A DNA stretch of 64,000 nucleotides from a virus, in IMG/VR virus record IMGVR_UViG_3300047160_002226, positions 52,150 to 116,149 of that record, one strand, 5' to 3'. The notes under the pieces were generated by a model. That model ran no database searches and was not told the DNA's origin. It was given only the letters and a program-made list of their open reading frames with translations. Every line of letters begins with the position of its first letter. Positions within the stretch are counted from its first letter, which is position 1. Made by a program: the position numbers and the translations under genes. Shown here one piece after another: positions 1-64,000 of the stretch.

Positions 1-501
1 GACCTCTTCAACGGTGCAATCGGCGGCTCTGGCGCCTTCGACCGCAAGGTGCCTGATGGCATCTCGTTCACGGAGCACAAGCTCTCGTTCATCGACACCA
101 TCGTTGAGATGTCGAACGAGATCTTCCGTGTAACGCAGCGTGCGCACGCCAACTGGCTTGTCACTGGAATGCAGGGCGCGTCGATCATCGAAACGCTTCC
201 CACATTCAAGGCTGAGCCTGTTCCTGCTGGCGTCACGGGTCCTGTCCGTATCGGCGTCCTCAACGGTCGCTGGGCGGTCTACAAGGATCCGCAGATGGCC
301 GTCGAGCGGTTCCTCGTCGGTTACAAGGGCGGAACGTTCCTTGACGCGGGCTACGTCTATGCCCCGTTCATCCCGCTCTACGCAACGCCTACGGTCCTGC
401 TTGACGACTTCCTCGGTCGTAAGGGCCTGGCAACGCGCTTCGGCAAGAAGTTCATCAACGGTCGTTACTACTCAAAGGGCACGATCATCACGAGCGCGTA
501 A
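1..501 (+). CDS. Major capsid protein, T4 gp23-like (C-terminal part; 5' truncated by window)
   Basis: VGYKG...DAGYVYAPFIPL...KGLATRFG...RYY matches the gp23-family C-terminus; frame is open from position 1. Confidence 0.9.
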   Translation, partial: DLFNGAIGGSGAFDRKVPDGISFTEHKLSFIDTIVEMSNEIFRVTQRAHANWLVTGMQGASIIETLPTFKAEPVPAGVTGPVRIGVLNGRWAVYKDPQMAVERFLVGYKGGTFLDAGYVYAPFIPLYATPTVLLDDFLGRKGLATRFGKKFINGRYYSKGTIITSA

Positions 502-546
502 AGCAGCGTGAAGAAGTCTCAGCAGTAGTAGTGGGTCTAGGTGGGA

Positions 547-586
547 ACACCCAAGGGATCGTCAAGGTCCCTTGGGTGTCTCTCTG
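547..586 (+). terminator. Intrinsic terminator-like hairpin after capsid gene
   Basis: ACACCCAAGGGA (547-558) pairs perfectly with TCCCTTGGGTGT (568-579), followed by a pyrimidine run. Confidence 0.65.
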
Positions 587-589
587 TAC

Positions 590-1141
590 ATGGGAAATCG
601 GCTAGAGCGCTACTTCTCGAATCTCCCTGAGCGCGGCATGAAGCTGAATAAGCTTCTTATCGCTGGGAAGACGTTGTTGGATGACGAGATCTGGCTCTTG
701 GTCAAGGACTTTGAGTGCGAGCTAAGCGAAGTCTTCGTCAACCAAGAGACTATCCTTGAGAGAATAGGCTATAGGACGTTCTATTACTCTCAAAGTGATA
801 CATGGCTCAATGCAGATGACAGAACTGCTCTCATGGAGTTCATCGCTGACAAGGAGAAGGATTGGATCGGTTGTGCTGTAACTGGCTCATGTGACAAGTT
901 CGATAGACTTTTTACAGAGTCCGTTCTTGGTAGAGCCCACAACGGCTACTTCGTGCGTCACGTCATCGTTACTCTTGCACGAGCTGTTGTACATCCAGAG
1001 AGCTTCGACTATCTCAGAGCCCAACCATCTCTTGTAAAGCACGTCAAGCGAGTCGAATACTACCGTCTTCCTTGTGAGGAGATAGCGCATAGGTGGCTCC
1101 AGGGCCAGACCCTCGATCCAAGGCGCCTCTGCTGGAGATAG
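590..1141 (+). CDS. Hypothetical protein
   Basis: ORF with ATG at 590 just after the hairpin; no recognisable motif. Confidence 0.6.
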   Translation: MGNRLERYFSNLPERGMKLNKLLIAGKTLLDDEIWLLVKDFECELSEVFVNQETILERIGYRTFYYSQSDTWLNADDRTALMEFIADKEKDWIGCAVTGSCDKFDRLFTESVLGRAHNGYFVRHVIVTLARAVVHPESFDYLRAQPSLVKHVKRVEYYRLPCEEIAHRWLQGQTLDPRRLCWR

Positions 1142-1144
1142 CCC

Positions 1145-2584
1145 ATGTCAAACGTGATCCACCAGATGATCCAGGGCGTGCTCTCAGAGATGGCAGCTCG
1201 CAATAAGGATAAGGACATTGCCCTCGTTGCCAAGTGGTTCCTCCACAAGCACCAGAAGGGCGAAGATGCTATGTCACAAGCGGCTTTCGCTAAGAAAGCT
1301 GGCATAGATCAAGCTTCATTCAATCGTCTAGCGAAGATTCATCGTGACGATGCGCTTGCTTCGCTCCAAGGTAAGGGTCACGATGCACAAAAGGTTAAGG
1401 CGTCGATTACTCCAAAGTACCGCACAGGGCGCCCAAGCAGCAAATCAGATGAAGAATGGCACGATATCGTCGCAGACTTTAACCAGATGCGCGAGAAGGA
1501 TCCTGACTGGTCCTACTACGCGCACGCGAAAAGGCACAGTATCAGCTCTATCGACACGCTCAAAGCAAAGGTTGGCGAGCTGCTAGGTAAGATCAAAAAA
1601 GCTGGCGAAACGAAGCGCGCCAGGGTAGCAGGGCTCGCTAAGGCTCGCGACGTTCTAGCAACGAAGCGCGCCGCCAAGAAGAAGAAGCCAGATCCAGAGG
1701 TCTCCCTACCTCCTCCTAAGCATGAGATTCCTGAGCCTATTGTCATGGCGCCGCCACCAATTAGAGCGCCTATGTCACCTCATCCTTCGTTGCCACCTAC
1801 ACCGCATGTTGCGATGCCGCCAGAAACGCACATTGGAGCTGAATACGGTCTACTTGGCTTCGCTCCAACGGTAGGCACAAGTCTCAGGGGGCAGATCCAT
1901 CCACCAATCCACATGCAGCCACCAGCTCCCGTTCCAACGGTAGGAATGGCTCATCATCCTCCGCTTGAGGTCACGCATAAGGTTGATCCTCTTGCAACAC
2001 TTGATCTTTGGACGCGCCCATATAGCCACACTACGATAGAGGAGCCACGCGCACCAGAAGATGTCATAAGAGCCCATCTCCAGCAACCAGGACCAGAGCT
2101 TCCCCACCACGAGCCTTTGCGCAAGCAGCTTGCTAAGGTAACAGGTGAGAAAGCTCCTCTCCGTGGCTGGAAGTTTCCTGAGAGAAAGCCTCGTGTCCTT
2201 CTCATCGGTGGCACATCCAGTGTGCCTGAGTGGGCAAAGGATCGTTTTGAACTCCTTGTCATCGATGGTACAGCTTCGGGCCGTATGGAATCTTCGGCTT
2301 ACAACAAGATCTTGAAGTTCCATCCAGACCTCATTCTTAGTAACAAGCAGATACGTCCGACGCTAAGAGAGCCAGTCAAGACCGCCGCCGATTACATCGA
2401 CAAGCCTTACGTTCACTCGTTCCAAGGAAGCTGGTCACAGGCGTTTCACACGGCGGCTGATCGTTACCGCCTTGAGTGGGTCACTGCAGCATCAGAAGAG
2501 AACGAAAGTCTGAAAGACGCGATTTACGATGTCATCAAGAATGGCTCGATACACGGAGCTATCTCTGATATACTTCGATCATAG
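1145..2584 (+). CDS. Multidomain protein: HTH-like segments, Lys/Pro-rich linker, C-terminal Rossmann-like (DUF2325-like) domain
   Basis: MSQAAFAKKAGIDQASFNRL (HTH-like); Pro-rich middle; RVLLIGG...PDLIL alpha/beta domain. Confidence 0.6.
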   Translation: MSNVIHQMIQGVLSEMAARNKDKDIALVAKWFLHKHQKGEDAMSQAAFAKKAGIDQASFNRLAKIHRDDALASLQGKGHDAQKVKASITPKYRTGRPSSKSDEEWHDIVADFNQMREKDPDWSYYAHAKRHSISSIDTLKAKVGELLGKIKKAGETKRARVAGLAKARDVLATKRAAKKKKPDPEVSLPPPKHEIPEPIVMAPPPIRAPMSPHPSLPPTPHVAMPPETHIGAEYGLLGFAPTVGTSLRGQIHPPIHMQPPAPVPTVGMAHHPPLEVTHKVDPLATLDLWTRPYSHTTIEEPRAPEDVIRAHLQQPGPELPHHEPLRKQLAKVTGEKAPLRGWKFPERKPRVLLIGGTSSVPEWAKDRFELLVIDGTASGRMESSAYNKILKFHPDLILSNKQIRPTLREPVKTAADYIDKPYVHSFQGSWSQAFHTAADRYRLEWVTAASEENESLKDAIYDVIKNGSIHGAISDILRS

Positions 2585-2589
2585 AACCA

Positions 2590-2677
2590 AGTTCGGAGCA
2601 ACGTCTTCTTCTATGGCTGGTGAAGAGGGGAGTTCGCTCCGAACTGTAGATAACACCTACACCCCTCTTCCCCAGCC
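2590..2677 (+). ncRNA. Candidate structured intergenic RNA (pseudoknot or two-state switch)
   Basis: 2590-2599 pairs with 2636-2645 (10/10); 2615-2630 pairs with 2662-2677 (15/16); small hairpin 2645-2661. Confidence 0.5.
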
Positions 2678-2699
2678 CTACGGAATGGAGTTTTGATTT

Positions 2700-3173
2700 G
2701 TGATGACTGAAAAGACTGATACGGCGGCTGAACCTGAGTTCATCAATGCCACCAACACGAGGCTCATGCTTTCCACTGAGGGGAGAGCGACGTTCTGGCT
2801 GGATCCTGGCAAGACGGTGAAGGGTAAGCGCTACCGCGCTTTCATTCCGATAGGGCTCAAGGAGGTCAAGAGCGAGCCTTTTCCAGCAGCTCCAAAGCCG
2901 CCTCAAGCTGCGGCTAAGCCATCTCTGGAAGCTCTTTTGGCGAAGACAGCGGCAAAGGTGGAAGCCGTAAAGCCAGTGCAAAAGACTTCGCAGCAGAAGC
3001 GTGATGGAGAGCCAACGATCTCGAAGGCTTTGCCATCTGACGATGAGATTTCAACTCCAATCGTCTCTGACCCAACTAACTTCCCGTTTGCGTGTGATGC
3101 AGAAGGTTGCACCGAACGGTTTGGCTCTGCGAGTGGCCTCAAGAACCACAAGAGGCGACACGCGAGCAGCTAA
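2700..3173 (+). CDS. Protein with C-terminal classical C2H2 zinc finger
   Basis: FACDAEGCTERFGSASGLKNHKRRH fits F-x-C-x4-C-x3-F-x5-L-x2-H-x3-H. Confidence 0.75.
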   Translation: MMTEKTDTAAEPEFINATNTRLMLSTEGRATFWLDPGKTVKGKRYRAFIPIGLKEVKSEPFPAAPKPPQAAAKPSLEALLAKTAAKVEAVKPVQKTSQQKRDGEPTISKALPSDDEISTPIVSDPTNFPFACDAEGCTERFGSASGLKNHKRRHASS

Positions 3174-3185
3174 GGAAGCGTAGCG

Positions 3186-3914
3186 TTGTCACTCCAGTAC
3201 GAGGATGTAAGGAACTATGTGCGCCTCCGTCTCGGTTCTGGCTTCGTCCGAATCGAGCTGGAGGATAAGCACATTGACCTCGCTACCGACGAGGCGGTGA
3301 AGGTCTATGGGCGCTTCATCCCGCTCCTGCGCTTCAAGAAGATCCAACTTGTAGATGCCGATGAACCTTCGACTGATAACCCGACTGGTCGGGCCTATCC
3401 ACTCGATTCAGATATCACTGGCATCTACAAGATGGACTTCGTCTTCCGCCAGACCTCTCTGGCGGTAGTCGAAGACATCTTCCATCGCCGTTACTATGAG
3501 CCTATCCATGATATGGACTCGTATGCACGGTATCTTCACTACATAGATATGCTCAAGCGGGTTCTTTCAATTGAACCTGATTGGAGCTTCGACCGTACTG
3601 ATCCGCATAACCCAAAGGTATGGATCTGGGCACCTCGCCAGGCTCAGACTATCCTCGCTTGTGCTGTTTGTTACGTGAAACGTGGATTGCACCAGATACA
3701 ACCACTGCATGAGGACTGGATCGAGCGATACTCTCTGATGCAGTGCAAGGAAACACTGGCTCGTCCTCGTAGTAAGTGGCAGAACATCCCAGCTCCATCA
3801 GGTGGTCAACAGCTCGACGGCCAGATGCTCCTCTCAGAGTCGAAAGAGGAGAAGGCCGAACTCATGGCAGAGATCAAGTCGTGGCAAACGACTCTCCCGC
3901 CGATCTGGGGGTAA
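3186..3914 (+). CDS. Neck/head completion protein, T4 gp13-like
   Basis: YVRLRLG..VRIELEDKHID.A.DEA N-terminus and ARPRSKWQNIPAPSGGQQLDG..LLSE.KEE C-terminus typical of gp13. Confidence 0.85.
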   Translation: MSLQYEDVRNYVRLRLGSGFVRIELEDKHIDLATDEAVKVYGRFIPLLRFKKIQLVDADEPSTDNPTGRAYPLDSDITGIYKMDFVFRQTSLAVVEDIFHRRYYEPIHDMDSYARYLHYIDMLKRVLSIEPDWSFDRTDPHNPKVWIWAPRQAQTILACAVCYVKRGLHQIQPLHEDWIERYSLMQCKETLARPRSKWQNIPAPSGGQQLDGQMLLSESKEEKAELMAEIKSWQTTLPPIWG

Positions 3915-3917
3915 GCC

Positions 3918-4493
3918 ATGAACGAACCTTCTTTCGTCATCCCGCCCAATCCAGATGTGCCTTCGCCTCCTTGGGCGCAAGGTCTGTGGACTGGCGAAGG
4001 TCTGGAGACCACAGATCTAGAACAAGCGAAGCAGTTCCAAAGGGAACAGTTCGACCTGTTCTTCCCAAGACTCCCTATCAAGCGGCTCGACCGTAAGCGC
4101 ACACCTTTCGACCCTATCCGTGGCGAACCTCAGCTTAGGTACGGTCCCACAGGACGTGTGCTTCCGCCTGATCGGCAGAAGCGTTTCCTAGCTCCTATCT
4201 ACTATCCGACCTATCCTGACCACCATCCTCGTGAGAATACGCTCATAAAGTACGGGATGGATCACCCTCGCGATGCAGCGTTCACTTACCTCGACTTCGT
4301 TCTCAGGGCCAACAACGTGATCCTTGTGCCTGGTGATTTGATCGAGTGGGAGGGCCAAGACTTCGAGATCAAGGCGATACAAGCTCCTACGATGGCATAT
4401 TGGGTCAATACGCCATTTCATTTCTACTTCATTGCCTTCTGTGACCTCTACAGGACAGAGGGTAATCGTGTGGAGTCGTGGCGTGATCCGTGA
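3918..4493 (+). CDS. Putative head closure/neck protein (gp14-like)
   Basis: Position after gp13; DPIRGE, KYGMD, PGDLIEWEGQDFEI motifs. Confidence 0.6.
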   Translation: MNEPSFVIPPNPDVPSPPWAQGLWTGEGLETTDLEQAKQFQREQFDLFFPRLPIKRLDRKRTPFDPIRGEPQLRYGPTGRVLPPDRQKRFLAPIYYPTYPDHHPRENTLIKYGMDHPRDAAFTYLDFVLRANNVILVPGDLIEWEGQDFEIKAIQAPTMAYWVNTPFHFYFIAFCDLYRTEGNRVESWRDP

Positions 4494-4923
4494 GACTAGA
4501 GAAAAAGGAACGACTCCTGCCCAGGCCAAGCGCATGGCTGCTGGCGCTAAGAAGGGAATTGACAAGGAGTTCGAGAAAACCAAGAAGGGCGCTGAGCACG
4601 CTGCTCAGCGTCGGGCTGAAACATTCAAGAATGCGGTCATACAGAAGCTCCAGGCAGCGTCTACTTCTACAGGAACCTCAACGTCTCTTGGAGATGGGAT
4701 ACCTGCACTTATCGAGGCGCTAGAGGTTAAGCCGCAGCGTGTCCGAGGTATGACAGGCTTTGTAATTGGACTCAAGAACCCAAAGGCTATCGACAAGGAA
4801 ACAGGCAAGAGTCTTGAGACTATTGCTAAATCAATCGAATATGGAACCTCTGGGCAAAAACCCCTGTCACCGTGGCGGTGGGTCGCCCGTAGGATCGGAA
4901 CCATCAAAGACACAGGACGCTAA
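4483..4923 (+). CDS. Putative tail completion/virion morphogenesis protein (HK97 gp10-like)
   Basis: IAKSIEYGTSGQKPLSPWR resembles the A..EYGT...PARP motif; GTG start with GGAG upstream. Confidence 0.55.
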   Translation: MIRETREKGTTPAQAKRMAAGAKKGIDKEFEKTKKGAEHAAQRRAETFKNAVIQKLQAASTSTGTSTSLGDGIPALIEALEVKPQRVRGMTGFVIGLKNPKAIDKETGKSLETIAKSIEYGTSGQKPLSPWRWVARRIGTIKDTGR

Positions 4924-4955
4924 GAAGCCTGTCTTCTAGGTTGAAGGAGCTACTC

Positions 4956-5345
4956 ATGGCAAATCTCGTTGGAAACCCAAGCGCACCGCTCAGTGGCGTC
5001 CGTAAGCTCTCGTTGGGCTCGGAAGTTGCCGAAGACCAGATCCATGGCGAGGTCGATAGCACCAATCAGGCTCTTCTGAACATGATTGTTGCCGCCAATC
5101 CTGGCCTGGCTGGTTCAGGTGGCGCTGTGGCAATGGAGGCGTTCACTCTCGTCGCTGCTCAGACGGATGTCATCCTCTCCAGGGATGCCACAGCTCTCAT
5201 TGGCGTGATCGGCTTCTCGCCAGAACCAGGGGCCATCGTCGCCGCGCTCGGTATCACTGGAGCCACGATTGACGGCACGAACCATGCGAAGGTTGACCTT
5301 GCTGGTACTGTTACCGCAGGTCAGCTCCTAGTTCTCTACAAGTAA
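4956..5345 (+). CDS. Hypothetical virion structural protein
   Basis: AAGGAG RBS; Gly/Ala/Val-rich; lies within the neck module. Confidence 0.55.
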   Translation: MANLVGNPSAPLSGVRKLSLGSEVAEDQIHGEVDSTNQALLNMIVAANPGLAGSGGAVAMEAFTLVAAQTDVILSRDATALIGVIGFSPEPGAIVAALGITGATIDGTNHAKVDLAGTVTAGQLLVLYK

Positions 5346-5381
5346 GCGCAGAGAGCAAGCGCTTAGTGTCAAAGGTATCCT

Positions 5382-6224
5382 GTGGTCTTCGACGGAACGT
5401 GGTCAAATGACCCGACAATGCCTGGCGTACGCGCTGATCGGTATCTACCGAACACGCCAGATCAACTGGCAGCGTACGACCAGGCTTTGTTCTGTTGGCT
5501 TCGCAGGATGACTTTTGATTATGGTTCGGAAGGCCATCCAGTTATTGAGCCTCTTCGTGTAGTGAAGGCTACTCCTGAGCGGGCATTCGCTGAGCTTGCT
5601 TACAAGGAGAAGCTAGAGGACTACGAGACAAAGCAGGATCAACTACCTCTTCCATTGTGCTCATTTGTTCGCACGGATCTAACTCCAGATAAGTCGCGTT
5701 TCAGAGTTAGCAAGTTCCATGCGTCGTATACGAATCCGCCGAACATGCTTTATCCTCGTGCGTCTACAAAGGATGAGATTTACAGGGGATGCTATCCCCA
5801 GCCTTACAACCTCACATATCAGCTTGACTTTTGGGCTAGATACGAAGCCACAATTGACCAGATACGAGTGTGGCTAGCTCTTGCAGTTCGGTATCTGACT
5901 TATTTCTATCTGCCTGTGAACTTCTCTTCACTCCCAGGATTCGGTCGGTTCTTTCAGAACCAGAATGTGTATGTGACGTTTAGTGGTTTGCAAGACGCTT
6001 CTGACCTGGAACCTGGAGCAGAGCAGCGTATCGAGCGGGTGACATCGACTCTTGACGTTCAGGGCTGGTTCTTCTTCCCAGAAGAAACGCAGAAGACGGT
6101 TCTCGACGGAATTGTGGATGTCTCCATTACTACCGAGGTTGGTGTCGATCTCGATACGGTAGACCCTGCAACGCTTATCACAGAGCGCGTCGAGGTGAAG
6201 GCAGACGTAGCAGAAGGCAAATGA
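5382..6224 (+). CDS. Tail terminator/sheath stabiliser, T4 gp15-like
   Basis: ATPERAFA, LPLPLCSFVR, YPQPYNLTYQLDFWAR motifs; upstream of sheath. Confidence 0.7.
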   Translation: MVFDGTWSNDPTMPGVRADRYLPNTPDQLAAYDQALFCWLRRMTFDYGSEGHPVIEPLRVVKATPERAFAELAYKEKLEDYETKQDQLPLPLCSFVRTDLTPDKSRFRVSKFHASYTNPPNMLYPRASTKDEIYRGCYPQPYNLTYQLDFWARYEATIDQIRVWLALAVRYLTYFYLPVNFSSLPGFGRFFQNQNVYVTFSGLQDASDLEPGAEQRIERVTSTLDVQGWFFFPEETQKTVLDGIVDVSITTEVGVDLDTVDPATLITERVEVKADVAEGK

Positions 6225-6227
6225 GAA

Positions 6228-6416
6228 GTGAGTAACGCAGAGTACCATATTGATAAGGGGATCACTGTTATCGCCAAGCGGCTATATGAAGACGACTTCC
6301 CCGCTAACTTCACGATACTTTGCTTCAACTGTAACTGCGGAAAAGCTCGAAATAACGGCATAGGTCCGCGTCAAGTTGAAGCATTTTGCTCCTCTCACGA
6401 GGAAAACGGAGCCTAA
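6228..6416 (+). pseudogene. Truncated HNH homing-endonuclease remnant
   Basis: FPANFTILCFNCNCGK is the C-terminal half of a phage HNH; N-terminal CxxC is missing. Confidence 0.55.
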
Positions 6417-6418
6417 CT

Positions 6419-9070
6419 ATGGGTGGTGTCTTCGTTAGTCCAGGCGTATATGTTCTGGAACAAGATCTCTCGGATTACGTTCCCGCTCTAGCAAGCTCGA
6501 TCTTCGGAGTAGTTGGTGCTGCTTCGTGGGGTCCGATAAACGTACTCACCGATACCACGAATGAGAACTCGTTGGTCAATACCTTCGGTGCGCCAGCTCT
6601 TGGTGCTCTCGTAGATACGCAGCGTCTCATCTACAAGCCGCTCTATCCTGCGATCATCGCCATGATCCAGTATCTCCGTCAGGGACAACAGGGCAAGTTC
6701 GTCCGTGTCTCCGATGGAACGGATGCTCCTGCAACGGCGCAGCTCCCAGACAATGGAACGCCTGCCGTGGCAACAGGCACCATCGACGTTTCAGGTACGA
6801 AAGATCTCAGCGTCGATCACTTGGTCAACGTTTCGGTCAACGGTGGACCTCCAGTCCTGGTCGATCTTCGTCAAGGCGCCGTAGACGATACACAAGTCAC
6901 TGCAGCCGAGATGCTCACCGCTCTCCAGAACCAGCTCATCTCTCAGCCTGTGCTAGCTTCTCTCCAGACGGTCGGCGCAGCGAAGTACCTCGCTCTCACG
7001 ACAACGACTGGTGGCTCAACAAAGAGCATCGTCTTCACAGCACCTCCAGGTGGTGGTGCAACTCCAGCATCGCTAGATTCGGCTGCTGGTCCGTTCAACC
7101 TACAGTTCATCCCATCACCACAGCTCAGTCTCAAGATCGACGGTGGAGCCCAGCAGGACTTCGCGTTCACTGGTGTTAGCGCGAAAGCAACGACAAGTGT
7201 TGCTCCGTTCAATCTTGCACCGATTGGCGCTGTCAACCAGTCGTTCGCGGTTCAGGTGAAGTTGCCTGGTCAAACGGGCTTCTTCACGCAGCAGACGATC
7301 ACCTTCGATCCTCTGGCGACGAATTATACCTTTGCCAGCATGGCTGCAGCAACGAACCTTGAAACCGCTGCAGCTATCAATGCTCAAGCGGTTGGCTTCT
7401 ACGCAGAAGCTCCAACTTCTGGTCCAGACGCAGGCAAGGTCGTCATCGCCACGGATAAAGAGGGCTCTGGTGCGCAGCTCAATCTCATCAGCGGTTCTGC
7501 GCTCACCTCTCTCGGTCTCACGCCTGGTATCACGAATGGCACAGGCACCGTAGCGGACCTCTCTGCAGTGTCAACTGCAGATGTCGTAACTGTCGTTTCT
7601 GCCACGATCCTGAATGCGACATGCACGCTCGTCAGCAACCTCGCTGTTCTCACGACGGCGTCTGTCGGTGCGACCTCAGAGATCCAGATCCTCAACGGCT
7701 CTGGCATGTTCGCTGGGACGGTCTTCGGATCTGCTGCTTCCGCAACAGCGGATGCTACAGGTATCGTCTTCTTCTCTCCGCTTCCTCCGTATCCGATCAC
7801 TTACACAGGATCGGGTCCTCTTGGAACGGTTCTTGTCACAGCGCTCTACAGCGGCACACGTGGTAACACGATTGCCGTCAAGGTCGGGCCTGGCAAGCTG
7901 GTAGGTAACAAGTATACGGTCAACGTCAACGGTCTCGATGCTGAGGTCTTTGACAACGTCGTGCGTCTGCCAACTACGGGTCAGACTGACATCACGATGG
8001 TCGTCTCGTCGTGGATCACGTTGGCTGGACTCACGGGTCCTGGTACATCAACGAACAATCCAGCAACGGGCACCTATCCGCTTACGGGTGGCTCTGACGG
8101 TATGGCAGGGCTCAATGCAGGGTCCTACATCGGCTCGATCCAGGGCAACAAGATCACAGGGCTCCAGCTCTTCAAGGACGGCGATGCTGTTGACGTGAAC
8201 ATCCTCGCGGTTCCTGGCGACCTTGACAACGGAATCTATCCTGGTCAAGTCGGGTTCGTAGACGTTCTCGGCCCTGTCGAGGCAGCTCTAGACGAGATCT
8301 GCTCTGGACGCGGTGACTGTATGTTCGTCATCGACCCTCCGCTTGGTCTCCAGGTGGATAGTGGTGGCCTGACACCATCGGTCGTTGACTGGCATAACGG
8401 GCAGGCTGGCTACAACCATGCCGCCTTCAACACGAGCTACGGCGCAACCTACTGGTCGCACGTCGAGTGGTACGACAACTACTCGCAGGCGAACATCTGG
8501 GCATCGCCCTCTGGCTTCGCTGCGCAGGCGTATGCCTTCACGGACTTCAACGCAGACCCGTGGTTTGCACCCGCTGGCTACGTGCGCGGTGTCATCAAGG
8601 AAGGTCTGGCTGTCGAGCATTCGCCTGACCAGGGCCAGCGCGACAATATGTATAGCGGTGGCAACTCTGTCAACCCGATAGTCAATTTCCACTCTGCTGG
8701 CATCATCATCTTCGGTCAGCGCACGCTGCAGCGTCAGCCAACGGCGCTCGACCGTATCAATGTCCGTCGTCTGATGCTGTATCTGCGCAAGGTCATTGCA
8801 ACGTCTGTCAAGCGTCTTCTCTTCGAGCCGAATGATAAGGGAACATGGACGCGGTTCATCAACCTCGTTGAGCCGTTCATGCGGTCTGTTCAGGCGCGTC
8901 GTGGTGTCACGGACTTCAAGGTCATCATGGACGAGACAACGAACACGCCTGACGTTATCAATCGGAACGAGATGCACGGTCGAATCCTTCTCATCCCAAC
9001 CAAGGCTGCGGAGGTTCTCGTCATCGAGTTCACGCTGCTCCCAACAGGAGCAACGTTCGCTCAGGTGTAA
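6419..9070 (+). CDS. Contractile tail sheath protein with large insertion domains
   Basis: FVSPGVYVLEQDLS start; PWFAPAG, ALDRINVRRL, LFEPND, PTKAAE motifs. Confidence 0.95.
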   Translation: MGGVFVSPGVYVLEQDLSDYVPALASSIFGVVGAASWGPINVLTDTTNENSLVNTFGAPALGALVDTQRLIYKPLYPAIIAMIQYLRQGQQGKFVRVSDGTDAPATAQLPDNGTPAVATGTIDVSGTKDLSVDHLVNVSVNGGPPVLVDLRQGAVDDTQVTAAEMLTALQNQLISQPVLASLQTVGAAKYLALTTTTGGSTKSIVFTAPPGGGATPASLDSAAGPFNLQFIPSPQLSLKIDGGAQQDFAFTGVSAKATTSVAPFNLAPIGAVNQSFAVQVKLPGQTGFFTQQTITFDPLATNYTFASMAAATNLETAAAINAQAVGFYAEAPTSGPDAGKVVIATDKEGSGAQLNLISGSALTSLGLTPGITNGTGTVADLSAVSTADVVTVVSATILNATCTLVSNLAVLTTASVGATSEIQILNGSGMFAGTVFGSAASATADATGIVFFSPLPPYPITYTGSGPLGTVLVTALYSGTRGNTIAVKVGPGKLVGNKYTVNVNGLDAEVFDNVVRLPTTGQTDITMVVSSWITLAGLTGPGTSTNNPATGTYPLTGGSDGMAGLNAGSYIGSIQGNKITGLQLFKDGDAVDVNILAVPGDLDNGIYPGQVGFVDVLGPVEAALDEICSGRGDCMFVIDPPLGLQVDSGGLTPSVVDWHNGQAGYNHAAFNTSYGATYWSHVEWYDNYSQANIWASPSGFAAQAYAFTDFNADPWFAPAGYVRGVIKEGLAVEHSPDQGQRDNMYSGGNSVNPIVNFHSAGIIIFGQRTLQRQPTALDRINVRRLMLYLRKVIATSVKRLLFEPNDKGTWTRFINLVEPFMRSVQARRGVTDFKVIMDETTNTPDVINRNEMHGRILLIPTKAAEVLVIEFTLLPTGATFAQV

Positions 9071-9112
9071 TCAATCTATCGCCTCTACTAAGAGCGATAA
9101 GGGAGCATCACT

Positions 9113-9667
9113 ATGCCGCTTACTGGTGATATGTCAGCGGGTGTCTACGACACCTTGGAACCGCAGCGCCAGGATAATTGGATCCTAGATATAGCTCCAC
9201 CTGGTTCTGGGTCTACGTCTATCGGTGACGCCATCAAGCTGGCAATCCAGGTGATGGCGCTTCCGAACGAAACGACCGATCTGGTCGAACTGCATTACCT
9301 CAATGAGCGTCGGCACTATGCTGGCAAGACGCTCTATGAGGGCGGTACGATCCAGTGCGTTGATTTCATCGATCAACACATCGCTACGCAGATCAATGCT
9401 TGGCGTCGGCTCGTTTACAATCCACTGAACGGTAAGGTCGGCTGGAAGGCCAACTATGCTGGGCAGGGGAACATCTGGCTCTACGCGCCGAACGGTCAAG
9501 GCGAGCGTATGTGGGAGCTTCGTGGTCTATGGCCCTCATCTGTCAATTGGGGCGGCTTGGACTACAACTCAGGCGATAAGGTTCTGATCGACATCACGCT
9601 TGTCTACGACAAGGCTGTCTTCAAGAACACTGAGCCAGCTTCTACCACGCCGATTGACACGAACTGA
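9113..9667 (+). CDS. Tail tube protein, T4 gp19-like
   Basis: Follows sheath; RHYAGK, WELRGLWPSSVNWGGLDY, ITLVYD motifs. Confidence 0.88.
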   Translation: MPLTGDMSAGVYDTLEPQRQDNWILDIAPPGSGSTSIGDAIKLAIQVMALPNETTDLVELHYLNERRHYAGKTLYEGGTIQCVDFIDQHIATQINAWRRLVYNPLNGKVGWKANYAGQGNIWLYAPNGQGERMWELRGLWPSSVNWGGLDYNSGDKVLIDITLVYDKAVFKNTEPASTTPIDTN

Positions 9668-9722
9668 TATAACGTAACCGTCTGCTTCTGGTATTTTGCA
9701 CCTGGACCTCTGGAGGTCTGTT

Positions 9723-10568
9723 ATGGAAAACGTCAATACAAGCCCCGTCCAGGCTCAGCCTGGCGGGGCTCCTGCCGTTACACCGCAGCAGCCACGTGAT
9801 GCCTTTGATATCAAGGATCTAATCACCGATATCACTTTCCCTTCAAAGGGACAGTTCTATGGTGACAAGCTTCCCGATGGGAAGGCCAAGATTCGTGGTT
9901 GGCGCACTTCTGAGATCAAGCTCATTGCCAACGCACGTAGGGGCTCTCCAAACCAGCTAGAGCAAGCTCTGGATCGCGTCGTAGATAACTGTCTTATCCT
10001 CCCTAGCACCATGAAGTCTGGTGATCTTCTCTATACTGATGGCTTCTACGCCATGCTGATGCAACGTATCCTCACCTACAACGAGACATACAAGACAGAG
10101 ATCAAGTGTGACTCGTGTGGTTTCAAGGATCCGTCAGTGTCGATTGATCTCATGAAGGATCTCGACGTGATCTGGATAAAGCCAGAGATCCGTGAGCCAA
10201 TCATAGTCGCTCTTCCGCATCAGGGAGCTGATATCGGTTTGCGCCTTCTCAGGCGCAGTGACACCATCAAGATCTCAAAGTACGCTGACCAGAAGATGCA
10301 GCAGAGTCCTGACCTTGGCGATCCAGCTTTTACCTATCGCCTCGCTCTCCAGATCGACACCATTGACAACGAAAAGGTCGATCTTGGTAAGAAGGTGGCA
10401 TGGGTTGATAATCTTCTCGCCAAAGACCTCGTTGTCCTCAGCGATGCACTTGAAGGCGCTGTATCTGGCGTTGATCCGAAGATTCGCCACGAGTGCAGGA
10501 AGTGTGGTGAGACTGATGAGATTCTTCTTCCACTCTCGCTAGACTTTTTTCGTCCAAGGTCTGCCTGA
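9723..10568 (+). CDS. Tail assembly chaperone / baseplate hub assembly protein (T4 gp26-like)
   Basis: ITFPSKGQFY, two CxxC pairs (CDSC, CRKC), C-terminal LDFFRP; lies between tube and tape measure. Confidence 0.75.
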   Translation: MENVNTSPVQAQPGGAPAVTPQQPRDAFDIKDLITDITFPSKGQFYGDKLPDGKAKIRGWRTSEIKLIANARRGSPNQLEQALDRVVDNCLILPSTMKSGDLLYTDGFYAMLMQRILTYNETYKTEIKCDSCGFKDPSVSIDLMKDLDVIWIKPEIREPIIVALPHQGADIGLRLLRRSDTIKISKYADQKMQQSPDLGDPAFTYRLALQIDTIDNEKVDLGKKVAWVDNLLAKDLVVLSDALEGAVSGVDPKIRHECRKCGETDEILLPLSLDFFRPRSA

Positions 10569-10863
10569 AACTACTCAACTTCTCGACCAGTTTTTCGAGT
10601 TGGTGTATTACGGTCGATTTGCAGAAACTTCCTATCTAGAAGATTTGCCCTGGCGCGACTTCCTCTATCTGCATCGCAAGCTAGTGCAAACGAAGAAAGA
10701 TGAGAAGGAGGCACATGAACGTGCCTCTGCATCGGGTGGAAAAGCCACTCGTACTGCAGGCCCACCTTCTACCAATCTGCCAAAACCGCCTTCACCAACG
10801 TCTCCTCTACCGAAGCCACCTCGCAGCATGATGCTGCCCCGTGGGAAACCGCCTCGTAGGTAA
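10543..10863 (+). CDS. Tail chaperone extension (gpGT / T4 gp51-like), probably expressed by frameshift
   Basis: +1 frame is open from 10543 (..LPETTQLLDQFFELVYYGRF..LEDLPWRDF), with no ATG until near its 3' end. Confidence 0.65.
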   Translation, partial: TFFVQGLPETTQLLDQFFELVYYGRFAETSYLEDLPWRDFLYLHRKLVQTKKDEKEAHERASASGGKATRTAGPPSTNLPKPPSPTSPLPKPPRSMMLPRGKPPRR

Positions 10864-10877
10864 AAAGGTCGAGAACC

Positions 10878-13658
10878 GTGCCTGATCCGTCGAACACCTT
10901 TCTCTTTACCATCGCGGTCAAGAACCTTGCGACGGAAGTGCTCAAGGACAGCGAAAAGCTATTTACTAGCTTGGGCGATGTCACAAGCAATGTCGCGAAG
11001 GGTCTCGGTCTAGTCAACGACGCCCAGCTCGAAATGATAAAGACTGGCGCCAAGGAGATGGCAGCGACCTTCGGCCAGGGCCTTCTCCCTACATTCCTGC
11101 TAGGCAAGCTTGACAAGATCGGCTTCGGTAAGGAGTCGAAGCTCGCTTTGGACTTCATGAAGGACTTGAACACCACGCTCAAGCAAGATTTCGGGAAGAG
11201 TCTCAAAGACATTCTCGGAATGATGAAGAACATGGATGCCAAGGGCATCGTTAAGTCCTTGCTGGCTGGGTTCGCGAAGCAAAAGGTCATGCAAGCGTTC
11301 GTCACTGTCATGCAGATGGCAACTGATGAAGCCTTTAAGCTCAACGATGCTGTCATAGCGATACGCCAAAACTTCCGTATGACAACCAAGGAAGCCTCTG
11401 ACCTTGGTGATTCCATGGTCAATGCAGCGATAAATACTGGTTCCTCTCTCGATGAAGCTGCAGACGCGGCTGGTGCTCTAGCGAAGGTAAACCTTCGTGG
11501 AGCTAAGAATATGGATGAATACGGCGAACTAACGCTCAAGATGTCCCAGGCGTGGGGCATGAGTGCTCTCGAAGCCGCCGAATTCGAGAAGACGGCCAAT
11601 AAGATCTACGGTGTTGGAGCCGCAGGGCTTACTGGCATCGCCTCAGCCTTTGACCGCATTGGCCGTACATCGATGATGAGTCGCAAGGAGCTTGTCGAAT
11701 TCAGTAAATCACTTACGCCACTTTTGCTTCGGATTCCTAAGACTCTTCGTTCACAAGTTGCCCCACAAGTCATCGCAACAATCGGTGCTATATCCGCAGA
11801 ATTCAAAGATATGGGCATTGATCCACAATTCGTTGTCGAAAAACTCCAAGCCCTCAAGGATCCGATTAGCTCCGAAGGTCGTAAGCTCCAGGCGATGATT
11901 GTTGGTTACGGTGGTGCTACTGCTAAGCAGTTTACAAAAGCTCTACACGACAATGATATGGGCGTAATCATGGAGGCCCAGCTCAAGGCCGTCCAGAACT
12001 TGAAGAAGAGAATTGGTGATGAGAGGTTTACGCGCAACATCACCCTGTACGCCAAAGCCTGGGGTATGACCGCTGAGCAACTGCAATCAATTTCTGAGAT
12101 GAGTATCAAAGACCTTCATGATCGAGTAACTGTATCGGATGAGGATCGAAAGAATCTTGAGAGCTTCAATAAGGGATGGGATGACTTTACATCTTCAATC
12201 AAAGTCTTCAAGGAGAAGATCGGCAACGTCTTCAAGGGATTCTTGATGCTCATCGGTAAGCCGCTCTTCTATGTGCTAAATGCGATTACATCTGGTCTCA
12301 ACTGGTTCTTGAGCTTGCTTGGCAAGATTGACAAGGATACGAAATCGTTCGTCGGTAATGTCGTAGGGCTAGCTGGCTTTGCCTTGATGATTTGGAAGAT
12401 CGTGGCAGGCTGGTCAACGATGGCAGGCTGGATAGAGACAGCGTTCTTCTGGATGATGAAGTTCGGTTGGTTCCGAACACTTATGCCAATCATCTACAAT
12501 GGAATTGTTTCGATTGTAGCAGCACTAGGATTCTGGCTAGTAGCTATCGTTGCAGTAGTAGCTGCGGTAGTTCTTTTGTACAAGGTCTGGAAAGCTAACC
12601 AAGACAAGTTCATGAAACTCTTTGATAGGATGGCACCAATCCTCAAGAAGATCGGCCTCATCATCGCAGGTATCACTCTTTTGTTCAATCCAATGCTGAT
12701 ACCTATACTTGCTGTGGCTGGTGCGATCTATGCCGTTTACAAGTATTGGGATGATTTCTACGCGGCTATGAAGCCTGGTCTTGAAGATCTTGAGGGTGCC
12801 TGGAACGCAATCGTAGAGGCGGTTGGAGATGTTGTAGACCAGCTATCAGAAGCGCTAGGCCCAGCTCAGGAAGATACTGCAGGCTTCGGAGAGATCATCA
12901 CGAAGGTGTTCAAGGGCGTTGCTAAGGCCATTGGCACTGTCGCTTCGTGGGTTTCAACGTTTGTCGCGCTGCTAGTTCACTTCCTCAAGCCAGCGATCAC
13001 AGGAATCGGTGTAGTACTTGAACCTATCTTCAAGATCCTCGGAGACATCTTCAACAAGAAGGCTGCAACTTCGTGGGGTGATGCGATCATCGACGTGTTC
13101 TACCAGATTATTCGCATCGTATACACGCCGTTCCGCCTAATAGACAATTTTATCAAGACGATGTTCGGCTTTAGCCCAATCGACAAGTTCGTGGAGAAGC
13201 TCAAAGGTTTCTTCAAATGGGTCACAGATATGTGGGCCGTTCTCAAGAATGGTGTCGTCAAAGTCTGGGCCTCTATCAAGGATGAGGTTGGTAGTTTTGT
13301 TGAGTGGATGATCAAGCAGCTCAAGAACATTGGCAGAAGTCTCGTCAAGGCGATCCCTGGCGGTTCTACCGTCTTGAAGATGCTCGGGTGGGACGCTCCA
13401 GAGCCAGAGGCCCAGGCCCAGGGCGGTATAGCCACAGGCCGACAGACAATCACAGTCGGTGAAGGGGGCCAGCCAGAGGCCATCGTTCCACTCAGCAAGA
13501 TGAAGCAAGTTGCGAAGGATGCTGGTGTTGCGCATCCACAACAGCAGATGATGAGCATGGATGATGTTATCGCGGCGATCAAGCATCTTGAAGATACGAT
13601 GGTCAGGATCTCGAATCGTAGCGGAGCTGCGGCAATGGTCCGCACGGGAGGTTTCTAA
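10878..13658 (+). CDS. Tape measure protein
   Basis: 926 aa helical protein with hydrophobic segments and Trp/Phe periodicity; C-terminal AQGGI...VGEGGQPEAIVPL motif. Confidence 0.9.
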   Translation: MPDPSNTFLFTIAVKNLATEVLKDSEKLFTSLGDVTSNVAKGLGLVNDAQLEMIKTGAKEMAATFGQGLLPTFLLGKLDKIGFGKESKLALDFMKDLNTTLKQDFGKSLKDILGMMKNMDAKGIVKSLLAGFAKQKVMQAFVTVMQMATDEAFKLNDAVIAIRQNFRMTTKEASDLGDSMVNAAINTGSSLDEAADAAGALAKVNLRGAKNMDEYGELTLKMSQAWGMSALEAAEFEKTANKIYGVGAAGLTGIASAFDRIGRTSMMSRKELVEFSKSLTPLLLRIPKTLRSQVAPQVIATIGAISAEFKDMGIDPQFVVEKLQALKDPISSEGRKLQAMIVGYGGATAKQFTKALHDNDMGVIMEAQLKAVQNLKKRIGDERFTRNITLYAKAWGMTAEQLQSISEMSIKDLHDRVTVSDEDRKNLESFNKGWDDFTSSIKVFKEKIGNVFKGFLMLIGKPLFYVLNAITSGLNWFLSLLGKIDKDTKSFVGNVVGLAGFALMIWKIVAGWSTMAGWIETAFFWMMKFGWFRTLMPIIYNGIVSIVAALGFWLVAIVAVVAAVVLLYKVWKANQDKFMKLFDRMAPILKKIGLIIAGITLLFNPMLIPILAVAGAIYAVYKYWDDFYAAMKPGLEDLEGAWNAIVEAVGDVVDQLSEALGPAQEDTAGFGEIITKVFKGVAKAIGTVASWVSTFVALLVHFLKPAITGIGVVLEPIFKILGDIFNKKAATSWGDAIIDVFYQIIRIVYTPFRLIDNFIKTMFGFSPIDKFVEKLKGFFKWVTDMWAVLKNGVVKVWASIKDEVGSFVEWMIKQLKNIGRSLVKAIPGGSTVLKMLGWDAPEPEAQAQGGIATGRQTITVGEGGQPEAIVPLSKMKQVAKDAGVAHPQQQMMSMDDVIAAIKHLEDTMVRISNRSGAAAMVRTGGF

Positions 13659-13661
13659 CCC

Positions 13662-14216
13662 ATGCCCGCAGAATTGGTAAACAACTGTTATCTGGTCATT
13701 GACGATCAGAACGCTGGTGCTACTAATCAGAAGTACTTGTATTTCCAGAGTATGCCAGACGATCTACAGTCCACTAAGACGGCTAACATCAACGAGATCC
13801 AGATCCTCGGTCGTTCTGAGCCGATTAAGACTTACGGTTCATCTGGGCCGAGATCATGGAACCTGGAGCTTCATTTCTTCAACAATGACGGAAACAGCGT
13901 CAATGAGGTTGTGAACTGGACTAATTGGTTAGAGTCCTTGGCATATCCTATCTATCTTAATGGCATCTCGTACGGACTTCCTCGTCTTATCTTCTCTTTC
14001 GGAAAGGTTCTGACAGTCCGTGTTATTTGTTCGAGTGTTACAACGACATGGAACTCTCCATGGGATGCAGATGGTACCATGACAGATAGTCAAATGATTA
14101 CGAATATAGTCGGTCCTATGCACGCTTCATCGCAGATTGTTCTAGACCAGATCAGCAGAATACCGTTTGGGCACAACGAAGTATTCAATGGTGCCCACAA
14201 CAACAGCACTGACTGA
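13662..14216 (+). CDS. Tail tube initiator / baseplate protein (CIS tube-like)
   Basis: ILGRSEPIKTY.SSGPRS, WLESLAYP, PRLIFSFG motifs. Confidence 0.7.
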   Translation: MPAELVNNCYLVIDDQNAGATNQKYLYFQSMPDDLQSTKTANINEIQILGRSEPIKTYGSSGPRSWNLELHFFNNDGNSVNEVVNWTNWLESLAYPIYLNGISYGLPRLIFSFGKVLTVRVICSSVTTTWNSPWDADGTMTDSQMITNIVGPMHASSQIVLDQISRIPFGHNEVFNGAHNNSTD

Positions 14217-14223
14217 GACTAAC

Positions 14224-14556
14224 ATGAGAACGATCAATCTTCCTATCACTTCACGCTTGTCCGCGACTCCACTTATCCAGTCGCCTACAGACAACGTGTA
14301 CTACTTTGGCGTCTGGGGTGTCATCGACTTTCCTGTATCCCCAGAAGATGAATTCTACAGGCTTACTGCGCGGGATGTAGTCCGCTGGGATATCCTCGCG
14401 AACACTAAATACCGCGACTACAACAAGATGTGGATTTTCTGGGCTGCGAACAACATCATGGATCCGTTCAACGTCATGCCAGGCACGTTGATCCGTATAC
14501 CAGGAAACAAGACAGTTAACTCTGTTCTGCAATCCATCAACGGAAACGCGCCGTAG
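14224..14556 (+). CDS. Baseplate wedge protein, LysM-like (T4 gp53 / P2 gpX-like)
   Basis: RWDILA..Y....WIFWAANNIMDPF...PGTLIRIP. Confidence 0.8.
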   Translation: MRTINLPITSRLSATPLIQSPTDNVYYFGVWGVIDFPVSPEDEFYRLTARDVVRWDILANTKYRDYNKMWIFWAANNIMDPFNVMPGTLIRIPGNKTVNSVLQSINGNAP

Positions 14557-14569
14557 TGGAGCTATCCTA

Positions 14570-15964
14570 ATGCCTCTGCCACAGATACCGCCTGAGAGTG
14601 ATCGTGGTTTCGGGCAGGTAATTACACCTGCTGATACCCCGTTCGTCAAGCTCATGGCCCAAGGTAACGATCTTTCTGTCGTTCCAAATTTCTTGAAAAG
14701 CTTTACATTCGAGCACAATTTTGGTGAGGACGGTGCTAGCCAAGCGACAATTCAACTATTCGATCCAAATTTCGATCAGCTTGAAAACGTTATATTCAGC
14801 AGTAGTCTAGCGATATCATTCCAGTGGGGCTGGGCTAATGGCACGAAGTCTAATCTTCACGAGGCCATAATCGCCAGCTATGATGTGGCATTTGAGTGGG
14901 GCCAAGGCACCTTGCTCACACTGACTACGACCGATATAACGCAACAATTTCTCAATAACACTACAGATAACACGAGCTGGAAGGCAAGTGATAAACCTTC
15001 TGAAATTGCTCAATTCTTTGCGACTAAGCACAATCTGACACCGATTGTTGAAGAGTCGTATCCGCTCAATGTTCCTCTTACGCAACCAGTAGGGTTGTCA
15101 GATTTGGCTTTCTTGCAAACTATCAAGAAACTAGCTATTTCAGCACGTACTGGCATTGGTGGCTATGTATTCTCCGTCACTGCGAATAACGAGTTGCACT
15201 TCCACACTAGAAATTACGTTCAAGATGAGGCAAAGAAGTTCATCTATTATCTTGGGCGCGAGCGCAATGGCGTCATTATGGAGTTTTCACCAGTAGTTGA
15301 ATCACAGACGCAGCTCGCGTTTGGTGGTTCAGGTTTCCAGGTCCAGTGCTACGACCCTGTCAATAAGAAAGATATAGTCTATACAGCGAACAATGAGACA
15401 CTTGTTGGTATGCCATCCACAGGTCAAAAAGTACCGAAGGATGCAGCTACCCCACGTGTAGCCCGCGTTCCGTACTTTGCGTTCCAAAATGCCCAAGCGG
15501 TAGCTCAAGATCGTTTTATTGCTCACTCATCTGGTAACTACGACGCGACTATAAAGATGTACGGCAACCCAACCATTCGTCCTGGTGACATTATTGACAT
15601 CGAAGTTCTCATCCCCAAGAGTGGCCCTCTTCCAGAGCGTCTGCACTATACATCTGGCCCTTACTTCGTACAATCAGCTACCCATGAGATCGATGATGGC
15701 GGATCGTACACAACGACCTGCAAGGCGCAGCGCCAAGGATCATCAATGGATGATCTGCCGAATGGTGGTTCATCCTTCAATACTACAACACCGCCTCAAG
15801 AGCCGAGCGTCCTTCCCCAAGATGGAAATGCGCAGCCTGCGACGAGGCAGAAGACGGCGGCAAGCAAACAAGAACTCATCAACCAAGCCAACGATCTCTT
15901 CAAGCAGGGGAAGACACAGGAAGCGCTGTCCACTCTTCGTCAAGCAGCCAATTCAGGAAACTAG
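14570..15964 (+). CDS. Baseplate hub protein (gp27 / late control D-like)
   Basis: FQWGW, SDLAFL, GNPTIRPGDII, SGPYFVQSATHEI..G.YTT motifs. Confidence 0.8.
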   Translation: MPLPQIPPESDRGFGQVITPADTPFVKLMAQGNDLSVVPNFLKSFTFEHNFGEDGASQATIQLFDPNFDQLENVIFSSSLAISFQWGWANGTKSNLHEAIIASYDVAFEWGQGTLLTLTTTDITQQFLNNTTDNTSWKASDKPSEIAQFFATKHNLTPIVEESYPLNVPLTQPVGLSDLAFLQTIKKLAISARTGIGGYVFSVTANNELHFHTRNYVQDEAKKFIYYLGRERNGVIMEFSPVVESQTQLAFGGSGFQVQCYDPVNKKDIVYTANNETLVGMPSTGQKVPKDAATPRVARVPYFAFQNAQAVAQDRFIAHSSGNYDATIKMYGNPTIRPGDIIDIEVLIPKSGPLPERLHYTSGPYFVQSATHEIDDGGSYTTTCKAQRQGSSMDDLPNGGSSFNTTTPPQEPSVLPQDGNAQPATRQKTAASKQELINQANDLFKQGKTQEALSTLRQAANSGN

Positions 15965-15966
15965 CG

Positions 15967-17211
15967 ATGCCGTCACCAGTTCCGTCTATCCTCGATATCA
16001 TCAAGAACCCAGAGCAATATCTCCAGGGAGCGCCCCTTCGTGCTGTCTATCGTGGGTTGATCGAGGATGTCAATGATCCAGACCAGCTTGGTAGAGTACG
16101 GGTCAGAGTAAAGAGCATCTGGTCTTCTCAGGTTCCAACTGACAATCTACCGTGGGCTGAGATAGCAAACAGCGGCAGTATGTCGCAGCAGGGCCTTTTC
16201 TCGATTCCTCCTGTTGGCTCTACTGCGTTCGTGATATTCCAAGAGGGCAATAGCTCGTTCCCGATCATCATTGGCGGATGGTACGGCAAGACGAATGGTC
16301 AGAACGAGGTCCCGAAGGCCGCAATCGGTCAGCAGGACACTGGAGGGTCGGGTAAAGGAAACGATCAAGGAACGGGTGCCGCAGGAGCCCAGCTCCAAGA
16401 GCCTGCGAATCCATTTGCTCCGACCTATCCTAACAACCATGTCTACAAAGGTACTAGTGGCAACCTGATAGAAGTTGACGATACGCAAGGTCACGAGCGT
16501 ATCGACATAGTTCACAAGAGTGGATCGTGGATCGAGTTCCATCCAGATGGGTCCATTGTCGTAGGATGCCAGAAGAAGATCTACGTTTTCTCAACAGATG
16601 TAACTCAGATACATTCCCACAAGGATCTCGATGCGCTGGCAGACAACCAGATGACGGCGAAGGCAGGGAAGGATCTCCAGGTTCAAACGGGGAGAGACGA
16701 GGCGCACGTCGTTGGGCGTGATCTCACCGTTCAAGCAGCCCGTGATATTCTCCTCAACGCCGCCCGCAATTTCTCAGAGATCGCAGCGCAAGCTGGGATG
16801 ATCCAGACTGGTACGAATCTTACGATGACGGCTGGTCAAGACATAACGGCCACTGCTGGTGGCACTCTCACTTTTCAGGCAGCTCTTGCCACAGTCATCA
16901 ACACGGCGGCAGCTCTCACACTGCAAGCGGCCACAGCGTTGAGCCTAATTAGTGGTACCACGCTCAATATGACTTCTGGGGCCGCTATGAGCATTGAATC
17001 TGGTGCTGCGCTTTCAATAGTTTCTAGTGCTATTACAGACATTCTTTCTAGTGGCATTTTGACGATGATTGCACCTGTCATCGACATAGAGTCTCCGCTA
17101 GTAACTATCGGAGGAATCACGCCTGGGAACGTTGTGACTGATGTAACTCACCCGATTGACTTCATAACTGGATTGCCTATCGTTGGAACCCCTGTTGTAA
17201 GAGCTGGATGA
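15967..17211 (+). CDS. Baseplate central spike, gp5/VgrG-like (OB fold + beta-helix)
   Basis: YRGLIEDVNDPDQLGRVRVR, LPWA, IEVDDT.G.ERI.I.H.SGS; 8-residue repeats in the C-terminal half. Confidence 0.9.
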   Translation: MPSPVPSILDIIKNPEQYLQGAPLRAVYRGLIEDVNDPDQLGRVRVRVKSIWSSQVPTDNLPWAEIANSGSMSQQGLFSIPPVGSTAFVIFQEGNSSFPIIIGGWYGKTNGQNEVPKAAIGQQDTGGSGKGNDQGTGAAGAQLQEPANPFAPTYPNNHVYKGTSGNLIEVDDTQGHERIDIVHKSGSWIEFHPDGSIVVGCQKKIYVFSTDVTQIHSHKDLDALADNQMTAKAGKDLQVQTGRDEAHVVGRDLTVQAARDILLNAARNFSEIAAQAGMIQTGTNLTMTAGQDITATAGGTLTFQAALATVINTAAALTLQAATALSLISGTTLNMTSGAAMSIESGAALSIVSSAITDILSSGILTMIAPVIDIESPLVTIGGITPGNVVTDVTHPIDFITGLPIVGTPVVRAG

Positions 17212-17220
17212 AGGTGGCTG

Positions 17221-17907
17221 ATGCCTCTTGTAGCTGCTGCTATGGGCGCGGATATGCTTAGTCGTGCAGTAAGTAAGGGCCTTATCGACGCGCCACCATA
17301 TTTTGCGCTTTCTAGAATATACAATGCTGTAGCTACTGGCATTGTAAAGACGCTCCAAGCTGCTGCTACCGTTGTCACGGTGCAGTGGACAGGCTTCGTA
17401 CCTGTCGGTGCGAGTATAGGTACTGCAAACAGTATAAGTGGTCCTGATCCTGATGGTTACGGGACTGACACTCAAACAGAGGCAGGGCACACTGGACCTT
17501 TTGCTCCACCGTTCTATTACGGGCTAGGGGGTGTCATCGATTACATTAAGCCGAACATCTCGTTTGTAGATCTCTTGTGTCCTGTTGCTGCAGGTGGGGC
17601 TGGTGTCCTCGTCTCTATTGTCGTGCCGATATCTGAATGCCACGACAACATTGTAGCGGCCATGCCTGACGACTTCCTCTGTAAGAATCCGAACCCACCA
17701 GGTTGTCCAGATGGCTCAGTAAGAGCCCCGCCGCCACGGTTCGTGCCGTTCAATTACGTGTACTACGAGATGGACCAGATGATCAAGGCTGCGTCACACC
17801 AACTGGCCGTGTATCTGTTGCATCCAACGCAGACGACGTGGACAATGACTGGTGTTCCGACTATCGCCCCTATCAGCACTACTGACATCTTTACAAGAAT
17901 ACTCTAG
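17221..17907 (+). CDS. Hypothetical baseplate protein (position of spike-tip gene)
   Basis: Lies between gp5 and gp25; Gly/Pro/Cys-rich. Confidence 0.5.
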   Translation: MPLVAAAMGADMLSRAVSKGLIDAPPYFALSRIYNAVATGIVKTLQAAATVVTVQWTGFVPVGASIGTANSISGPDPDGYGTDTQTEAGHTGPFAPPFYYGLGGVIDYIKPNISFVDLLCPVAAGGAGVLVSIVVPISECHDNIVAAMPDDFLCKNPNPPGCPDGSVRAPPPRFVPFNYVYYEMDQMIKAASHQLAVYLLHPTQTTWTMTGVPTIAPISTTDIFTRIL

Positions 17908-17915
17908 AGGCACAT

Positions 17916-18296
17916 ATGGGAGATAGATGGCACGGGCTAGTATTCCCATTCAAGCGTGGGCCACAAGGCTGGTTCAGTGACGGATCAGATGATGATCTCA
18001 TTTCATCGTCTATCCAATTCATCATTGGCATTTGCCTAAACGACTACATCTGTTTGCCAGACTTCGGTGCCAACGTTTGTCCTCTCATCTTCGAGCCAAA
18101 TGATGACGTTCTTTCAGTTCTTCTCAGGAGCCGCATCAACGAAGCTCTCTCAAGATGGGAGCCACGTATATCCGTACAAACTATAAATACGCTCATCAAC
18201 GACGATCAGGTCAATGTCACGATCTCCTACGTCTTTGTCAGTGAACCAGGAACGATCCGCTTCTTCAACGATTCGTTCCAGAGGCTCACAGCATGA
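17916..18296 (+). CDS. Baseplate wedge / sheath initiator, gp25-like
   Basis: GLVFPF, PDFG...LIFEPND, ALSRWEPRI motifs. Confidence 0.9.
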   Translation: MGDRWHGLVFPFKRGPQGWFSDGSDDDLISSSIQFIIGICLNDYICLPDFGANVCPLIFEPNDDVLSVLLRSRINEALSRWEPRISVQTINTLINDDQVNVTISYVFVSEPGTIRFFNDSFQRLTA

Positions 18297-18314
18297 GCGC
18301 AAGACAGGTGAGCC

Positions 18315-19820
18315 GTGGCTGATCTTCCCCCGATTGATTACGCCTCTGGCGATTTCCAGACATTCCTAGATAACGAGCTAGCGTTTCTCCAGGCTGAGCT
18401 TGACCAGAGCGACTTCAACGACTTCGTGGCCTCTCAGATCACGATGTTTCTCGCTCGCCTGAATGCGTATACCTCTGGTATTCAGGCTTTCAAGCTCGAC
18501 ATCACGGCCAATGAGATCTTCCTCGTCACGGCGACTCAGCGTCGGTCAATCATCCGCTTCGCAAAGCCTCTTGGCTACATTATGGCGCTGCCTACAGCAG
18601 CGTCAGTCAATCTTTCGCTACTGCTTCAAGCACCTTACCCACAGCCACTCTACATTACCGCAGGAACGCAGTTCCAGGCTGGCGGAAAATTCTGGGAAGT
18701 AGACGATACCTACATCCTCCAGGCGAACACTCTAGCCTCTATAGTTCGTGCTAGCAACCCGACGATGACGCCTATCTCAGTCATCGGTGCGAATGAAGGC
18801 CAGACATTCACGGAAACGTTCTCCGCAACTGGAGCCCTCAACCAGCAGTTCGTTCTAACACGTTCTCCGATCATCAATAACACCGTATCGATGACTGTAG
18901 ATGGCGTTCCATGGACCCAGATCGACTATATCGTCTTTGCTGCAGCGACAGATAAAGCTTACGTCGTGGCCTTCGATGAGAACCAAGCTGGCACCGTTGA
19001 GTTCGGCAACAGCAAGTACGGTCTCATCCCTTCGCTCGGATCAACGATCCAAGTTACTTACCGCATCGGTGGTGGGACCGCTGGAGATCTCTCGGCTGGG
19101 GCTATCAACACGACGATCCTGGGGCTCCTCAACAACATCACGCCAGTCCAAGTGCCTGTCACCAACCCGACCGCTGCGACTGGTGGTGCTGATGCTGAAT
19201 CAATCGACCACGCCAAGCTCTACATCCCGAAGTTCCTCAAGACTATCGAGCACGCGGTCACGATCCAAGACTACAACACTCTCGCATCGGTCTTCTCGGA
19301 TCCCGCTTCTGGAACAGTCACTAAGGCGATAACTCAACTTCGTGGTGGCGAGCTGAACAAGGTTGACGTGTTCATCTGGGTCACGGATCCAGTTACGGGG
19401 GCTCTTGTCGGTGGGCTCAACGTACCTGTTGCTCTGTTGAACTCACTTTACGATTATCTTGCCGTTAGGAACGTTCTCGTTCACGATCTACACGTTTTTG
19501 CAGGTATCGTAACGCCTGTTTATATCGTTGCAAACGTGCTTTACCAGCACAACAAGACGCCTACTGACGTAGCTGCGGCCTTGCAGCTCGCTGCGCAGGG
19601 ATTCTTCAATGCAGCATCCTTCAACCCAGGTGAGATGGTTTCGATTTCGCAACTCTACGAGACATTCCAGTTGGTAGATGGTGTCGATTCTCTCGTCATA
19701 ACTGGACTTGACAAGGTTTCATCACCTGTGGTAGCTGGAAACGTTGCTATAGACGGTGATAAGATCGCTGTTCTAGGCACAGCTACATTCAATCTGACCT
19801 CAGCTCCGCTGGTGCCGTAA
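18315..19820 (+). CDS. Baseplate wedge protein, gp6/gpJ-like
   Basis: IDYASGDF, TATQRRS, YRIGGG..G, ATGGADAESI, AVTIQDY motifs. Confidence 0.9.
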   Translation: MADLPPIDYASGDFQTFLDNELAFLQAELDQSDFNDFVASQITMFLARLNAYTSGIQAFKLDITANEIFLVTATQRRSIIRFAKPLGYIMALPTAASVNLSLLLQAPYPQPLYITAGTQFQAGGKFWEVDDTYILQANTLASIVRASNPTMTPISVIGANEGQTFTETFSATGALNQQFVLTRSPIINNTVSMTVDGVPWTQIDYIVFAAATDKAYVVAFDENQAGTVEFGNSKYGLIPSLGSTIQVTYRIGGGTAGDLSAGAINTTILGLLNNITPVQVPVTNPTAATGGADAESIDHAKLYIPKFLKTIEHAVTIQDYNTLASVFSDPASGTVTKAITQLRGGELNKVDVFIWVTDPVTGALVGGLNVPVALLNSLYDYLAVRNVLVHDLHVFAGIVTPVYIVANVLYQHNKTPTDVAAALQLAAQGFFNAASFNPGEMVSISQLYETFQLVDGVDSLVITGLDKVSSPVVAGNVAIDGDKIAVLGTATFNLTSAPLVP

Positions 19821-21829
19821 TGGGCGTAAACTTCCAAGATCTGTTGCCTGAGTACATTCAGTCTCATGATCGACGCCAGTTCATCATGAATCTGATGCAG
19901 GCATGGCAGAACAACTATTACGACATCGACTCACAGATAGACGGTCTCCTCGTCATCACCGACGTGGATGACTGTCCATCGCAGTACCTTGACTACATCG
20001 CTGCGATGATCGGATTCCCTCTTCTTGGCATTGACTCCGATGAGGAGAAGCGGGTTCAGATCAAGAACGCTGTTGCCTTCTACAAGATCAAGGGAACGTT
20101 GGAGTCCTGGCACATAGTATTCGCTTCGCTGGGCTTCGATGTTACAGTCCAAGAGCTATGGTATCCTCCGACACCAGATACGGTTAACATCACTCCTGGC
20201 AACCTTATCCCATACAACCCACGTGTAGAAATCCCCGTGATCGGTAGGGACAATGTAACACAGCCGATTACAGCTCGTCTGTTGTCGGTAGATCTTACAA
20301 CACCACTAGATCTTACTGGTAATACGCAGCTAACGGTCGTGGTGAACGGTGGATCTCCAACAACTGTGGATATCGTTTTGGGCGGCTATCTTGTGGCTGG
20401 AGACTCTGCTGCATCGGTGTCCCGTCCATCGCTCATCGCAGCGCTCAACGCGGCTGGTGCTGGAGCAGCAGTAGCTCAGGCATATCCACCGTCCACGCCG
20501 CCAGCGGCTTTCGGTGCCTCCTTCTTGCTTTACAAAACGATCTTGAGCGGTTCCACTGCTTCGCTCACTGTCTCTGGTTCAGCGGCGCCACTCATCTTCG
20601 GTGCGACAACTTCCGCCGTTGGAGCTGATCCGCCGACCCTTGGAACAGCGGCGTCCCTTACGTTCCTCGATACGCAGCTTGCAGCTCAGCCGACGATCAC
20701 CGTCAACGCTTCGACTAACGGTGTCTGGGGCAATTTCATCTACATCTCGATTACCGACCCAGCCGATCTTACACAAGATCCATTGGTGACGTTCGACCTG
20801 CATATCCTTTTCGACAATGGGCTAGGGCCAGAGGAAGTCCGCTACTTCCCAAATCTCACGAAGGGCGGCACACCTTATGTGGACAATGTCGTTTCAACTG
20901 TAGAAGGTCAAACGTTTTACATTGACATCGAGTCTCTTGCGACCTCACTCTTCCGTCCAGCTAACACTGGTTCGCCAGTAGCACTTGTAGGTGGGGTGCC
21001 TCCAACGACTACTAAGAGTCCATACGTGGACATTACTCTCTCCACTAGCTTCCTTGACCCAGCCTTCTTGAACAAGGGTCAGTTCTTCGATGGCCGCATC
21101 GAGGAGGTCAAGGCAGCTCACATTCGGATACGAACGAAGAGGATTGCGATCTCGTTCTCCGAGCAAGCGATCACGCGGGCAGAGGTCTTTGACCCAGCGA
21201 CTTCGCAGTTCATTCCGCTTGTTCAAATCGACTACGATGATTCGGCGTGTAACGCACTTGTCAACGCAATGATCGTTGATCTTCTGCAGCCTTCTTGCCG
21301 CTACCCCGTTGGCGCTATCACCGTTTACTTCCACAATGGCTTCATCGTTGGACGAGATGGCACGTACTATCACGGCTATCTGCCGTTCACATTCGACGGT
21401 GGGATCCCCGATACACCACCCGCTGGCCTTACAGGCGTTCCTGGTTACGTCTATGGTTATGACAACGCTGCGAGTCTAACCTACGGGACTACTCTCGACC
21501 TGGAAGGACACCAGTTTATCTATGGTCTTACGTTCGATGCATCATTCTGCGATACGGATGTCCTCAACGTCTCTGTTGGTGGTAGCGGCACCATACTGAC
21601 TGACTCAAGCTTCTACGGCGTGACGGTATCTCAACAGCCTCTCTTCAATGGGCAAGGTCTATCTACGACTTTCAGTGGCTATATCCCATTTGACTCTAAT
21701 GTGTTTGGGTCTGATACAAATGGAGCACCTGCAGCACTACCCGATCCAGAGAACTCAACGGCCATTATCGCCAAGGATCCAGTGTCGGGCGAAACGTTCC
21801 TGGTCGATGACTGGCGCTACGCAAACTAG
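19820..21829 (+). CDS. Baseplate wedge protein, gp7/P2 gpI-like, with sheath-like inserted domains
   Basis: DVDDCPSQYLDYIA..IG, KR..IKNA..FYKIKGT motifs. Confidence 0.8.
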   Translation: MGVNFQDLLPEYIQSHDRRQFIMNLMQAWQNNYYDIDSQIDGLLVITDVDDCPSQYLDYIAAMIGFPLLGIDSDEEKRVQIKNAVAFYKIKGTLESWHIVFASLGFDVTVQELWYPPTPDTVNITPGNLIPYNPRVEIPVIGRDNVTQPITARLLSVDLTTPLDLTGNTQLTVVVNGGSPTTVDIVLGGYLVAGDSAASVSRPSLIAALNAAGAGAAVAQAYPPSTPPAAFGASFLLYKTILSGSTASLTVSGSAAPLIFGATTSAVGADPPTLGTAASLTFLDTQLAAQPTITVNASTNGVWGNFIYISITDPADLTQDPLVTFDLHILFDNGLGPEEVRYFPNLTKGGTPYVDNVVSTVEGQTFYIDIESLATSLFRPANTGSPVALVGGVPPTTTKSPYVDITLSTSFLDPAFLNKGQFFDGRIEEVKAAHIRIRTKRIAISFSEQAITRAEVFDPATSQFIPLVQIDYDDSACNALVNAMIVDLLQPSCRYPVGAITVYFHNGFIVGRDGTYYHGYLPFTFDGGIPDTPPAGLTGVPGYVYGYDNAASLTYGTTLDLEGHQFIYGLTFDASFCDTDVLNVSVGGSGTILTDSSFYGVTVSQQPLFNGQGLSTTFSGYIPFDSNVFGSDTNGAPAALPDPENSTAIIAKDPVSGETFLVDDWRYAN

Positions 21830-21844
21830 CGCGCGAGGATTTAG

Positions 21845-22480
21845 ATGAGCACCTTTCCGCTAGATCTTAGTGATCTCCCAAAGCCTTGGCAGCGTCTCCT
21901 CGTAGACCGCATTGGGGAGCCCAGAGGCTTCGTCAGGATTCGTAGATACAACCCAGAGCTAGGAATCTCGGAACCTGTAGAGCCATGGTCTGAGAATCTA
22001 GTAGTCAACAGTGGCCGTGGAGTCATATCCCAGCAGATTTCTGGCTACTTCATGACGGGACCTGTGGCGTGGACGCAACTCACCAGCGCTACGCCAGGCC
22101 AGGGTGCTACGCAGAACACCGTTACTCGTGCTCTCATCGGCATTGGCGGGCATGATCCGATGACCCTTCTCCCGCTTACTCCAAGCCTAACGGATGTGAA
22201 TCTTGGCAGTTTCGTTGCTAGCGGCGAGCTAACGATGGATGCTGTCACATTCCCGACATCAACGTCCGTTGCTTTCCAGTTCCACATTGACGCATCCAGC
22301 CCTATCCCAGCCTTCTCCGAAGCTGGCCTTGCCGTACAAGGTGCTGGGGCTCCAACAGCGTGGAGTGCTGCAGATCCAGGTGCTAACCCAACTCACATTC
22401 TGTTCTCCCGCAAGTGCTTCGGTTACATCACGAAGGTAGCAGGTTGGCAGTACCAATTCTCATGGATCATTGTGTTCTGA
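21845..22480 (+). CDS. Baseplate / fibre-attachment protein
   Basis: NLVVNSGR, IGIGG, FSEAGL, LFSRKCF..ITK...W.I.F motifs. Confidence 0.7.
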   Translation: MSTFPLDLSDLPKPWQRLLVDRIGEPRGFVRIRRYNPELGISEPVEPWSENLVVNSGRGVISQQISGYFMTGPVAWTQLTSATPGQGATQNTVTRALIGIGGHDPMTLLPLTPSLTDVNLGSFVASGELTMDAVTFPTSTSVAFQFHIDASSPIPAFSEAGLAVQGAGAPTAWSAADPGANPTHILFSRKCFGYITKVAGWQYQFSWIIVF

Positions 22481-22494
22481 GCTGATAAGCGAGG

Positions 22495-22893
22495 TTGCCT
22501 GTGCCCCAAGGCGTCAATGGAAATTTGTTGGACATCACCTACTACACGAACACTACGCCCGTGTACTACACGTCGTCCAACATCCCTCTCCAGAACCTCA
22601 ACAGCAACATCCTCACACTTGACCAGCAGCTTAACGGGTGGGTCGCTACAGGTATCTCAGCTCAGAGTCGCCCTGGCGATGGCGTATTCAATACTGGTAT
22701 TGTGTTTCCGTTTACGATGAACACCGTTCCTCGTATAGTCCTTGGTCGCTCCGAGGAATCAACGCTCGCGGTTGGAAAGTTGTATGTGGCTGCAAGTAGC
22801 AGAACTACAGCAGGGTTCAACTTGGTTGTCATAGCGAACGGCACAGGTGGTGCCTGGACAGCCAATATCAACTGGCTAGCGGACGGGAGGTAA
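22495..22893 (+). CDS. Short fibre protein (gp53-C / H-lectin-like beta domain)
   Basis: Shared N-terminal fibre motif; IVFPFTMNTVPRIV...TTAGF...INWLA. Confidence 0.6.
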   Translation: MPVPQGVNGNLLDITYYTNTTPVYYTSSNIPLQNLNSNILTLDQQLNGWVATGISAQSRPGDGVFNTGIVFPFTMNTVPRIVLGRSEESTLAVGKLYVAASSRTTAGFNLVVIANGTGGAWTANINWLADGR

Positions 22894-22896
22894 GCT

Positions 22897-24036
22897 ATGC
22901 CTACACTCATAGCCATCCGCTACTACACAGAATCTACGCCAGTCCTTGCAACACGGGACAACGAACCACTGCAAGATCTGAGTACCAATATCAACACCGT
23001 CAACGCCGCTGTTGACGGTCTAACAACCTCATTCAACACGCTGAACACGGACTATACGACTCACCACAAGGGTCTAGGCGCAGATCCTAACGGTACACCG
23101 CTGGCAGGCATTACTCACCAGAACGCCACAGCCACGACCTCTGGCTTCATGTCGTCCTCGCAGTACACCAAGCTCTCGTTGATCCAAGACAATGCTCAGG
23201 TAAACGCCCTGGCGCTCGTAGAGGCCCTTGAGCTGGTCTCTCGTGGTTCTACGACTCTCCACAGGCACAGGAACGCTGATTCCAACGCACCCGATCCCAC
23301 TCCTGCTGGCGTATACCACGATGGGTTCATGTCAGCATCGCAGGCTGCTCGTCTCGCATCTATTGCCTTCGGCGCTCAGCCACAAGATCCAGAGTACGTA
23401 GCAGCCAAACCAGCCATATTGCATGGCACTACGCCAGTCGGTGGGCTTTATCCTGCTGACGCTTACCACAAACATGCTAATCAACTGACGGTTGGCACTC
23501 CGACTCCTAGTCCTCCACCATCTTTCTCGAATATCACGAGTTTGAACATCATTGGCGCTGGTGGGCTTGGTGTTGGCATTGTCTCGCCTTCGCCTGGACA
23601 AGCGAACGTCACTCTGACACAAGCTGCTGGTCCGACGCCAACACCAACTCCTGGGCCGACTCCACTTCCAACGCAGGATCATTCATATCAACCTGTTGCG
23701 CACTTCTTCTCAGTCGCTAACATCAGCGGAACAGGCACTATCAGTGTACCATCTAACTTTACACCGATTGCTGCTTGGGGTCAAACGTCCGATAACAACG
23801 GCTTCGTTTCCCAGGGCTTCACGGAGGCTGGTGCAACGACGCCGCAGCAGGGAGCACAAGTCACAGGCAACAGCAACGCTCAGCTCAGCGGCCACTTTGG
23901 ATTCGGTAACTTCGGCAATCAATTGACAGTTACAGCGTTCACCAGCTCTGGACTGGCGTACAGCGTGAATACAGGTGCGTTCTGGATTACAGGCATCATG
24001 CTTGGTTACACAACTGCGGTTATCACGTTCCCGTGA
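22897..24036 (+). CDS. Tail fibre protein
   Basis: ATATTSGFMSS..YTKL / DGFMSASQAARL repeats, HxH motifs, PT linker. Confidence 0.75.
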   Translation: MPTLIAIRYYTESTPVLATRDNEPLQDLSTNINTVNAAVDGLTTSFNTLNTDYTTHHKGLGADPNGTPLAGITHQNATATTSGFMSSSQYTKLSLIQDNAQVNALALVEALELVSRGSTTLHRHRNADSNAPDPTPAGVYHDGFMSASQAARLASIAFGAQPQDPEYVAAKPAILHGTTPVGGLYPADAYHKHANQLTVGTPTPSPPPSFSNITSLNIIGAGGLGVGIVSPSPGQANVTLTQAAGPTPTPTPGPTPLPTQDHSYQPVAHFFSVANISGTGTISVPSNFTPIAAWGQTSDNNGFVSQGFTEAGATTPQQGAQVTGNSNAQLSGHFGFGNFGNQLTVTAFTSSGLAYSVNTGAFWITGIMLGYTTAVITFP

Positions 24037-24056
24037 GCGCTTAGAAGGTATCTGCT

Positions 24057-25688
24057 ATGGGTAAGGGCACACACGGCGATCTCTTTCCAGTTCGTTACTA
24101 CCTCAACACAACCCCTGTCAATTGGGTTGAGGCTAACGAACCGCTACAGGATCTTGAAGCGAACCTCCTGGTTCTCGATTCCAAGATCGCTGACCTCTAT
24201 GCCCATGGCATTGCTGGTGGTGGAGGTGGTGGAGGAGGCGGTGGCGGTGGTGGTGGATCAACGGTCGTTGCTACGACAGCAACCATCAGTCGCGCCGTAG
24301 AGGCTACATACGACATTACTGGTACGCCAGCACCTACCGTTGGAACGGTTGGTACAGATCTCACCGCTCTCGTCTTCACCAACACAGGAGGCGCAGGACA
24401 GAAGGCAGAGATCTCGGTTCCAGAGGACTATTCTAACGGTCCTATCTCGTTCATGCTCACCTATGCTATGTCCGCTGCTGGAAGTGGATTTGTTGTATTT
24501 AACGTAGTTGGTGAGATAGCCCATGTTAACGACTCAATCACACCATTCGGTGCCCCAGACATTGAGAATCTCGTCGTCAACAACAACGTAAACCCAGGCG
24601 AGGTTCAGCTCTATCAAATCCCAGAGGGCAACTTCGCCAAGGGCGACCGTATTCGTCTCGACTTCACTCGCTCTGCATCTGATCCAAACACAGCCGATAT
24701 GTCCGTAATGGCTATCTTTTACGAATATACAGGCTTTGTCAATCAGAATCGCAGCTACTCAGCTATCGCAGAGATCATCTACGATTCGGCAGAAACACCA
24801 CCAAACGCTGGAACGTATGGAACGGACCTCAATACGTTCGATTTCCCATTTGCAACCGACTCTGGCTCTAAGGTTCTCGGCATCGTTCCAGAGGAATGGG
24901 ATGGCGTAACGGATCCGTATCTGGTCCTCACGTACGCGATGTCTGGTACACCTGCAGCAAACGCTGTCGTGCGTATCGAGTCGAGCGGTCAAGTAGCTAA
25001 TGTCGCCTCACCAGGGGTGCTGAACACGCTTCCAGTGACTCAGTTCACTTTCCCTGTGTCAGCCGATACACAACCACATCGCACGCTTTCTATGCCGTTC
25101 GCGTCCTCGAACTTCTCGAAGGGCAGCGCTTACGCTATCAAGTTCGCTAGACGTACAACAGCGGTTCCCAACAACGCCCTCTTCAACTTCCAGCTCCTAA
25201 GTGCAGAGGTCATCTTCGGCTTCCCGACAAGTATCGGGCCTCCACAACAGGAGATGACGCTACCACCAGGCATATTCAAGCCCGTTACGAATGACGTAGC
25301 GACGGATGTGCTACCGACTGACTTCACTGGTGACTTCGACCGTTACAACTACATGAAAGCCAACTCAGCTTCCAGCGTGTGCCACGTCCATGTTTTCAAC
25401 TGTATGCCATCTGGCACAACGAAGCTAACGCGGACAAAGATTTCACTCAAGTTCTCATCGGCTTCCGACTCCGCGCTCATCAAAATCTACGCGAAGTCGG
25501 TTGGCGTTTCACCTGTCTTGACCTATGGACCTGTGAGCCCAACATCTCGCACCGTCTATACTTTCGCCAACACAGACCTTTCGGCGCAACCTGCGGGCAC
25601 TGGTGAGTACCTCATCGTCGTTGAAGTGACACTCGCGGCTATCAATGATGAAGCCTTCGTTGGTGCTGCACGAGTTATCCATACCTGA
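24057..25688 (+). CDS. Tail fibre / receptor-binding protein
   Basis: Shared N-terminal motif, poly-Gly hinge, tandem beta-rich domains. Confidence 0.7.
   Translation: MGKGTHGDLFPVRYYLNTTPVNWVEANEPLQDLEANLLVLDSKIADLYAHGIAGGGGGGGGGGGGGGSTVVATTATISRAVEATYDITGTPAPTVGTVGTDLTALVFTNTGGAGQKAEISVPEDYSNGPISFMLTYAMSAAGSGFVVFNVVGEIAHVNDSITPFGAPDIENLVVNNNVNPGEVQLYQIPEGNFAKGDRIRLDFTRSASDPNTADMSVMAIFYEYTGFVNQNRSYSAIAEIIYDSAETPPNAGTYGTDLNTFDFPFATDSGSKVLGIVPEEWDGVTDPYLVLTYAMSGTPAANAVVRIESSGQVANVASPGVLNTLPVTQFTFPVSADTQPHRTLSMPFASSNFSKGSAYAIKFARRTTAVPNNALFNFQLLSAEVIFGFPTSIGPPQQEMTLPPGIFKPVTNDVATDVLPTDFTGDFDRYNYMKANSASSVCHVHVFNCMPSGTTKLTRTKISLKFSSASDSALIKIYAKSVGVSPVLTYGPVSPTSRTVYTFANTDLSAQPAGTGEYLIVVEVTLAAINDEAFVGAARVIHT
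24216..24257 (+). repeat. GGN codon repeat encoding a poly-Gly hinge
   Basis: ggtggtggaggtggtggaggaggcggtggcggtggtggtgga. Confidence 0.8.
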
Positions 25689-25700
25689 GCGGTGTGACCT

Positions 25701-26360
25701 ATGGCTGCAAGCAAAAGATCAACGAAGATAGGTGAGATTCCCGTAGGTGGTGTCATCGCTTGGATGTCACCGCTGGCGATCACATCTACGACCCCGCCTC
25801 CAGGCTGGGAGTTCTGTGACGGTACTGCTGTCACCACGGTAGGCTCGTTTCTTCTAGGGCAAACGAAGCCATCGCTCATGATAACCACGGGTGGTGGCGC
25901 ACAGCGCTTCATTCGTGGGCATAACCTCACAAGCGGAACCTATGGCGGCGGTGCAGCTTTCACGACAGGCGGTTCTGACTCAGCACCAGTGCCAGGACTC
26001 TCTGATCCTGGTCACTCCCATGGCGCAGGGCATAGCCACGGCGGTTCAGGTTCGACAAATAACGACGGTTCTCACTCTCACGGCATGAGCTTCAACACTG
26101 GCTTCGTGCAGAATCGCTCAGAGAACAGTGGTCACACGTTCTTCACGAACAACTGCACCAACCTTGGTGGCGAAGATCATAACCACTTCGTCAGTGCTAA
26201 TACGAATGTCGATGGAGCCCACAACCACAGCATCAACGTGAACGTTGCTACGTCGAACAGTGGAACGAACACCAATTCGACTGGTATTAGTCTAACTGGC
26301 GGCGGTGGCGACAATAGACCATCGTTTGTCCACATGGTCTGGATCGTGAGAGTACTGTAA
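25701..26360 (+). CDS. Tail collar domain fibre (gp12/gp37 tip-like, HxH repeats)
   Basis: IPVGGVIAW...PPGWEFCDG...RFIRG; multiple HSH/HNH; NRPSFVHMVWIVRV. Confidence 0.85.
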   Translation: MAASKRSTKIGEIPVGGVIAWMSPLAITSTTPPPGWEFCDGTAVTTVGSFLLGQTKPSLMITTGGGAQRFIRGHNLTSGTYGGGAAFTTGGSDSAPVPGLSDPGHSHGAGHSHGGSGSTNNDGSHSHGMSFNTGFVQNRSENSGHTFFTNNCTNLGGEDHNHFVSANTNVDGAHNHSINVNVATSNSGTNTNSTGISLTGGGGDNRPSFVHMVWIVRVL

Positions 26361-26368
26361 GGTGAATT

Positions 26369-26767
26369 ATGGCTGAGCTACTTTCTCCGCACGGAACCCC
26401 TGATATCTGCCCGCTGTGCATGGGACACGCAGGGTTCCTCAACGCATGGGTTCAGAACGGCTGGGGTCCAGAGGGCGACCAGACCCGTGTCTTTTTGCCT
26501 GATGACCTTACGCTCACTGAGGTTCAGGAAGTTGCTGACTACCTTGCAACGGCTCCCAACGGTCATGTGCCTGGGATGCACTCACCAGAACCTCCGATGA
26601 CACGGAAGTGGATCTCAAACTACTGGCTTCTCTGGAAGACTTACGCCAACGCTATACCAGCAGTTCCCGCGTCTGGTACTGACGCCTATCAGGCTCTCAG
26701 GACCAGAGCTGGTGAGATGCTGGCTATGGTAGAGGCAATGGCTGAGCACTATGGAGGTCTGGGATGA
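26369..26767 (+). CDS. Hypothetical protein
   Basis: AAGGTG RBS, ORF coupled to neighbours. Confidence 0.55.
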   Translation: MAELLSPHGTPDICPLCMGHAGFLNAWVQNGWGPEGDQTRVFLPDDLTLTEVQEVADYLATAPNGHVPGMHSPEPPMTRKWISNYWLLWKTYANAIPAVPASGTDAYQALRTRAGEMLAMVEAMAEHYGGLG

Positions 26768-27135
26768 AGACTGTGAAGAAGAGCAAGAAGAAGACCCACG
26801 GGCATGACCACGTGGCAGAAGTACCTATTTCTGCTGACGGATTTGCTAAAGAGCGAGAGATGGTGATTTCTGACATCTTCTCGCCTTCTGTTCTCTTCAT
26901 TGGATGTGATAGGTGCAAGAAGAACATTCCGATATTCGTCGGCACAGGTCGTTTCCGTATCAAAGGCGAGTTGTCAGTTATGTGCCTGTCATGCGGAAAT
27001 ATCACGAAGTTGGAAGGAGAATGGGGTCACAACCTGCAGCGAGAGGTTGCTGTGCGTGAGCATCTGCGCAACGGCATCACTGCAGACGCGGTCTGTAAGA
27101 TCCGAGACATCCGCACTACGTTCCTGTTCTCATGA
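26764..27135 (+). CDS. Hypothetical Zn-ribbon protein
   Basis: CDRC and CLSC pairs. Confidence 0.55.
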   Translation: MKTVKKSKKKTHGHDHVAEVPISADGFAKEREMVISDIFSPSVLFIGCDRCKKNIPIFVGTGRFRIKGELSVMCLSCGNITKLEGEWGHNLQREVAVREHLRNGITADAVCKIRDIRTTFLFS

Positions 27136-27329
27136 CGCAATCGCCTGATGACCTTCTCGCGTACGGGGAAGCGGCTAAGTACGTCGAGATATGCCCTGGC
27201 AAGCTCGTCAGAATGGTTAACGAGGGCCTTCTGCCTCATCCCGACGAATTTATGCGCTTCAAACGTTCTGATCTGGATAAGTTGAGAGAGAAACTACATG
27301 CATCGAGAAGGAATACTGGCGTCTCCTGA
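27132..27329 (+). CDS. Excisionase-like HTH DNA-binding protein
   Basis: LL...EAAKYV.I....L.RMVNEGLLP...RFKRSDLD. Confidence 0.7.
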   Translation: MTQSPDDLLAYGEAAKYVEICPGKLVRMVNEGLLPHPDEFMRFKRSDLDKLREKLHASRRNTGVS

Positions 27330-27633
27330 GCAGGGTCCGCTTGCTCCGTCTATCGTTGAAAATCACGTTCGTATCATTCGCGTTGAATATACCGCTACCA
27401 AAGCGGCTGTAACGCTTTCCGTTGGTCATATCGACGGCACTCCCAAGTTCATCGAGTTCCGCAAGTTTCCAATGGATATCAAGGACGTGCCGCCAGCGAC
27501 GGATTTCACTACTCTTAACGGCATCTTCGACGTAAAACTCCGTGAGGAGAACATACTGACTTTGGCGTTCAACCGAGGTCTAGTCGGCGCCTACACGCCA
27601 CCTTTCCAAGATCAAACCGTTGCTGGACCATAG
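27298..27633 (+). CDS. Hypothetical protein
   Basis: ORF track; fills the gap between neighbours. Confidence 0.5.
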   Translation: MHREGILASPEQGPLAPSIVENHVRIIRVEYTATKAAVTLSVGHIDGTPKFIEFRKFPMDIKDVPPATDFTTLNGIFDVKLREENILTLAFNRGLVGAYTPPFQDQTVAGP

Positions 27634-27641
27634 AGGATCCT

Positions 27642-27998
27642 GTGAGGTTAATCGCTGCACTGCTTGTTTTCAGCGTTCTCAGTCTCGTAAGTTGTTCCTA
27701 CCGCGATAAATATCGCGAGGACAAAGACACCATAGACGCAGTAAGCATCGATCTTGCTATGTTGCACTCATACGTTGTCACGGAAATCAGGAACGACCCC
27801 AATCTTACTCCGCAGGAGAAAGCTGAGAAGCTCGCACTTTGGATAGAGATGAGAAAGCGTGTCTATAAGGCTCAGACTGGCGTTCCTGTCATCATATATC
27901 ATGATGATCAATTCTATGCAGTTTCTCCAGATGGACACGAAACTGAGGTAAGGTGGTTACTGTGGATTACAGCAATATCCAATCGTGTGGTGGAATGA
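27642..27998 (+). CDS. Putative lipoprotein
   Basis: MRLIAALLVFSVLSLVSC signal peptide with lipobox LVSC; GAGGA RBS. Confidence 0.6.
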   Translation: MRLIAALLVFSVLSLVSCSYRDKYREDKDTIDAVSIDLAMLHSYVVTEIRNDPNLTPQEKAEKLALWIEMRKRVYKAQTGVPVIIYHDDQFYAVSPDGHETEVRWLLWITAISNRVVE

Positions 27999-28357
27999 CG
28001 AGGTCTATTATGGAAGTCCATGATGATGAGGAAAAGCCGCCCATCGGCACGATTATTCGTCCTGCTGCTGTGAACAAGTTCGATCCCACGACGAAGACAA
28101 TGGTCTTTTCGTACGAGGATCTCATGGTCACTCCCCATGGTAAGAGCCCGAAGGGCGATTGGTTCTACCGTGTGAGGCGGGTGAACGGTATTTGGCGTAG
28201 CGTTCTCCCTGGAGACCGTGAAGGTGGACTCATCGTCTTCGTTCGCGAGGATGCTCCACCAGCCTACGAGATCTTCGAGCAGAAGCAGAAGTTGATGATC
28301 AGGGTAGTTAAAATCCTGTCCAACGCTGTCGTCGGGGTACTGCTCGTCGGTTCATAG
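27995..28357 (+). CDS. Hypothetical protein
   Basis: ATGA overlap with the upstream stop. Confidence 0.55.
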   Translation: MTRSIMEVHDDEEKPPIGTIIRPAAVNKFDPTTKTMVFSYEDLMVTPHGKSPKGDWFYRVRRVNGIWRSVLPGDREGGLIVFVREDAPPAYEIFEQKQKLMIRVVKILSNAVVGVLLVGS

Positions 28358-28376
28358 AATCCATGGTAATGTCTCA

Positions 28377-28426
28377 CCCCGAACAAGGAGCCGACACTAG
28401 CATGTCGGCTCCTACCATCTTCGGGG
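28377..28426 (+). promoter_or_regulatory. Long hairpin at the structural/replication boundary, covering the helicase RBS
   Basis: AGGAGCCGACA/TGTCGGCTCCT (11 bp) inside CCCCGAA/TTCGGGG (7 bp); ATG at 28433. Confidence 0.55.
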
Positions 28427-28432
28427 AACTGA

Positions 28433-29953
28433 ATGTATCTAGAGATAGTAGAAGGATACGCCACCTGCGCTGCTTCTGGCGACGTGGAAGGGATCGCTTG
28501 GCTAGAGGCTAAGCTGACGATCACTATTGAAGGCGAGACCATCTCCTTCCTTGACATACATACGAACCGCAGAGGTAACTTCCCCTCTGGGCTCTTGGCC
28601 TATCTTCTCAGGCTCGCCGCCAGTGATAAGGTAGCAATCGTCGTCAAGGCACTGCCACCACGTCCAATCGAAGAGTGCCCCACGGACGTTCTTCGTGGCG
28701 TCTCGTTGCGCAGCTACCAGGTTGTAGCTGTGAAGAAGGCTCTCCACCTTCGGCGTGGTATCTTCAACATCGCTACGGGAGGCGGCAAGACAGAGACGTT
28801 CATCGCTATCGCTGCACTTCTTGAAGACCATTGTGGAGGGAAAGGTCGGCGCACGTCGCTCACGATCCTGCCCTCGAAGATCAGTGCAAAGCAAACCTAT
28901 GGGCGTTTCAAGGAGCGAGGACTCACCTCCGTAGGTCTCGTCTCTGGCAGCAGGCGTGACTTCAAGAAGAAACACGTCGTTGCGAATTACAAGACTCTCG
29001 CAGCTCGTCTCAAGGCAGACGATCCTGACGCACGAGATCTTCTCAGGAATGTATGTGCTGTCTTCTTCGATGAGTGCCATCACCTTGGCACATCGCCGTC
29101 GTGGCAAACGATAGCCAAGGCGTGTCAAGCTGAGTTCCGTTTTGGTTTCTCTGGAACCCCATTCACATCTGGCATCCCGATTGTCCCGTTGGATAGCCTG
29201 GACGCCACATTGTCGGACTTCCGCCTCGTCTCCCAGACTGGCGAGGTTATTATCTACACCCCGTCGAAGCTGCTACGGGACCACAAAATCCTAGTCGATC
29301 CAAAGATTTACGTTCTTCCAGTCTTCTCACCGAACCTCTACTACATGCCGTTCCCACGCTGGAAGACGATCTACAAGAAAGGAATCACCGAGAACGCGGA
29401 GCGTAATCGCGTCGTTATCAACGTCGCCTACAAGCTCTTCAAACGCGGTCATCGAGTCTGCATCCTGATAACTGCTATCGACCACGGCATAGCTCTCATG
29501 AAGGAGCTTGTGCGTGCTGGCCTCAACGTCGCTTTCTCAAAAGGCAATGGTGAAGTGCTCACGTGGGACGGCGACAAAATATCTACCACTGACCACGAGG
29601 ATGCTCAGGAAGAGGCACAAGCTGCGTTCTCGAATGGAGAAATCGACCTTCTTGTTTGTAGTGTGGTGTATGACGAGTCCGTTGACCTTCCAGCGATGTC
29701 TGCACTGGTTCTGGCTAGTGGAATGAAGTCGCCCGTGAGGGCTATCCAACGCATTGGCCGTTCTATCCGTCGCAGTGAAGGCAAAGAGGAAGCCATCGTC
29801 GTGGACTTCCGAGATAAGACCCATTATTTCCTAGACAACCACACCAACAAGCGGTTGAAGATGTACTCGCTACACGAGTACTCCTACGAGGAGATGCCTT
29901 CGGTCGAAGCGTTCTTCTCCTCTCTTCCACCGATTGAGGTAGCAGAGGTTTAA
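28433..29953 (+). CDS. SF2 DNA helicase, UvsW-like
   Basis: LRSYQ, ATGGGKT, DECHH, GFSGTP, QRIGRSIR. Confidence 0.9.
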   Translation: MYLEIVEGYATCAASGDVEGIAWLEAKLTITIEGETISFLDIHTNRRGNFPSGLLAYLLRLAASDKVAIVVKALPPRPIEECPTDVLRGVSLRSYQVVAVKKALHLRRGIFNIATGGGKTETFIAIAALLEDHCGGKGRRTSLTILPSKISAKQTYGRFKERGLTSVGLVSGSRRDFKKKHVVANYKTLAARLKADDPDARDLLRNVCAVFFDECHHLGTSPSWQTIAKACQAEFRFGFSGTPFTSGIPIVPLDSLDATLSDFRLVSQTGEVIIYTPSKLLRDHKILVDPKIYVLPVFSPNLYYMPFPRWKTIYKKGITENAERNRVVINVAYKLFKRGHRVCILITAIDHGIALMKELVRAGLNVAFSKGNGEVLTWDGDKISTTDHEDAQEEAQAAFSNGEIDLLVCSVVYDESVDLPAMSALVLASGMKSPVRAIQRIGRSIRRSEGKEEAIVVDFRDKTHYFLDNHTNKRLKMYSLHEYSYEEMPSVEAFFSSLPPIEVAEV

Positions 29954-29955
29954 CC

Positions 29956-31395
29956 ATGGACGTGGAAAAGAATTACCACTACGGACCCAACTTCGAGATC
30001 GGTGTACTCGCGCTCCTAGCTCAAGATCCAGGGTTCCGCGCCAACTTCGAGGATGTCATCAAGCCCGCCTATTTCACGTCGGAGCCGATGTCCTCGATAT
30101 GTCGTTTGATTCTGGATATACATCGAAAAGGAAAGGCAGTTTCCCCTGACGCACTACAAGCTGAGCTGGTGGACTACTGCTCGCTGTTTAGCGTCGGTGA
30201 TGCAACACGTAACCACCTGCTCAACCTAGCGCGGCAGGTCTACCAGACGAACATCGACTTCCTCGACTACATCCCAGATAGGGCTGTCCACTTCGCTCGT
30301 CGCCAGGCTTGCGCTGACGCTTTGACTCGCATGGTCGAGATGATGCAGGAGGACAAGGATCCCGAATCTCTGCGGAACGTGCTCGATACGGCCTTGCAGG
30401 TCGGAGCAGCTCGTGACCTTGGCATCGACATACATGACTCCGTAGCTCGTCTAGGAGCGCTCCTGGCTGAGTCCTCGATGGACGAGTCACGGAAGATCCC
30501 AACTGGCCTTCCGTCACTGGACTCTGCGATGCGCGGTGGTCTAGGCGCAGGCCAGCTTGGCATGATCCTTGGGCCAACAGGGCGCGGTAAGTCTATCGTC
30601 CTCGTCAACCTCGCGGCGTTCGCTCTACGAGCTGGTAAGAAGGTCTGTTATGTGACCTTCGAGCTTACAGAGGTCGAAGTCCTTGTCCGTATGCTCCAGA
30701 GGCTCACTGGCTGCATCGACACAGATGTCATCAAGCAAACTGACGACTTTAAGAAGAAGATCGCTGTTATCAACCAGAAGACCCACAAGTTTCTCAAGAT
30801 CAAGTACTACGCTCCAGGCACAATTACGACAGGCCAGCTCAGAGCCTACGTTGCACGGCTCAAATCACATGAGAACTGGACTCCTGATCTCCTGATTCTT
30901 GACGACGGTGATTCGTTCCGTGTTCCTCTTGCACGAGGCGGCGACTCTAGCTCAGCCACCTACTACGCCCAAGGCCAGACATACACTGAGATCATTGGAA
31001 TCATCAACGACTACAAGGCGTGCTGCTGGGCCGCTACGCAGGCAACGCGCGCCGCCTACGATATGGAAACTGTTACCGTAGGGCACACAGCGGAGAGCTT
31101 CAAGAAGGTCCACCGTGCCCAAGCTGCCATCGCCGTGTGCCAGACGAAGCAGGAAGCGGTAACAGAGATCGCTCGTCTCTATGTGGCGAAGGGTCGCGGC
31201 TTCCGCGATGGCTTCTACGTGCCGATCAAGTTCCACAAGAACATCATGTGCATAGAGGAACTGCCGCCTCCAAGCCCTGGCGATCAAGCAGGCCCGAAGT
31301 TGAATCTCGCTGCCACGCCGCTGACGATTTCGGATATGGAGGCCATGGTAGGACAGGAACACGAAAAGGATATCGTTGACAGTTCTGCAACCTAA
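29956..31395 (+). CDS. dnaB: Replicative DnaB-like helicase (T4 gp41-like)
   Basis: IPTGLPSLD..MRGG, GPTGRGKS, YVTFEL, PDLLILD, WAATQ. Confidence 0.9.
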   Translation: MDVEKNYHYGPNFEIGVLALLAQDPGFRANFEDVIKPAYFTSEPMSSICRLILDIHRKGKAVSPDALQAELVDYCSLFSVGDATRNHLLNLARQVYQTNIDFLDYIPDRAVHFARRQACADALTRMVEMMQEDKDPESLRNVLDTALQVGAARDLGIDIHDSVARLGALLAESSMDESRKIPTGLPSLDSAMRGGLGAGQLGMILGPTGRGKSIVLVNLAAFALRAGKKVCYVTFELTEVEVLVRMLQRLTGCIDTDVIKQTDDFKKKIAVINQKTHKFLKIKYYAPGTITTGQLRAYVARLKSHENWTPDLLILDDGDSFRVPLARGGDSSSATYYAQGQTYTEIIGIINDYKACCWAATQATRAAYDMETVTVGHTAESFKKVHRAQAAIAVCQTKQEAVTEIARLYVAKGRGFRDGFYVPIKFHKNIMCIEELPPPSPGDQAGPKLNLAATPLTISDMEAMVGQEHEKDIVDSSAT

Positions 31396-31407
31396 TGGGG
31401 TGTTTGG

Positions 31408-32388
31408 GTGGTCCACAAACCGCCTGAGTTCTTTGGTGAAGTCCTAGAGTCCTGCTCTGGTCCTGAGCTGCGGTTCAACTGCCCGTTCTGCGAAACGAAG
31501 GGCAAAACCGAAGATACGAAGTACCACCTCTACTTCAACGAGGATTCTGGGCTCTATTTCTGTCAACGGTGTGAGACAGGTGGTCACATTGACCGCCTCA
31601 ACAGGATTAGGGGTGGCCTCGAAGAGATTGTTCCTGTCAGGGATCGCGAGGCTGATCTACAGCGTATCCGCAAGATCCTCATGGGCATCCCCGTGGAGGA
31701 TCCGTCGAAGAAGCCAATCCTGACAGCTCCTCTGCCAGAAGACTATGTACCTATCACTCTTCTACCTGACACAGCCGCAGAGGCTTACCTACTCAACAGA
31801 GGCATCACGCGGGATCAGATAGTTCAATACAGGCTTGGCTTCGGCACAGGGGAGAACAGAGGCCGCATCATCTTCCCCGTGTTCGATCCTGCTAACAAGG
31901 AACGATGCGTCTTCTGGGTAGCTCGTTCCTACATGAATACGAGCCACAGTAAGGATTGCAAGTGCTTCGCGTGCCTCGCCAAGTACAAGAACGCCCCCCA
32001 TGTGCATCGCCGTTACTACCTCTTCGGGCTGGACCAGGTGCAAGGCGATGAGGTCTGTGTAGCGGAGGGTCCAATCTCTGCGCTTTGCTGTGGCCCAAAC
32101 TCTGTAGCGACACTAGGGAAACACGTGACAAGCGACCAGATAGAGATGCTTGCGAAGTTCAAGAAGGTTATCGTAGCTCTCGATGACGACGCTGTAGCTC
32201 AGTCCCACAAGCTCATTCAGAGTCTCATGCGCAAGGGCGTTGAGGTCTACTTCATTCCGTTTCCGAAGGGCCAGGACCCAGGCGATCTCGGTCAAGCCAA
32301 AATGGCTGAACTTCGTAAGAATGCCGTCCGAATTGATAGGTTCACACATCCAGCGGTGCTCATGTGGAAACAACAGTTGAGAAAGTAG
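31408..32388 (+). CDS. DNA primase (Zn finger + TOPRIM)
   Basis: CPFC...CQRC, GRIIFP, EGPISA, ALDDDA, QDPGD. Confidence 0.9.
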   Translation: MVHKPPEFFGEVLESCSGPELRFNCPFCETKGKTEDTKYHLYFNEDSGLYFCQRCETGGHIDRLNRIRGGLEEIVPVRDREADLQRIRKILMGIPVEDPSKKPILTAPLPEDYVPITLLPDTAAEAYLLNRGITRDQIVQYRLGFGTGENRGRIIFPVFDPANKERCVFWVARSYMNTSHSKDCKCFACLAKYKNAPHVHRRYYLFGLDQVQGDEVCVAEGPISALCCGPNSVATLGKHVTSDQIEMLAKFKKVIVALDDDAVAQSHKLIQSLMRKGVEVYFIPFPKGQDPGDLGQAKMAELRKNAVRIDRFTHPAVLMWKQQLRK

Positions 32389-32594
32389 TTGATCGACTTA
32401 TCGAGATTGGTGTCCTCCTGCCAGAGCTGCGGGAGTATACAATCCGTCGTCTCGACTACGAGATGAAGCGTCATGCCAACAGACTAGCCCGTGCTCTAGC
32501 TGAGGGAAAGGTGAGGAAACATGAACGACGAGGACGACGAGATCGAGAACAACCCCCTGATTTGCGTGATCGGCTTCCCGAAATCCAAGGCTGA
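32364..32594 (+). CDS. Hypothetical protein
   Basis: Fills the gap; overlaps both neighbours. Confidence 0.35.
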   Translation: METTVEKVVDRLIEIGVLLPELREYTIRRLDYEMKRHANRLARALAEGKVRKHERRGRRDREQPPDLRDRLPEIQG

Positions 32595-33024
32595 CAAGCT
32601 GGCAGACAGGATTAGAAAGGCTGGCTTTGCTTGTCATGACGGTGTTGAGCAACTCGACGCAACCGAAGTGATAGATCATCCGCTTGCCTGTCACTGCGAT
32701 GCGTGGGAGAAGATCCTCGATCCACTCGAAGAGAGTGACGTGATCGTTGCTTACTACGATGAGCATGAGCCAAATACGGTCGAGACGGCGCTCCTTCTTG
32801 GTTTGACCTACTCAAATGGCAAGGTTTGTATCCTCTACACAGAGAAGCCACTTGAGCGGGCTTTCTTCACCTTGGCAGCTATCGTTGCTGCCCATGCTGT
32901 TGGTGAGAAGGATCTCCTCGCAGTGCTGAATCGTCTGCGCGGGGTCGATCTAGACGAACCGTCGAAGAAAACAGCGGAGGCGGTAGCCCTTCTTGCGGGG
33001 CTCCATCGCATCAAGACTTCATGA
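32521..33024 (+). CDS. Nucleoside 2-deoxyribosyltransferase-like fold protein (degenerate active site)
   Basis: LEESDVIVAY...TVETALLLGLTYSNGKVCILY resembles NDT DxxIA...GTxxExGYA..xGKPV. Confidence 0.5.
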   Translation: MNDEDDEIENNPLICVIGFPKSKADKLADRIRKAGFACHDGVEQLDATEVIDHPLACHCDAWEKILDPLEESDVIVAYYDEHEPNTVETALLLGLTYSNGKVCILYTEKPLERAFFTLAAIVAAHAVGEKDLLAVLNRLRGVDLDEPSKKTAEAVALLAGLHRIKTS

Positions 33025-33536
33025 GTAGTTGCCAGGACGAGCTTTTCCGTAGTTCATGCGCCCACTGTGGGGTGGACGCCCGCTATCTATTTTGTTCAGT
33101 GTGCCAGTCGGTAGCAGAGCGGCTTGTCCTCAATGCTCACGGCGATATCAACCAGGGTACTTCACTTGAAGATGTAAAGGTCAAGCTCGGTTCGTGGTGG
33201 CATGAGCTTCCTTCTGTCAACCGTGAGCAACTGGAGAGGCATGTGGCTGACTATTCACGAGCAAAGCAGGAATACGACCGACTTTGCCGAGAGGAAGAAG
33301 AAAAGCTCCCGAAGAACGAAAGGCAGCGTAGAGTGGGCGAATTCGATGACGGGTTTGAAGGGACTGACGAACGGTCTGAGAAGGTCTACCCGACCCTCTT
33401 GAAGCTCAACCCGAAGACTGATCTCTATGCCCGCAGGGCAATTCGCCGTTACGCGAAGGATATCTCTCCGCTTATGCCAGATCGAGCGAAGGAACTGCTG
33501 GACTGGATGGACCATATCGACAAGACCGAAGAGTAG
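33021..33536 (+). CDS. Hypothetical protein with N-terminal Zn finger
   Basis: CAHC...FCSVC. Confidence 0.55.
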   Translation: MSSCQDELFRSSCAHCGVDARYLFCSVCQSVAERLVLNAHGDINQGTSLEDVKVKLGSWWHELPSVNREQLERHVADYSRAKQEYDRLCREEEEKLPKNERQRRVGEFDDGFEGTDERSEKVYPTLLKLNPKTDLYARRAIRRYAKDISPLMPDRAKELLDWMDHIDKTEE

Positions 33537-33539
33537 AAC

Positions 33540-36461
33540 ATGACGGATCTCCCTATCCTCAACGACCCCCACTGCACGCGCTGTCACCTTCACCAAGAAG
33601 CCACGAACGTCTGCGTCCCGTCGAAGGGCTCAGAGAACCCTGAGATTCTGCTTGTAGGTATTGGCCCAGGTTACAACGAGGACAAGAAGGGTGAATGCTT
33701 CATCGGACCTGCTGGTCAGATGCTCGACTCCATGCTCAAGGAAGCAAACGTTCCAGTTGAGAAGGTCCGCTTCGCCAATCTGGTTCGATGTGTTCCTTGG
33801 CAGAACAAAGCGACGGCTAAAGTACGTGACCCCACCTTTGAAGAGATCCAGATCTGTGCTCCATACTTGCTAGCAGAGATCGCAAAGTACAAGCCAAAGG
33901 TCATCGTCCCTCTGGGAGCTGTCGTAGCTAACTACTTCAACCCTCAAGCTGAGGGGCAGCGTATCTCTGCGCTTCGTGGTAAGCCGACGAATTGGAAGCA
34001 TCCGACTACCAACGACGAATACGCAATCTTGCCGACGTTTCACCCTGCGGCTGTCTGCCGTGCAGAGCATATGTACCGCAGGCACGTGGTCAACGACTTC
34101 CTTTTCGTCAATCAGCTCATCGGCGCGAAGGACGTATTCGAGGGAACTCATTACGAGCTGCTGGACACGGAGGAGAAGATCCGTGCCGCAGTAGATCGTA
34201 TGTTGAGGCTGAACGCGATTGACGAAGACTTCGTCGTGTCAGTTGATACTGAGACTGGATTCGCTGACAACATTCCAGAGAAGTATCCGCGCACGAGGAA
34301 GCAGATACAACTCAACCCGTTCGACCCATTCCACACCCTTGTGTCGGTGCAGCTTTCATTTGCTCCGAAGCAGGGCTACATCATCCTTCTCCACCACAAG
34401 GACTCAACTTTCACTGATACTCTCCAGCATTCGATGATCCGCTTCCACTTGCAGCGGCTCTTCGACGTGGTGAAGGTTGCAGGTCAGAATTTCAAGTTCG
34501 ATTACAAGGAATTTCTCGTCAAGCTCGGAGTTGAAGTCAAGCACTTCTACTTCGACGCCATGCTTGCTCACTTCTTGCGCTACGGCAAGGACGATCCTCG
34601 TAGCTTGGAGTCGATTGGAGCCCGCTTCATAGATATGGCGGGTTACAAGAGCGAGATGGGTAAGGCCCTGGCAACGCTCCCAGAGGAGCGCAGGCACATG
34701 GGCTACGTCGATCTTGACAAGCTCATCCGCTACGGCTGTGGTGACTCTGACGCTGTAATGCGGTACATGAAGCTCATAAAGCCTGAGCTAGAGGAAATGG
34801 GCTTCTGGGGCGTCTACACTGACATCCTTCAACAAGCAACGGTCTCTGCAGCTATCGTTGAGACCAATGGCATGTTCCTCGACAGGACTCGTCACGAGAA
34901 GCTCAAGGAGGAGTTCCCGAAGGAGCTGGCGAAGCTCACTGAGACCATGCGTAGCAGCGCATGGATCAAGGCATTCGAGCTTGAGTGGGAGACTGAGAAG
35001 AAGCAACAGGCGCTCACCGAAGCGATCATCAAGCAGCACCAGACAGGTAAGCCGAAGAAGCCGAAGACGGTAAAGCCGATCATCTTCAAGCCCAGCTCGT
35101 CACGTCACCTCACACGGCTCTTCTTCCAGACTATGAAGCTCCCTACCAAGGGGCTCAAGAGGACGAAGAGTGGCAAGGGCTACAAAACCGACAAGACCAC
35201 CCGCGATATCCTGCTCAACTTCTGCAAGGAGCAGAAGAATGAAGAGGGCGCCAAGCTCATAGCTGCTATCCAGCTATGGAAGATCAAGGACAAGCTCAAT
35301 TCGGCCTATGTAAAGAACGCACATAAGCTGATCTATGACGACGGCACCTACCCGCATAGCATGGGGGAGTTCAAGCCTGAGACGATTGTGCCTTGGTGCT
35401 TCCACTCGAACATCAAGCTAGAAGGCACGCATACAGGGCGTCTATCGGTCGAGCTTCCAAACTTCCAGCAGGTGCCACGCAAGTCTCTTATCAAGTGGAT
35501 GTTCGTGTCTCGCTATCACGACGTTGGCGGGTTCATGATGCAGGGAGACTATTCACAGGCAGAGCTTCGTGTGCTCGCGATGCTTGCTGGTGAGACCTCC
35601 ATGCTCGAAGCCTTTGGTAAGGGCGACGACATACATATGTATGTCGCTTCCATGGTGTTCGGAAAGCATGGTAAGCCTCTGGAGCGATCTCAGATCACCA
35701 AGGCAATGCGTTCGATTGCGAAGTCGGCTTCGTTCGGCATCGTCTACGGCATGGGAGCCCCAGCTCTTGCCCTCAAGTTCGGAACGTCTGTTGAAGAGGC
35801 TCAACAGATCATTAACACACTCTATTCTGTCTTCCCGAAGCTCCGTCCCTGGATGGACGCGAAGATACAGGAGTGCCGTGACTATGGGCTCGTTACTAGC
35901 CCGATGGGCAGGGTTCGTTTCATCCCTGATATCTGGTTCGTTGGTGACGACTCGAAGCACCAAGAACTTGTCCGTGCAGGAGCCGAAAGGCGTGCCGTCA
36001 ATACTCCAATCCAGAGTGCCGCGTCAGACTGGAATCTCTGCGCCCTGAACGCAATCGTACCGCGAACTCGTGGTATGAAGTCTCTCCCCGTTGCGACGAT
36101 TCACGACGCGATCATGTTCGATGTGCATCCCATGGAGTTCTTCACTGTGCTGCACGTCATGAAGGAAGAAATGATGCCGAACCTCCAGAAGAGGTTCGAC
36201 TGGATCACGCTCACGCCCAAGGCCGATTTCGAGTTTGGCGAAAACTGGCAGGCGATGACGGACTTCGAGGAAGAAGCCCCAGGCATCTTCAAGATCAAGG
36301 GTCCTCCCAAGGATCTAAAGCTCAACCTTGAGCACATACATGAGAAGGGTGGTCTCGATCTCGAATGGATAGATCAGATCTTTGTGGAGAAGAAGGAAGA
36401 GGACTCCTGGTGCAGAGTGAAGCTACAGCTACCCACCTTCGCATCCGCAGCACAGAGGTGA
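33540..36461 (+). CDS. polA: Family A DNA polymerase with N-terminal family-4 uracil-DNA glycosylase-like domain and 3'-5' exonuclease
   Basis: UDG: CTRC.L..C, VGIGPG.NED..G.CFIGPAG, TFHPAA; exo: DTET, QNFKFD, YGCGD; pol: TGRLS, DYSQAELR, KSASFGIVYG, NTPIQS, IHDA. Confidence 0.95.
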   Translation: MTDLPILNDPHCTRCHLHQEATNVCVPSKGSENPEILLVGIGPGYNEDKKGECFIGPAGQMLDSMLKEANVPVEKVRFANLVRCVPWQNKATAKVRDPTFEEIQICAPYLLAEIAKYKPKVIVPLGAVVANYFNPQAEGQRISALRGKPTNWKHPTTNDEYAILPTFHPAAVCRAEHMYRRHVVNDFLFVNQLIGAKDVFEGTHYELLDTEEKIRAAVDRMLRLNAIDEDFVVSVDTETGFADNIPEKYPRTRKQIQLNPFDPFHTLVSVQLSFAPKQGYIILLHHKDSTFTDTLQHSMIRFHLQRLFDVVKVAGQNFKFDYKEFLVKLGVEVKHFYFDAMLAHFLRYGKDDPRSLESIGARFIDMAGYKSEMGKALATLPEERRHMGYVDLDKLIRYGCGDSDAVMRYMKLIKPELEEMGFWGVYTDILQQATVSAAIVETNGMFLDRTRHEKLKEEFPKELAKLTETMRSSAWIKAFELEWETEKKQQALTEAIIKQHQTGKPKKPKTVKPIIFKPSSSRHLTRLFFQTMKLPTKGLKRTKSGKGYKTDKTTRDILLNFCKEQKNEEGAKLIAAIQLWKIKDKLNSAYVKNAHKLIYDDGTYPHSMGEFKPETIVPWCFHSNIKLEGTHTGRLSVELPNFQQVPRKSLIKWMFVSRYHDVGGFMMQGDYSQAELRVLAMLAGETSMLEAFGKGDDIHMYVASMVFGKHGKPLERSQITKAMRSIAKSASFGIVYGMGAPALALKFGTSVEEAQQIINTLYSVFPKLRPWMDAKIQECRDYGLVTSPMGRVRFIPDIWFVGDDSKHQELVRAGAERRAVNTPIQSAASDWNLCALNAIVPRTRGMKSLPVATIHDAIMFDVHPMEFFTVLHVMKEEMMPNLQKRFDWITLTPKADFEFGENWQAMTDFEEEAPGIFKIKGPPKDLKLNLEHIHEKGGLDLEWIDQIFVEKKEEDSWCRVKLQLPTFASAAQR

Positions 36462-37225
36462 TGCTCTACAACGAGGATTGGCTCAATGGATTCCGTCGCT
36501 TCACTGAGGCGACTGACGTGGTTGTAACCTCACCCCCATACAACTTGGGTGTGAACTACAACACCTACGATGACGACATTCCACGTGATGCCTATTTGCG
36601 CTGGACAGAGCGATGGATTGCTGCTGTAGCTTTCGTACTCAAGAAGGATGGCTCCTTCTTCCTCAACATGGGCGGGAAACCGTCCGATATGACAGGCCCG
36701 TTCGATGTGCTTGAGGTTGCACGTAAATTCTTCAAGCTCCAGAACGTTATTCACTGGATCAAGTCGATCAACGTCGATGGTGTGACTCGTGGTCACTGTA
36801 AACCAATCAACAGTGATCGGTATCTAACAGATCAACACGAATACATCTTCCACTTGACACATAATGGAGATGTTCTCCTCAACAAACTCGCAGTTGGGGT
36901 AGAATATGCGGACAAGTCGAACCTGACAAGAGGCTCGCGGGGTAAGAACGGCGACTGTCGGGATCGAGGTAACACTTGGTTCATCAACTACGCCACAAGG
37001 CGGGAGAAGAAGTCTCACCCAACAACGTTTCCCGTCGAACTTCCTGAGTGGTGCATCAAGCTTCACGGCGTTGACAAGGCGAAGCTAGTTGTAGATCCAT
37101 TCATGGGAAGCGGAACTACTGCTGTTGCTGGTGTTAGGTTGGGTGTGCCGAAGGTCGCAGGCTTCGAGATCGACACGCTCTATCACGCTGCTGCTGTCAC
37201 TGAACTCTGCGGACAACAACTATGA
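36461..37225 (+). CDS. Beta-class N4-cytosine/N6-adenine DNA methyltransferase
   Basis: TSPPY motif IV precedes DPFMGSGTT motif I; HPTTFP; ATG overlaps the pol stop. Confidence 0.9.
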   Translation: MLYNEDWLNGFRRFTEATDVVVTSPPYNLGVNYNTYDDDIPRDAYLRWTERWIAAVAFVLKKDGSFFLNMGGKPSDMTGPFDVLEVARKFFKLQNVIHWIKSINVDGVTRGHCKPINSDRYLTDQHEYIFHLTHNGDVLLNKLAVGVEYADKSNLTRGSRGKNGDCRDRGNTWFINYATRREKKSHPTTFPVELPEWCIKLHGVDKAKLVVDPFMGSGTTAVAGVRLGVPKVAGFEIDTLYHAAAVTELCGQQL

Positions 37226-37728
37226 CAGACCAATACGACGATCAAGCACACTACGGTCACACAAATGACCCAATCGACAAACTACGGAAAGGAGGTCAAT
37301 TCAAGGAGATTGACGCTCAGCTCGTGTCGTTTCAAAAGGGTATGGAAGAGCTTGCACTAGCTGAATCTGGCTCTTTTGGCAGCGAACCTAAACTGGATCA
37401 ACTAGCCCGTGCAACGTCGTATCTCACTCAATCAGCTTCAATAGTGCATGGGGTGTTGAGAAAGTTGAAGTGGGAGCTGCACAAGAAGGAACGTACGCTC
37501 TACCTTGAGACTCGAAACCGCTATGTAACAAAACCAACGGAAAAGGTCATAGAGGGAGAGATGCTCAAGGACAAAGCGTTCGTTACTCTTACGGAGAAAG
37601 TCAACGAACTAGAAGAGATTGCAGATCTCTTTGACAGCCAAGCGAAACAAATTCAATCGAAGCAATGGCTACGACACCAGTACAAGAAAGAAGACAATAA
37701 CCTCTACCAGTCGAGACGCTACGAATAG
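37222..37728 (+). CDS. Coiled-coil protein, possible UvsY-like recombination mediator
   Basis: Helical; KPTEKVIE..ML.D motif; adjacent to SSB and RecA. Confidence 0.45.
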   Translation: MTDQYDDQAHYGHTNDPIDKLRKGGQFKEIDAQLVSFQKGMEELALAESGSFGSEPKLDQLARATSYLTQSASIVHGVLRKLKWELHKKERTLYLETRNRYVTKPTEKVIEGEMLKDKAFVTLTEKVNELEEIADLFDSQAKQIQSKQWLRHQYKKEDNNLYQSRRYE

Positions 37729-37736
37729 GAGACACT

Positions 37737-38747
37737 ATGGCTTCCAAACTAGACCTCAACCTCATCAAGCAGAAGGCCCAAGAGATCGCTCAGCGTGAGA
37801 AGGATCGCGCCGAATTCAAGAGCGGCGACCGTGGCCCTGGCCTCTTCCTCAAGATCCCGAAGGGCATGTTCGAGTTCTATCTCGCTCCTCCGTGGAACAA
37901 TGAAGGAAAGCTTGCCAAGGAGCTGTACACGCACTTCTCAGTCGGCCCGAACAAGAACGTGGTTGAGTGCGTTCAGCTCTCTTACCCGCAGCTCGGACTC
38001 AAGTGCGAGGTTCATGAGATCATCGACCAGGCGAAGGACAAGGTCAACCTGCAGCGCCAGCGTGCAGCGTTTACTCCTCGCGTGAACATCTATCTTCCCG
38101 ACTCTGATACGAATCGTGCTAACGCCGATCTCGTCAAGGAGGCACAGCAGCTTGGTCGCTTGATGATCCTCCAGCTCACAGGTGGAGCGTGGAACCAAGT
38201 CATCAACATCCTCGCGAATCCTCGTGTTGGTGACATCACCGACTTGCACAATGCTGTGCCCCTCAGCATCACGAAGACCGTCGCTGGTCCTGAGCCACGA
38301 GATACGAAGTATCTCGTCCAGGCGCTTCCGTTCCGTGGCCCTATCCTCGATGACAATGCTGCTATCGACGCATTGCTCACGAAGCTGCCAGATCTCGACA
38401 AGATCTTCACGCCTCCCGATGATGCAAGGAAGGCGAAGTTCCACCAGATCTGCCAGGACTTCCGTGCGAGTGTGCTGGAACTTTCGTCACATCCGAGCCT
38501 CCAGAACCCATCTCCGACGCCTCCTAGTGGGGCTCCTGCTGATGGTAAGTCGGTCTCTGCTGTGCAGATGGATGCCCAAGGGAAGCCAGTGTGCTTCTCG
38601 AACGCGAATGTCTACAACCCCGCCTCTGCGGTTTGTGGCTCATGCGCGTGGGAAGCAGCCTGCGTGACGGAGATCAAGGCCAAGGCAGCTCGTGGCGAAG
38701 TTGACGAGAAGCCTGCCAAGGCAAAGAAGGCTAAGGCTGCTAAGTGA
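37737..38747 (+). CDS. ssDNA-binding protein, gp32-like, with Cys4 C-terminal domain
   Basis: LYTHF...C...C.VHE, GDITDL...ITKT.....DTKY.V, LPDLD motifs; upstream of RecA. Confidence 0.7.
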   Translation: MASKLDLNLIKQKAQEIAQREKDRAEFKSGDRGPGLFLKIPKGMFEFYLAPPWNNEGKLAKELYTHFSVGPNKNVVECVQLSYPQLGLKCEVHEIIDQAKDKVNLQRQRAAFTPRVNIYLPDSDTNRANADLVKEAQQLGRLMILQLTGGAWNQVINILANPRVGDITDLHNAVPLSITKTVAGPEPRDTKYLVQALPFRGPILDDNAAIDALLTKLPDLDKIFTPPDDARKAKFHQICQDFRASVLELSSHPSLQNPSPTPPSGAPADGKSVSAVQMDAQGKPVCFSNANVYNPASAVCGSCAWEAACVTEIKAKAARGEVDEKPAKAKKAKAAK

Positions 38748-40207
38748 GCGTCATGGCCCCTTCAAAGAAGAAGGGCAAGGAAGACGAGGGGCCTGTTGAG
38801 CCCCTCGCTTCTTTCTCTGCCCGAGAATTCGTAGAAGCTTTCAAGAAGAAGCACGGCGAGAAGTACGCCACGCTCGTCACAGGACTCGACTACGAGTCCG
38901 CTGACGTGCCGCTGTACGTCTCGTGCGGCTCCACAGCTCTTGACATCGCCTTCGGCGGGCTTGGTCTGCCTGGAGGGCGCATCGTTGAGGTCGCTGGTGA
39001 TAGGTCAGCAGGCAAGTCGCTCCTTGGCGAAGCTGCTTGCATCACGGCACAGAAGCGTGGTGGTGTTGCGGTGATCCTCGATGCAGAGGGAACCTTCAAC
39101 AAGTCCCGCTACGGTGCTGCAGGTGGCAACCTCACCGACACGATCTTCATCGACAAGACCGATACGCTCGAAGACGGTTTCGAGGGTATCGAACGCACGG
39201 TGAAGATGCTGCTTGAGATCGAGGGGCTCAAAGGTAAGCCAATCGTTGTGGTGTGGGACACAATCTGCACCGACAAGACGAGGGCAGAGCAACAGCAAGG
39301 CAAGTACTCGATGGGCATGATGTATGGCCCGAAAGTACTCAAGGAAAAACTGAAAGACCTCGTTCGGCTCATTTCGGGCACGAACGTGAGCTTCCTCATG
39401 CTCAACCAGCAGTACGCAGGCAACGTCAAGAACGAACCATCGAAGGTCCAGCAAGTCTATCAAGGCTCTGGGAAGATCATAGGTGGTGGAGGCGGTCCTG
39501 AGTACTACTGCACGATCATCTGTGAGCTGGTTGAGCTTGCCTCTTATCAGTCGCTTCGGACTGGCAAGCCAGGCAAGCTGATGTCGCTCACGATCCTCAA
39601 GTCGAAGATGAGTTCGACACCTCGTAAGGCTGTGTTCGCTTGCGATGAGATCGGCGTGGACGACACGATGTCGATCTTCTTCAACCTCTCAAGAACCGCA
39701 AGGACTCCTGAGAGGGACAAGCAGGGTCTCATCAGCCACGACCACTTCTCAGCAAGTGCTTCATGGACCTCTGTGGAGCACCCAAAGTTCGGGAAGATCT
39801 CATGGCAGAACGAGGAAGGTTTCTACAAGCACGTGCAGAAGCACGGTGAAGAACTCGTAAGTTGGCTTGCGGGTTTGTTGTGGGACCTCTTCCCAGCTTC
39901 ACCACCGACGATTGATATCGCGGACGCGGCTTACGTCGAGAAGCACAAGCTACACAGCCCGTGGGTCACGGAAGGTAAGCAGTATGTCCGCTGCCCAATC
40001 TCCAACCATCGCTGTGAGCCTGGCGCCTGGACTATGTGTCAGGCAGTGTTCTTTACGGCGTGTGAGAAGAAGCTGCCTGACGTACAGCCTCTCAAGCGGG
40101 TCTATCACGATCCGCTAGTGATCGACGCGGAGATCCCAGATCCGCCGAAGCCTGACTCGAAGACGAAAGCTGAGGACATACTTCGGAAGTTGACCGACGA
40201 TGCCTGA
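38744..40207 (+). CDS. recA: RecA/UvsX recombinase
   Basis: SCGSTALDIA.GG.GLPGGRIVEVAGDRSAGKS, LDAE, VVWDT, LNQ. Confidence 0.92.
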   Translation: MSVMAPSKKKGKEDEGPVEPLASFSAREFVEAFKKKHGEKYATLVTGLDYESADVPLYVSCGSTALDIAFGGLGLPGGRIVEVAGDRSAGKSLLGEAACITAQKRGGVAVILDAEGTFNKSRYGAAGGNLTDTIFIDKTDTLEDGFEGIERTVKMLLEIEGLKGKPIVVVWDTICTDKTRAEQQQGKYSMGMMYGPKVLKEKLKDLVRLISGTNVSFLMLNQQYAGNVKNEPSKVQQVYQGSGKIIGGGGGPEYYCTIICELVELASYQSLRTGKPGKLMSLTILKSKMSSTPRKAVFACDEIGVDDTMSIFFNLSRTARTPERDKQGLISHDHFSASASWTSVEHPKFGKISWQNEEGFYKHVQKHGEELVSWLAGLLWDLFPASPPTIDIADAAYVEKHKLHSPWVTEGKQYVRCPISNHRCEPGAWTMCQAVFFTACEKKLPDVQPLKRVYHDPLVIDAEIPDPPKPDSKTKAEDILRKLTDDA

Positions 40208-41150
40208 TACAACGCTTCTTTTCGATGGCAACCACCTGATGCATAGGGTGTCCCATCTGAAAGAGCTTGAAGGTCTCACTACGCGCGACGGAACGCCTAC
40301 GGGGGCGGTCATGGGGTTTCTCCGTGCCATCCACGGCTCCGTCGTGCGTTTTGAGCCTACCCGTATCATCGTCGTGTGGGACGACTCTCATTCAGAGCGT
40401 AGAAAGAAGCTCTTGCCAGCCTACAAGGTCCGAGCTGAGCCGAAGACCGAAAAGGATAAGCTGGAGCTTGCTGAGCGAATCAGGAAGTGGAATATCCAGA
40501 AGCCGCTCCTCAAGGAGCTTCTTCCAAAGCTAGCCATTCGCCAGCTACAGATCCCAGGCTACGAGGGTGACGACGCGCTAGAGCTACTTTGCCGTGACCT
40601 TCAAGGCAAAACGATCATCGTCTCAGAAGACAAGGATCTTTTCCAGCTTGTAGAAGAGAATATCTCGATCTATCGGCCTATCCGTGACGAGCTGGTCTCA
40701 TTCGACAACGTATCTGAGCACATGGGGGTAGTTCGCGATGGATTCGTTTTCCTCAAGGCTATCGTCGGGGATGACTCAGACTGTATCCCAGGGGTTCCTG
40801 GCGTTGGCCCTGTCACTGCCTCCAAGCTTCTCAATGAAGCCCAGAAGATGTTCGACGGTGGTGATTGGACGCCGCGCCTTGTCAAGAAGCTGGCGGCGGG
40901 TGCTTTAGACAAGCGGACACAGAAGATAGCTGAGCAGTGGGAAGTAGTAGAACGTAACTTGGAGCTAGTAGACCTTCGTAAAGTCGAAGCTAGTCCAGAA
41001 GCGCGCGGCATGGTAGAATCCGTGCTATCTACCGACAAGTCAGGGATGGCCCCCGACTTGGCCCTTATCCGAGAGTTTCAGCGACTTGAGATGGAGTCTA
41101 TCCTCTCGATGTTTGGCACATGGATCGTGCCGTTTCGGAGGCTAACATGA
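40200..41150 (+). CDS. 5'-3' exonuclease / flap endonuclease (PolI N-terminal, T4 RNase H-like)
   Basis: FDGNHL, VVWD, YEGDD, SEDKDL, GDDSDCIPGVPGVGPVTA. Confidence 0.92.
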   Translation: MPDTTLLFDGNHLMHRVSHLKELEGLTTRDGTPTGAVMGFLRAIHGSVVRFEPTRIIVVWDDSHSERRKKLLPAYKVRAEPKTEKDKLELAERIRKWNIQKPLLKELLPKLAIRQLQIPGYEGDDALELLCRDLQGKTIIVSEDKDLFQLVEENISIYRPIRDELVSFDNVSEHMGVVRDGFVFLKAIVGDDSDCIPGVPGVGPVTASKLLNEAQKMFDGGDWTPRLVKKLAAGALDKRTQKIAEQWEVVERNLELVDLRKVEASPEARGMVESVLSTDKSGMAPDLALIREFQRLEMESILSMFGTWIVPFRRLT

Positions 41151-41899
41151 CTCTCAACACGTCCGAGGAAGGTTATCGAGACCTCTGTGACTTCCTACTG
41201 CTCACAGAGGACCGCGATCTGGAGACTGGCAAGTTCCTCATGACCTACGCCACGCTCCATGAAGTCTTTGACGGAAAAACGCTTCTCACACGGATACGCG
41301 AAGCTTCGTCAGCTTTTCGTCTTGATAGAGATAAATTTGAGGCTGGCAACGCCGACAAGAAGTACCCAAAGTGGGATCCACGGTGGAAGCCTGACATCAG
41401 GCCATTCTTCTGTTCACTGTTCTTCAATTGCATCCAGTTCACACACCGTATTCCAGATGAGGCCGATATCAGTCACTTACTCAAGACGTACTGGCCGAAG
41501 GAACCGTCACTACAGCTACCTTGGCGCACCGAGCGCACGGTGAATGGTCGAATTCATAACGCCGTCATGGGCAATCTCCGCGATATCGCCACTGGTGCTG
41601 AATTGTTGCTCATTCGCCCAAAGGCGCGATATGTGAAGGACTACTCGAAGGATATTCACGATAAAACCGATTTCTGCTATGAGGAGCGCACTGCATCGGT
41701 GCCATGTACTTTGAAAGCGGCGCGTTACTCTGACCATGACAACACAAAGGTGGAGGGAGAACGCAGCAAGTACAAACTGATCCGCGAGGTAGGATCGAAT
41801 CCATTCGGGCTAGAGATTCCGTCTAAGGCTGACTTGCAGGATCTTGCTAAACATCTCGGGAGCTTGCTCCATGCGCCGAACCCTTCTCCTATTCAGTGA
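41147..41899 (+). CDS. Hypothetical protein (possible PD-(D/E)XK nuclease)
   Basis: ATGA overlap; DIHDKTDF...LK only weakly suggestive. Confidence 0.5.
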   Translation: MTLNTSEEGYRDLCDFLLLTEDRDLETGKFLMTYATLHEVFDGKTLLTRIREASSAFRLDRDKFEAGNADKKYPKWDPRWKPDIRPFFCSLFFNCIQFTHRIPDEADISHLLKTYWPKEPSLQLPWRTERTVNGRIHNAVMGNLRDIATGAELLLIRPKARYVKDYSKDIHDKTDFCYEERTASVPCTLKAARYSDHDNTKVEGERSKYKLIREVGSNPFGLEIPSKADLQDLAKHLGSLLHAPNPSPIQ

Positions 41900-42938
41900 T
41901 TTCCACATCTCGTCTGCAGGAAGGCGTACACTGCGCCGCCTTGACGAGTGCATGGCTACTGCCAAGTGGATTGCGGACCTCATCGAACTGACAAGTCCGA
42001 ACCTTGTCGTCAATCTTGGCGATACGTTCGACAACCACGCCATACTCGATGTGCCTTCGCTATGTACTGGCTGGCGGGCAATGGGGCTCATCGCACAAGC
42101 TTGCAAGACGCAGCAGATTGCCTATGTGATTATCCCTGGAAACCACGATGCCTATGATAAGAACTATGCTTCTGTCGAGGTTTTTCGTGATCTCGGATCT
42201 CACGTCTACTTGCCGTTCAAGTCAACAATCGTGGGAGGCTTCGGGTTCTTTCCATTCACGAAGCGTTTTGATCTAGCAACGAATGAGCTTCACGCACTCG
42301 AAGAGAAGTGTCCAGCCGTTCTAACTCACGTGGATGTCATCAATGCATCGTTTGCCAATCCAGCTATACAGAGCCCGAACACTCGCTCGCCCGTTGGTGT
42401 CGATCCTCACGCCTTCCGAGGACCGATTTTCTGCGGTCACTACCATCACCCAGCCGATCTCGGAGCCTTCCGATTCATCGGTTCCGTCATGTACCACAAC
42501 TTCACGGACGAGGTGGTTCCTGGTCGGCCTCGTGGCGTCACTCTGGCGACGTTTGACGACGCCCGCTTGATCTCGACCAAAGTATTCCCGAACGGGAATA
42601 GCCCTGTCTACGTCAAAGCATCATCGTTCAACACCAAGTCTATAGAGTCGCTGCTTGCGATACCTATTCCCGAACGGGAACGAACTCACGTTTCGGTGAA
42701 GTCCGACGAGAAGAACGCTCCGAAGGTCAAGGAGAAACTGGAGTATGCTGGCTTTGCTTCCTTCCGTATCGTCATTGAGAAGGAGCCAGAAGCTATCAGT
42801 CGAAATGGAGATGTCACTCCTGATACGAATCCCGTGGAAGTTCTTGACAACTACATGAAGGCCAAAGGCACGGCTGAACTTGACGGGAAGAGGCTCAGGG
42901 CAGTTGGCGAGGATATGCTCAAGGAGGCGCGGTTGTGA
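41871..42938 (+). CDS. sbcD: Mre11/SbcD metallophosphoesterase nuclease (gp47-like)
   Basis: SDFH, LGDTFD, PGNHD, CGHYH motifs. Confidence 0.9.
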   Translation: MRRTLLLFSDFHISSAGRRTLRRLDECMATAKWIADLIELTSPNLVVNLGDTFDNHAILDVPSLCTGWRAMGLIAQACKTQQIAYVIIPGNHDAYDKNYASVEVFRDLGSHVYLPFKSTIVGGFGFFPFTKRFDLATNELHALEEKCPAVLTHVDVINASFANPAIQSPNTRSPVGVDPHAFRGPIFCGHYHHPADLGAFRFIGSVMYHNFTDEVVPGRPRGVTLATFDDARLISTKVFPNGNSPVYVKASSFNTKSIESLLAIPIPERERTHVSVKSDEKNAPKVKEKLEYAGFASFRIVIEKEPEAISRNGDVTPDTNPVEVLDNYMKAKGTAELDGKRLRAVGEDMLKEARL

Positions 42939-44782
42939 AGCTCAGGTCAGCGTCTATCAGCAATTTCCTCGCAATCGGTAACGCTGCGTTCAAGCTCTCC
43001 GATCAAGGACTCATCCTTGTTCTAGGAGACAATCAAGACATCGATGCCGCTGACAGCAATGGAGCTGGGAAGTCATCGCTTTTTGAAGCGATATGCTGGG
43101 CGCTGTACGGCGTAACGTACCAGGGCCTTTCCCACGACGATGTTGTCAACAATCGCATCGGCAAAGACACAGCCGTTACCGTTGAACTAGAGGCCAAGGG
43201 ACATCATCTCTCCATTACGCGCTATCGTAAGCACACGACAATGGGAAACAAGATCAAGATCGTCGTGGATGGCAAGGACCAGACCCCATTCAACGCTCCA
43301 GACCAAGAGAAGATGCTTGTAGGTCTTCTCCCGCTCTCAGTCGGAGCCTTCAAGCACGTGGCTTACTTCGGCCAGGGCCTTGGTGCCCGCTTCTCTGCAC
43401 TCAACGATGTTGGGCGCAAGGAGCTGCTAGAGGAGCTGCTTGGCCTTGAGATCTACGCCAAAGCTCACGAGGATGCCAAGGCCAAGGTCTCTGGCGTTGA
43501 TCGTCAGCTTGCTACGCTCCAAGGTGAGAAGAGCCAGGCAGAACACCAGATCACCGTCGAAGAGGAAGAGTGCAAACGTATCGAGGAAGCTGAGGCCACA
43601 GCGAAGGCCAGGATCGTGCTCCAGCAGAAGACCCTTTACGGGGCGCGCGACGACGTGAAGAAGAAGCTGGAGAACGCAAAGGAGCGCCTTGCTACCCTCG
43701 AAGAGATCCACACCAGGGCCAAGGACAATGCCTCAACGCAGCTCAAGCATGTCCAGGGGCTCCAACAGCTTGAACGAGACAAGGACCGCGACGTATCGGC
43801 ACTCCAAGGCGAGCTACGTCGTGCTGAGAAGGAGAAGAAGGAGATCTCCTCACTTGGAACTAACTGCATCACATGCAGGCAATCAATCTCTGTAGAACAC
43901 GTCGCGAAGCTCGTAGATGCAGCTCATCAACGTGTCCATGAGGTGATGGAAGAGATTGAGAGTGAGGAGCAAGAGGCCGAAGCTCTTGCCCGCCAGCTCA
44001 CGGAGGCCAATCAGAAGCTCGCTACCCTCAACCATAAGGCTCATACAGTTGGCAATGAGGTGTGGGCGGCGAAGCTAGATCTCAAGCAGTACGAGGCCGA
44101 ACTATCCCAAGTGCAGGAGCAGATTCGCTCACTTCTCGAAGATAGCCAGCGTTCCTCTGAGCGCATCGCTGAACAGCGGGCCTCTGTCGCTAAGGCCAAT
44201 GCCGAGATCAAGGAGATCGGCAAGAAGATCAATCTCGCAGACGATGAGCGAAACTATCTAGCCTATTGGGAAGAAGGCTTCTCTACCAGAGGCATCCGTT
44301 CGCTCATCCTTGATAGTGTTCTGACCTATCTCAACGGTCGGCTTGCACACCATGCTACTGCCCTCTCGGACGGTGAGATCTCAATCTCTATCACCCCTCA
44401 AACCAAGCTCAAGAGTGGGGCTATCCGCGAGAAGATGGACTTCAAGGCTTCAACTTGCGGGGCTGGGTATCAGGCAGCATCAGGTGGAGAAAAGCGTAGA
44501 ATGGACCTCGCAGTTCACTTCGCTTTGTCGGATCTCTCCTGCTTGGTCACAGGCCACCGTCTCAATGTACTGATGGTGGATGAACCTGGTGAATGTCTGG
44601 ATGAATCGGGCATAGAGTCGATGCTGGACCTGCTGGTAGAAAAGTCAAAGGAAATAGGTTCAGTCTTCCTCATTACCCACAACAACGAACTCAAGTCGAA
44701 GATACCGCATGTTTGGGTCGTGACCAAGAAGAACGGCGTATCTTCGGTAGTGGACCAAGATTATACGTCTGTATCTGTGTAG
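42935..44782 (+). CDS. sbcC: Rad50/SbcC SMC-like ATPase (gp46-like)
   Basis: NGAGKSS, CITC zinc hook, SGGEKRR, MVDE, ITH. Confidence 0.93.
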   Translation: MKLRSASISNFLAIGNAAFKLSDQGLILVLGDNQDIDAADSNGAGKSSLFEAICWALYGVTYQGLSHDDVVNNRIGKDTAVTVELEAKGHHLSITRYRKHTTMGNKIKIVVDGKDQTPFNAPDQEKMLVGLLPLSVGAFKHVAYFGQGLGARFSALNDVGRKELLEELLGLEIYAKAHEDAKAKVSGVDRQLATLQGEKSQAEHQITVEEEECKRIEEAEATAKARIVLQQKTLYGARDDVKKKLENAKERLATLEEIHTRAKDNASTQLKHVQGLQQLERDKDRDVSALQGELRRAEKEKKEISSLGTNCITCRQSISVEHVAKLVDAAHQRVHEVMEEIESEEQEAEALARQLTEANQKLATLNHKAHTVGNEVWAAKLDLKQYEAELSQVQEQIRSLLEDSQRSSERIAEQRASVAKANAEIKEIGKKINLADDERNYLAYWEEGFSTRGIRSLILDSVLTYLNGRLAHHATALSDGEISISITPQTKLKSGAIREKMDFKASTCGAGYQAASGGEKRRMDLAVHFALSDLSCLVTGHRLNVLMVDEPGECLDESGIESMLDLLVEKSKEIGSVFLITHNNELKSKIPHVWVVTKKNGVSSVVDQDYTSVSV

Positions 44783-44791
44783 GAGGCACGT

Positions 44792-44983
44792 ATGAGCACG
44801 CCGAAGAAGAAGATCGTTTGTGAAGGAAAAGAGCTGGGCGAGACAGACGCCCCTAAAGCAACGGGGGAAGAACTCTCACTCCGCTCTGGTTCTCAGGACG
44901 GGTTCGAGACGTTTAAGTCTTACCAGGTAGAGAAAGTCACCGAAGATCAGGTCATTGTCTCAGAAAAACCTCTGCTTGGTTAA
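44792..44983 (+). CDS. Small hypothetical protein
   Basis: AGGAGG RBS. Confidence 0.6.
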   Translation: MSTPKKKIVCEGKELGETDAPKATGEELSLRSGSQDGFETFKSYQVEKVTEDQVIVSEKPLLG

Positions 44984-45006
44984 GTCGGACCCGTAGGGAG
45001 GCCGTC

Positions 45007-45342
45007 ATGGCTACGGGAGCAAAGGACGTAAAGAAGAAGTGTGATCTCTGCAAGAAAGCAGTAGCGCTTCGACTACCTCGTCGGCATCCACATTTCAAAG
45101 ATGCAGGCACACTACAAGCCTGGAGCCATACGCAAAACCGTTTCATTAGCGTTTGCAGCCGATGCCTACCTTACCTCGACGCTAACCCAGAAGAAAGCTC
45201 TGATACACGAAACTATCTAGAACCTAACGATCCAGAAGCTCACCACCATCACCACGCACAACCAAACCCTGATGATGACGAGAACGTCATGGATCCGCCA
45301 GAAGAAGATGGTGGATCAACAGAGAACGAATACACCGACTAG
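45007..45342 (+). CDS. Hypothetical Zn-binding protein with acidic tail
   Basis: GGGAGG RBS; CDLC...CSRC; HHHH. Confidence 0.6.
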   Translation: MATGAKDVKKKCDLCKKAVALRLPRRHPHFKDAGTLQAWSHTQNRFISVCSRCLPYLDANPEESSDTRNYLEPNDPEAHHHHHAQPNPDDDENVMDPPEEDGGSTENEYTD

Positions 45343-45386
45343 CAAGCTGTGGTATATCTGTCGGCTGGTCTAGGAGCTGTTTTCAA

Positions 45387-46268
45387 GTGTTAACTAACGA
45401 TTCAACTTCTGCACCTATCGGACCAGTTTTGCTGGGAGAAGGATGTCACACCTGGCTACAGCCTACAACATACGTTGGAGGCGTAGTCATCCCAACAACT
45501 ACCGCTGGTGCTAATCCCATCGGTTCTCCTGCGCCTTACCCCGCTGTCGGTGTTCCAGTGATTCCTTCCACCACAGTCCCGCCTGGGGCTGGGCAGCAGC
45601 TAGAACTCCCCTTCCCGCTCCTTCCTCCCCCGCTCAACCAAAACCCTCCTAAGTGCGAGCGGTGCGGGAAGCGGGTCTGTCTGGAGCCCGAGCGCCCCGA
45701 TTTCTTTAATGCTGGTCGTCCACGGCGTATCTGTTCTGACTGTTTGGAGAAGGATCTTATGGGTGTCGTCATCGATGGTAAGTACCCTGTTACCGCAGAT
45801 GATATGCGGCGCTTTATCACTCTCTCCGATAAGCGTATGAATGGCGAAGAAGAACCACCTCCTAAATTCGCCAAGATCGACGTATCGACTACGACAGACC
45901 ACACAGGAGTTGCTGAGAGTATGCCTGCCTCTGAGCCTGCGAAGCGGAATGAACCAGAGCCCATGGAAGACATCGTCCCTGGAATGCGTGTCTGGTCTAA
46001 GTCAACAGGCAAAGGCCCATACATCGTCCTAGCCTACAACGCTCGATCAGAGATCGGGCCTGATAGGGGCAAGACCATTACGGATGGTTGGATGGTGCGT
46101 GACGCCAAGGGCAATGACTTCTCCATGCCTGCAGCAGACGCAACAGAACGGGAACCAACTCGCACAGAAAACCCAAGTGTCGGTAAGATCGCCTTTGGAC
46201 TTCTTATCTACCTGATGTGTGCCGCATCCGTCATGCTTCTTGTCACTCTCCTCGCAAAGAGACTCTAA
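45387..46268 (+). CDS. Hypothetical membrane-anchored protein (Pro-rich, Zn finger, SH3/KOW-like, C-terminal TM)
   Basis: CERC...CSDC; IVPGMRVWSK; terminal hydrophobic helix. Confidence 0.55.
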   Translation: MLTNDSTSAPIGPVLLGEGCHTWLQPTTYVGGVVIPTTTAGANPIGSPAPYPAVGVPVIPSTTVPPGAGQQLELPFPLLPPPLNQNPPKCERCGKRVCLEPERPDFFNAGRPRRICSDCLEKDLMGVVIDGKYPVTADDMRRFITLSDKRMNGEEEPPPKFAKIDVSTTTDHTGVAESMPASEPAKRNEPEPMEDIVPGMRVWSKSTGKGPYIVLAYNARSEIGPDRGKTITDGWMVRDAKGNDFSMPAADATEREPTRTENPSVGKIAFGLLIYLMCAASVMLLVTLLAKRL

Positions 46269-46350
46269 GGCTGTTTCACCAGTCCTACTTCCGTCGTGTA
46301 TACTCCGCACGGGTAGCCTAGTACCAGGGCCATCCGTGCGGAGTGTTTTT

Positions 46351-46941
46351 ATGATCGGTGAACAACGAGACGATGAGGTCATGCGAGAAGGCTACGCCTG
46401 GGAATTCGTCAAAGGCGGGCACTCTGCAATCTCAGTTGCCTATCTTGACGGTGAGGACTTCATCCAGCGTTACCAGATCGGTGTGGATACCATCATGCAC
46501 ACCGAGGTTTTCATGAAGGAAGGAGTACCGCATCTTCGGGCTACTTGGCTTCTCTTGAAGAAGCCGTCAAACCCTGTCGATATTCATCATGCGATTCTTC
46601 CGTTGACTTCGGTGTCTATCGCTCATTCCGAGCGCGTTATAGCCACTCTCCTCAACCATTTTCTGGAGATCCACCATGGAAAGCAGCGACCTAGCGACAA
46701 TCTTCCGAATGCAGAGGGAACTGAACGACCTGATAGTGAAGCGAAAGATGCCGAACAAGTCGCTACCGTCAGCCGTATCGGCCCACGCGGACCCGTTAGA
46801 TCCAGAAAAGGCGTGGTGGTTGGAGAAGTACACCCAAGCCCTGATACACGAAGCAGTGGAAGCACAGAGGGAACTCCCGATCAAGTGGTGGAGCACGCGG
46901 CGGGAGTACAGTGCGACGAAAGTGAGCGAAGAACTGATTGA
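46351..46941 (+). CDS. Hypothetical protein overlapping dUTPase
   Basis: GGAG upstream of ATG 46351; the 3' 266 nt overlap the next gene. Confidence 0.4.
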   Translation: MIGEQRDDEVMREGYAWEFVKGGHSAISVAYLDGEDFIQRYQIGVDTIMHTEVFMKEGVPHLRATWLLLKKPSNPVDIHHAILPLTSVSIAHSERVIATLLNHFLEIHHGKQRPSDNLPNAEGTERPDSEAKDAEQVATVSRIGPRGPVRSRKGVVVGEVHPSPDTRSSGSTEGTPDQVVEHAAGVQCDESERRTD

Positions 46942-47059
46942 CTGTCTTCACTTCCTCGTCTCAGCGATGCTCATGAATGGTATGAGTGCCGATGACGTGA
47001 TGACAGCGTATACAAAGAAGTACGCCGTCAACGTCAATCGTGCGGAGAGCAACTACTGA
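46676..47059 (+). CDS. Dimeric all-alpha dUTPase / NTP pyrophosphatase
   Basis: Q.ELN, ALIHE..E...ELPIKWW, EELIDCLHF, Y..K..VN..R...Y. Confidence 0.88.
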   Translation: MESSDLATIFRMQRELNDLIVKRKMPNKSLPSAVSAHADPLDPEKAWWLEKYTQALIHEAVEAQRELPIKWWSTRREYSATKVSEELIDCLHFLVSAMLMNGMSADDVMTAYTKKYAVNVNRAESNY

Positions 47060-47427
47060 TGGACATGCTAGATGCCCTTGCGTTCCAAGAGGGAGAAGAG
47101 CCTATCGTCACCGTTTACAAGGTTATTCTCTCTAAGCATGTAGCGCTTCTCGAACTTCTTGTAGCCAAGGGCATCATCACCCAGGATGAGACTGATATAC
47201 TAGTCAAGAGAGAGCAACATTGGCTAGCTCATTACGACCAGCTCGATGCTAGTCGGCATGATGAGCTACTTCGGCGCAAGACACCAGAAGGTGAGGAAGC
47301 AAGAGTACAGGACGCTTTCAAGTACGCTAACGCAGGAGGCGGATTCGACCCAGAGCGCTTCGCAGCGAGGTATGCTGAGCTTGGCCGTCTCGTGGAAGAG
47401 AAGAAAGAGGATGGAGAAACAGGATGA
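47059..47427 (+). CDS. Hypothetical protein
   Basis: TGATG coupling. Confidence 0.55.
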   Translation: MDMLDALAFQEGEEPIVTVYKVILSKHVALLELLVAKGIITQDETDILVKREQHWLAHYDQLDASRHDELLRRKTPEGEEARVQDAFKYANAGGGFDPERFAARYAELGRLVEEKKEDGETG

Positions 47428-47893
47428 TGTAAGAACCTACGACCTCCCATTTGCCCCACTAAGCCACAACCAAGCATACTCCCAACGACGGACACGCAAA
47501 GGCTTCGCGATTCGCTTCCTTCGGAATGAGTACAGAGCCTTCAAGGAAGAAGTCAAGAAGCGTCTCGAACAACAGGATGAAAAACGCGGCTCACTCCCAT
47601 TTGATCCCCCATTCGATCTCCACTTCATCTTCACCTACGAAAGCAGTTCTTTCTTTTACAAGAACGGCAAACCACGCCGATTCGACGTATCCGACTGTGT
47701 GAAGCTCCTCGAAGACGCTTTCGTAAGCTTTACAGGTGTGGATGACTGTCACCACTTTCGGTTGACAGCGGAAAAACGATGGGTTCCTGACGGAGAGCTG
47801 TCGGGCTTCGAGGAGGAGCCATACAACCATCCTCCTACGAAACTTATCGGAACGATAAGGATCGAAGTAAGAAAGTGGCGAATGGAACGCTAG
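47411..47893 (+). CDS. rusA: RusA-like Holliday junction resolvase
   Basis: PLSHNQAY, DVSDCVKLLEDA...GVDD. Confidence 0.82.
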   Translation: MEKQDDVRTYDLPFAPLSHNQAYSQRRTRKGFAIRFLRNEYRAFKEEVKKRLEQQDEKRGSLPFDPPFDLHFIFTYESSSFFYKNGKPRRFDVSDCVKLLEDAFVSFTGVDDCHHFRLTAEKRWVPDGELSGFEEEPYNHPPTKLIGTIRIEVRKWRMER

Positions 47894-48621
47894 TGCTTGG
47901 TAAGGGCAAGAAGCGTGGCCGCACGAAGAGCGGAGACACAGTTCCGCATCTCAACTACTTTACCAAGTGCAACCTATATCGCATTCAAAAGCTCTACTTC
48001 TACTGGTTCATCTGGCACAAAGCTACAGATCTGAACCAGCTAGCAGTGATGCTGTCGGCCTATGTTGGATACATCTGGAGGCGGGGGTGGGGTAAGAAGC
48101 CCATCGATCCAGATCTACTTGATCCTGTGACGTACAAGCTCATCATGCTGTTCCACGACGAACGAATCCCCTTCCATCGTAAGGCTCTATCGAAGTTCCT
48201 TCACGTAACGACACGGCGAGCGATCCTAGATGAAATGGATCGCATGTATCCAGGGATGCCTAAAGCCGATCACTCGATGATGCTGAACCCAAAGCGGTTC
48301 AAGACTGACACTGACATCGATGCTGCGATCTTCTTGAAGGAGTTGAACGGCGTCATCCTCAAGAAGTTCCGCACAGCTATCCGCTTCGCTGGAGCTGAAC
48401 GCGCTGCATGTGTGTCAATCGCAACGACGCTCCTCTTCATCGGGAAGGCCCCCTCTTACAAGCTCATCAGGTCGAAATACGGTATCCGTCCTCGCCACGT
48501 CCGTTTCTTCAATGACTTCGTGCGCATTGTCATCAGAAACGAACTCTACGATATGCGCGCTTCCATGCCTAGAATCTTTTCTGAATCAGATAGCGCGAGG
48601 ATTTATGGGAACGATGAATAA
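47875..48621 (+). CDS. Putative sigma-factor-like transcription regulator
   Basis: ALSKFLHVTTRRAILDEM resembles sigma region 2.4; C-terminal HTH-like segment. Confidence 0.4.
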   Translation: MANGTLVLGKGKKRGRTKSGDTVPHLNYFTKCNLYRIQKLYFYWFIWHKATDLNQLAVMLSAYVGYIWRRGWGKKPIDPDLLDPVTYKLIMLFHDERIPFHRKALSKFLHVTTRRAILDEMDRMYPGMPKADHSMMLNPKRFKTDTDIDAAIFLKELNGVILKKFRTAIRFAGAERAACVSIATTLLFIGKAPSYKLIRSKYGIRPRHVRFFNDFVRIVIRNELYDMRASMPRIFSESDSARIYGNDE

Positions 48622-49042
48622 TGAGTTCGACGCTTATCTGTCGATCTTCGATAAGAACGCATCCCGTTACATTGACGTGCTCCAGGTGGCTCTTCTACGC
48701 ATAGGCCGTTGTAGCATATTGCCAGAGCTGTATGAGGTCTTCGGTCAAGAAAAGTTGCTCAAGTTCTTGGATATCTTCTCTGGAACAACTGTTGAAGTCC
48801 CATCGCGTGCCTTGCTGGAACATGCCGTTCGTGACACATACATCTACGTGAGTATCAGGAAGGTCGAGTACAACGGGGGCGCTCGATCCGAGGTCATCAA
48901 GACTCTAGCGCGTCGTTACGGGATTTCCGACGACCGCGTGCGGTCTATCTATTTGGAGATGAAGAACTATCTTGACGGATTGAACATAAAGGTAACACCT
49001 ATCGAGGAAAAGGCAGGCGTTAGCGTCAATGAAGGACCGTAA
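48614..49042 (+). CDS. Mor/C-family-like transcription activator
   Basis: FLDIFSGTTVEVPS...RD..IY...IKTLARRYGISDDRVRSI. Confidence 0.65.
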   Translation: MNNEFDAYLSIFDKNASRYIDVLQVALLRIGRCSILPELYEVFGQEKLLKFLDIFSGTTVEVPSRALLEHAVRDTYIYVSIRKVEYNGGARSEVIKTLARRYGISDDRVRSIYLEMKNYLDGLNIKVTPIEEKAGVSVNEGP

Positions 49043-49688
49043 GAAGCGCATTCGCGACAAAGCTACACAACTTCGGCCAGTGAAGGTCGAGGATTCTGTC
49101 ACTGAGCAGCCTTCTGAGCTGCTTGGAAAGGTCGCGACATGGGCTTCCCAAGGCATCAAGCCTGACTTCTCTTCTCATGACGGTTTGCGTCACATTCTAG
49201 CTGAGTCTCGTGACCGCAGCGCGATGTTCATGGCTATCATGGCTGTCCATCGACTTAACCGTCTAGCAAAACTCGTTGGAGCCACAGATCAGATCGAAGA
49301 GCGGCTCTTCAACGCAGACACCATCCGTGAGATGGACATCGACCAGCTCATCTTCACGCTCCGCACCGCTGAGCAGATTCAGAAGGACGCTATTGCCTTT
49401 GTCAACGGCGCCGTTGTTGATAACACTTCTGGGGCGCAGGTTCTCATCAACATGGTCGATGCAAGGCAGCTCAATCTCGGTCGCGGGGATGTTCCAAACT
49501 CCCGTTCTCGCGAGGCAGCTCGTCAAGCTGTCGCTGCGCTAATGCAGCAGTTTGGGGGAATGGTCAATGGAACCATCGTCAAATCCGAACCCGCAGGACC
49601 CCAAGTTCCCCTCAACGGGAATGGGCATGTCCCAGGAGGAACTAACGGCACTACTCCTGGCAGCGGGGGCGGATCCAACAGTCATTGA
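49029..49688 (+). CDS. Hypothetical protein, candidate terminase small subunit
   Basis: Helical protein immediately upstream of and overlapping terL. Confidence 0.45.
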   Translation: MKDRKKRIRDKATQLRPVKVEDSVTEQPSELLGKVATWASQGIKPDFSSHDGLRHILAESRDRSAMFMAIMAVHRLNRLAKLVGATDQIEERLFNADTIREMDIDQLIFTLRTAEQIQKDAIAFVNGAVVDNTSGAQVLINMVDARQLNLGRGDVPNSRSREAARQAVAALMQQFGGMVNGTIVKSEPAGPQVPLNGNGHVPGGTNGTTPGSGGGSNSH

Positions 49689-51576
49689 GAAGATTCTCTC
49701 CAACCTCTCTCCAGAGGAGAGGGTTTGGGCTCTCCAGAGCTTCAAGGAGATGATCGAGCAAGGCTCGTCACCTACATTGGAAGCTCTGTACACGATGGAT
49801 TTCGTCAGACGCCCTGTAGATATCGAGACATTCGTCAAGGATAAGTTCTATCTAGGGAACACTTGCGACAACATCTACGATGCTTGGGTTGACGAGTTGA
49901 ACTACGTCTTCGCACCTAACTCTGGCATCTACGAGTGGATTCTGACTGGATGCATTGGAGGCGGCAAGACGTGGGTGGCCTCTATCGCCCAGCTCTACAA
50001 GCTCTACGTCCTATCATGCGTAAGGTCGATCAACCAGTTCCTCACAGATGGAATTCTAGCCGAGAAGGGACCGACTTACTTCGGTATCTATGCTCTTGAC
50101 GTTCGCACAGCGGAAGACAATGCCTTCACCTACATGAAGACATTTGTTGACAATAGCCCTTACTTCAACAAGTACTTCTCGCGTTACAAGAAGCGCAACG
50201 ATATGCTCCGCTTCCCGCAAGACGTGACTGTGAAGATGGGCTCTAGTGAACTTCACTCCATCGGTCGTAACCTTCTTTGCGTTCTTCTGGATGAGCTGAA
50301 CTTCATGCAGGGTGGCGCGGGCGACCAAGGCCAGGCATACCGCCTTTACAACTCCGTCCGCGCGCGTCTTGTCTCCCGTTACCTCATCAACGGCAAGCTT
50401 CCAGGGCTCATGTGCCTTGTTTCGTCACGTCGAGCCAGTACGGACTGGCTTGAGAAGCACATGGAGACCGTTAGGAACGATGCCCACGTTCACATCTCTG
50501 ACTTCGCTATCTGGGAAGTCAAGCCACCTGAGATCTACAGCGGTAAGACCTTCCGCGTAGCTATCGGAGATCGCTTCCGTCCTTCACGCATCCTCAAGGC
50601 CGCAGATCCGATCCCAGAGGCTCAGACCATCCTCGATGTGCCCGTCGAGCACAAGCTCGACTTCGAGCGCAATATCGACCAGGCTATCCGCGAATTCGCA
50701 GGCAAGCCGACGTACACCATCTCGAACTACCTCACAGATCGCTCGAAGATCACGAAATGCGCAACCTCGAAGCTTCCACATCCGTTCTCTAAGGAAGTCA
50801 TCGAGCTGGATTACCGTGAGGATACACCTATTGGCAACTGGTTCCTCACCGACACAGTATGCAAAGTCTTCGATTCTCGCTACCGTCCGAGGCTGAACCC
50901 ACTAGCCTCCCGTTTCGTTCACGTTGACCTTGCAATCAATGGTGACTGTGCTGGCATCGCCATGGGCCACATGAGCGGTTGGGATAAACAGGACCGTCCT
51001 ATCAAGGATGCTCTCAAGTATAGGGTAGAAGCCGCGAAGATCACTATTGACTTCGTCCTTCGTATCAAGGCTGCAACTGGAAGCGAGATTGACATCTCAG
51101 CTATTCGAGAGTTCATCGTCTTCCTGCGTAAGAACGGTTTCCTCGTAGAAAAGGCCACCTACGACGGTTTCCAGTCGCGTAGCTCGATCCAAGATCTCGT
51201 AAAGGTCGGTCTCAATTCTGAGTGGCTGTCAGTAGACGTAAAACGTGAACCATACGAGTATCTTTGGACGTTCCTCATGGATGAGCGTATCTCTTACTAC
51301 GGCTACCAGCCGTTCATGGAGGAAGTAGCTCACCTAAGAAGGGTCATCAATCCAAAGACCAACAAGGTAAAGGTCGATCACCCAGAGGAAGGATCAAAGG
51401 ACTGTTCCGATGCTGTTGCAGGAGTTGTGTATAACGTCCTAGAATCCGTTCAGACAGGCCAGCCAGGACTTCCTGTTCGGGCTACAGAAGGCACATCCGT
51501 TATGGACCACATCGCTCGTTACGAGATGACCAAGGATGGAGTTGTCACGGGTGTTGTTGTCGATGGCTTGAGGTAA
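49627..51576 (+). CDS. terL: Terminase large subunit (start uncertain, 49552-49627)
   Basis: TGCIGGGKT, LLDELNF, FVHVDLA, TYDGFQS, KVDHP..GSKDCSDA. Confidence 0.92.
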   Translation: MSQEELTALLLAAGADPTVIEKILSNLSPEERVWALQSFKEMIEQGSSPTLEALYTMDFVRRPVDIETFVKDKFYLGNTCDNIYDAWVDELNYVFAPNSGIYEWILTGCIGGGKTWVASIAQLYKLYVLSCVRSINQFLTDGILAEKGPTYFGIYALDVRTAEDNAFTYMKTFVDNSPYFNKYFSRYKKRNDMLRFPQDVTVKMGSSELHSIGRNLLCVLLDELNFMQGGAGDQGQAYRLYNSVRARLVSRYLINGKLPGLMCLVSSRRASTDWLEKHMETVRNDAHVHISDFAIWEVKPPEIYSGKTFRVAIGDRFRPSRILKAADPIPEAQTILDVPVEHKLDFERNIDQAIREFAGKPTYTISNYLTDRSKITKCATSKLPHPFSKEVIELDYREDTPIGNWFLTDTVCKVFDSRYRPRLNPLASRFVHVDLAINGDCAGIAMGHMSGWDKQDRPIKDALKYRVEAAKITIDFVLRIKAATGSEIDISAIREFIVFLRKNGFLVEKATYDGFQSRSSIQDLVKVGLNSEWLSVDVKREPYEYLWTFLMDERISYYGYQPFMEEVAHLRRVINPKTNKVKVDHPEEGSKDCSDAVAGVVYNVLESVQTGQPGLPVRATEGTSVMDHIARYEMTKDGVVTGVVVDGLR

Positions 51577-51590
51577 CAGAGGGAAAAACT

Positions 51591-53171
51591 ATGGGCCTCT
51601 TTGACTTTCTGCAAGTTCGCAATCTCTTCGGTCTTGACACGCCTTACCACAAGGTCAAAGACCCTATTGGCGATGATCCACTGTTCGCTAGTGCGGCTTG
51701 GAAGTACTACGATCAGAAGATGCGTCGAGCTAAGGATCGTATGTCCAAGTACAGAGATTATGAGCGTATGGATGAGTATGAACTCATCGCCTCCGCGCTC
51801 GATCTCTACGCCGAGGATTGCTGCCAGCTTGATGCTGAGCACAGCAAGACGATTTGGGTTGAATCAGCCAACGCCGACGTGATGCGCGTTGCTCACGCCA
51901 TGTTCGAGCGCGTGAGCATGGAGGAGAAGATCTCCTCTATCACGCGAAAGATGTGTAAATACGGCGACAATTTCGTTGCCCTCTCGTGGGATACCGACAC
52001 AGGTAATATCATCCATCTCCAGTCACCGTATCCTGCCCAGATCTCACGTGTGCAAGAGAAGGGACAGCTTCTAGGCTTCAACCCAGGCCCAGACGGAGAA
52101 CGGCTTGACAAGAGCGGGACCGTCAAGTGGAAGCCATGGGAGATCATTCATTTCCGTATGCCTGCCCGCGACGGAGATGACCTCTACGGTGACTCTATTC
52201 TCTACCCCGCTGCTTCCGCTTGGGAGCAGCTCAAGATGTCAGAAGATTCGATGGTTGTCTACCGTCTCCAACGTGCTCCCGACCGTTTGATCTACTACAT
52301 CGACGTTGGCACGGCTACAGCCGAGGAAGCCTACGACATTGTCAATCGCTGGCGTAAGGCGATCAAGAAGCGTGAGCACCTCGATACACAGGGCCAGGAC
52401 TACCGCAACCAGTGGAATCCACAGGCAGCGGACGCAGACCTCTTCTGGCCGATTCGTGAGGGCTCGCAGAGCCGTGTAGACAAACTACCTGGCTCAACTA
52501 ACATCGGTGAGATCGCAGACGTTGAATATCTGCGCAACAAGCTGTTCGGCGCGCTTAGGATCCCAAAGGCGTTCATGGGCTTCGATGATGCGGCTGGTGG
52601 CTCACTCTCTGGTGACGCACCGCTGACGACACAGAGCGTCCGCTTCGCTGCAACGATCAAGGGAATCCGTAAGTCGCTCCTGACAGGTATCCGTCGTCTC
52701 ATCGCGATCCAGATGGTATACAAGAGACTTGACCCACACGACGAGAAGAATTCGTATACTGTGAACATGGCGCCGATCTCTTACCTTGACGACCTCATGC
52801 GGTCGAAGATCTACGCGCTCCGTACACAAATGACAAACGACGCGATGAACATGGGTATCAACCTAGAGTTCATCAATAAGCAAAAGTGGGTGGCTTGGGC
52901 GCTTCGTCGGTTCTTCCGCCTCTCGGAGAATGAAATCGAACAATTCATTGACGCATTGCCAGCAGATGTTCAAGGACCCGACCAAGTCGGGCCTGATGCT
53001 GATAAACTAGTCCAGCTCGTCGCGAGTGATCCAATGAAACTAGGAAACCTCGTGGAAGCCTACGTGGCCCACAAGGTCAGCAGTGAAATGGATGGGACAG
53101 AGCAAACGGCGCACTACCCCGATAACTTCGAGGCCAACCCGCTTCCGCCGATGGAAGACATTACTCTATGA
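51591..53171 (+). CDS. Portal protein, T4 gp20-like
   Basis: IIHFR, QLKMSEDSMVVYRLQRAPDRLIYYIDVG, LPG..N.GEI.DVEYLRNKLFGALRIPK. Confidence 0.95.
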   Translation: MGLFDFLQVRNLFGLDTPYHKVKDPIGDDPLFASAAWKYYDQKMRRAKDRMSKYRDYERMDEYELIASALDLYAEDCCQLDAEHSKTIWVESANADVMRVAHAMFERVSMEEKISSITRKMCKYGDNFVALSWDTDTGNIIHLQSPYPAQISRVQEKGQLLGFNPGPDGERLDKSGTVKWKPWEIIHFRMPARDGDDLYGDSILYPAASAWEQLKMSEDSMVVYRLQRAPDRLIYYIDVGTATAEEAYDIVNRWRKAIKKREHLDTQGQDYRNQWNPQAADADLFWPIREGSQSRVDKLPGSTNIGEIADVEYLRNKLFGALRIPKAFMGFDDAAGGSLSGDAPLTTQSVRFAATIKGIRKSLLTGIRRLIAIQMVYKRLDPHDEKNSYTVNMAPISYLDDLMRSKIYALRTQMTNDAMNMGINLEFINKQKWVAWALRRFFRLSENEIEQFIDALPADVQGPDQVGPDADKLVQLVASDPMKLGNLVEAYVAHKVSSEMDGTEQTAHYPDNFEANPLPPMEDITL

Positions 53172-53515
53172 AAGGGAATCGTATGGATATGCGAGATCTG
53201 GTGAACAAGCTGTGTGTCAAGTGCGATTGCACGAGAGCCGAGGCAACACGGTTCGTGAAGTCGTTCCTTGGCGTTGTCAAGGAAGAGCTGAACACGGAGA
53301 AGGACTTCCGCCTTACAGGCGTTGGCACTCTACGGCTCAAGGAGAAGCCACCGCGTAAGGTGTGGAGCAACCTCACGAAGAACTACGTTGATGTTGGCAG
53401 AAGGTTCCGCCTCACTGTACGCACATCACCTGCCTTCGCTAAGGAGCTAGCAGCTCAGCCAGAGACAAAGGCTCAGGCGGTTCAGGCACAAGCTCCTACA
53501 CAGCCATCGTCATGA
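53168..53515 (+). CDS. HU/IHF-like DNA-binding protein
   Basis: EA...V..FL......L.....FRLTGVGTL......PRK.. Confidence 0.8.
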   Translation: MKGNRMDMRDLVNKLCVKCDCTRAEATRFVKSFLGVVKEELNTEKDFRLTGVGTLRLKEKPPRKVWSNLTKNYVDVGRRFRLTVRTSPAFAKELAAQPETKAQAVQAQAPTQPSS

Positions 53516-54390
53516 TCGTTACACCTGGCGCTCCACCCCTTGTCGAGTCGAAGGCTGTTGGAAAACACGATTTCAACATCCAGAGGGACGTTGTCCTTCT
53601 CAACGCGACAAGACAAGGGGTGAAGTTCCAGAGGTCTCACGCTGCTGCCCACGATGCAGCTCGTGAGAAGCTCGATGGAGTACTTGAAGCAGCCTATGAA
53701 CGCGGCGTAAGCTATATCGAGAAGTACTTGCAGAATCGTATCTCATTCGAGGAGCTACAACGAGGGGTGCGTAGCTCACTCTGGCAGGGTTACAATCGTT
53801 CCTTCGAGCTTGGAATGCGCTCCACAGGCGCCTCGAAGATCCTAGCCGCCCATCCTCCCCTCTATGCCATCACTCATGCGGATCGAGCTTGGCTGAACTC
53901 AGCCTTCCAGACGGAGCTTCGTTTTCTAAATGGTTTCCTTGATGATATCCGTAAGGGGCGGCTACCAGCTACACAGCTTCCCATATCACCTCAAGGTAAG
54001 CTGATAACGACTCCTGGCAACCAGCCAGTTACTATCTTGCCTCATCGTGAGATTCCGCCAGCATGGCTCCGACGCTATGGTATGTATATCGCAGCGATTG
54101 GGTCTGTGTTCTATTCGGGTCGTGTCATGGTGACACCTCCGAATCACGTCATCTTCTGGTTGGCAAAGCTGGATGGGAAAACGTGTCCTCAGTGTCGTTA
54201 TATGGCACGGAACTCGCCCTACACCAAGTACAATCTCCCTATCACGCCTGCATCTGGATTCACCCGATGCCTGGGCAACTGTCGGTGTCGGATCCAGCTC
54301 CAAGAAGTGAACACGGAATACTTCACGGAGCTTGTATCGCATTCCGTGACCCGTGAGACCCACATGAGGAAGCTAAAGACCGCTGTTTGA
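53512..54390 (+). CDS. Head morphogenesis protein (Mu gpF / SPP1 gp7-like)
   Basis: W.A.LD.KTCPQC....SPY...LP..P....C..NCRC. Confidence 0.7.
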   Translation: MIVTPGAPPLVESKAVGKHDFNIQRDVVLLNATRQGVKFQRSHAAAHDAAREKLDGVLEAAYERGVSYIEKYLQNRISFEELQRGVRSSLWQGYNRSFELGMRSTGASKILAAHPPLYAITHADRAWLNSAFQTELRFLNGFLDDIRKGRLPATQLPISPQGKLITTPGNQPVTILPHREIPPAWLRRYGMYIAAIGSVFYSGRVMVTPPNHVIFWLAKLDGKTCPQCRYMARNSPYTKYNLPITPASGFTRCLGNCRCRIQLQEVNTEYFTELVSHSVTRETHMRKLKTAV

Positions 54391-54519
54391 GCCACTTACC
54401 TCGTACCGTCGTCGTAAATCCCCAAAACTCTGGAATGTCCGTGTCATTGACGGTAGTATGAGGCCAGAAACGAGGGATGGCCCCATGAGACCCGATGGAT
54501 GAACTGGAAGGTGTAAGAC

Positions 54520-55374
54520 ATGACCGCAACTAATACTGTCACAAAGCCCTCTGCTGAGCTGTTGCAGAAGTATGTGATCGGAACGGAAGCTGTTGACGCA
54601 ACCGCTGTCGTGGATATGCTCACGACCTGGCTCGTGGATGGCGACCCTTCGTCTCCTGAGTTTGAGGAACTCGTCAAGAAGACGGAGGAAGCTGGACTCC
54701 TCAAGCCTGGTCTCCTTGAAGCTGTCCGTGGTGCCAAGGCTATGAAGCCTACTCCTACTCCTGCCCCTGAGCCAGAGGAAGAGAAGGCTGAGGACGAGCC
54801 TGCGGCAGAAGAGCCCGCCAAGCCCAAGACGAAGCGTGGTCGGAAGCCGAAGGCTGAGAAGCCTGAGAAGCCCCCGAAGGAGCCCAAGCCGAAGAAGGAG
54901 CCGAAGGCCAAGAAGCCGAAGGTCGAGAAGCCCCCGAAGGCTCCGAGGAAGAGGCGGATTCCGAAGGCTATCAACGGCATCCCGACTCTTGCAGCTCTGC
55001 TAGAGGCCAAGGGCGACACGGAGGTCAAGGTCTCGTGGCCTGACGCCTACGCTGCGAAGCTTAGCCATGACATCCTCGCGCGCCACGGCTTCAAGACGGA
55101 GGTTGACAGCCGCGTTCCTGGTGGCACCCTTGAGCCCCACGGGCGCAAGGTCACACAGACGATCCAGGTCCGTCACCGTCGCGATGCTGTGTTCGGCTCA
55201 CGCAAGAAGGGCGTTGTCGGACGATTCATCGAGCGCTTCGTCAAGGAATTCCAAGATAGCGCCGATGGACTCATCGCAAGCATCGTCATGAGGTCTGACC
55301 AGGACCCCGTCAAGATGGAATCGCTCCCCGAGCCTGAGATGCAGGAGGGGGAAAGCGCACCTGAGACGGAATAG
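54520..55374 (+). CDS. Hypothetical protein with histone-H1-like Lys/Pro-rich segment
   Basis: KPKTKRGRKPKAEKPEKPPKEPKPKK repeats; GGAAGGT RBS. Confidence 0.65.
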   Translation: MTATNTVTKPSAELLQKYVIGTEAVDATAVVDMLTTWLVDGDPSSPEFEELVKKTEEAGLLKPGLLEAVRGAKAMKPTPTPAPEPEEEKAEDEPAAEEPAKPKTKRGRKPKAEKPEKPPKEPKPKKEPKAKKPKVEKPPKAPRKRRIPKAINGIPTLAALLEAKGDTEVKVSWPDAYAAKLSHDILARHGFKTEVDSRVPGGTLEPHGRKVTQTIQVRHRRDAVFGSRKKGVVGRFIERFVKEFQDSADGLIASIVMRSDQDPVKMESLPEPEMQEGESAPETE

Positions 55375-55420
55375 AGAAGCGCAAAGACTCGTCAGCTCGA
55401 TCCGAGCGAGATCGCTTCTC

Positions 55421-55466
55421 CAAGAGACTCCTGTTGACGTGACCAACAGGAGTCTCTTGTTTTCTT
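55421..55466 (+). terminator. Intrinsic terminator
   Basis: 16-bp perfect stem CAAGAGACTCCTGTTG/CAACAGGAGTCTCTTG followed by TTTTCTT. Confidence 0.8.
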
Positions 55467-55504
55467 GGTTCATGGTATAGTCTACGAGCGGGTGAAGAAC
55501 ACCG

Positions 55505-56074
55505 ATGTCAATCATAGTCACATTCTCTGACAACGAGTTGGCTCATCTCGACGCTACTGCCGCATCCGTTTCTGGGCGGCGTGGAGATCGTCGGCCAAAC
55601 CCAACATTCATCGATGGGAAATCGACTAAGGGCGGTTATACACAAGCAGAAGCGGACTATATCGCGATGAAGGGTGAATATGCTGTCGCAAAGCTCTTCG
55701 GGCTTCCGCTAGAAGCCTGCGATATGACGCAGCTTCACGTAACGAAACCAAATTACGATCACGATCTCATTCTTCCAGATGGGCGAACAGCTCAGATTAA
55801 GGCTATCAAGCAACGAACGTTTACTACCAGCTACCCATTTCTCTTCGCCTTGGAGACTACAGATCCAAATGACATCAAAGCCGATCTTGGGTTGTTGGCG
55901 CTGTTGCTCCCGAACAAGTACCAGGTTCGCGTTCCTGGCTGGTTTACCCGAGAGCAGTTCGTAGTATGGCATGAAATAAAGGATCTCGGAACTGGTAAGA
56001 GAGCTGTGCTTCCAATCAGTAAGATGACGCCTATGTTCGCGCTCTTAAATGAGTATCAGGTAGGTGTCTGCTGA
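55505..56074 (+). CDS. PD-(D/E)XK-like protein
   Basis: KGEYAVAK...DHDLIL.DG...QIK. Confidence 0.55.
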   Translation: MSIIVTFSDNELAHLDATAASVSGRRGDRRPNPTFIDGKSTKGGYTQAEADYIAMKGEYAVAKLFGLPLEACDMTQLHVTKPNYDHDLILPDGRTAQIKAIKQRTFTTSYPFLFALETTDPNDIKADLGLLALLLPNKYQVRVPGWFTREQFVVWHEIKDLGTGKRAVLPISKMTPMFALLNEYQVGVC

Positions 56075-56076
56075 AC

Positions 56077-56150
56077 GGGCGAGTGGCGGAACAGGCATAC
56101 GCGCAGGTCTTAGGCACCTGTTTTTGCGGGTTCGACTCCCGCCTCGCCCA
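56077..56150 (+). tRNA. tRNA-Leu(TAG), short variable loop, no encoded CCA
   Basis: GGGCGAG/CTCGCCC acceptor; CAGGT-CTTAGGC-ACCTG anticodon arm; GCGGG-TTCGACT-CCCGC T arm. Confidence 0.85.
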
Positions 56151-56217
56151 CTAGCTTTATCCGACGACCTCCTCTACGACCCCCTCTACGACAATCCAAC
56201 TTTCCTCCGAGGGGCTT

Positions 56218-57273
56218 GTGCGCAAGGTATTGTTCGTCACTAGCTACAATCCTTGGCGTCCAACGTCGAGCCCGAAGATGCTGACGCTATCCGTTATGGA
56301 GGCGCTGACCATGCTGGGCTACGACGTTCACGCATACTGCTACGGGCCTCCAACGAGCCCCGACAAAGTCGGACTCCCTATCTCCTCATTTACGTCGTAT
56401 CCAAAATACGAGAGCAAGACCTTCAACTCAGGTGTCAGTATCTTTCTTCACAGCACAGATTCGCGGAAGGATCTCCTCGCTTTCATAGGCCAGCTCAAGC
56501 CAGATCTCTTCGTCGTGGATGGATTCGCTTCTACCCACTGCGCACCATGGCTTGCTATGCTCGACAAAGCTCCAGTTGTCTATCTCGCTCAAAACTGCAC
56601 TCTAGCGCTTGGGCACGATTGGGCAGAGACGGGCGATGCAGATCTCATGGAGATGATCGCGGAGCATGAGGACATCATGGTCCGCAGTGCAGCAAGGGTC
56701 CTCGTATTCTCTGATCGCGATGCGTGGAACTTCCGCGCTCGCTATAAGGCACGCGATGTACGGATTATTCGTCCCTCAGTCTCAGCACCACGCCAGATCG
56801 CCCCCGCTTACCATGGATCGTTCTTCTTCATAGGAGATACACCATGGTATCTCGTTGAGGAAGGGCTAGCAAAGTTCCAAGCAGCTCTATCTAGTAGGCA
56901 ACAAGGAATAGCCGTTGTCAAGAAGACTCTTTCTACGAAGGAGATGAAAGTTCACAACTATGTAAGTGACCCAACGGAGCTGATGAAGGAGTGTCACTGT
57001 GCATTTCTTCCTACAGCTTTAGTCTCAGGTATCGAACCGTGGGTTTTGTACTGTTTGTCTGCAGGACTACCTGTCGTCTCCACAGATGATGTAGTGCAAG
57101 CTTTCCATCCCACGGAGGCATTGAAAACGGACCTTAAAGGGGTCCTAGATCTTCTTCCTGGCGACCATCACGCCCTATCGAAGCTAGGGATGGAGTACGT
57201 CAAGCAACACTACTCGAAGGAAGCCTCTATCGAATCTACGAGGACGGCATTAGATGGTCTTTCGGGCGCGTAG
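56218..57273 (+). CDS. GT-B (GT4-like) glycosyltransferase
   Basis: RKVLFVT..P, LGYDVH, KPDL.VVD, SDRDA, SAGLPVVST. Confidence 0.75.
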   Translation: MRKVLFVTSYNPWRPTSSPKMLTLSVMEALTMLGYDVHAYCYGPPTSPDKVGLPISSFTSYPKYESKTFNSGVSIFLHSTDSRKDLLAFIGQLKPDLFVVDGFASTHCAPWLAMLDKAPVVYLAQNCTLALGHDWAETGDADLMEMIAEHEDIMVRSAARVLVFSDRDAWNFRARYKARDVRIIRPSVSAPRQIAPAYHGSFFFIGDTPWYLVEEGLAKFQAALSSRQQGIAVVKKTLSTKEMKVHNYVSDPTELMKECHCAFLPTALVSGIEPWVLYCLSAGLPVVSTDDVVQAFHPTEALKTDLKGVLDLLPGDHHALSKLGMEYVKQHYSKEASIESTRTALDGLSGA

Positions 57274-57336
57274 CTCAGTGGTCAGAGCATCTCCCTTACA
57301 AGGAGAGGGTCGGGGGTTCGATTCCCTCCGTGCCTA
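57264..57336 (+). tRNA. tRNA-Val(TAC), no encoded CCA
   Basis: TAGCTCAGTGG D arm; TCTCC-CTTACAA-GGAGA anticodon arm; GGTTCGATTCC. Confidence 0.92.
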
Positions 57337-57361
57337 TCCTCTTGGAAAGGAGGATATTCGT

Positions 57362-57640
57362 ATGTCTACGAAGTTGGTAAGACGCGATTACTTCGCGTGC
57401 AACGCCATGCAGGGTCTCCTCGCCGCTATCGGATCCCCCTACATGGAGCCTACGGAGATCAAGATGGCAGCAGAGTTGTCGTATGACATCGCTGACGCGA
57501 TGGTAGCAGCCAGCAATAGCCGTTCGTCCTTTAAGGACGAAGAGATCACCGAAACGGAGACACCGAATGTCCTCACAGTTCAACCAGAGACCATTCGTAA
57601 GCATCGAAACGGGACTCATGTGATGAGAGCGGTGGGATAA
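57362..57640 (+). CDS. Small phage protein of the RDYFA..AMQG family
   Basis: RRDYFACNAMQGLLA...SYDIADAM; GGAGG RBS. Confidence 0.75.
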   Translation: MSTKLVRRDYFACNAMQGLLAAIGSPYMEPTEIKMAAELSYDIADAMVAASNSRSSFKDEEITETETPNVLTVQPETIRKHRNGTHVMRAVG

Positions 57641-57650
57641 GCTCCATGGT

Positions 57651-57720
57651 TGCCAGGTGGTGTAAGTAGCACACGAGCGGTTCAACCCTCTTGGTGCGGG
57701 TGCAAGTCCCGCCCTGGTAT
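57651..57720 (+). tRNA. Degenerate tRNA / tRNA-like element (anticodon uncertain; TCA central)
   Basis: TGCCAGG/CCTGGTA acceptor; GTGT..GCAC D stem; GCGGG-TGCAAGT-CCCGC T arm; irregular anticodon arm. Confidence 0.6.
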
Positions 57721-57807
57721 TTCTCTCGTCTCTCCTCAACAGTTCGTCATAGTAAGAAGCCTCACTCAGAGGCTTGCGGTCCCTCTTTAGCTACTTAAAG
57801 GATCTAT

Positions 57808-59841
57808 ATGTCACCTATCATCAACGAGCCTGTGCGCTTGAGTCACAGGCATACGGAAACTGCTTCGATCATGGACGTGCGCGATCACGATAGGTTCCGA
57901 CTAGATGATGATTTTGTGGCTTCTTTTGCCCACAAGCAGCCTGTATGGGGGCCAGTTGGGTATGTAACTTACAAGAGGACATACGCTCGCCCATTGGGTG
58001 AAGGCAAGAGCGAAGAGTACTGGCAAACAGTAGCTCGTGTCATCAACGGTGTGTACACAGTACAAAAGTGGCACTGCAACCGCTTCGGGCTTCCCTGGAA
58101 GGACTCCAAGGCACAGCGCTCAGCTCAGGAGATGTTCCGCCTGATGTGGGAGATGAAGTTCCTTCCACCAGGTCGCGGCCTTTGGATGATGGGCACTCCT
58201 TACATCGAGAAGTACGGGAGCGCCGCACTCAACAATTGTGGCTTCGTTTCCACAAAGGATATTGACCAGAATTTCTCTGAGCCATTCATGTTCCTCATGG
58301 ACTACTCCATGCTTGGTGTAGGGATTGGAGGAGATACCAGAGGAGTTGGAAAGGTCGAGATACACAAGCCTATCTACGGCGATGATGTTCATGTTGTAGA
58401 GGATAGCCGTGAGGGCTGGGTTGAGATTGCCCGTCGTACTCTCGATGCGTACGTCCACAAGGACACACTTCCTCTAGATGTTGACTACAGCCTCGTTCGT
58501 CCAGCAGGAGCCCCGATCAAGGGCTTCGGAGGCACAGCGGCAGGCCCAGATCCACTCAAGCGCCTTGTCAATGAGATCCATCGTGTACTCAACAAGCTCG
58601 TTGGGAAGCTCATTACCTCAGAAGCGATTGTTGACCTATTTGATTTGATAGGCGTTTGCGTCGTTTCTGGGAATGTCCGTCGCAGTGCGATCATTATGTA
58701 CGGCGATCCCAAGGATAAGGAATTCCTAGATCTCAAGAATCCAATGGTATCCAAAGAGGAGATGCTCTCTCATCGTTGGGCTTCCAACAATAGCGTGCTA
58801 TGCACACAGGGAGCTAACTACGCTGACCCAGCGTCGATCTCCGCTCGTGCTGGAGAGCCTGGCTACCTGTGGCTAGAGAATGCCCGCCAATTTGGTCGGA
58901 TGGGTCGTCCAGCGGATTACCAAGACATGCTGTCGATGGGCACGAATCCGTGTGGAGAGCAAGTACTTGAAGATGGTGAACTCTGCTGCCTTTGTGAGAC
59001 GTTCCCCTCTCGTCACGACAACTACGACGAATACGAGCGAACACTCAAGTTCTCATACCTCTACGCCAAGACAGTCACGCTTATCCCGACACATTCTAGG
59101 AAAACCAACGCTGTAACACTCCGCAATCGTCGCATCGGTCTTTCACAGTCAGGGATCATTCAGAGCTTCCAGAAGCATGGACGTAGGACTCATCTCAAGT
59201 GGTGTGAACGAGGTTACGACTACATCACCAAGCTCGATGAGATCTACGCCAATTGGCTCTGCGTTCCCCGTTCAAAGCGTCGTACAACAGTCAAACCTTC
59301 TGGCTCCGTTTCCCTCCTACCTGGCGTTACCCCAGGGATCCACTACGAACACAGTGAGTTCTATTTGCGGGCTATCCGCTGTGCCAAGACTAGTCCTCTT
59401 GTCGCAATGCACCGAAACGCTGGTTACAAGGTCGAGGACGACATCTACGACCAGGCCAGGAATACGTCCGTAATTTTCTTCCCAATCAAGGCACAACACT
59501 TTGATAGGGCCAAGAAGAGCGTGTCGATGTTTGAGCAATTGGAGAATGCGGCACAGATGCAACATTCGTGGTCAGACAACAGTGTGTCGATCACTGTGAC
59601 CTTCCAGCCTGACGAGGCGAAGGACATTGCTCACGCTCTCGAACTCTACGAGAGCCGCCTCAAGACTGTATCTTTCCTCCCTTACTCGAACGACTACGAG
59701 CAGGCTCCTTACACGGAGATCACTGAGGAAGAATACAAAAAGGCAATCAAAAACCTCAAGCCCATAGACTATAGTAGGGTCATGAACGACACCGTCGAGA
59801 AGTTCTGTGAGAGCGACGTGTGTATGATTCCCAAGAGGTAA
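57808..59841 (+). CDS. nrdJ: Class II (adenosylcobalamin) monomeric ribonucleotide reductase
   Basis: PPGRGLW, GNVRRSA, TNPCGEQ, TTVKPSGSVS, C-terminal FCESDVC. Confidence 0.95.
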   Translation: MSPIINEPVRLSHRHTETASIMDVRDHDRFRLDDDFVASFAHKQPVWGPVGYVTYKRTYARPLGEGKSEEYWQTVARVINGVYTVQKWHCNRFGLPWKDSKAQRSAQEMFRLMWEMKFLPPGRGLWMMGTPYIEKYGSAALNNCGFVSTKDIDQNFSEPFMFLMDYSMLGVGIGGDTRGVGKVEIHKPIYGDDVHVVEDSREGWVEIARRTLDAYVHKDTLPLDVDYSLVRPAGAPIKGFGGTAAGPDPLKRLVNEIHRVLNKLVGKLITSEAIVDLFDLIGVCVVSGNVRRSAIIMYGDPKDKEFLDLKNPMVSKEEMLSHRWASNNSVLCTQGANYADPASISARAGEPGYLWLENARQFGRMGRPADYQDMLSMGTNPCGEQVLEDGELCCLCETFPSRHDNYDEYERTLKFSYLYAKTVTLIPTHSRKTNAVTLRNRRIGLSQSGIIQSFQKHGRRTHLKWCERGYDYITKLDEIYANWLCVPRSKRRTTVKPSGSVSLLPGVTPGIHYEHSEFYLRAIRCAKTSPLVAMHRNAGYKVEDDIYDQARNTSVIFFPIKAQHFDRAKKSVSMFEQLENAAQMQHSWSDNSVSITVTFQPDEAKDIAHALELYESRLKTVSFLPYSNDYEQAPYTEITEEEYKKAIKNLKPIDYSRVMNDTVEKFCESDVCMIPKR

Positions 59842-59842
59842 T

Positions 59843-60382
59843 ATGGCTGAGGTCAATTGGGTCGATAAGGAATGCAAGGAAACAGAATGGTGGACGCCTC
59901 GTAAGATTCTGGATTGCGTTGACACGTTCTACGGCGGGCAGATCCCCCTTGACCCTGCTACCCATCCCTCAAACCCTACCAAGGCGAAGAAGTTTTTCAC
60001 TAAGGACAATGACGGGCTCTCTCAGAAATGGGACGAGCCCGTCTTCGTCAATCCTCCCTACGGGAAGGGAATCAGAGATTGGTGTGAAGCTATCTGGCGT
60101 CACTCTCTGATTGGCCTCCCTATCATTGCTCTCCTGCCTTGTGGGGCTCGCTTCTCCACTCGCTACTGGCAGAACTTCATCTTGTCTGAGAGGCTGCACG
60201 CTATCTGCTTTGTTCGGTCCCGTGTGAAGTTCCTTCGGGAAGACGGGACTCCCCGCCCGCAGAATCCCTATGACTCCGCTATCTACGCTTACAACGTCAT
60301 AGGGCTTGACCGAGAGTCTCTATTTACGGAGACCTTCTGTCCTCTTGGGAAGTGCCTAAGAGTCAGCATCGCTGAGGCTTAG
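59843..60382 (+). CDS. Phage N6-adenine DNA methyltransferase (Dam_phage-type)
   Basis: W.TP, LDPA, DGL.Q.W, FVNPPY. Confidence 0.88.
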   Translation: MAEVNWVDKECKETEWWTPRKILDCVDTFYGGQIPLDPATHPSNPTKAKKFFTKDNDGLSQKWDEPVFVNPPYGKGIRDWCEAIWRHSLIGLPIIALLPCGARFSTRYWQNFILSERLHAICFVRSRVKFLREDGTPRPQNPYDSAIYAYNVIGLDRESLFTETFCPLGKCLRVSIAEA

Positions 60383-60450
60383 AAAATTCCGCTTTTCGCT
60401 TGCTCACACTGCTAACAGGCGTAATCTGTGCGATAGGAAAGGTGTGAGTC

Positions 60451-60603
60451 ATGAGCGACTTCTTTAGCGCGGTCGGCCAGTTCTTCTCGGCTCTCGTTTC
60501 CCTGGGCCTCAATGTCAGCGTCCAGGTGGACAAGTCTAAGACCGTCGTGGACGTGAGCACGTCCAAGAGTGACCTCAAGTTCCACGTCGAGGTCGAGCCG
60601 TGA
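60451..60603 (+). CDS. Small hypothetical protein (50 aa; below ORF-track cutoff)
   Basis: GGAAAGGT RBS; MSDFFSAVGQFFSALVSLGL...VEVEP*. Confidence 0.5.
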   Translation: MSDFFSAVGQFFSALVSLGLNVSVQVDKSKTVVDVSTSKSDLKFHVEVEP

Positions 60604-60802
60604 GCGCCAGCAAGAAGAAGGCCAAGACGGAAGAGGCATGGCCTCTTCCTACGCCTATTTCCTTCCGTTCGGACGAGGCCATAATCGAGTCACTCATTCC
60701 GCACGTAGAGCTTAGGAAGAAACGGCGCCCGAAGAAAAACTCTCCGCGCTCTTGACGCGATGAGGCCGATAAACGAAGATACAGCCGTAAGTGAGGTGTC
60801 CG

Positions 60803-61018
60803 ATGCTTCACGACGCAGAACTAGAGAGAGCCAAGCCCAAGGGCGACCCAAACTGCCCCGTCTGTGGCGGCAAGCTGTTCGTACACGCCATGAAGGCGGA
60901 TCGTGTGATGCGGATCTTCGCCTGCGAATTCTGTGCTCCGACCATGACTGACGATGAAGCTGACATCCTTCACTTTGAGGCCAACTGCTGTGAGGACGTT
61001 GGGGAGGAGCTGCGATGA
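60803..61018 (+). CDS. Small Zn-ribbon protein
   Basis: CPVC...CEFC; GAGGTG RBS. Confidence 0.55.
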   Translation: MLHDAELERAKPKGDPNCPVCGGKLFVHAMKADRVMRIFACEFCAPTMTDDEADILHFEANCCEDVGEELR

Positions 61019-61311
61019 ACGGCGACGAGTTCCAAGATGAGATGACGGATCTCATCGACAAGGCTCTGGAGCGTGTTCGTGCCAGCCACGAGCGCCTCGC
61101 CTTCTTGCCTGCTTTCGCGCAGGAGTTCCACGATTGGGACATCCGCGTTATGCACAGGCAAGCCGTCATGGAGCACCAGCTCAAGCTGGCCCAGCTCGTT
61201 GAGAGCATGGGAGATCATCCACCCAAAGAGGTTGGGCACTTTCACCAGGCTACCTGGCGGCTCGCTGCCCATACGATAGCGAAGGCTATCAGGGAGGCTA
61301 AGGTCGAATGA
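61015..61311 (+). CDS. Hypothetical protein
   Basis: GGAGG RBS; ATGA coupling. Confidence 0.6.
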   Translation: MNGDEFQDEMTDLIDKALERVRASHERLAFLPAFAQEFHDWDIRVMHRQAVMEHQLKLAQLVESMGDHPPKEVGHFHQATWRLAAHTIAKAIREAKVE

Positions 61312-61475
61312 GCTTCGTTGTACGCGCTCCAGACCATGCGGGCTATCTGTACGAGAAAGGCGACCGTTACTACGTTGTCAAGAAGCAAACAAACGCAACC
61401 CGCTTCTCATGGAGCGCAGCTTGTATGGCTGCTCTGGCGTCAGGAGGCATGGTCGTGCGCCTGACCAAGACCTAA
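61308..61475 (+). CDS. Small hypothetical protein (55 aa)
   Basis: ATGA coupling; MSFVVRAPDHAGYLY...RLTKT*. Confidence 0.5.
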   Translation: MSFVVRAPDHAGYLYEKGDRYYVVKKQTNATRFSWSAACMAALASGGMVVRLTKT

Positions 61476-61513
61476 TAACGCAACTGGACGATTTCTGTTT
61501 TGGGAGGAGTGCT

Positions 61514-62023
61514 GTGGTGGAGTCCATTTTGCTTATCATTGACATGCAGCCCCGTTTCGAGGCTGCGAACAACATGCCGACGCGCATGGCGGTCTTGCGT
61601 GAGATCGCCAAGGCCAAGGCCATGAACATGCCCGTTATCGTGGTCGAGTTCGACGGCTCTGGGCTCTCCCACCAGGAGATCCTCGAAGCGGTCAAGGACT
61701 ACGGGCGCACGGTGCGTGTTCTCAAGCAACAGGACGACGGCTCCAACGAGGTGCTGCGCGCCTGCACTGTGCAGGGCTGGGAGCCGATCTCCTTCACCGT
61801 CGTCGGTGTCAACACGGACGCTTGCGTGGCGCGCACCGTCAACGGGCTGCTCTATCTCAGGCCCAGCGTCAAGATCGAAGTCGTGAAGGACGCTGTCAAC
61901 GGTGACACCTTCACGAATTCGTGGTGTGGCCTCAGAGCGCTCTCGCGCAACAATCGGAACCTCATGATCGCGGGCGACGAGGTGATTCCGTTCGAGCCTG
62001 TCGTCTTCCCGCAGGCTGCGTGA
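61514..62023 (+). CDS. Isochorismatase-family cysteine hydrolase 1
   Basis: LLIIDMQ..F, K, VGVNTDACV..T; GGAGG RBS. Confidence 0.85.
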   Translation: MVESILLIIDMQPRFEAANNMPTRMAVLREIAKAKAMNMPVIVVEFDGSGLSHQEILEAVKDYGRTVRVLKQQDDGSNEVLRACTVQGWEPISFTVVGVNTDACVARTVNGLLYLRPSVKIEVVKDAVNGDTFTNSWCGLRALSRNNRNLMIAGDEVIPFEPVVFPQAA

Positions 62024-62026
62024 CTT

Positions 62027-62563
62027 GTGGCGCGGAAGAAGGCCAAGCGCACTAAGCGCACTACTACTGTCCTTGTCGTGGTCGATATGCAGGCGTGCTT
62101 CGACGCGAGCTGGAGCTGGCGCACCTTCGTAGCGGTGGGCCAGCTCATCAAAAAGGCCAAGCGCAAGAATCGGCCAATCGTATTCCTCGAATACGGGTCA
62201 GATGATCGGACCTATCCGCAGCTCCGTGATCTGGTCTACAACCACGACGGGCATTGCTGTGCTGACGGCGAAGAGACCCCGAATCAGTACGCCAAGGCCG
62301 TTTTCAAGACGAAGCACGAAAACGACGGCAGTGACCAGGTTCGAGAAGCCTGTGAAGCCCAGAAGTGGGCCACAGACGCTTTCGAGGTCTGCGGAGTCAA
62401 TACCCAGGCTTGTGTAAAAGCTACCGTGCATGGGCTCTCCAAGAAGTTCCCGCAGGCAACTATTACACTCGTTGAACAGGCGTGCAATGACTGTTGCCGC
62501 GACGGACAGGACTTCCACTGGACGGAGCGCATGAAGAACGTGTCTGTTAGACGGGCCGCATAG
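62027..62563 (+). CDS. Isochorismatase-family cysteine hydrolase 2
   Basis: LVVVDMQ..F, K, CGVNTQACV..T. Confidence 0.85.
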   Translation: MARKKAKRTKRTTTVLVVVDMQACFDASWSWRTFVAVGQLIKKAKRKNRPIVFLEYGSDDRTYPQLRDLVYNHDGHCCADGEETPNQYAKAVFKTKHENDGSDQVREACEAQKWATDAFEVCGVNTQACVKATVHGLSKKFPQATITLVEQACNDCCRDGQDFHWTERMKNVSVRRAA

Positions 62564-62638
62564 CTATCACAGAGAAAAGTTGCGATAGAGCTTGCGCACC
62601 GTCATTCTCATGGGATCATGGCGTCTGTGAGGTGAGAT

Positions 62639-63226
62639 GTGGCTACGAGAATGAAGAAGGCCAAGGTTCTTCCCCCGCTCTGGGACGGTGCCGCCAACAT
62701 GGCCGAAGGCGTCTACACGCTGACGGAAGCCGTGGAGAACCCTATCCGCGACAAGCGCTCCAGCCGTGACTGGAACACTCCGACCTTCCACAAGGGCCAG
62801 AGGTTCGTGATCCGCCCGTACGACCGTCTGCGGGTTGCCTACGACGAGGAGGAGATCAAGGCGCTCCCGCAAGCGGTGCAGGAGAAGCGATACACCATGA
62901 TGCTGACCTTCTGGCCCAGGGAGTACAGCGGGTGGCTCTTCGCGAACGCTAGCAGCGACGACAGTGACAACTACAACGCTCGTCAGACCGTGCTGCTTCT
63001 CAATGCCCTGCTCCCGAAGCTCAAGCTGGAGCCCGAGAACCTTGGCACGCTGATCGCGTTCGAGGAAGGGTTCAAGGGCAACCTGGACTCCGTCGTGGCG
63101 CTCCTGCTGGACGAGGGCAAGGTCACGCTGGACGAGCTGCGCAAGCTCAACACGCGCGCCTACGATCTCTACGACGACGACAAGGAAGCGGAGCGCCTGG
63201 CTTTCGAGCGCAGGCACGGAATCTGA
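62639..63226 (+). CDS. Hypothetical protein
   Basis: GC3-rich ORF; GAGGTG RBS. Confidence 0.65.
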   Translation: MATRMKKAKVLPPLWDGAANMAEGVYTLTEAVENPIRDKRSSRDWNTPTFHKGQRFVIRPYDRLRVAYDEEEIKALPQAVQEKRYTMMLTFWPREYSGWLFANASSDDSDNYNARQTVLLLNALLPKLKLEPENLGTLIAFEEGFKGNLDSVVALLLDEGKVTLDELRKLNTRAYDLYDDDKEAERLAFERRHGI

Positions 63227-63243
63227 CCATGGAGGAGACCTGT

Positions 63244-64000
63244 ATGGCACTGTTGGGGGGCGTTATCGTTATCGGAACGTTTGTTGCCGTCGCCGTAGTG
63301 CGGCGGCTACACATCGCGGCTCAGCAGGCGAATGACGGTCTAGCTGCACGGGACATCTTCGTCTCGATGGCAGCTCATGATCTCCGTAACCCGTTGAACG
63401 CGATTCTTCTGGCAACCGCAACCATGCGGCGCAAGGGAGATACACCACAACAGGTCAAGGATAGACTTCTCGTCGTTGAGTCAGCAGCCCGTCGAGCTGC
63501 TCGCCTCATCGACGGGCTCCTAGACATCTCGCGGATCTCTGCAGATCGCTTCACGCTGGAGCCAGAGGAAGCTGACTTCATGGAGGTGGTCAACGAAGCG
63601 GTGGAGCTGGAGCACACGATGTCCAAGAGCCCCATCGTTGTCTCCGTCGAGGGTCCACAAGCTCTATTCGGCTACTTTGACAAGCTCCGCGTCGAGCAGG
63701 TCGTTACTAACCTCGTGTCCAACGCGGTCAAGTACGGCAATAGCAAGCCCGTATCTGTCAAGGTGATCTCTTACAATGGCACGATGGGCATCGTGGTCAC
63801 TGACCATGGGCTCGGAATGTCGAAGGAGGACCAGTCCAGAATCTTCCATCGCTTTGAGCGAGTTGGCGCTAAGACCAAGGCTGGATATGGGCTCGGACTC
63901 TGGATCGTATCGAGCATCGTTGAAGCGATGCACGGTTCGATCAAGCTGGAGAGCGAGCTTGGCAAGGGTTCCACCTTCACGGTGACTCTGCCTCGCTTCC
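63244..64000 (+). CDS. Histidine kinase (single TM + HisKA + HATPase_c); runs off window, absent from ORF track
   Basis: Manual translation: H-box AAHDLRNPL, N-box QVVTNLVSNAVKY, G1 DHGLG, F-box IFHRFER, G2 GYGLGL, GKGSTFTVTLP; GGAGG RBS. Confidence 0.92.
   Translation, partial: MALLGGVIVIGTFVAVAVVRRLHIAAQQANDGLAARDIFVSMAAHDLRNPLNAILLATATMRRKGDTPQQVKDRLLVVESAARRAARLIDGLLDISRISADRFTLEPEEADFMEVVNEAVELEHTMSKSPIVVSVEGPQALFGYFDKLRVEQVVTNLVSNAVKYGNSKPVSVKVISYNGTMGIVVTDHGLGMSKEDQSRIFHRFERVGAKTKAGYGLGLWIVSSIVEAMHGSIKLESELGKGSTFTVTLPRF

What the first reader, a model, noticed from the sequence alone, without database searches (positions are those of the whole stretch)
2590..2677. Densely paired intergenic RNA: H-type pseudoknot or two-state switch upstream of a zinc-finger gene
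Seen: P1 AGTTCGGAGC (2590-2599) pairs with GCTCCGAACT (2636-2645). P2 GGCTGGTGAAGAGGGG (2615-2630) pairs with CCCCTCTTCCCCAGCC (2662-2677). The order P1a-P2a-P1b-P2b is pseudoknot topology, and hairpin TGTAG/CTACA (2645-2661) fills the gap between P1b and P2b. TCTTCTTC (2604-2611) can alternatively pair with the GAAGAGGG of P2a, giving a competing long hairpin. Most of the 115-nt spacer is paired, there is no U-tract, and the GGAG RBS lies just downstream. I do not recognise a known family. Inference: a novel cis-regulatory RNA or ncRNA, perhaps bound by the downstream C2H2 protein.
Basis: partly seen in the sequence, partly recalled or inferred. Interest (0 to 1): 0.7.

Follow-up and report, generated by a model that had tools for sequence, protein, structure and literature searches.

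The report
Orphan folded RNA spacer, soil phage
A 90-base gap between two genes of an uncultured soil T4-like phage can fold into a very stable branched or knotted RNA. Nothing like it turned up in any collection I searched, so its role is untested; most likely it stabilises or processes the message ahead of the neck genes.

Summary
P1 is 10/10 Watson-Crick. P2 is 15/16. Two small hairpins fill the P2 loop. The 63-nt core (2615-2677) folds at -35.8 kcal/mol (z -7.5), and P1's complementarity has p about 0.001.

Standard folding gives a nested three-way junction (P2 closing H1 and H2), not a pseudoknot. P1 competes with H1. It yields a long 5' hairpin in the nascent RNA, or an H-type pseudoknot whose estimated energy is within error of the nested fold. 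The fold type is therefore undecided.

The element is not a terminator (no U-tract), matches no Rfam family and is unique in its genome. The only relatives (about 58% identity in the gp13-like neck protein) lack it: they have a 16-48-nt spacer or overlapping genes. It lies at the right edge of a hypervariable cassette between gp23 and a C2H2/neck operon, just after a candidate extended -10 promoter. The downstream start site is predicted to be accessible.

Covariation cannot be tested, because independent soil metagenomes carry identical sequence.

Best reading: a lineage-specific cis-acting mRNA stability or processing structure. A protein-sensing switch remains possible.

Another reader of this scan noted the same stretch as "bistable"; no look-alike was found on other DNA.

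The parts
1145..2584 (+). Upstream 479-aa ORF with TAG stop at 2582-2584. It is an ORFan and the last gene of the variable cassette between gp23 and the neck genes.
   Evidence: ORF list. No Pfam family. Only itself found among 5.8 billion proteins. No similarity to the relatives' upstream genes.
2546..2574 (+). Candidate sigma-70-type promoter with an extended -10: TCGATA, 17-nt spacer, TG-A-TATACT. The inferred start near 2581 would make the whole element a 5' leader.
   Evidence: Consensus scan. TGATATACT occurs only here and at 47193, which is 45 nt before a gene start. Relative L004 has TTTAAA-16-TG-C-TATACT in its 48-nt spacer before the orthologous gene; that is the only TGNTATACT in about 28 kb of relatives' DNA. 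Not shown experimentally.
2590..2599 (+). P1a: 5' strand that pairs 10/10 with 2636-2645.
   Evidence: p = 0.0013 by flank shuffling.
2604..2611 (+). Pyrimidine tract TCTTCTTC. It pairs with 2622-2629 in the nascent-RNA hairpin.
   Evidence: Fold of 2585-2645 and 2590-2645.
2615..2630 (+). P2a: 5' arm of the 16-bp closing stem.
   Evidence: Pair probability at least 0.97 in all contexts.
2631..2645 (+). H1 hairpin AGTTCG-CTC-CGAACT. Its loop and 3' arm (2636-2645) are also P1b.
   Evidence: Probability 0.94.
2646..2660 (+). H2 hairpin GTAG-ATAACAC-CTAC.
   Evidence: Probability 0.99.
2662..2677 (+). P2b: 3' arm of the closing stem.
2687..2690 (+). GGAG Shine-Dalgarno of the C2H2 gene.
   Evidence: Sequence. 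GGAG also precedes the orthologues in L002 and L004. Opening energy of the start region is 6.0 kcal/mol, rank 114 of 129 genes, so it is accessible.
2700..3173 (+). C2H2-type zinc-finger gene (GTG 2700 or ATG 2703). It is the first gene of the neck block, followed by the gp13-like gene at 3186-3914.
   Evidence: ORF list. zf-C2H2 E = 0.0054, below the Pfam cut-off. The CxxxxC...HxxxH end is conserved in relatives. The gp13-like gene matches phrog_211 head-tail adaptor Ad2.

Best explanation
This is a lineage-specific, cis-acting structured segment of the + strand mRNA. It lies between the last cargo gene of a hypervariable cassette and the C2H2/neck operon of a distant T4-like soil phage.

Its robust part is a 63-nt three-way junction with almost no unpaired junction bases (P2 closing H1 and H2). 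A 10-nt upstream strand (P1a) can take over the 3' arm of H1. As a result the nascent RNA first forms a long 5' hairpin (2590-2645). The finished RNA then settles into the three-way junction and/or a P1+P2 pseudoknot.

It does not terminate transcription and does not hide the ribosome-binding site. I infer that it acts as a compact, nuclease-resistant domain. It could be a 5' leader cap for a transcript started at the TGATATACT promoter. It could be an intercistronic 3' barrier or processing site for read-through head-gene transcripts. It could be both. Either way it would set the relative stability and expression of head-side and neck-side messages.

Shown: the pairings, their statistical excess, robustness to context, absence of a U-tract, and an accessible start site.
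Inferred: transcription, promoter use, and any effect on stability.
For: - Helices are real and non-random.
- The core forms with probability at least 0.94 in contexts of 126 to 701 nt.
- All flanking genes are on the + strand, so this strand is the transcribed one.
- Other spacers of the same genome also carry strong GC-rich hairpins. This spacer is fifth of 35 by z-score and about 20th among non-overlapping 100-nt windows genome-wide.
- No terminator-like site is present.
- The start region of the downstream gene is among the most open in the genome: 6.0 against a median of 8.7 kcal/mol.
- A promoter-like extended -10 sits just upstream, and also at the orthologous place in L004.
- Identical sequence in contigs from independent soil metagenomes shows it is not an assembly artefact.
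- Stable stem-loops that protect or partition phage and bacterial polycistronic mRNAs are established biology. T4 post-transcriptional control is reviewed in PMC3014915.
Against: - There is no conservation. The only relatives have 16 nt, 48 nt (unstructured, z -0.7) or overlapping genes at this junction.
- No RNA data exist for it.
- All 35 pairs are Watson-Crick and the minus strand folds equally well (-36.4, z -5.7). A DNA-level origin is therefore equally compatible.
- A plain stabiliser would not need the extra P1 complementarity (p = 0.0013).
- The promoter rests on a consensus match that such scans also give by chance.
Confidence: 0.4

Rival explanations
1. Neutral palindromic DNA. The nested perfect inverted repeats arose by template switching or recombination at the junction of a swapped gene cassette, and have no selected RNA function.
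For: - The element lies exactly at the right edge of a hypervariable interval. gp23 is about 90% identical in relatives, but the ORFs between gp23 and the C2H2 gene are unrelated.
- The upstream gene is an ORFan.
- All pairs are Watson-Crick with no G-U, and both strands fold alike.
- The element is absent from all relatives and unique in the genome.
Against: - Four separate helices plus a 10/10 alternative pairing in 88 nt is more order than one duplication or inversion event explains.
- The sequence is identical in runs filed under different studies, 2019 and 2025. This may only reflect a clonal population.
Confidence: 0.25
2. A genuine regulatory switch or H-type pseudoknot. A trans factor (the downstream C2H2 protein, the upstream putative HTH protein, or a ligand) selects between the P1-containing and H1-containing folds to control the neck operon, in the manner of T4 gp32 on its leader pseudoknot.
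For: - Both mutually exclusive folds are individually significant.
- P1 has p = 0.0013.
- The pseudoknot energy estimate is within error of the nested fold.
- The nested-only refolding barrier is 27.8 kcal/mol. The easy route from the nascent hairpin therefore keeps P1 and yields the pseudoknot (the route is my inference).
- Precedent: the Zn(II) protein gp32 binds a pseudoknot 67 nt upstream of its own start codon (PMC3014915).
Against: - The start region is predicted open, and the helix linking P1a to it is no better than chance. No output for the switch is therefore evident.
- C2H2 orthologues have no such leader.
- No riboswitch or ribozyme family matches.
- There is no unpaired junction or conserved core that could bind a ligand.
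Confidence: 0.12
3. A stand-alone small RNA gene. The TGATATACT promoter would drive a stable RNA of about 100-120 nt whose body is the three-way junction.
For: A promoter-like site lies about 15 nt before the fold, and the structure is very stable.
Against: - No terminator or U-tract ends it.
- It runs straight into an RBS and ORF.
- There are no homologues.
Confidence: 0.08
4. DNA-level protein-binding sites. The palindromes AGTTCG-N3-CGAACT and TGTAG-N7-CTACA, plus the extra AGTTCG half-site at 2590, would act as operators downstream of the candidate promoter.
For: - The palindromes are perfect and symmetric on both strands.
Against: - 16-bp arms enclosing two smaller palindromes is RNA-junction geometry, not typical operator geometry.
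- Six-base half-sites are expected about 57 times in this genome by chance.
- No repeat of the sites occurs elsewhere.
Confidence: 0.07
5. An unconventional transcription terminator or attenuator ending the head-gene transcript.
For: - It sits at the end of a gene block.
- Other spacers in this genome hold hairpin-plus-U-tract terminators.
Against: - No T-run lies within 13 nt of P2 or after the 5' hairpin.
- The scan does not call it.
- The loop is branched, not simple.
Confidence: 0.03

Closest known systems
T4/T2/RB69 gene 32 mRNA leader pseudoknot (autogenous translational operator; PMC3014915, PMC535899)
   Same: A T4-type phage, a folded element in the leader some tens of nucleotides before the start codon, possible H-type topology, and a downstream gene that encodes a zinc protein.
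   Different: - The gene 32 knot is small and is followed by an unstructured A+U-rich tract with UUAA(A) repeats that overlaps the RBS.
- It is conserved among T-even phages, and its binding is demonstrated.
- Here the fold is larger, may not be knotted, lacks those repeats, is not conserved, and precedes an unrelated C2H2 protein.
Intercistronic and 5'-terminal mRNA stabiliser stem-loops (for example REP hairpins in the malEFG operon and the ompA 5' UTR; from my own knowledge, not checked here)
   Same: A very stable GC-rich structure between cistrons or at a 5' end, with no U-tract and the RBS left free.
   Different: Those are simple hairpins, often repeated or conserved. This one is a unique branched element with an alternative 10-bp pairing.
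PeSL promoter/stem-loop cassettes of T4-like phages (PMC2839356, PMC4122927)
   Same: An intergenic stem-loop combined with a sigma-70-like promoter at the border of variable gene cassettes in a T4-type genome.
   Different: PeSLs are repeated, alignable motifs with the stem-loop just upstream of the promoter. Here the copy is single and the fold lies downstream of the candidate promoter.
Rho-independent terminators of the same phage (for example genome 16492-16531 and 107569-107609)
   Same: Long perfect GC-rich inverted repeats in spacers.
   Different: Those have small loops and an immediate U-run. This one has a 31-nt branched interior and no U-run.
RNase III processing sites of T7-type phages (from my own knowledge, not checked here)
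   Same: Intercistronic location. P2 (16 bp) stacked on H1 (6 bp) would give about 22 bp of helix.
   Different: There is no evidence of cleavage, the host and its RNase III are unknown, and the typical internal-loop architecture is absent.

Membership tests
Any Rfam 15 family (riboswitches, ribozymes, phage RNAs) | Covariance-model score at or above the family's gathering threshold | tested here: not met
   The best hits are miRNA-precursor models at 21.3 and 18.5 bits against gathering scores of 83 and 60, which means generic hairpin likeness only.
Intrinsic (Rho-independent) terminator | GC-rich hairpin | tested here: met
   P2 is 15/16 bp and GC-rich.
Intrinsic (Rho-independent) terminator | U-tract within a few bases of the stem's 3' end | tested here: not met
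   The sequence after 2677 is CCTACGGAATGGAG; the first T-run starts at 2691. No terminator-like site was called.
H-type pseudoknot (structural class) | Two helices in crossing order 1a-2a-1b-2b | tested here: met
   P1 is 10/10 and P2 is 15/16 at the stated coordinates.
H-type pseudoknot (structural class) | The knotted fold is more stable than the nested alternatives | tested here: inconclusive
   Estimates are -38.5 to -43.5 against -37.2 for 2590-2677, and -41.4 to -50.5 against -46.9 for the whole spacer. The penalty terms are crude, and no pseudoknot-aware program was available.
H-type pseudoknot (structural class) | Both helices supported by covariation or probing | not testable with these tools
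   No homologous sequences exist in the collections. Metagenome contigs are identical.
T4 gene 32-type autoregulatory leader | Unstructured A+U-rich tract with UUAA(A) repeats between the knot and the RBS (PMC3014915) | tested here: not met
   2678-2699 reads CTACGGAATGGAGTTTTGATTT, with no UUAA repeats.
T4 gene 32-type autoregulatory leader | The downstream gene product binds the leader | not testable with these tools
   No RNA-protein tool was available. The downstream protein is a C2H2-like protein, not gp32.
PeSL cassette | Repeated, alignable copies across the genome | tested here: not met
   Single copy by repeats, BLAST and covariance model.
PeSL cassette | Stem-loop immediately upstream of the promoter (PMC4122927) | tested here: not met
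   The candidate -10 at 2569-2574 precedes the fold at 2590-2677.
PeSL cassette | Location at borders of variable gene cassettes | tested here: met
   Conserved gp23, then unrelated ORFs, then the C2H2 gene, in four phages.
MITE / REP-like mobile or repeated palindrome | Multiple copies in the genome or in host genomes | tested here: not met
   No second copy in the genome. No exact arms or interior in viral or prokaryote collections.

The most novel reading that the evidence does not exclude
The element is a new protein-responsive RNA switch. The nascent 5' hairpin converts to a P1+P2 pseudoknot or to the three-way junction. A phage nucleic-acid-binding protein (the adjacent C2H2 protein or the upstream 479-aa protein) fixes one form to time or dose expression of the neck genes. 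That would be a second, unrelated example of gp32-style autogenous control in a T4-like phage.
Probability: 0.08. Interest if true: 0.6.

Novelty: new member of a known kind. Interest (0 to 1): 0.28.

Why it matters
If functional, it would show that distant T4-like soil phages place bespoke, very stable RNA domains at the seam between swapped cargo cassettes and the conserved neck module. That would be one way to keep the dosing of structural genes insulated from whatever gene lands upstream. The perfect three-way junction with a built-in competing strand would also be a compact natural bistable RNA of possible use in RNA design. As it stands it is a single, unconserved instance without expression data. 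Its value is as a candidate for a simple reporter and probing experiment, not as a discovery.

Tried and rejected
Searches for relatives or other copies:
- Homologous spacers. Loci were sought with the gp13-like, C2H2, 479-aa and gp23 proteins in viral contigs and metagenome contigs and by protein search. The nearest relatives are about 55-61% identical in the gp13-like protein and lack the spacer.
Contigs of P0002-P0023 could not be fetched.
- The phage GenBank collection gave no match.
- Exact pieces of the element were absent from viral contigs and genome contigs.
- A single-sequence covariance model searched over 555 kb of window plus relatives found only itself.

Population variation:
- 24 soil-metagenome runs hold the phage.
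- Four runs were laid. Contigs from two of them (X2, X3) cover the element with 0 differences. There is therefore nothing to test covariation on.
- No RNA holder was listed.

Ideas rejected:
- Start-site sequestration or translational coupling by the outer helix. It is no better than shuffled flanks and the start region is open.
- Stop-codon readthrough stimulated by the knot. In frame, only 11 codons follow the TAG before a TGA at 2618-2620.
- Coding in the spacer. The 55-aa ORF at 2529-2696 is unsupported, and the C2H2 N-terminus aligns with its relatives without any extension.
- tRNA-like origin.
- Compositional island.
- A shared upstream motif or late-promoter word. None rose above background, and the CGTCGTAGG enrichment is a coding-strand artefact.

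Full report
**Context**

The window is bases 52150-116149 of a 116-kb IMG/VR virus record. The start of the window encodes:
- the C-terminus of a T4-type major capsid protein (Gp23, PF07068, E 6e-28);
- two ORFs without family (189 and 479 aa);
- a 157-aa protein ending in a C2H2-like finger (zf-C2H2, E 0.0054, below the Pfam cut-off);
- a gp13-like head-tail adaptor (phrog_211);
- further on, a gp15-like sheath stabiliser.

The finding occupies the 115-nt spacer between the TAG of the 479-aa ORF (2582-2584) and the GTG/ATG of the C2H2 gene (2700/2703). About 95% of the genome is coding, 112 of 130 crude gene calls are on the + strand, and all three stop codons are used. The spacer is therefore genuinely non-coding, and the + strand is the sense strand.

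**Observation**

- P1 (2590-2599 with 2636-2645) is a perfect 10-mer complement.
- P2 (2615-2630 with 2662-2677) is 15 of 16, with a T2621/C2671 mismatch.
- TCTTCTTC (2604-2611) can pair with GAAGAGGG (2622-2629).

Two corrections apply.
- T2645 cannot serve both P1b and the TGTAG/CTACA hairpin, so H2 has 4 bp.
- 2631-2645 is itself a hairpin (H1: AGTTCG-CTC-CGAACT). P1 therefore has a local competitor, and a fully nested fold exists.

**Statistics**

| Region | Energy (kcal/mol) | z |
|---|---|---|
| Whole spacer, + strand | -46.9 | -4.0 |
| Whole spacer, minus strand | -42.5 | -2.8 |
| 63-nt core, + strand | -35.8 | -7.5 |
| 5' hairpin 2590-2645 | -27.8 | -4.6 |
| 63-nt core, minus strand | -36.4 | -5.7 |

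- Shuffling the flanks gives a perfect flank-to-core complement of 10 nt or more in 26 of 20,000 trials.
- Arms of 16 nt with at most 1 mismatch and a loop of at most 60 nt occur at four places in 116 kb. Two of these are classical terminators.
- Genome-wide, the region ranks about 20th among non-overlapping 100-nt windows. It is fifth of 35 spacers.
- The long outer helix in the MFE (2588-2611 with 2679-2700) is not meaningful. It gains -11.1 kcal/mol, against -11.3 +/- 3.1 for shuffled flanks. Its probability swings from 0 to 0.9 with context.

**Which fold**

In a nested model the core three-way junction (P2 closing H1 and H2, with only A2661 unpaired at the junction) has pair probabilities of at least 0.94 in contexts from 126 to 701 nt.

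RNA truncated at 2645 or 2661, as during transcription, instead forms the long hairpin containing P1 and the TCTTCTTC/GAAGAGGG helix. The nested-only refolding barrier to the junction is 27.8 kcal/mol.

The apical loop of that hairpin exposes GGCTGG, the partner of the 3' end of P2b. From this I infer that P2b can invade without opening P1.

My energy estimates for that knot are stacking energies plus penalties of 4-13 kcal/mol.
- For 2590-2677: -38.5 to -43.5, against -37.2 for the nested fold.
- For the whole spacer: -41.4 to -50.5, against -46.9.

The two forms are therefore indistinguishable with these tools. Rough geometry (loops of 15, 5 and 16 nt) does not forbid the knot.

**What it is not**

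- No Rfam family comes near threshold.
- There is no T-run after either P2 or the 5' hairpin, and the terminator scan does not call the site. Several other spacers of this phage do carry hairpin-plus-U-run terminators.
- It is not repeated in the genome. Exact pieces are absent from the viral and prokaryote collections. It is therefore neither a PeSL-type repeated cassette (PMC4122927) nor a MITE/REP element.
- It does not hide the start site. The opening energy of -16..+6 around the start is 6.0 kcal/mol, rank 114 of 129 genes, against a median of 8.7.
- Readthrough of the TAG would add only 11 residues.

**Relatives**

The gp13-like protein has about 22 relatives, all at 49-61% identity. Three contigs include the upstream side. 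tblastn shows the same order in each: gp23 (about 90% identical), then unrelated ORFs spanning 1.2-3.9 kb, then the C2H2 gene, then gp13-like and gp14-like.

The 479-aa ORF has no homologue at all. At the junction with the C2H2 gene the relatives have:
- 16 nt in L002;
- 48 unstructured nt in L004 (-5.8 kcal/mol, z -0.7);
- overlapping genes in L008.

The element is thus specific to this phage and lies at the right seam of a hypervariable cassette.

The phage is present in 24 soil-metagenome runs from 21 studies. Contigs from two of them cover the element with no difference. This proves the sequence is real but offers no variation. Covariation cannot be tested.

**Candidate promoter**

The scan flags TCGATA-17-TATACT with an upstream TG at 2546-2574.
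- TGATATACT occurs only twice in the window. The other copy is 45 nt before a gene start.
- TGCTATACT lies just before another structured spacer in the first half of the genome, at genome coordinate 5776.
- In L004 the only TGNTATACT in the locus lies inside the 48-nt spacer before the orthologous C2H2 gene, as TTTAAA-16-TG-C-TATACT.

This is modest support for a promoter that would start transcription near 2581 and make the whole fold a 5' leader. No general upstream motif emerged from the genome.

**Interpretation**

I favour a cis-acting mRNA structure (0.40). It would be a compact, nuclease-resistant domain at the head/neck seam that caps a promoter-proximal 5' end and/or blocks 3' decay of read-through head transcripts, while leaving the ribosome-binding site free.

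Rivals:
- neutral palindromic DNA created at a recombination seam (0.25; all 35 pairs are Watson-Crick and both strands fold alike);
- a protein-responsive switch or pseudoknot on the gp32 model (0.12; PMC3014915);
- a small RNA gene (0.08);
- DNA operators (0.07);
- an odd terminator (0.03).

**Verdict**

Its interpretation is partly supported: the element is novel in the sense of unmatched, and it is plausibly bistable or knotted. Neither the knot, nor regulation, nor binding by the C2H2 protein is shown, and the lack of any conserved counterpart weakens the case. Another reader of this scan independently called the same stretch "bistable". No look-alike exists on other DNA in the scan.

Noticed in passing
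window 1-2700; L002, L004, L008: The gp23 C-terminus is about 90% identical in the relatives. The C2H2, gp13-like and gp14-like proteins are only about 37-59% identical. The interval between gp23 and the C2H2 gene carries unrelated ORFs in each phage (1.2-3.9 kb). This is a hypervariable cargo slot inside the structural module.
   Followed up: partly
window 1145-2584: The 479-aa ORF, with a long Pro/His-rich middle, has no homologue in the 5.8-billion-protein set and no Pfam family.
   Followed up: partly
window 3344-3359 and 3420-3435: A 16-nt inverted repeat with one mismatch and a 60-nt loop lies inside the gp13-like coding sequence. It is one of only four such repeats in the genome.
   Followed up: no
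window 47193-47201; G000 5776-5784; L004 4352-4360: TG-N-TATACT words all lie on the + strand at or near gene boundaries. The one at genome coordinate 5776 is followed by another strongly folded spacer that has a hairpin plus U-run.
   Followed up: partly
window 2650-2656: The H2 loop ATAACAC contains UAAC, the loop word of the T4/RB69 gene 43 translational operator (PMC3014915). This is probably chance.
   Followed up: no
window 550-576: A perfect 11-bp GC-rich hairpin (CCCAAGGGATC...GGTCCCTTGGG) lies directly after the gp23 stop and overlaps the predicted TTG start of the next ORF. That ORF has the least accessible start region in the genome, 25.3 kcal/mol.
   Followed up: no
window 3086-3173: The C-x4-C-x12-H-x3-H finger at the C-terminus of the 157-aa protein is conserved in all relatives, although the rest of the protein diverges strongly.
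   Followed up: partly
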